Below are positions 1 through 20,000 of a stretch of 20,000 bases of DNA, piece after piece. This stretch comes from an uncultured virus (IMG/VR IMGVR_UViG_3300029945_000007) (Duplodnaviria; Heunggongvirae; Uroviricota; Caudoviricetes): IMG/VR virus record IMGVR_UViG_3300029945_000007; one strand, given 5' to 3'. How positions within the stretch are numbered: the first letter of the stretch is position 1; each line of letters begins with the position of its first letter. The translations under genes were made by a program, and so were the position numbers. Below the pieces are notes generated by a model. The model had not been told where the DNA came from. It ran no database searches and saw only the letters and a program-made list of their open reading frames with translations.

Positions 1-689
1 GTCGGCTCCGGCCAGACAATCGGCGTGCCGTCACGTCGAGCGAACAGGAATAACCGTTCTCGCGTCGTTGCCGCGCCATAGTCCGCCGCGCAGAGAATGC
101 GCCATTCGACCTGATACCCCATTTGTTCGAACGTGCGAATGAACCGCCGCCAGGTGCGGCCAACATGCTTTGGATCAGGGACCAGGTATTGCTCTTGCAC
201 TGGTACGCGCTCGCCGGGAGCGGCGACTGTCTTGTCCAGCTTGATGACTCTGCCGGTGGCCTTGTCGCGCTTGGCGATCAGTGGCCCCCATTGCTGCATT
301 TGCTTGACGTTTTCCATGCTGATACTGCGCGGCAAGACTTGACCTGCCCATCGAGGAAGAACCCACCCCAACCCCCGTATTTTCTTGCTGCGCGGCTGAC
401 CGCCAGCGGCTTGGCTGTGGTGTGTGCAATCCGGACTGCCGTGCAGATGGCCGACAGAGCGGCCTTTGGTCGCTTCTCTCGGGTCGACTTCGAATACGTC
501 TGCGCAGTAGTGCTCAGTTTGCGGGTGATTTGCCATGTGCATACTGATGGCGTCTGCGTCGTGGTTGATGGCAATATCAACGTGACGCCCGAGTGCTCGC
601 TCGATTGCCCCGGACATGCCCCCGCCGCCAGCAAACAAATCAACAATGATTTCGTTGTCGACGCAGAGCGAGAATTGATCTCTTATCAT
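1..689 (-). CDS. C5 cytosine DNA methyltransferase (runs off window edge; absent from ORF track)
   Basis: Manual translation from ATG at 689 (GGAG RBS upstream): MIRDQFSLCVDNEIIVDLFAGGGGMS (motif I FxGxG), HLHGSPDCTHHS (motif IV), MENVK (motif VI). Confidence 0.9.
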   Translation of the reverse strand, partial: MIRDQFSLCVDNEIIVDLFAGGGGMSGAIERALGRHVDIAINHDADAISMHMANHPQTEHYCADVFEVDPREATKGRSVGHLHGSPDCTHHSQAAGGQPRSKKIRGLGWVLPRWAGQVLPRSISMENVKQMQQWGPLIAKRDKATGRVIKLDKTVAAPGERVPVQEQYLVPDPKHVGRTWRRFIRTFEQMGYQVEWRILCAADYGAATTRERLFLFARRDGTPIVWPEP

Positions 690-705
690 CGGATCTCCAG
701 GCATT

Positions 706-727
706 AAAATGCCCGCATGTAGCGGGC
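706..727 (-). terminator. Putative intrinsic terminator after RT
   Basis: GCCCGC-5 nt-GCGGGC stem (711-727) followed by ATTTT on the minus strand, at the RT stop codon. Confidence 0.5.
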
Positions 728-1812
728 TATGGTTTTCGGTAGGTCTTTCTGATGTCCATGCTTATCGACTGACCGCGCCGTCGCAGTGCGTTCGCCAGTC
801 GGCAGCGGTCGTGATGGCTGCTGGTGGCTTGGCCAAGCAATCCGAAATAACTATTGGCTGTTTCGAATAGATCGCCCTCATCGATGTCGACCACTCGTCG
901 TATCGCCTGGCGGTACGTCCGGCGCCGTGTGGTACGTGACCAAGGCTTGATGACCTGGCCGACCATATCGATGCCGCGCGCCACCGGCTGAATGAAAGTT
1001 TTCCTCGGGTTGAGCTGCAGCCCGAGCTCGGCCAGTTTCGTTTCGATCTGCGCCCGCGCCGCCGTGAGCCAGCTCGCGTCCTCATGCAGCAGCACGAAAT
1101 CATCCACATATCGGCAATAATACCGAGCGCCGACGCGGTGCTTGATGTGCTGGTCGAGCGAGTCCAGTAGCACGTTGGCGAAGAACTGGCTGCTGAGGTT
1201 GCCGATTGGCAGACCGTGATGCTCATCAGCGTTGACCAGCCGCTTGTGTGCCGGTACGCGATCAATCAGCGCCGGATCGCCGCGCATCTCGAAATCAGTA
1301 CGCGGGTCGTGAAACAGAATCAGGTCGGCCAGGGCCATCCACCACGGTTCGTGGATACGTTTCGCCAATTGCGCGCGCACCTGGTGCTTGTCGATCGATA
1401 CAAAGAAATTCGACAAATCCATCTTGATATACCAGGCTGGACGGCTCCAGTTCTGCGTTATTGACCTGACGTGATGCTCAAGCCTTTCTGCTGCATATAG
1501 CGTCCCGCGCCCGGGGATACAGGCGCAGGAATCCGCAATGAATCCGCGGTGAAAGCGATCGGAAACACGGTTGTAAAGTAGGTGGTGCACGATTCGATCC
1601 CGGAATTCTGCCGCCCAAACCTCTCTGGGCTTTGGCCGGGTAATGACGAAACAGATCGAGCGGCCCGGATGATAGCGGCCCTCGATCAGTTCGTCGTAAA
1701 GCTCCAGCAGGTTCTGTTCGAGATCGATCTCGAAGGCCAGTGCGGATTTGCTGTTGCGCTTCGCGCGACGGCAATCGAAATAATCCTCGACCAGATCCGA
1801 AAAAGCTGGCAT
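727..1812 (-). CDS. DGR reverse transcriptase
   Basis: GLPIGNLSSQFFAN (DGR-type GxxxSQ), YYCRYVDDFV catalytic motif, KPREVWAAEFRDRIVHH; adjacent to TR and avd. Likely start is ATG 1812 (MPAFSDL); the track start 1881 lies inside TR. Confidence 0.95.
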   Translation of the reverse strand: MPAFSDLVEDYFDCRRAKRNSKSALAFEIDLEQNLLELYDELIEGRYHPGRSICFVITRPKPREVWAAEFRDRIVHHLLYNRVSDRFHRGFIADSCACIPGRGTLYAAERLEHHVRSITQNWSRPAWYIKMDLSNFFVSIDKHQVRAQLAKRIHEPWWMALADLILFHDPRTDFEMRGDPALIDRVPAHKRLVNADEHHGLPIGNLSSQFFANVLLDSLDQHIKHRVGARYYCRYVDDFVLLHEDASWLTAARAQIETKLAELGLQLNPRKTFIQPVARGIDMVGQVIKPWSRTTRRRTYRQAIRRVVDIDEGDLFETANSYFGLLGQATSSHHDRCRLANALRRRGQSISMDIRKTYRKP

Positions 1813-1817
1813 TGATG

Positions 1818-1921
1818 AATCTGCGGACGGCCAGCGCGCGCACCTCGTTGTCCTTGTTGATGTTGTTAGTGTTGCCATCATCGAAGTTCTGTTCGTATGC
1901 GTTGTTAGGGCTGTACTGCGT
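1818..1921 (-). repeat. DGR template repeat (TR)
   Basis: 104 nt that reads TQYSPNNAYEQNFDDGNTNNINKDNEVRALAVRR with 8 AAC codons; aligns without gaps to 2500-2603 and (from 1822) to 3175-3274, with mismatches at TR adenines. Confidence 0.97.
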
Positions 1922-2087
1922 CAATTCGTGCTTGCTACGTCGCCCTGTCGATGCCGAAGCGAACGGCGGGGAAACTGCGCCAGGCCAGCCCGGCTTTACC
2001 GGCGGTACCCCTAGAGCGCATATCGGTGACCTTGTGGGTCAGCGGCACGACCAGATTCAAATCGCACTGGCATGACGGCCTTGACGG

Positions 2088-2444
2088 TCATGCAGCTGGC
2101 GATGCGGACTCATACTTCCTTTTCCAGCCGTTGGCCTGCCGCCCAATACCGCCGAGAAGCGCGACGCCCTGGGCGTACTGCCGCTCGCTGATAATTTTTA
2201 GATCACAGCAAAGCCTGAACATGAAGTTCAGCGATTCAACGCGCTCAACCAGATCGCTCAGATAGGGCACTTTGTTGCGCGCGACATTGGCGCGAAAGAC
2301 CAGGGTCATTAACTCTGAGCATTCGTCATCAAGCTTGTCGCCCCGGCGTTTGTGCTTGCGAGGGATATTACTGACGAGATTAGCAACGAGCATCGTCAGC
2401 GCGTAAACGTCCTTGTAAATCGGTAGGCTGGAATGGAGTGCCAT
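2088..2444 (-). CDS. avd: DGR accessory variability determinant (Avd-like four-helix bundle)
   Basis: 118 aa helical protein, LPIYKDVY...LRLCCDLK-like segment FRLCCDLKIISERQY...IGRQANGWKR; canonical position between target and TR. Confidence 0.88.
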   Translation of the reverse strand: MALHSSLPIYKDVYALTMLVANLVSNIPRKHKRRGDKLDDECSELMTLVFRANVARNKVPYLSDLVERVESLNFMFRLCCDLKIISERQYAQGVALLGGIGRQANGWKRKYESASPAA

Positions 2445-2455
2445 GAGAAAAACCC

Positions 2456-2473
2456 GCGCGGGCAAGCCCGCGC
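2456..2473 (-). promoter_or_regulatory. GC hairpin downstream of VR1 (DGR target-recognition hairpin candidate)
   Basis: GCGCGGGC-AA-GCCCGCGC perfect inverted repeat about 30 nt 3' of VR1, preceded by ATTTAA on the coding strand. Confidence 0.7.
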
Positions 2474-2489
2474 TTAAATGGTTGAATGA

Positions 2490-3101
2490 CTAAATAAACA
2501 ATCTGCGGACGGCCAGCGCGCGCACCTCGCAGTCCTTGTTGATGCTGTAAGTGCTGCCATCATCGAAGTACTGTACGTATGCGTAGCTAGGGCCGTACTG
2601 CGTACTGGTGTGGTGCCAGCCCTTCGGGAGTCGAGCGGCCAGGTTGATTTCGACCAGCGCCAGCTCCCGCCGTGCCGGGAGGTAGAAGTCGCTATACCCG
2701 TCGATATTGAGGCCGTAGGCCCATTCTGCTGCCGGATGATCGTATTCCGACTCAACCAGCGCTTTCGTGTTGGCCATACCGTCCCAGTGACTTTTTGCTC
2801 CGGGTTCGTCTTTGCCGTAACCGCCCCACACAATTTCTGCGATCTGGCCATCGGGATGCTCTGCCGCGATCACGTAATACGGCCTGGAGCCGTCGCCGGG
2901 AACGATCAGCCCGGCATTTCTGCCACCTTGGCCCGGCCAAAGTTCTCCAGGAAACGGAGTGCGGCTCAGTGGCATCGCAAACTCGGCCGCTTGACCGATG
3001 TGTGCCTCGATTATCTCCGCGGAACGAGCCGGGAAGTTGATGACCAAGTCGCCTTTGATAAGCAATTGCTTGATGGACAGCTCAATTTTCGATCCCATCA
3101 T
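2490..3101 (-). CDS. DGR target protein 1 (DUF1566/CLec-like fold, C-terminal VR)
   Basis: DGMANT, DFYLPARREL, and C-terminal STQYGPSYAYVQYFDDGSTYSINKDCEVRALAVRR matching TR. Confidence 0.92.
   Translation of the reverse strand: MMGSKIELSIKQLLIKGDLVINFPARSAEIIEAHIGQAAEFAMPLSRTPFPGELWPGQGGRNAGLIVPGDGSRPYYVIAAEHPDGQIAEIVWGGYGKDEPGAKSHWDGMANTKALVESEYDHPAAEWAYGLNIDGYSDFYLPARRELALVEINLAARLPKGWHHTSTQYGPSYAYVQYFDDGSTYSINKDCEVRALAVRRLFI
2500..2603 (-). repeat. Variable repeat VR1
   Basis: 10 mismatches to TR in 104 nt, all at TR adenines (9 amino-acid changes). Confidence 0.97.
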
Positions 3102-3119
3102 TTACCCTTAAAAAAGCGA

Positions 3120-3139
3120 AACCCGGCTGGCGCCGGGTT
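3120..3139 (-). promoter_or_regulatory. Hairpin downstream of VR2
   Basis: AACCCGGC-TGGC-GCCGGGTT, 8-bp stem and 4-nt loop, 35 nt 3' of VR2. Confidence 0.7.
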
Positions 3140-3154
3140 AAATTGAAAAATGGC

Positions 3155-3766
3155 TTAATGGACGATGTGAATCGTGCGGACGGCCAGCGCGCGCACCTCG
3201 CCGTCCTTGATGATGCCGCAAGTGCTGCCATCACCGACGCTCTGACCGTATGCGTCGTTAGGGCTGTACTGCGTACTGGACATGTAGCAGCCGGGCTCAA
3301 TGGCATGTTCGCCACCCTCTTGGAACGCGGCGATAGTGGTCTGCGCGGGGCTGTCCGGCGTGTAGGGGTATTCGCCCGTCGTCGGGTTGTCGCCGTCGCG
3401 GTAGGTGCAATAGTTCTCGTCGGCGGTCGGCTTGAAGTCGCGGTAGATCATTTCGAGCTGATCGCGTGACGGGACGTGCCAGTCGTCGAACCCGCCGAGG
3501 CGCAGTGCGCGGGCTTCCTTGGCTGCGTCGCTGCCGGCTTCGGCCATTGCATCGGTGTTCGTAGCGCCGTTAATGCAGCTGCGTGCCCCGACGACGTCCT
3601 GTCCATACTCGCCCCACGTGCCGCGCAGTCGGCCATCCTTACCGGCAACGATGACGGCGTACTCTTCGCCATCCACTTTGTAGCGGCGGCCAAGAAAGCC
3701 GCCCTGGAATGCTTCACCGATGGATTTCGGCAGCTCGCTAACTGCTACGTCTTGAATCTTGATCAT
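3155..3766 (-). CDS. DGR target protein 2 (DUF1566/CLec-like fold, C-terminal VR)
   Basis: Paralogous to target 1 (WGEYGQDVVGARS, NGATNT, DWHVPSRDQL); C-terminus STQYSPNDAYGQSVGDGSTCGIIKDGEVRALAVR matches TR. Confidence 0.92.
   Translation of the reverse strand: MIKIQDVAVSELPKSIGEAFQGGFLGRRYKVDGEEYAVIVAGKDGRLRGTWGEYGQDVVGARSCINGATNTDAMAEAGSDAAKEARALRLGGFDDWHVPSRDQLEMIYRDFKPTADENYCTYRDGDNPTTGEYPYTPDSPAQTTIAAFQEGGEHAIEPGCYMSSTQYSPNDAYGQSVGDGSTCGIIKDGEVRALAVRTIHIVH
3175..3274 (-). repeat. Variable repeat VR2
   Basis: 14 mismatches to TR 1822-1921 in 100 nt; 13 at TR adenines, one at a non-adenine (position 3238). Confidence 0.95.
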
Positions 3767-3802
3767 GATTGATACCTATGGGCGTAAAAAAGCCCGCTCA
3801 AG

Positions 3803-3854
3803 TGAACTGCACCCCAAAGGTTGGATCGGTGTCCAAATTTTGGGGTGCAGTTCA
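3803..3854. mobile_element. 52-bp IS3-family-like miniature inverted-repeat element inside a terminator hairpin
   Basis: TGAACTGCACCCCAAAGGTTGGA-6 nt-TCCAAATTTTGGGGTGCAGTTCA, 21/23 inverted repeat with TG...CA ends; flanked by GCCCGCT (3792-3798) / AGCGGGC (3858-3864) and an A6 tract. Confidence 0.65.
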
Positions 3855-3953
3855 ATCAGCGGGCGCTTTTGAATCTGTACCCCGGCGCACATTGTCCGGA
3901 CGGACGCAGCGCGCGGCATGAAACCGCTGATGGAGCGGGCGGGGCGGTGTTGG

Positions 3954-4181
3954 TTAGGCTGCGGACGGGGTCCAGGCGATTGCCCTGGCCTTCCAGTCAT
4001 CGCGATCATTGGCGAGGCGTGTATTGCGCTCATCAAGCTCTTGCCGCTGGGCTTTTTCTTGATCAAGCTCAGCCGCCAGTTTTCCGATCTGCGCTGTGCG
4101 CTGGTGCAACTGCTCGTTCAGGGTTGCGTTCTCTGCCAACAAGCGTGCAATCAGATCCGGTTCGTGCGGGTTGTTGCTCAT
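3954..4181 (-). CDS. Small coiled-coil hypothetical protein
   Basis: GGAG RBS before ATG 4181; heptad-like L/E/Q-rich sequence; operon orientation. Confidence 0.6.
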   Translation of the reverse strand: MSNNPHEPDLIARLLAENATLNEQLHQRTAQIGKLAAELDQEKAQRQELDERNTRLANDRDDWKARAIAWTPSAA

Positions 4182-4232
4182 GTCGTCTCCACTTCTGTAT
4201 GGCACTAAATACCCACTTTCTGCGCTGCAAGC

Positions 4233-5132
4233 TCAACCAGTTGCCTCCAGACCACCCAGGGCCTCGATCAGGGCTTCAACCAGCTCTCCAAGCTCCTCGC
4301 TCATCAGGGTGAAGGTGGCCTCGAACAGGCTGGCGCTGTCGTCACCAGCTTGACTTGCCTCGTCCTGCAAGACGTCGAGAAACTGGATGCGCTTGAGCTG
4401 CAGCGTGTCAGTCAGCACAAAGCGCACGCGCTCTTTCCAGATCAGACCTAGGCGTGTCACCTGCTTGCCGGTGGCGATATGTTGGCGGATCTCGTCGGCG
4501 GTCAGGTCGGCGCGCTTGGCGTTGATCACCATGCCGTTTTCGCCGGGGTCGCGCAGCTCAACATCTGAATCAAGTTCGAAGCCTTCCGGCGCTTCGCCCG
4601 CGGCCAGCCAGTCGGTCATCGCGGTGTGCGGCGCCAGTTTTGTGCGCGGCAGGGCCGCCGGGAAGGGCGGAAGCGCCTCGCGCAACTTGCTGACCAGTGC
4701 TTCGGCCTTGCTTGACGTCGCCGTGTCGACCATCAGCCAACCGCGGCGGTTGTCGATGTAGCCAACTTTGCGACTGTCCCGGGTGAATGCCTTGGGCAGC
4801 AAAGCGTCGGCGATCTGTTCTTTAAGGGCCTGTCTTGCCTTGCGCCCGAGCTTGCACCCTTCGCGCCGCTCGATCTCAGCGGCCACCTCATCGCGCTTCT
4901 TGTTGATCACTGCGGGCGGCAACACTTTGTCCTCGCGCTTGAGCGATACCAATAGGCAATCGCGCGCGGCGAACACCGGGCCGTCGACGTGACTGGCCGG
5001 CGTCTGCCAGCCTTCACTGAACCAGCCGAGGCCCATGCATGGTGTGAACGGCTGCTTTTCAAGCCGCTCGGCCAGTTCGTTGCGCCCGATCGTGTCGGGC
5101 AGCTTGTAAAACGATAGTTGCTTAAACCACAT
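4233..5132 (-). CDS. rdgC: Recombination-associated protein RdgC
   Basis: MWFKQLSFY start, KVLPPAVI, LLPKAF, GKQVTRLGLIW, FVLTDTLQLKRIQF, LIEALGG end. Confidence 0.93.
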   Translation of the reverse strand: MWFKQLSFYKLPDTIGRNELAERLEKQPFTPCMGLGWFSEGWQTPASHVDGPVFAARDCLLVSLKREDKVLPPAVINKKRDEVAAEIERREGCKLGRKARQALKEQIADALLPKAFTRDSRKVGYIDNRRGWLMVDTATSSKAEALVSKLREALPPFPAALPRTKLAPHTAMTDWLAAGEAPEGFELDSDVELRDPGENGMVINAKRADLTADEIRQHIATGKQVTRLGLIWKERVRFVLTDTLQLKRIQFLDVLQDEASQAGDDSASLFEATFTLMSEELGELVEALIEALGGLEATG

Positions 5133-5341
5133 CACGCGGCCTCGCGATGGTAAGGATTAACGGTTTCGCCCAGGTAGATGGCGCCGAGAAGCTTGCGCAC
5201 CGGCTTCGGCATGGCGCGGCCACTTTCATAGCGCGAGCCACCTGATTGCGTGACACCGAGCTGATCCCAAAAGTCGGATTGGGACAGCCCGAGTTGGCGG
5301 CGCAGAGTGCGTGGGTCGATGGTTTGGGTTTTGGTTTTCAT
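5132..5341 (-). CDS. XRE-type HTH regulator, RsaL-like
   Basis: LRRQLGLSQSDFWDQLGVTQSGGSRYESGRAMPKPV. Confidence 0.8.
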   Translation of the reverse strand: MKTKTQTIDPRTLRRQLGLSQSDFWDQLGVTQSGGSRYESGRAMPKPVRKLLGAIYLGETVNPYHREAA

Positions 5342-5355
5342 GGTCTGATCCTTGG

Positions 5356-6456
5356 TTACGCGGCCTGGGCAGCGAGTGCCTTGGCGCGCTTGTAGACGTT
5401 TTGCATGTGGATTTCGCTGCCATCCTCGTAGGCGTTCACAAACTCGGCCAGGATTATCTCGGCGGTGTCCTGCAACGGCTGGCGAGGCGCCTGCGCCACC
5501 GAGGTGAGTCGTGGTGGTGCGCTTGATTGGCTTGGGCTCGGCGCGGGCGCCAATTCGATGATGGTCGGTTCGGGCTTCGGCAAGGCCGCAATCCTCGCAG
5601 CTTCTTGCTGCGCCGCCAGTGCATCCTGCTGGTGCTTTAGTTCTGCCCGCTGAGCGGTAAGGGCGTCAGCCTGGGCCTGTGCTGCGCGCTCTTGCTCGGC
5701 ACGCTCAGCATCCAGCTTCTTGCGCTCAGCGGCGAGCGCGGCGGCATCCTCCTGTTGTTGCTTGCGCTGGCGCTCAAATTCCTCGCGCTCCGCTTTGGCC
5801 CGTGCCTGCTCGGCTTCGGTCTCCTTGGCGCCGTCCAGCGCCAGATCCAATTTTTCGAGCGCAGATTGCTTGGCAGAAATGGCCGCGGTGGAAAACTCCT
5901 GAAAGCTGGCGTCGATCTCGACTGCCGTGACGGTGTCGATCGCGCCTTGAATGTGCTCGGACGACTTGCCAGCGCAGTCCAGCGCCACGAGACCAAAGGC
6001 GTCGATCCGGAAGCGGATGGCGTCGACTCGCTCAGCCTCAACGCGCGCTTTTTCGGCTTTGATGGCCTCTTTGCGCGCATCTTCGTCTTTGATTAGGGTG
6101 TCAAACTGGGTTTCGTACGGGGTGACTTCAGCTTCCAGCGCCTTGTAATGCGATTCCAGCATCTTGCCGATTTCAAGGATTGGAGCCTTGCGCAGTTTGC
6201 GAGTGGCATCCCCACTGGTACGAATGCCACGGAATGTCGCTCGACAGGTCGTGGCCCGCTTGTAACCCGCCGTCGTCTGCATGTCGATCGTAACCGGGAT
6301 GGCTGCGATAGCTGCGGCCAGATCGGTGTGGTGCTGGGCGTAGACGGCGGTGACGTAGGTCAGCGGGTCGATGGTGAGCAATTCGCGCTTGGCGATCTCG
6401 GACGGCTCGACGATGGCGAGGTCGGTTTGTTCGGGTTGTTCCATGGTGATCTCCAT
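5356..6456 (-). CDS. Phage coiled-coil protein of unknown function
   Basis: 366 aa, long A/E/Q/R-rich helical region and Pro-rich linker; lies within the recombination cluster. Confidence 0.75.
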   Translation of the reverse strand: MEITMEQPEQTDLAIVEPSEIAKRELLTIDPLTYVTAVYAQHHTDLAAAIAAIPVTIDMQTTAGYKRATTCRATFRGIRTSGDATRKLRKAPILEIGKMLESHYKALEAEVTPYETQFDTLIKDEDARKEAIKAEKARVEAERVDAIRFRIDAFGLVALDCAGKSSEHIQGAIDTVTAVEIDASFQEFSTAAISAKQSALEKLDLALDGAKETEAEQARAKAEREEFERQRKQQQEDAAALAAERKKLDAERAEQERAAQAQADALTAQRAELKHQQDALAAQQEAARIAALPKPEPTIIELAPAPSPSQSSAPPRLTSVAQAPRQPLQDTAEIILAEFVNAYEDGSEIHMQNVYKRAKALAAQAA

Positions 6457-6482
6457 GAAAAACCCTGCCGGAGCAGGGTTGG

Positions 6483-7160
6483 TTATTTGGTGAGCGCGGC
6501 GCGGAGCCGTGGGTCAATGTCGGGTTGGTTGAGCAGCCAGCGCCTGTAATCGGACGGCACTTGCGCAAGCGGCACCCCTTGATGCTTACCGAATGGCATC
6601 ACAGTCGGAATCAGCGCGCGTTCGGACAGTTCGTGCAGCTCCTGCCAGCTCGTCGCCTTGAGGTCGTTCATCAGCGCCAGCAGGATTTCGCGGCAGATCC
6701 AGATATCAGCCAGGGCGCTGTGCGCATTGCGCAGCTGTTCGCGCGCCGCCTTTCCCTTGAGGTGATACAGCAGGGCGCTTTGCGTGTGACTGTCGAGTGC
6801 CGGCCATACCATGCGCGCCAGAGCGAGTGTGTCGATCAACTTGACTGGCGGTTTGCCAATGACGATCCAGTCGAAACCATCGACGTTGTGGCCGATCAGA
6901 TAGTCGGTCGCCGGCAGCGCGAAATTCGTGTGCGCCGGGCAATCAACTAGGTCATCAGGGTGGATGTGATGTGTGGCCAGCGCGCCCAGGTTGATCGGCT
7001 TGGTTGGCTTATAGCGCTGCTCGAACTGATCGATAACGCCACAGACCGGCGGCGCGTCCAATTCCAACCACGCGGACTCGATCACATCTGGTAGGGCACC
7101 GGTTTTCTTGTCGATGTGGCCGGTGGTTTCAACGTCAAAGATACGTGCGATTTGTGCCAT
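6483..7160 (-). CDS. DnaQ-family (DEDDh) 3'-5' exonuclease, exonuclease X-like
   Basis: FDVETTG, IGHNVDGFD, AHSALAD motifs, plus C-terminal MPFGKHQG domain. Confidence 0.9.
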   Translation of the reverse strand: MAQIARIFDVETTGHIDKKTGALPDVIESAWLELDAPPVCGVIDQFEQRYKPTKPINLGALATHHIHPDDLVDCPAHTNFALPATDYLIGHNVDGFDWIVIGKPPVKLIDTLALARMVWPALDSHTQSALLYHLKGKAAREQLRNAHSALADIWICREILLALMNDLKATSWQELHELSERALIPTVMPFGKHQGVPLAQVPSDYRRWLLNQPDIDPRLRAALTK

Positions 7161-7172
7161 GATGAGTCCCGG

Positions 7173-7670
7173 TTAAATGCAGTGAATGATTGTGCGGTTT
7201 TCAAGCCCAATTCGTGCGAACGGAATGTCATCGTCAATGTCATTCATCACCTGCGGCGCGGGCGCCTTGCGCCGGGGCGAAGACGGCGGTGCGCTACTGG
7301 CTGGCGCACGGTCGTCCTGGCTATCGCTCCCACCCTTGCCGCCGAGCATTTGCATGCGGTCGCCGCGGATTTCGGTGCTGAAACGGTCTTGGCCGGTTTC
7401 TTTATCCTGCCATTTGCGCGTCTTGATCGAACCCTCGATGTAGACTTGCGAACCCTTTTTCAGGTACTGCGAGGCCACTTCGGCGGTTTTACCGAAGAGC
7501 ACCACGCGGTGCCATTCGGTGCTTTCCTGACGTTGGCCCGAGGCCTTGTCCATCCAGGAATCGGTGGTAGCGATCGACAGGGTGGCAATGGCCTCTCCGC
7601 TAGGCATGTAGCGCATTTCAGGGTCTTTGCCGAGATTGCCAACCAGAATCACTTTATTGACGGATGCCAT
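7173..7670 (-). CDS. ssb: Single-stranded DNA-binding protein
   Basis: [43 protein letters not shown]. Confidence 0.97.
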
Positions 7671-8300
7671 CTAAGCTACCTTCTTCCTTTTGATGCTGAT
7701 TTGTTCGGATGCCCATGCATACCAGTCAGGGGCATCTGCCATGCCGTCGAGGGTCGGGAGGTTCCAGCCGACGCTAGTGGCCAACGTAAGGAATTTGGCT
7801 TTGTCTGCACCCACCGCGTCCAGATCTGCCTCAAGAGCGACTTGCGCCGACGATTTGCGCGTTCGTACTTCGTGTGATTCGCTGTCCGCATCCACTGCCG
7901 TTTCCTCAGTCGGAATGCAGAAGGTCTGGAATGCTGCATATTTGTAGGCAGCACTCATCGCCTTGCTGGTGGCCTTGTCGCCGCTGTCCATCGCCTCGCC
8001 GTACATGGCGACGGTGTGCTTACTGCCGTCCTCCGCGCTGACCAGGTCAAATTCGGCGTGCACGGTCACATAGAATAGCGCCGTTCCTTTCGCGTTCGTG
8101 CGCTCGACCACTGTTCTTTCGATGCAACGAGGGAGGATGCATAGCAAGTGCTTTGCGAGAATCGGTGCCAGCGCGTTGTACACTGAGTCTATGCCCCGGA
8201 AACTAAATCCCTGCGCCGCATTCCGCCCGTCTTTACTGATGCCTTGTTGTGCCATTTCTGCCGCCACCGCGGCAATGGCCTGGTAGACCTTCATGATCAT
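7671..8300 (-). CDS. ERF-family ssDNA annealing protein
   Basis: FRGIDSVYNALAP, GEAMDSGDKATSKAMSAAYKYA; next to ssb. Start 8300 or 8294. Confidence 0.85.
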   Translation of the reverse strand: MIMKVYQAIAAVAAEMAQQGISKDGRNAAQGFSFRGIDSVYNALAPILAKHLLCILPRCIERTVVERTNAKGTALFYVTVHAEFDLVSAEDGSKHTVAMYGEAMDSGDKATSKAMSAAYKYAAFQTFCIPTEETAVDADSESHEVRTRKSSAQVALEADLDAVGADKAKFLTLATSVGWNLPTLDGMADAPDWYAWASEQISIKRKKVA

Positions 8301-8307
8301 GCCCTCA

Positions 8308-8502
8308 TTATGCGAAATCGGCGCCAGACAGAGCCCGGGCCATCTCGCGTTCAAATCGGTCGTTGCGGCGCAGTGTGAGACTGCGATCCGCGTCCGTGAT
8401 AGTGCGGTTCATGTTCCCGCCAAGCTTAATCGCGCGGAAATGCGCCACCTCGTCAGCGCGTCGCCGGCTCGCTACTGGTGAAACATCAATAAAGGCGCGC
8501 AT
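8308..8502 (-). CDS. Hypothetical protein
   Basis: ATG 8502 overlaps the upstream stop codon (TAATG coupling). Confidence 0.5.
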   Translation of the reverse strand: MRAFIDVSPVASRRRADEVAHFRAIKLGGNMNRTITDADRSLTLRRNDRFEREMARALSGADFA

Positions 8503-8894
8503 TAATCGAACCTGCTGCTGTAGACGCCGGATCCAACCGCGCGCTGAGCAACTTTGTTTTCCGCTAGGCGCCGACTGTCTTCGCCCATGGCGACGCCCAC
8601 CGCGCAACCCTTCTTCACTCGATCAAGCCCGGCGTCCCCGTAGTCGGCAATAGTGGAGTTGTACTTGCTGTCGCCAAAATCAACGACGAGCGTATGTACC
8701 CCGCTGTCTGCCACCTCTACGGAAACCCGGCACCACCGCGGCAACATCGCTTTCACCTGGCGCTTGAATTGCGCCGCCATCATGCTCGACACATTAGTCG
8801 GAGTCTCGCCCGGCAACGAATAAGGCCCGTCGCAATCTGACGGGCCATCGTTTAACGAGTGCTGCTCGGCGCTGTACTCAGCCATTTTTCCCAT
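8502..8894 (-). CDS. Hypothetical protein
   Basis: GGAG RBS before ATG 8894 (MGKMAEYS); operon orientation. Confidence 0.55.
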   Translation of the reverse strand: MGKMAEYSAEQHSLNDGPSDCDGPYSLPGETPTNVSSMMAAQFKRQVKAMLPRWCRVSVEVADSGVHTLVVDFGDSKYNSTIADYGDAGLDRVKKGCAVGVAMGEDSRRLAENKVAQRAVGSGVYSSRFD

Positions 8895-9047
8895 AATCAA
8901 CTCCAGTGCATCACGCATGCGGTAAACAGCACGGCCAAAACCACCACGCCGACCGCCGCAAAGTTCCAAAACTTCCGCTGTGCCGAGTCCATTAAAAAAG
9001 CCTTCCGCACACAGCCGAAACGGTATAAATCACGGCCAGCGCGAACA

Positions 9048-9221
9048 CTAGGCCGCCAATTCCAAGGATTTCCCCGCGACGTAGCATTGCATCACCCCCA
9101 TGTGTACTGGCGTCCCGCGACGGGACCAGAACAGGAACTTGATCTGAACGCAGCCGCGGCGGATCAGATCCGCTTTCATTTCTTCGGTCATGTGACCGAT
9201 GATGTATTCGATGTTTTTCAT
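9048..9221 (-). CDS. Small hypothetical protein
   Basis: MKNIEYIIG...; ATGA overlap with the upstream ORF. Confidence 0.5.
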   Translation of the reverse strand: MKNIEYIIGHMTEEMKADLIRRGCVQIKFLFWSRRGTPVHMGVMQCYVAGKSLELAA

Positions 9222-9367
9222 GCAGATCCCTCCGCAAATGCAGCCCCATACTTGGCGGCGATTTTTTTCGCCTCGGTCACGCTGCTGCACCGCTGCGAAT
9301 ATTCGAAGTCGCCGTTCTGGCGGACGATTACTACGGTTTTGGTCTTGCGGTCGTATTTGGCTTTCAT
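9218..9367 (-). CDS. Small basic hypothetical protein (49 aa; below track cutoff)
   Basis: MKAKYDRKTKTVVIVRQNGDFEYSQRCSSVTEAKKIAAKYGAAFAEGSA; ATGA coupling to the next ORF. Confidence 0.55.
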   Translation of the reverse strand: MKAKYDRKTKTVVIVRQNGDFEYSQRCSSVTEAKKIAAKYGAAFAEGSA

Positions 9368-9384
9368 GGTGGACACCAAAAGCA

Positions 9385-9403
9385 AACCCGGCGATGCCGG
9401 GTT
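9385..9403 (-). promoter_or_regulatory. Hairpin downstream of VR3
   Basis: AACCCGGC-GAT-GCCGGGTT; stem identical to the VR2 hairpin. Confidence 0.7.
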
Positions 9404-9406
9404 AAA

Positions 9407-9880
9407 TTACTGAATAGATGAATAGGCGACTCTGCGGACGGCTCGAGCACGACTGCTGGTGACCTTGAAGACGCCGTGCTGGGTGCCGCCGCGGAAGTAC
9501 TGCGCCCAGGCGACGCCGCTCGAGCACTGCGCGCAAGACCAGTGCCAGTCGCCGGAGAACAGGCGCTTGAGCTGGGCGAACAGGAATGACTGCTCCTGAC
9601 GCGTCGGCAGCTCCCCACCGATCGATGCTGCCCAGTCCAGTGCCTGCTGCCATCCGCCTTTAAACTCGCCGGGTAGGAGAATCAAGTGGTGCGACGGCTC
9701 GCCAGTCTCGGCATCAAACACCAGGCCCGCATAATCCTCGCCCTCGTGCAGCAGCACGCCGATTACCGTCCGAACCTCGGTGACCGCCGGCTCGGCGAAC
9801 AAGCTGGCGATTAGTTTTTCAATCCGGTGTAGCGGGGCGGACAACTTCACGTCGCCACATTCCAGGGTTGCTATTTGCAT
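9407..9880 (-). CDS. Third DUF1566/CLec-like protein with VR-like C-terminus (remote DGR target candidate)
   Basis: WQQALDWAASIGGELPTRQEQ, WHWS, AWAQYFRGGTQHGVFKVTSSRARAVRR; GGAG RBS before ATG 9880. Confidence 0.85.
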   Translation of the reverse strand: MQIATLECGDVKLSAPLHRIEKLIASLFAEPAVTEVRTVIGVLLHEGEDYAGLVFDAETGEPSHHLILLPGEFKGGWQQALDWAASIGGELPTRQEQSFLFAQLKRLFSGDWHWSCAQCSSGVAWAQYFRGGTQHGVFKVTSSRARAVRRVAYSSIQ

Positions 9881-9892
9881 TGTCACGCTCCT

Positions 9893-9918
9893 AAAAAATA
9901 AGCCCGCACGAGGCGGGC
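9893..9918 (-). terminator. tL-like intrinsic terminator
   Basis: GCCCGC-4 nt-GCGGGC followed by TTATTTTTT on the minus strand. Confidence 0.65.
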
Positions 9919-10861
9919 AAAGAAAACACAAGGAGAACACGTTTGTTGGTGCTGGTTTCTTTCCCCCCAGCAAAGTCAGACCAGTAGCTTGTCATTGGCG
10001 CCCTGCGCATGCCCTGTTGCCGTTCATGGACGCTTGGCCTTTGTGTTGTGGCCCGCATGTCGTCGCGACTCATGCCGTGTTGTCAGTCTTAGTTGGTGCG
10101 TTTACCAACACGGCTGGCGGATGGTGCCGCATCAGTGGTTGCCTGGCACAGACTTCCGATGCTCAGTCGCCATGCGTGTTGGCGCCGGTCTTTCCCGGCC
10201 GTCAGGCGCTGTGCGGTCGCCACCTCACACTCTATGATTTGGCTCAGTCGCAAAGCCCGCACTCCGGAACTGCCGAAGCGAATCAGCGCATTCGTGGACA
10301 TTTAATGGGTCCGTCTTGAATGCGGAAGTCATCCAGACCCGGTAAACGCACTCGTCGGAATGTGCTTACCGGGTGGCCGCTTACGGCGACCGGTCGCGCC
10401 ACAAATCAGCTGTTGTGCTCAGGGCGCCGCTCCCCGGTAAAATCACCAAAACCACCTCGTCGAAGCGCCTTTGGAAAACGGACTCGCTCCCCAGCGAAGC
10501 CGCAGTTGAAAATGTCACAGCAAGGCGCGGTTACATGATCGTCTCCCGGTTAAACTCGCGGCCCTCGTAGTGGCGTCCGCGCTGCATCACATTGGAACGG
10601 GCTTGGCATACGGGTGCGCTCCACCCACCAAACCGATACTGAGCGCTCCAATGTGCCCACTCTTGCGAATGGGCTATGTCTTCAGTCAACTCGCCGCTGT
10701 CGGTCGGCGTTTTCCAGTTTCATTCTTAGCCTGCGTCGCTTCGTCTACTGGTCACGAGTGATTGCTTTCACTCGACTTGCTCCCGCTTTACCGGCGCGGG
10801 GCTAATTCTGGGGCCGGGCCTAGGACGCCTTGCGGCGATATCGGCTTGCTATCCCTGTAGG

Positions 10862-10874
10862 TTTTCAAAGATCG
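10862..10874 (-). promoter_or_regulatory. boxA-like antitermination element
   Basis: CGATCTTTGAAAA shortly after the pL start; resembles boxA CGCTCTTTAACA. Confidence 0.5.
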
Positions 10875-10903
10875 GTGCTCGGCGTTGCTGAGCTGATGTG
10901 GTA

Positions 10904-10940
10904 AATGTAAACCTTGGTTCGCATGGTGTCAACTTAAGTT
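10904..10940 (-). promoter_or_regulatory. pL promoter with OL operators
   Basis: TTGACA (10932-10927), 17 bp, TACATT (10909-10904); operator-like AACCTTGGTT (10910-10919) and AACTTAAGTT (10931-10940). Confidence 0.8.
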
Positions 10941-11034
10941 TGCATTGAATGGAAACCTGGGTGTTCAAATCACAGTAGTGGAAATTAGGGCAGGGGACTG
11001 ACGGGCCGAGGAAGTGGCCCGTTATTGAGTGTTT

Positions 11035-11193
11035 CTATTTAGATAAGCCGAGGCGAGCAATAATGAGAGAGAGGATGGCGCCAACGTCGCCCTGTTGCAC
11101 AATGTTGAATTTTCTATCGTGGCTTAATGTGATGTGTAGTTCTGCCAAAAAAGCGGGAGGGTGCGGCTGCGTTGATTGTGTGCTCGTGTTCAT
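11035..11193 (-). CDS. Possible 52-aa hypothetical protein
   Basis: MNTSTQSTQPHPPAFLAELHITLSHDRKFNIVQQGDVGAILSLIIARLGLSK; no recognisable motif. Confidence 0.35.
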   Translation of the reverse strand: MNTSTQSTQPHPPAFLAELHITLSHDRKFNIVQQGDVGAILSLIIARLGLSK

Positions 11194-11293
11194 TGTTATT
11201 GTCTCTCACAGATTGGCCGTCTGATTGTGCGGCGTGAGAGATAAGGCTACCCCCTGAGAATAGGCGGCGGAATAAGTAGTTGTACTTAGTGTA

Positions 11294-11608
11294 TCAAGTG
11301 CTTTTAGAGAATTCGACCGCAACCTTAGCGAGCAACTCAAGTTTGTCGTTAGATAGGGTAGGGAGGGCGGCGCGGATTAGATCTAGAGATTCGGCGCGTA
11401 CGCTATCTGCATCACCATTAATAAGGTGATCGCTTGACACGCCGAACATTTTTGCAAGTGCTACAACATTTTGCGGTTTTGGCATTGATGTACCACTAAG
11501 CCATCCAAAAACGGCCTGAACGGATACCCCACAGGCTCTTGCAATTTCTTTCGCTATAATGCGATCGCGCTGTTTTAAATGGCGCAGCCGTGCCTGAAAA
11601 GTATCCAT
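11294..11608 (-). CDS. XRE/cI-like HTH regulator
   Basis: MDTFQARLRHL...EIARACGVSVQAVFGWLSG...P...LAKMFGVSSDHLING. Confidence 0.88.
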   Translation of the reverse strand: MDTFQARLRHLKQRDRIIAKEIARACGVSVQAVFGWLSGTSMPKPQNVVALAKMFGVSSDHLINGDADSVRAESLDLIRAALPTLSNDKLELLAKVAVEFSKST

Positions 11609-11727
11609 TAGGGGATGGTAGATACCACCTAGGCGAACAGCAAGAAACTCTAGTGTTTGGTATCAAGTTTACTTGATACGCAAGCCATGCGTAATGACTT
11701 ACAACTGTAAGATAGGACAGTTGACTA

Positions 11728-12066
11728 TTATTTTGTTTTGGCGGCGAGAATGGCGCGCCAGAGCTTTATAACCTCTTCGTCGCCACGCGCTACCAACTTG
11801 TCGGCAAGGTCTTCAATTGACTCGGCAGAAATGTAGGCGCCAGCCGGATCAACCAGGTTATCGCGCGGGCCTTTGCCCGTCTCTAGGTACACTGGATTCA
11901 TCTTGAACGCTCTCGCAAGTTGCAAGAGTTTTGTTGTACCACGATTGGGATCGTTCTCAAGTTCAGAGATGAGGGTTTTGCTGACATTAGCACGCCTGGC
12001 CAACTCCTCTAGAGTCCAACCACGACGCATGCGTTCTTCTTTAATGCGGATACCGAGCGAATTCAT
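11728..12066 (-). CDS. XRE/cI-like HTH regulator
   Basis: MNSLGIRIKEERMRRGWTLEELARRANVSKTLISELEN...YLETGKGP. Confidence 0.9.
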   Translation of the reverse strand: MNSLGIRIKEERMRRGWTLEELARRANVSKTLISELENDPNRGTTKLLQLARAFKMNPVYLETGKGPRDNLVDPAGAYISAESIEDLADKLVARGDEEVIKLWRAILAAKTK

Positions 12067-12171
12067 CCGCACATAATGTGGTACGCCTCGTTCTGAAAGC
12101 GGGATTTATTGGCATGAAATCAGGAATTATTGTTCTGGATACAGATTGATTGTCACCGACATTCGATGCAA

Positions 12172-12192
12172 TAAAGCCCGCGATTGCGGGCT
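12172..12192 (-). terminator. Terminator after TA operon
   Basis: AGCCCGC-GATT-GCGGGCT stem, followed by a T-rich run on the minus strand. Confidence 0.6.
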
Positions 12193-12210
12193 AAAGGTAT
12201 TCTGTGCAGG

Positions 12211-12489
12211 CTACCGCTTTATGTCTCGGTAGAAATTCTCATGAGACCCAACGGCCTCCAGGTAAACCAATCGAATGGAGTCGTCGCGCGTATAACCCAA
12301 CAGCCAGAGTTGGCCTTGACTGCGAAATTTGTAGACCCACAGGGAGGCTAGATCCCCTTTTTTTCGTTCGCCAATATCCGGGTCTGTGCAAACAGCCTCT
12401 ACAGCGCCGTCTACGTCAGCCGCGATGTTGTCCTGCAGCTTTTTATATTGGCGCCCAAACCGCTTGGTCTGTCTCGCTTCGTACTTCAT
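12211..12489 (-). CDS. Type II toxin, RelE/ParE superfamily
   Basis: 92 aa, F.RQYKKL, PDIGERKKGDLASLWVYKF, LEAVGSHENFYRDIKR; ATGA overlap with antitoxin. Confidence 0.9.
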   Translation of the reverse strand: MKYEARQTKRFGRQYKKLQDNIAADVDGAVEAVCTDPDIGERKKGDLASLWVYKFRSQGQLWLLGYTRDDSIRLVYLEAVGSHENFYRDIKR

Positions 12490-12716
12490 GAGGCTTTACG
12501 GCTTCTTGGCTCAAATGGCTGTGCTTGATCCCTTGGCTCAGCCATTGAGGCCATAGACTCAGCAATAAACGATACGGGTAGATCTGGATTGTCTAATGCG
12601 ACCCGGCCAATCGTGGCCCAGAATTCAATCTGCCCAGCAATTGAGCGGTGTTCAGCCGTCGCCTCAGCCCTGGCTTGCTCATAGAGATTTGCGTCAATCC
12701 GCACTGCGACACTCAT
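12486..12716 (-). CDS. ParD-like antitoxin
   Basis: AVRIDANLY..AR....AEHRSIAGQIEFWATIGRVALDNPDLPVSFI. Confidence 0.88.
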   Translation of the reverse strand: MSVAVRIDANLYEQARAEATAEHRSIAGQIEFWATIGRVALDNPDLPVSFIAESMASMAEPRDQAQPFEPRSRKAS

Positions 12717-12730
12717 TGCGTTCTCCTTGT

Positions 12731-12777
12731 TTGCCTACATATGTAGGCAATATAGAGCAATAAGGCATGGTTGACAA
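12731..12777 (-). promoter_or_regulatory. TA promoter and autoregulatory operator
   Basis: TTGTCA, 17 bp, TATATT; perfect 20-bp palindrome TTGCCTACATATGTAGGCAA (12731-12750) at the transcription start. Confidence 0.8.
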
Positions 12778-12857
12778 TACAAAGCCCGCTGGCGCTGGCT
12801 AGTGGTAGGCGCCTAGCGGCGCAATCTAAAACACAAGGATGGCGATGACGCGGATAG

Positions 12858-13631
12858 TCACGTTAGGTCATCAAACACTTGCTTTAGGATGCTTGAGTGA
12901 TACGAATTAACTTTACCGAACCGTTCATCAGGAACCTTCATGATTTGCATGTCTTGCTGGCGGGATAGCTGCGATGCCCTGGCGCCATATGTTTTGGCCA
13001 TTGTCAGGTCAAGGCTAACGCCAAGAGTCGAAGAGAAGGCCATCACAGTGAAATAGTCAGAACGTCCGAATTTGTGCTGAAGCGCAGCTGATGCCGCCTC
13101 GAAAGCTTCGTCAGCCTTTTCGCTGAGGGCACGAATTTTTTGATTTGTTTCTACTAGGTGCTGGTCCGTCCGGTGCTGATGTTCGCGTAGCGCCTTGATT
13201 TGGTTTTCATGCTCGAGTATCAGGTTGGCCTGCTGCACCAGAAATTCTGCCGTGCTCATCGGCTTCTGGTTGTCGAAATAGCTATCTGACAGTTGCTCTT
13301 GAACTTCCCATGCAAAGTCATCCGTGAAGGATTTGACCAGCATTGAATATCCGCGCTCAGTAAGGACAGTCAGGCCGCGAGGAGGTACGTCAATTTCAAA
13401 AGAACGAAATTCGTTCTTTTGAGTATAATCAACAAGATAGAAGTGTTTTCCTTCTTCTAGCCTGTCTTTGTATGTTTGGAATGCCCTTTTGGCCGTTCCG
13501 TCAGGTCGGTGGTGGATGACGTCCATAATAGCCAGGGTAATAACCCGCTGCCCCCGATACTCGATGACCGGTATCGTCGTATCAACAATCTGCACTTTCT
13601 TCTGCGGCACGCCAGCCGGTAGGCTTCCCAA
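12858..13631 (-). CDS. ORF6N-domain antirepressor-like protein
   Basis: IEYRGQRVITLAIMD.IH.RP.GTA, LTERGYSMLVKSFTDDFAWEVQEQL, coiled coil, C-terminal VPDERFGKVNSY; TTG start with GGAG RBS. Confidence 0.85.
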   Translation of the reverse strand: MGSLPAGVPQKKVQIVDTTIPVIEYRGQRVITLAIMDVIHHRPDGTAKRAFQTYKDRLEEGKHFYLVDYTQKNEFRSFEIDVPPRGLTVLTERGYSMLVKSFTDDFAWEVQEQLSDSYFDNQKPMSTAEFLVQQANLILEHENQIKALREHQHRTDQHLVETNQKIRALSEKADEAFEAASAALQHKFGRSDYFTVMAFSSTLGVSLDLTMAKTYGARASQLSRQQDMQIMKVPDERFGKVNSYHSSILKQVFDDLT

Positions 13632-13687
13632 TTTTATTCTCCCAAATTAACGACATAAGCCCGCAATTGCGAGCTTCTCAAATTTCC

Positions 13688-14071
13688 TCAATCGTCCAGC
13701 TTGTCTTGATCTTTCAACTTCATCGCCATTTGCACGATTTCTAGCATTCGCTGCGCGTCATAAGCTGAAAGCTTCGTGGCAAGTTCCTCGGGAGACGATG
13801 CCTCAATGTTTATGGACGGAAATGTATCGGACTTATCTTCCCGCATAGGCCCTTTGTTTAGCGCAAGCCAATCTGACCTCACCTTTAGCGCCGCAGATGC
13901 ACGTACCAAATTATCACCATCAATGCCAGCAGTTGGATTGTTCATCCATTTATAAACCGCGGTTCTTGATAGTTTAATTTGCACTGCCAGCCAATTCGGC
14001 GTGTGCCTTTTACCTGTTGATTCAGTCAGGTCATCTAGCGCCTTCTGAATACGTTGTCCGAGAGTGTTCAT
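13688..14071 (-). CDS. cI-like prophage repressor (HTH, no S24 peptidase domain)
   Basis: MNTLGQRIQKAL...LAVQIKLSRTAVYKW...LKVRSDWLALNKGPM; divergent from cro across the operators. Confidence 0.85.
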   Translation of the reverse strand: MNTLGQRIQKALDDLTESTGKRHTPNWLAVQIKLSRTAVYKWMNNPTAGIDGDNLVRASAALKVRSDWLALNKGPMREDKSDTFPSINIEASSPEELATKLSAYDAQRMLEIVQMAMKLKDQDKLDD

Positions 14072-14074
14072 GTC

Positions 14075-14137
14075 AACCAAGGTTAGCGGATATTTTGTGA
14101 ACCTAGGATTGCATTTAATGCAAACTGTAGTTATCAT
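14075..14137 (+). promoter_or_regulatory. OR operators and pR promoter
   Basis: AACCAAGGTT (14075), AACCTAGGAT (14100), AACTGTAGTT (14123) share AACY-NN-RGTT with OL; TTGCAT (14109-14114), 17 bp, TATCAT (14132-14137). Confidence 0.78.
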
Positions 14138-14143
14138 CATGAA

Positions 14144-14347
14144 ATGAAAAGAGAAACCGTCATGAAATATTTTGGCGGGGGCCGAGGGACCAAAAGCCGC
14201 GTAGCTCGTGTCCTTGGGGTGTCCTCCGCTGCCGTATCCAAGTGGTCTGAAGAGATCCCGGATGGAAGTGCATACAATTTATGCCGCGATTTTCCTGAGC
14301 TTTATAAGCTCGATCAGACTGACCATGACAGTAGGAAGAAGGTTTGA
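14144..14347 (+). CDS. cro: Cro-like repressor
   Basis: MKRETVMKYFGG...KSRVARVLGVSSAAVSKWSEEIP; divergent from cI. Confidence 0.85.
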   Translation: MKRETVMKYFGGGRGTKSRVARVLGVSSAAVSKWSEEIPDGSAYNLCRDFPELYKLDQTDHDSRKKV

Positions 14348-14496
14348 AGGTTGGGAGCCGCAGGGCGGGGAAGCTAAGCGGCTCCCGAGAGGCATGAGCA
14401 AGGGCGTAGCTCACAACCGAAGAGTATGTGAGCAGAAAACTTAAGTCCACATACATGTGCATCAGGTGTGTAGGTCTTACGCAATAGGGGTTTCAG

Positions 14497-14676
14497 ATGG
14501 CAGATATAAGGGATCAAAGGGTTCAGGTGCTTCTCAACGCCGAGGAATACATCGCCCTCCAATCGCTCACTGGTAACGGTGACGATATTAGTCACTCCGC
14601 GTTCTTCCGTAATTACCTGAAAGAGAAGGTGCGTGAAGAGTTGCGTAAGCAGCAAGAGCAGCGGGCGGCCGCATGA
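14497..14676 (+). CDS. Ribbon-helix-helix-like protein in cII position (59 aa; below track cutoff)
   Basis: MADIRDQRVQVLLNAEEYIALQSLTGNGDDISHSAFFRNYLKEKVREELRKQQEQRAAA; ATGA overlap with the next gene. Confidence 0.7.
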   Translation: MADIRDQRVQVLLNAEEYIALQSLTGNGDDISHSAFFRNYLKEKVREELRKQQEQRAAA

Positions 14677-14930
14677 CTAAGCCGTGCGTTTCTGAAACTA
14701 GATTAGTACCGGCACCAGATGGCTCGCATCGATTAGTGATTGATCTGAGCCATCTAGCCGATGCGTATTTCCTGCCCGTTTCAGACGCAGAAGGGCGCCC
14801 ACTTTGCACCATCCAATTTGAGCGGGTCGCTTCACAGAATGCCCACTGCTTAATGGTGGCTAAGCGCGTGACTCTACCCGGTGCCGAGCAGGTTGCACCG
14901 GTTGATATAGACAGGGAGGTGGCGGCGTGA
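14673..14930 (+). CDS. Hypothetical protein
   Basis: Coupled by start/stop overlaps on both sides. Confidence 0.6.
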   Translation: MTKPCVSETRLVPAPDGSHRLVIDLSHLADAYFLPVSDAEGRPLCTIQFERVASQNAHCLMVAKRVTLPGAEQVAPVDIDREVAA

Positions 14931-15175
14931 CTGGTCAACAAAAAGCCCCGCAAGAGCAGGGCGGATTTAAGCCTTACACGGTGAAAATTTCAATTGACCG
15001 CGACGCCCTGATTTCGGGTATTCGGGCCGCTCTCATTGCGGCTGTAAAGGTTGAAAGCGCTGCCCGTCCCGAAGATTTGGAAGATCGGTATGCAGTTAGT
15101 CAGGTTGGGATCTTGGAAAGAGTGTCGAGAGAATCTCCTGTACTCGATCCAGGCTCAGCAGGTGAACCTCTTTAA
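14927..15175 (+). CDS. Hypothetical protein
   Basis: GGAGG RBS and GTGA overlap with the upstream stop. Confidence 0.5.
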   Translation: MTGQQKAPQEQGGFKPYTVKISIDRDALISGIRAALIAAVKVESAARPEDLEDRYAVSQVGILERVSRESPVLDPGSAGEPL

Positions 15176-15487
15176 GGGTCGGCTCTTTCCCAGGCTTTAC
15201 GTCAACGGAAAACGTAATTTTTTCACCGCCGGAAAGTTCAATAACCCGGTTAACTCGAATGGCGGTCCCACTAAGGTTGATGTCGTACTCAAGGGTGCGA
15301 ACAGATAGTTCATTGACTTTCATGACGTTCCAATCGGCGCTGTTTGTGGTTAGAGACAACAGCATAAACCTGATTGGGGCGTCACCCAACAACGGCAGAG
15401 TCTGCGGCCAAGAACGACAGACAGCAAAAAGCCCCGGTCATAGACCTTGCCGGGTCTCGCGGGGCTTAAAACCTACTGAGGGTGATT

Positions 15488-16168
15488 ATGCAAAACACAC
15501 CACTGATAGTCAATAACAACCTAACAATGAGCAGTCGCGAAATCGCTGAATTGTGCGAAGCGAGGCACAACGATGTGGTTGCAACCATTAATAGGTTGTT
15601 TGAAAAAGGACTTTTACGATCAAGTCGTAAAACTCGCCAAGAGGCCACTGGCGGCCGTCCCGTTGATGTTTATGACCTAACTGAACGTGATTCATACTTG
15701 GTTGTTGCTGGATACAGCGACGAAGTCCGCGCACGGATTATTGACCGCTGGCAAGAACTAGAACAGCAAGCGCAATTCAGTATTCCTAAAACTTTTGCTC
15801 AAGCGTTGATGTTGGCGGCCAATCAAGCCGAACAGATCGAACAACAACACGCCGTAATTGAACAGCAACGGCCTGCCGTTGAGTTTGTTGACCACTATGT
15901 ATCAAGTACCGGCAATCGCGGGTTCCGTGAAGTCTGCAAGCTCCTAAACGCCAACGAATCCGAGTTTCGTGAATTTCTCATTGAGAACGGGATTATGTAT
16001 CGCCTTGGCGGGGCATTAACCCCAATGGCCCAACACATGAATACCGGTCGATTTGTAGTAAAGGCCGGCGCATCAGATGGCGGTCATGCATTCAATCAAG
16101 CCAAGTTCACCCCAAAGGGTATTCAGTGGGTGGCAGGCATGTGGATTGCAAGAAAGGTCGCAGCATGA
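15488..16168 (+). CDS. Phage antirepressor (Rha N-terminal plus KilAC C-terminal domains)
   Basis: TMSSREIAEL..RH..V, GYS..VRARIIDRWQELE, IPKTFAQAL, KFTPKGIQWV. Confidence 0.9.
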   Translation: MQNTPLIVNNNLTMSSREIAELCEARHNDVVATINRLFEKGLLRSSRKTRQEATGGRPVDVYDLTERDSYLVVAGYSDEVRARIIDRWQELEQQAQFSIPKTFAQALMLAANQAEQIEQQHAVIEQQRPAVEFVDHYVSSTGNRGFREVCKLLNANESEFREFLIENGIMYRLGGALTPMAQHMNTGRFVVKAGASDGGHAFNQAKFTPKGIQWVAGMWIARKVAA

Positions 16169-16896
16169 GTTTCGAGGCACTCGCATGGGCATGGAAGCAA
16201 AAGACCGGAAGCTCAGGGCGCAAGGCAACTCTATCCGCTCTTGCTCAATTTGCTGATGAACACGGCCACTGTTTTCCATCGCAAGCCCACATAGCAGAAT
16301 ACACAGAACAGTCAGAACGTACCGTGCGTGAGCACCTGGCCTTCCTAGAGAAAAATGGGTTTATTAGCAGAGTAGGGCGCGCCCGCCAAGATGGTACAAA
16401 AACCACTGATTTTGTTTCGTTAAACCTCTCTAAGCCACCGGCAGGATTCGCCACTGGATACAAAGCAAAAAACCAGCGGAAAATTTCGCCACCGGCAGAA
16501 TTCGCCACCGGCGAAAAACCGCAGAACCCACCGGCGAAAATTGCCGCACAAGAACCTGTCACTAACCCCTCTGATCCTGTAATTAAAAAACATAACGCAC
16601 CGGGAAAGCCGGTACGCACTGATTTTCTGGCTGTCTTGCTTGCTGACGGGGTTGCTGAACAAGTTGCAAAAGACTTTTTGTCTATCCGCAAAGCAAAGCG
16701 CGCACCACTGACGCAGACCGCCTTGGACGCAATCGCCAGAGAGGCCAGTAAGGCAAACCTAACACTGGCAGATGCAATCCAGATTTGCACTGAACGCAGT
16801 TGGCAGGGGTTCAATGCATCATGGCTAATGGCCAAGTCAGTTGGCAGCGAAAGCACCCAGCAACGCGACTATGGCCAAAGTGGGAGGCTGCAATGA
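16165..16896 (+). CDS. Phage replication initiator (lambda O-like, N-terminal HTH)
   Basis: LAQFADEHGHCFPSQAHIAEYTEQSERTVREHLAFLE, C-terminal RKAKRAPLT...SWQGFNASW; internal repeats. Confidence 0.85.
   Translation: MSFEALAWAWKQKTGSSGRKATLSALAQFADEHGHCFPSQAHIAEYTEQSERTVREHLAFLEKNGFISRVGRARQDGTKTTDFVSLNLSKPPAGFATGYKAKNQRKISPPAEFATGEKPQNPPAKIAAQEPVTNPSDPVIKKHNAPGKPVRTDFLAVLLADGVAEQVAKDFLSIRKAKRAPLTQTALDAIAREASKANLTLADAIQICTERSWQGFNASWLMAKSVGSESTQQRDYGQSGRLQ
16434..16540 (+). repeat. Putative ori iterons within the initiator gene
   Basis: Repeated CCACCGGC/TTCGCCAC units (GCCACCGGCAG[G/A]ATTCGCCAC at 16434 and 16488; CCACCGGCGAAAA twice), followed by an A-rich tract near 16581. Confidence 0.65.
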
Positions 16897-17702
16897 ACGA
16901 CCATCTCCAATCGGTTGGCGCTATTGCCGCCGCCATCATTCCGGCTCAGCCAGAAGAACGCCAAGATACATGCGAGCGCCATGGCGAATTCACTTCACGC
17001 AATCCGCTTGGGCGAGTCTGGACCAAGTGCCCTACATGCGCTGCAGAGGCCCGCAAGCAGTCAGAAGCCGAACAGATAGCAAAGGATGCTGCAGAAGCGG
17101 CTGAGCGTCATAAGTCTGCATGGCTGCATGCCTTGGGCAGTTCAGGCATTCCGTTGCGCTTCCAGTCCTGCAGCCTCAAAAATTACCGCGTCGAGTGTGA
17201 TGGGCAGCGCGATGTGTTGGAATTTGCAGTTGCCTATGCTGACGAGTTTAAAGGCGAGCACTCCGGGCGCGGCGCGATCTTCCTCGGCAACTACGGCACC
17301 GGCAAGACGCACCTTTCGTGCGGCATCGCTCTGCGGATCATGCATCGCTACAACCGGACGGCCATCTTCACGACCGTGGATACCATGGCTCGCACTATCC
17401 GCGAATCGAAATCTTTTAGCGGGAAAATCAACGAGTCACAGGCAATCGCCTTATATACCTTCCCTGATCTGTTGATTTTGGATGAGGTAGGGATTCAGTC
17501 TGGAACCGATACAGAACATCGGTCACTTTTCGCTGTGGTAAATGGCCGGTATGAAAACCGCAAGCCAACCATCCTTCTATCAAATCTCACGCTAGACGAA
17601 ATCAAGATTGCTATTGGTGATCGCCTATACAGCCGCCTGAAAGAAGACGGTTGCGAGGTCAAGGTATTCGACTGGCAGGACGCGCGCGGGGTGGCCGCAT
17701 GA
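16893..17702 (+). CDS. DnaC/IstB-like helicase loader ATPase
   Basis: CERHG...CPTC Zn-binding motif, Walker A GNYGTGKT, Walker B LLILDEVG, RYENRKPTILLSN. Confidence 0.92.
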   Translation: MNDHLQSVGAIAAAIIPAQPEERQDTCERHGEFTSRNPLGRVWTKCPTCAAEARKQSEAEQIAKDAAEAAERHKSAWLHALGSSGIPLRFQSCSLKNYRVECDGQRDVLEFAVAYADEFKGEHSGRGAIFLGNYGTGKTHLSCGIALRIMHRYNRTAIFTTVDTMARTIRESKSFSGKINESQAIALYTFPDLLILDEVGIQSGTDTEHRSLFAVVNGRYENRKPTILLSNLTLDEIKIAIGDRLYSRLKEDGCEVKVFDWQDARGVAA

Positions 17703-18283
17703 GCAAAAAACAACCAATCCGCATGGCGGTACGCGAACTATCTGACCCGAAGACAGGTGAAATGGTTGGGGCAATGGTCCCAGCTACAAAGCAGGATCGC
17801 GATGAACTACGTCGTCGCCAGATCAGAGTTGGTCAGTGGCTCAAATGCGATATTAGTCAGCCGCGCAACGGTGGCTTTTGGGGCCTTGCGCACAAATTTG
17901 GCGAGGTAGTCGCGATGAATGTTCCGTCATTCTCTGGAATGGACCCGCACGCCGTTCTTAAGCGTCTGCAGATCGAATCGGGCGTTGAGTGCGATTACAC
18001 GGCCATCTTGATTGACCCTGTTGCGGAGTGTGTTGCCGCGTTTATCGGTCAGAAGGCAGGCCAGCACATGGAAAGCGTCGTTAATATCGCATTCGATGTT
18101 GTGCGCGGCCAAGTGTTCGAACAGCGCGTGGCAAGATCCCTAAGTTTCGACAGTATGGACGAAGTCAGGTTTCAAAACGTCATGCACGCACTGGCTCAGT
18201 GGGTTGCCGACCGGTACTGGCCGGATTGTAGCGCCGGAGAGATTGAACGCATGGCTGATGTATATGCCTGGGAGGCTGCGTGA
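17699..18283 (+). CDS. nin-region protein (DUF1367-like)
   Basis: QPRNGGFWGLAH and RSLSFDSMDEVRF motifs; ATGA coupling. Confidence 0.65.
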   Translation: MSKKQPIRMAVRELSDPKTGEMVGAMVPATKQDRDELRRRQIRVGQWLKCDISQPRNGGFWGLAHKFGEVVAMNVPSFSGMDPHAVLKRLQIESGVECDYTAILIDPVAECVAAFIGQKAGQHMESVVNIAFDVVRGQVFEQRVARSLSFDSMDEVRFQNVMHALAQWVADRYWPDCSAGEIERMADVYAWEAA

Positions 18284-18615
18284 GTACCGAGCAACTATCC
18301 CTGTTCGAATCTGCAGGCGTGGTCCGCAAGACCAATGGCGCTGACGTTCTGCAATTCCCTGTGTTTCCTGCGCCGTTCCGGGCAAAGAACAAGCTAGCAG
18401 ACTTTCTGTGGGAGATAGCCGACTACATCGATGGCATGGAAATCGAAACGGATCCGCACGCCATATGCCTGATTCTAACTGGTGAGACGCGTAACGAGAT
18501 TCTACCGCGTGGATACAAGTCTACGTACGAGCTGTGCGAGGCCATTCGCACTGCAAATCGATATGCATCGCTCCCTAGCCGCTCGGGCGGAAACATCGTG
18601 ACGAGGATTCTATGA
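18280..18615 (+). CDS. Hypothetical protein
   Basis: GGAGG RBS, GTG start, coupled overlaps. Confidence 0.6.
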   Translation: MSTEQLSLFESAGVVRKTNGADVLQFPVFPAPFRAKNKLADFLWEIADYIDGMEIETDPHAICLILTGETRNEILPRGYKSTYELCEAIRTANRYASLPSRSGGNIVTRIL

Positions 18616-19001
18616 GTTCAACCACCCGCCCATCGAAATGCGTTCCACGTCCAGGTGATACGCCTGGCACCGGCAAGCGCCAAACCAATCGTATCCAATC
18701 CAAGCAGATCCGCGATAGCGCCGCCGGGGAGCCTTGCACCTTTCAAATACCCGGTGTCTGTAACGGCAACTGGTCAACAACCGTTCTTTGCCACTTGCCT
18801 GACGAGTCTCATGGCTGGGCGCGCAAGGCCGATGACCTAAGTAGCGGATTCGGATGTTCAGCCTGTCATGACGTGATTGATGGCCGTGTGCCGCATCAAT
18901 TCGAACCGGGTGAGAACGATTGGTACATGCGTCGGGCCAATATTCGAACCTTGCGCCGCATGCGCGATCTGGGACTATTGGAAATCAAGGGGGCAGCATG
19001 A
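18612..19001 (+). CDS. DUF1364/YbcO-like Zn-binding putative nuclease
   Basis: SAAGEPCTFQIPGVCN...TTVLCH...KADD...GCSACHDVIDGR. Confidence 0.82.
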   Translation: MSSTTRPSKCVPRPGDTPGTGKRQTNRIQSKQIRDSAAGEPCTFQIPGVCNGNWSTTVLCHLPDESHGWARKADDLSSGFGCSACHDVIDGRVPHQFEPGENDWYMRRANIRTLRRMRDLGLLEIKGAA

Positions 19002-19102
19002 AACGCACCGGACTACATAAAACCGTCACCACTGTGGCCCTGGCCGTGGTGCTGGCCATCACATTTTCACCGTTGATTTTGATGGTGTGGTTTGCGCAAT
19101 GA
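18998..19102 (+). CDS. Small membrane peptide
   Basis: 34 aa with one hydrophobic segment; ATGA overlaps on both sides. Confidence 0.5.
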   Translation: MKRTGLHKTVTTVALAVVLAITFSPLILMVWFAQ

Positions 19103-19275
19103 ACTGGATAAAAGTCACAGACCTCTGCATCAAGTCCGGCGAGTGGCGAATCTACCGCTACCCACTAGCCGTGCCAGAGCGGTTCGAGTTGTGGCGGCTA
19201 GAGAAGCTTGTGGGGAATTTCAGAACGAGTGCAGAGGCAAAGGCCGCTGCAGTAATGAGCCGCAAAGCGGCATAG
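19099..19275 (+). CDS. Small hypothetical protein
   Basis: MNWIKVTD...; ATGA coupling. Confidence 0.55.
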   Translation: MNWIKVTDLCIKSGEWRIYRYPLAVPERFELWRLEKLVGNFRTSAEAKAAAVMSRKAA

Positions 19276-19283
19276 GAGTTGAG

Positions 19284-19412
19284 ATGAATGCACACGTTGC
19301 ACTCTTTTGCCGGTGGCAATGTTTCGTTGCCAGAGAACAGCGACGACAGCTTGCTCAGCTCTATTGGTACACGCAGGCGATGCTTGAAGTAGATCCGAGT
19401 TGGAAGCCGTAA
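19284..19412 (+). CDS. Small hypothetical protein
   Basis: AGGAG RBS before ATG 19284. Confidence 0.45.
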   Translation: MNAHVALFCRWQCFVAREQRRQLAQLYWYTQAMLEVDPSWKP

Positions 19413-19509
19413 GTTAAGACCGTCATGGGGATGGCGGAACGAAAGGGGTGATTTTGGTACAAGGGCTGAAGTGCACACATTGCGAAAGGAAGTCTCGATG
19501 ACCGGGCAC

Positions 19510-19875
19510 ATGAGCGACTACGTGCTGGCAATGCCATACCCGCCTTCCGTGAACAGCTATTGGCGCCACCCGACAAGCGGACCACTGGCTGGCCGTCACA
19601 TGATTAGTGAGAAAGGCCGGGCATATCGGGAAGCGGTCAGGGCCATGTTTCTCGGTCGAAAGCCAATCGCTGGGCGCCTAAATGTTGAAATCATCATGAG
19701 CCCTCCAGACAAGCGCAAACGGGACGTGGACAACATCATCAAGGCAACGCTCGATAGTTTGACCCACGCGGGGGTGTGGGGCGACGACAGCCAGATTGAT
19801 CGGCTATCAGTAGTTAGATCATCAGTGCGACCTGGGGGCGGGTTGCAAGTGACAGTTTCGATTATTGGGGCGTAA
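19510..19875 (+). CDS. rusA: RusA Holliday junction resolvase
   Basis: PYPPSVNSYWR, PPDKRKRDVDNIIKATLDSLTHAGVWGDDSQID. Confidence 0.93.
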   Translation: MSDYVLAMPYPPSVNSYWRHPTSGPLAGRHMISEKGRAYREAVRAMFLGRKPIAGRLNVEIIMSPPDKRKRDVDNIIKATLDSLTHAGVWGDDSQIDRLSVVRSSVRPGGGLQVTVSIIGA

Positions 19876-19898
19876 TTCAAAAGGGGCGGGCAAGGGCG

Positions 19899-20000
19899 AT
19901 GGAAAAAGATTACATCTGGGAAAACTTGGCGGACGCTTTGATGTTCGCATTCCGATTCAGCAGCCAGCAGTACGCAAAGGTGCAAAAAGTCGATCCGACG
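19899..20000 (+). CDS. Partial ORF (position typical of a Q-like antiterminator; identity not determinable)
   Basis: MEKDYIWENLADALMFAFRFSSQQY..., open to the window edge. Confidence 0.4.
   Translation, partial: MEKDYIWENLADALMFAFRFSSQQYAKVQKVDPT

Follow-up and report, generated by a model that had tools for sequence, protein, structure and literature searches.

The stretch of phage DNA analysed here (the window, 20,000 nucleotides) carries a complete multi-target DGR, in which a single TR serves two VRs at the ends of two small tandem target genes. From sequence comparison, both its identity as a DGR and its activity in nature are almost certain. The targets are predicted lectin-fold proteins, and they are encoded among recombination and integration genes. 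Their position suggests a non-virion, intracellular role, a reading that we consider evenly balanced. The source is a temperate phage from a peat metagenome, with a full record of 25,110 nt that is about 44% complete. The cassette and the genes on either side of it are as follows.

4233..5135, minus strand: rdgC, the upstream context gene (PF04381, 2.4e-105)
3155..3766, minus strand: target gene 2, a 203-aa stand-alone protein of predicted DUF1566/Lcl_C-type lectin fold
3171..3274, minus strand: VR2, the final 35 codons of target 2
2490..3101, minus strand: target gene 1, a 203-aa paralogue of target 2
2500..2603, minus strand: VR1, the final 35 codons of target 1
2088..2465, minus strand: avd accessory gene, 125 aa (PF22296, phrog_3206)
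1818..1921, minus strand: TR (35 adenines, 8 AAC codons), ending 3' in a 25-nt GC-rich element
727..1881, minus strand: DGR reverse transcriptase (RT; RVT_1, phrog_1423)
3..704, minus strand: C5 DNA methyltransferase, the downstream context gene (PF00145, 2e-21)

The original prediction was of a complete DGR in the order target 2, target 1, avd, TR and RT, lying between rdgC and a DNA methyltransferase. Matches to Pfam and PHROGs profiles bear out the order and both flanks, and all of the parts were found. The C5 methylase is truncated by the window edge, and is 640 aa long in the full contig (phrog_116 1.8e-89, L006:12-1934).

The TR and VRs belong to a direct repeat present in three copies (1822-1939, 2504-2621 and 3175-3292), which on the minus strand read as TR 1921..1818, VR1 2603..2500 and VR2 3274..3171. 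When realigned up to GCAGATT, VR1 differs from the TR at 10 positions, all of them TR adenines, while VR2, aligned up to GTCCGCA, differs at 14 positions, 13 of them TR adenines. These are the same counts as were originally claimed. The sole exception is a T>G change in VR2 at TR 1885 (F177V). Adenines make up 35 of the 105 bases of the TR, and the binomial probability of finding such a bias by chance is ~2e-5 for 10 of 10 and ~6e-6 for at least 13 of 14. The number of adenines before the GC-rich element, previously given as 33, is 32 on recounting (35 in all). Almost all of the TR adenines (32/35) are at codon position 1 or 2; there are 24 variable codons and 8 AAC codons, and roughly 1e19 theoretical protein variants. 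The 25-nt GC-rich, IMH-like element is identical in TR, VR1 and VR2, with divergence starting just beyond it. Within the 25,110-nt record (about 44% complete), no matches to the TR were found besides the TR itself, VR1 and VR2.

The RT is recognised by RVT_1 (1.1e-17) and phrog_1423 (5e-108). Its ORF is intact, and the translation contains YVDD and IGNLSSQ, which we take to be DGR-typical RT motifs. The best solved relative is 8ub7_A, a 328-aa RT (5e-34, aligned from query residue 26), which from its length is presumably Brt, the RT of BPP-1. The longest ORF starts at 1881, but this start lies inside the TR and was rejected; the true start is probably ATG 1812 (M24). Avd matches PF22296 bAvd (2.5e-11, 44.5 bits against a 40-bit cut-off) and phrog_3206, 'Avd protein of DGR' (2.8e-21), and gave no match in a phmmer search of solved structures.

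Hairpins were identified after both VRs and at the end of the RT gene.

3120..3139, minus strand: hairpin 3' of VR2, GC-rich, with an 8-bp stem and 4-nt loop, then a T-run
2456..2473, minus strand: hairpin 3' of VR1, GC-rich, with a 7-bp stem and 4-nt loop, then a T-run
711..727, minus strand: terminator-like hairpin at the RT stop, at the downstream edge of the exchangeable cassette

Unlike both VRs, the TR is followed by no hairpin that the search could find. The VR hairpins and the shared GC element match the anatomical pattern of a DGR, which has a hairpin after the VR and none after the TR. The VR2 hairpin is a candidate for a DGR target-recognition element and/or a terminator.

Activity was assessed by comparing alleles in assembled contigs. 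The metagenomic allele P0001 differs from target 2 at 12 residues, of which 11 are in TR-adenine codons and the twelfth is residue 177, the site of the lone non-A mismatch; there are no differences elsewhere. In a contig from run X16, the listed differences that fall inside VR1 are at TR-A sites in 11 of 11 cases, and in an X15 contig the body of target 1 differs at 2 of 529 bases. VRs that were invariant across strains had been proposed as the sign of an inactive element. Natural VR alleles in fact differ at TR-adenine sites, and for this reason that refutation fails. It is extremely improbable that the element is an inactive relic whose VR/TR differences are old. The non-adenine mismatch in VR2 could be read in this way, as could the existence, in three related contigs, of a deletion derivative that lacks the C-terminal half of avd, the TR and RT residues 1-329. 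The VR1-like sequence is identical across these three contigs, an observation that counts in favour of activity. A relic is however hard to reconcile with an intact RT ORF containing YVDD, and with alleles that differ only at TR-A codons in gene bodies that are otherwise identical or near-identical.

The two targets, both of 203 aa, are 40% identical, and target 1 carries an N-terminal extension of roughly 55 aa. They had been described as proteins of about 200 aa with no evident signal peptide or fibre domain, which agrees with their length, their N-termini and the predicted single domain. The test for a signal peptide was a hydropathy scan alone, and it showed no hydrophobic N-terminal segment in either protein (maximum 15-residue Kyte-Doolittle mean: target 2, 0.4; target 1, 0.89). 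Structure prediction, which had been suggested as a check for a lectin (CLec) fold, gave an AF2 model of target 2 with this fold and a pLDDT of 91.2. The model has one lectin-fold domain and contains no fibre or anchor domain. Its top Foldseek match in the PDB is 8q4e_A (E 4.4e-3, TM 0.69 on the target's length), and 8q4e is also the sole sequence match of the family profile among solved structures (E 2.2e-4). A complex prediction for the two targets, each entered as an alignment, scored 0.01, and is interpretable in neither direction.

The Lcl_C profile matches target 2 at 1.1e-5 (26.1 bits) and target 1 at 7e-4 (20.3 bits), both below the Pfam PF07603 gathering cut-off of 34.9 bits. The matches to phrog_4245 are 4.2e-26 and 1.5e-24 respectively, and 25 of 29 homologues have a precomputed PF07603 match. 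On the basis of the profiles and the model, the targets are filed here as putative distant members of the DUF1566/Lcl_C superfamily, not as curated PF07603 members. Among the best 150 of 19,868 family representatives, 81 exceed 260 aa in length. Lcl_C was present in each of the 16 that were scanned, and 7 of these also contain Ig, fn3, LamG, Big or cadherin-like domains. BFVD matches include the C-termini of S74, collagen and tail-fibre proteins. The Lcl_C domain family is mostly extracellular.

A cI-like gene is found at 13688-14140 (minus strand) and a Cro-like gene at 14144-14347 (plus strand). The cassette is on the strand of the cI-like gene and about 10 kb downstream of it, in a leftward string with the order Erf, SSB, exonuclease, RdgC, DGR, C5 methylase and, at the contig end, an excisionase. 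This string is co-oriented with cI, contains recombination genes and ends at xis, the gene layout of a lambdoid leftward (pL-type, delayed-early) operon. The proposed placement of the cassette is upheld as far as the leftward gene string is concerned, where it lies between recombination genes and methylase/xis. The promoter scan gave 7 promoter-like sites against 8.2 expected; since this is not above chance, no pL can be assigned, and the scan made no promoter evident in front of the targets. No structural genes were found near the cassette in the window. Because the contig is about 44% complete, this phage may have a further structural target.

RNA-library contigs (two runs of one study) cover only 725-3802 and 45 nt of ssb. 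Their source is a relative sharing only the cassette, so that the missing cover elsewhere means nothing, and they show no start, strand or transcription. The relative's contigs turn into unlike sequence exactly at 725 and 3802. To judge from these edges, the cassette (3802..725, minus strand) is a compact module that can be exchanged between different flanks.

One collection contains 144 related viral contigs. Among 80 related RT loci examined, at least one VR was detected in 75 and at least two, in small tandem targets, in 70, and TR adenines account for 1969 of the 2068 mismatches in their 161 VRs. The target ORFs have a median length of 162 aa, and in all 80 loci every detected target is a small protein without the look of a virion part. 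Of the 19 annotated loci, 0 have a recognisable virion gene in the same-strand run that holds the cassette, 10 have an integrase within 8 kb downstream, and 11 have a gene of DNA-modification type no more than a few kb from the cassette. No conserved effector domain or partner gene was found beside the targets in these annotated relatives. The layout is common to the Pseudomonas phages Haboob and LPPA56 and the Burkholderia phage Magia. The earlier claim that the targets are non-structural is strengthened by a search of the structural halves of Haboob (3635-50033 of 50033 bases) and Magia (1-41001 of 44942 bases), which found no VR.

Homologues outside DGRs also occupy early positions. In phage D3, the first leftward gene after cI is such a homologue, orf68. 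In PA5oct, the homologue, whose locus tag we assume to be gp104, is located in the terminal repeat. According to the main text of the PA5oct study, the terminal-repeat genes gp34-gp105 are early, and only gp39, gp48 and gp51 are structural (PMC7318152). The row for the homologue was not found in the available part of the supplements to that study, so its early, non-virion status is taken from this sentence of the main text and the assumed gene number.

The mechanism of mutagenic retrohoming is established for BPP-1, and a similar sequence of events can be proposed here by analogy. The TR would be transcribed, and a complex of RT and Avd would copy it into cDNA, misincorporating opposite adenines. 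The cDNA would replace the final 35 codons of either target, being directed there by the shared 25-nt GC-rich 3' element together with the hairpin found after each VR but not after the TR. The products would be two signal-less single-domain lectin-fold proteins of 203 aa, with a ligand-binding end that could take ~1e19 forms. From the position of their genes, the targets may be produced soon after infection or induction, alongside the products of the recombination and anti-restriction genes. They may remain soluble in the cytoplasm and act there as a pool of variable binders in conflicts of the phage with its host or with other phages, rather than as receptor-binding proteins of the virion.

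An intracellular role in counter-defence is plausible. Counted against an intracellular role are the facts that a cytoplasmic protein can act outside after lysis, and that the family is mostly extracellular, with the domain of the Legionella adhesin Lcl as best solved relative. It is unlikely, though to be taken seriously, that the small lectins act outside the cytoplasm, either as detachable or accessory virion proteins for receptor binding or decoration, or as soluble lectins released by lysis. Released lectins might bind glycans or proteins of the cell surface, for example masking receptors on debris or on neighbours. On either view the DGR would be following the diversity of surfaces, as it does in BPP-1. 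Such a function fits the matches of fold and profile to the adhesin domain 8q4e, as well as the presence of the same domain at the ends of S74, collagen and tail-fibre proteins (BFVD) and in multi-domain proteins with Ig, fn3 and LamG. In addition, the available text of a preprint interprets second targets that are small C-lectins as receptor-binding proteins (10.1101/2024.10.15.618418). However, the targets lack a signal-like segment as well as any domain for anchoring or fibre attachment, their genes are among recombination and anti-restriction genes and a long way from any structural module, likewise in 19/19 annotated relatives, and the structural halves of Haboob and Magia contain no VR.

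The targets might also be moron-like genes expressed in the lysogen, serving as diversified sensors or blockers against superinfecting phages or other invaders, to the benefit of the host; this would be analogous to the DGR-diversified sensors of cellular conflict systems, and we regard it as quite improbable. Each target has its own terminator-like hairpin, the different flanks show the cassette to move as a unit, and the D3 homologue is directly downstream of cI, where lambda carries rexAB. DGR-diversified conflict systems have been published for cellular DGRs, in the parts of two papers available here (PMC10907252, PMC7159879). Set against this, the scan revealed no promoter ahead of the targets, which lie close-packed among co-oriented genes 10 kb from cI and are adjoined by no conserved effector domain or partner gene.

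The intracellular reading can be taken further. We hypothesise, as a doubtful proposal, that temperate phages across this widespread clade keep an 'antibody-like' repertoire of small lectin-fold binders in the cytoplasm, expressed with anti-restriction genes, that neutralises variable proteins of host defence or of rival phages. If true, this would be the first hypermutation-based counter-defence system, and the tandem copies, the remote copy and the D3 and jumbo-phage homologues would form one early host-takeover family. In any case, if the targets are intracellular, programmed hypermutation would reach beyond adsorption into the intracellular arms race, and the targets would be naturally evolvable scaffolds for small binders. 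If they are released or virion-associated, the system is an ordinary variant of BPP-1-type tropism control. Since cultured members exist (Haboob, LPPA56 and Magia), the role of the targets is directly testable.

In the textbook account, a phage DGR serves to switch tropism through the tail fibre. The BPP-1 DGR (mtd-avd-TR-brt) has the same parts in the same order of target, avd, TR and RT, and it shares the adenine-specific VR/TR differences, the AAC-rich TR, the GC-rich element at the VR 3' end with a hairpin after the VR only, and a VR that is the C-terminus of a lectin-fold domain. BPP-1 has, however, one target, the tail-fibre tip protein Mtd, encoded in the structural module, whereas here there are two tandem 203-aa stand-alone DUF1566/Lcl_C-type proteins in the recombination/integration arm and no structural target was seen. 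The targets have neither the tail-module location nor the fibre or anchor domain of an Mtd-like receptor-binding protein. The best fold match, the C-terminal domain of Legionella pneumophila Lcl (8q4e), has a sequence identity of about 16%, and Lcl is a secreted collagen-like adhesin with no DGR diversification. Legionella LdtA, which exemplifies the catalogued short DUF1566-only DGR targets, is described as a surface lipoprotein, whereas the targets here have no lipobox or signal-like segment.

Magia (MT701587; genes 44-47 and 57) has an RT gene that is 66% identical in DNA sequence, and its small lectin-fold targets, Avd and RT lie between RecT/nuclease and integrase on the repressor strand. 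Its VRs differ from the TR at adenines in 8/8, 11/11 and 15/15 mismatches, and in GenBank the products of genes 47 and 57 already bear the name 'lectin fold domain protein, potential DGR target'. It differs in its host group, in its neighbouring genes and in having targets of 120-154 aa. The layout is annotated in the accessible text of its publication (PMC7883833).

The novelty implied by the original prediction does not stand. DUF1566-only targets, the Magia layout and a conflict role in Quimbyvirus are already in print, even in the portions of these papers available here (PMC5758913, PMC7883833, PMC8008677), and the tandem small-target layout is already known, and common, in published phage genomes. 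Short DUF1566-only DGR targets were catalogued in 2017 as category 'd' or CLec2, about half of this category being short proteins with DUF1566 alone (Wu et al. 2018, PMC5758913). As described there, the VR overlaps a weak DUF1566 match, as it does here. In the available text of this survey, the word 'early' occurs 0 times and an early-operon position in phages is not discussed. For the second DGR target of Quimbyvirus, a conflict role was inferred for a non-structural protein (Benler et al. 2021, PMC8008677). As far as that account extends, this target is likewise outside the structural module and beside DNA-modification and counter-defence genes, but in Quimbyvirus, a Bacteroides phage lineage with another target architecture, a structural target is diversified too, whereas in the clade studied here all detected targets are small and non-structural. 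In the literature outside subscription journals and bioRxiv supplements, no paper was found that gives a tested function for DGR targets of phage early regions that consist of DUF1566 alone.

It is worth adding that a third paralogue is present near the head of the leftward gene string.

9407..9880, minus strand: third DUF1566 paralogue, about 157 aa from an internal ATG (phrog_4245 9e-6)

In Magia too, a small target stands apart from the others, close to the head of the string, and it is live. A live third target was considered for the window and rejected, the alignment to the TR having a score of only 17 and the GC element being down to 12 nt. The window's paralogue would instead appear to be a target that has decayed or fallen out of use: it shows homology to the VRs at its C-terminus, its match to the TR within the GC element is reduced to those 12 nt, and it retains a hairpin (9403-9385) that is a near match to that of VR2.

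The repeats, together with Pfam and PHROGs matches, show a complete diversity-generating retroelement (DGR) with two targets, in the order target2-target1-avd-TR-RT, as had been predicted. The cassette occupies 3802..725 on the minus strand, and all of the testable defining features of a DGR are found in the window. A direct repeat is present in three copies (1822-1939, 2504-2621 and 3175-3292). The components are as follows.

1921..1818, minus strand: template repeat (TR), the first copy of the three-copy direct repeat
2603..2500, minus strand: VR1, variable repeat of target 1, the final 35 codons of ORF 2490-3101 (203 aa)
3274..3171, minus strand: VR2, variable repeat of target 2, the final 35 codons of ORF 3155-3766 (203 aa)
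2088-2465, minus strand: avd, accessory gene between VR1 and TR (PF22296, phrog_3206)
727-1881, minus strand: reverse transcriptase (RT), downstream of TR (RVT_1; phrog_1423 at 5e-108)

All 10 mismatches between VR1 and TR are at TR adenines, as are 13 of the 14 between VR2 and TR; these counts agree with the original prediction. Adenines make up 35 of the 105 TR bases, and binomial arithmetic puts the chance probability of such a bias near 1e-5. The remaining VR2 mismatch is T>G at TR 1885 (window 3244; T in TR, G in VR2), which gives F177V and arose either by point mutation, fixed since the most recent retrohoming event, or through an RT error. We count 32 adenines ahead of the GC-rich 3' element, one fewer than the 33 first reported. 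Codon positions 1 and 2 hold 32 of the 35 adenines, and the TR contains 8 AAC codons and 24 variable codons, allowing in theory about 1e19 protein variants. The GC-rich element, of 25 nt, is identical in TR, VR1 and VR2, and the sequences diverge right after it. A GC-rich hairpin with a 4-nt loop lies 27-36 nt past each VR (2473-2456 and 3139-3120); a search after all three repeats found no such hairpin after TR. The RT contains both YVDD and IGNLSSQ, and its best solved relative is 8ub7_A, a 328-aa RT, at 5e-34. The longest RT ORF begins inside TR, but alignments to its relatives and to the solved RT start only around residue 13-26, which favours ATG 1812 (M24) as the start.

Comparison of natural alleles indicates that the DGR is active. 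The metagenomic homologue P0001 has the same length as target 2 and differs from it at 12 residues, 11 of which are in TR-adenine codons. The other is residue 177, the site of the sole non-adenine mismatch, where P0001 has F and thus lacks the F177V change; the remaining 164 residues of the N-terminal part are unchanged. The same cassette is present in contigs of X15 and X16, two RNA-library runs from a separate study. An X15 contig has 2 changes over 529 bases of the target 1 body, and inside VR1 of the X16 contig all 11 listed differences are at TR-adenine positions. A loose end in X15, compared with TR by eye, shows adenine-only differences. These alleles contradict the reading of the element as an inactive relic, which we consider very improbable.

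Three IMG/VR contigs (L095, L096 and L097) carry a deletion derivative, in which Avd residues 7-63 are fused directly to RT residues 330-384, removing TR and most of RT. The order is RdgC, a gene like target 2, a gene like target 1, and then the fusion, the derivative being located at about 2700-3035 of L095. All three contigs have one and the same VR1-like sequence. Such identity in the absence of the mutator is as expected if diversification requires the element, on a small sample of three contigs. The targets themselves persist there without a mutator.

At exactly 725 and 3802 the X15 and X16 contigs continue into sequence unlike that of the window, so the five-part cassette is exchanged as a module, with different flanks in a relative. 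Within it the RT is about 8% different, and the covered parts of the target bodies less than 1%.

The window covers 20 kb of an IMG/VR record that is 25.1 kb long and has an estimated completeness of about 44%. Its other relevant features are listed here.

13688-14140, minus strand: cI-like gene, facing the Cro-like gene
14144-14347, plus strand: Cro-like gene (phrog_409)
12211-12716, minus strand: RelE-like toxin (phrog_1213, 1.7e-14) with an upstream 76-aa partner (phrog_16013)
9407-9880, minus strand: third, stand-alone DUF1566 paralogue, near the start of the leftward string

Rightward of the Cro-like gene are Ant/Rha, replication genes, YbcO and RusA. Leftward from cI, on the same strand, the string begins with an anti-repressor-like gene, the RelE-like toxin-antitoxin pair, two HTH genes and the third DUF1566 paralogue, and continues with Erf, SSB, an exonuclease, a 366-aa unknown, an HTH gene, RdgC, a 96-aa ORF and the DGR cassette. 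Left of the cassette are a 640-aa C5 methylase, small unknown genes and, at the contig end, an excisionase. The predicted flanks, RdgC upstream and a methylase downstream, are thus present. By synteny, the leftward string corresponds to the lambdoid leftward delayed-early arm. The proposed assignment to an early pL operon holds as far as gene order is concerned. A promoter scan was not above chance, with 7 promoter-like sites against 8.2 expected. The RelE-like pair lies inside a low-GC immunity region (48-51% GC, against about 58% elsewhere). The minus-strand ORFs at 14160-15392 have no family matches and overlap small plus-strand ORFs (region 14144-15516); they are probably spurious, with the rightward operon probably starting at the Cro-like ORF.

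The third paralogue has a C-terminus homologous to the VRs that no longer matches TR, and its GC element is reduced to 12 nt. The hairpin after it (9385-9403) is nearly identical to that of VR2. Its sequence suggests a former DGR target. Similar positions are held by gene 57 of Burkholderia phage Magia and by 11 remote VRs of relatives, which are still live.

The two targets share 40% identity, and a simple hydropathy scan found no hydrophobic N-terminal segment in either. An AlphaFold2 model of target 2, built from 30 sequences, is of high confidence (pLDDT 91.2, pTM 0.89) and forms a single domain. Its best PDB match is 8q4e_A, the C-terminal domain of Legionella Lcl (E 4.4e-3, TM 0.69 on the target), further matches being weak and C-type-lectin-like; the family profile also matches 8q4e by sequence, at 2.2e-4. 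PF07603 scores of 26.1 and 20.3 bits fall under the Pfam cut-off of 34.9, and a precomputed PF07603 domain is present in 25 of 29 homologues. The targets are thus predicted to be distant DUF1566/Lcl_C-type lectin-fold proteins.

The family is very large: 19,868 representatives of clusters pass E<=1e-3 and 5,338 pass E<=1e-10. Among the best 150 of the 19,868, 69 are at most 260 aa long, 36 are of 261-480 aa and 45 are longer. All five proteins checked from the 261-480-aa class have two matched domains. Lcl_C was found in all 16 scanned proteins longer than 260 aa, seven of which also have Ig-like, fn3, Laminin_G, Big or cadherin-like domains. Matches in BFVD include stand-alone phage proteins (e.g. 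D3 Q9MBK5) as well as S74, collagen and tail-fibre protein C-termini. Among close relatives (P0031-P0179) the target domain occurs in two- to five-fold tandem within one polypeptide, for example in two-domain proteins of 417-454 aa, mirroring the tandem target genes of the window. A homologue of 150-160 aa also occurs in virulent Pseudomonas jumbo phages (about 287 kb), among them PA5oct, Cassandra and MIJ3.

There are 144 RT relatives in IMG/VR, of which the best 80 loci were examined, one being a near-identical copy of the window. At least one VR is present in 75 of the 80 and at least two in 70; in four of the five loci with no VR, the contig begins no more than about 600 nt from the RT. 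The 161 VRs have 1969 of 2068 mismatches at TR adenines. Target ORFs have a median length of 162 aa (largest 511 aa), and 11 VRs are located 3-9 kb further upstream. Flanks were scanned with Pfam in 19 long-flank loci. The scan took in the first 300 of 349 ORFs (90 aa or longer, excluding the cassette itself) that had been compiled from 20 loci; the final 49, among them every ORF of L061 and L093, fall outside it. Among these scanned ORFs, no recognisable virion gene was found on the strand run of the cassette in any of the 19 loci. An integrase lies within 8 kb downstream in 10 loci, an S24 repressor upstream in five, and a DNA-modification-type gene within a few kb in 11, a set that includes large ParB_N proteins, C5 or N6/N4 methylases, PAPS-reductase-like genes and Lar. 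Large ParB_N + HTH_ParB proteins (650-914 aa), some with H-NS, SWIB or FtsK-gamma C-termini, adjoin the cassette in six of the 19, just downstream of RT in L036, L037, L052, L055 and L073 and upstream in L070; in the window this slot is held by the C5 methylase.

The same layout is found in the cultured Pseudomonas phages Haboob and LPPA56 and in Magia. In Haboob (3635-50033 of 50033 bases examined) no VR was found in 24000-50033, which contains the entire structural module. Magia (1-41001 of 44942 bases examined) has three VRs, with 8/8, 11/11 and 15/15 mismatches at TR adenines, and none in 1-22000, the structural half.

We suggest, with belief and doubt about evenly balanced, that the targets are soluble, are made early and serve as variable binders in the conflict between phage and host. 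In favour of this are the setting of the genes beside recombination and anti-restriction functions, the lack of features for export or anchoring, and the early positions of non-diversified homologues in D3 and PA5oct. D3 orf68 lies immediately left of cI, and the PA5oct homologue (its gene number being assumed) is in the long terminal repeat, among genes described as early-transcribed in the available part of the report (PMC7318152). Against it, the relatives of the domain are mostly of adhesin or fibre type, as would suit an extracellular or virion-accessory lectin, a role that we consider unlikely but worth keeping in mind. A sensor or exclusion factor expressed by the lysogen is less probable again.

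The DGR of the window belongs to an already known kind, as both stand-alone DUF1566 targets and the layout have been published. Short DUF1566-only targets form category 'd' in the portion of Wu et al. available (PMC5758913). Viral targets are sorted only as structural or unknown in the corresponding portion of Roux et al. (PMC8144416), and small second targets are taken as receptor-binding proteins in that of Egorov et al. (10.1101/2024.10.15.618418). The accessible text of Benler et al. describes a second, non-structural target of Quimbyvirus in a defence-related island, for which a conflict role was inferred (PMC8008677). The Magia announcement, in its accessible part, speaks of 'relatively short reading frames' (PMC7883833), and in the GenBank record genes 47 and 57 are annotated as potential DGR targets with a lectin fold.
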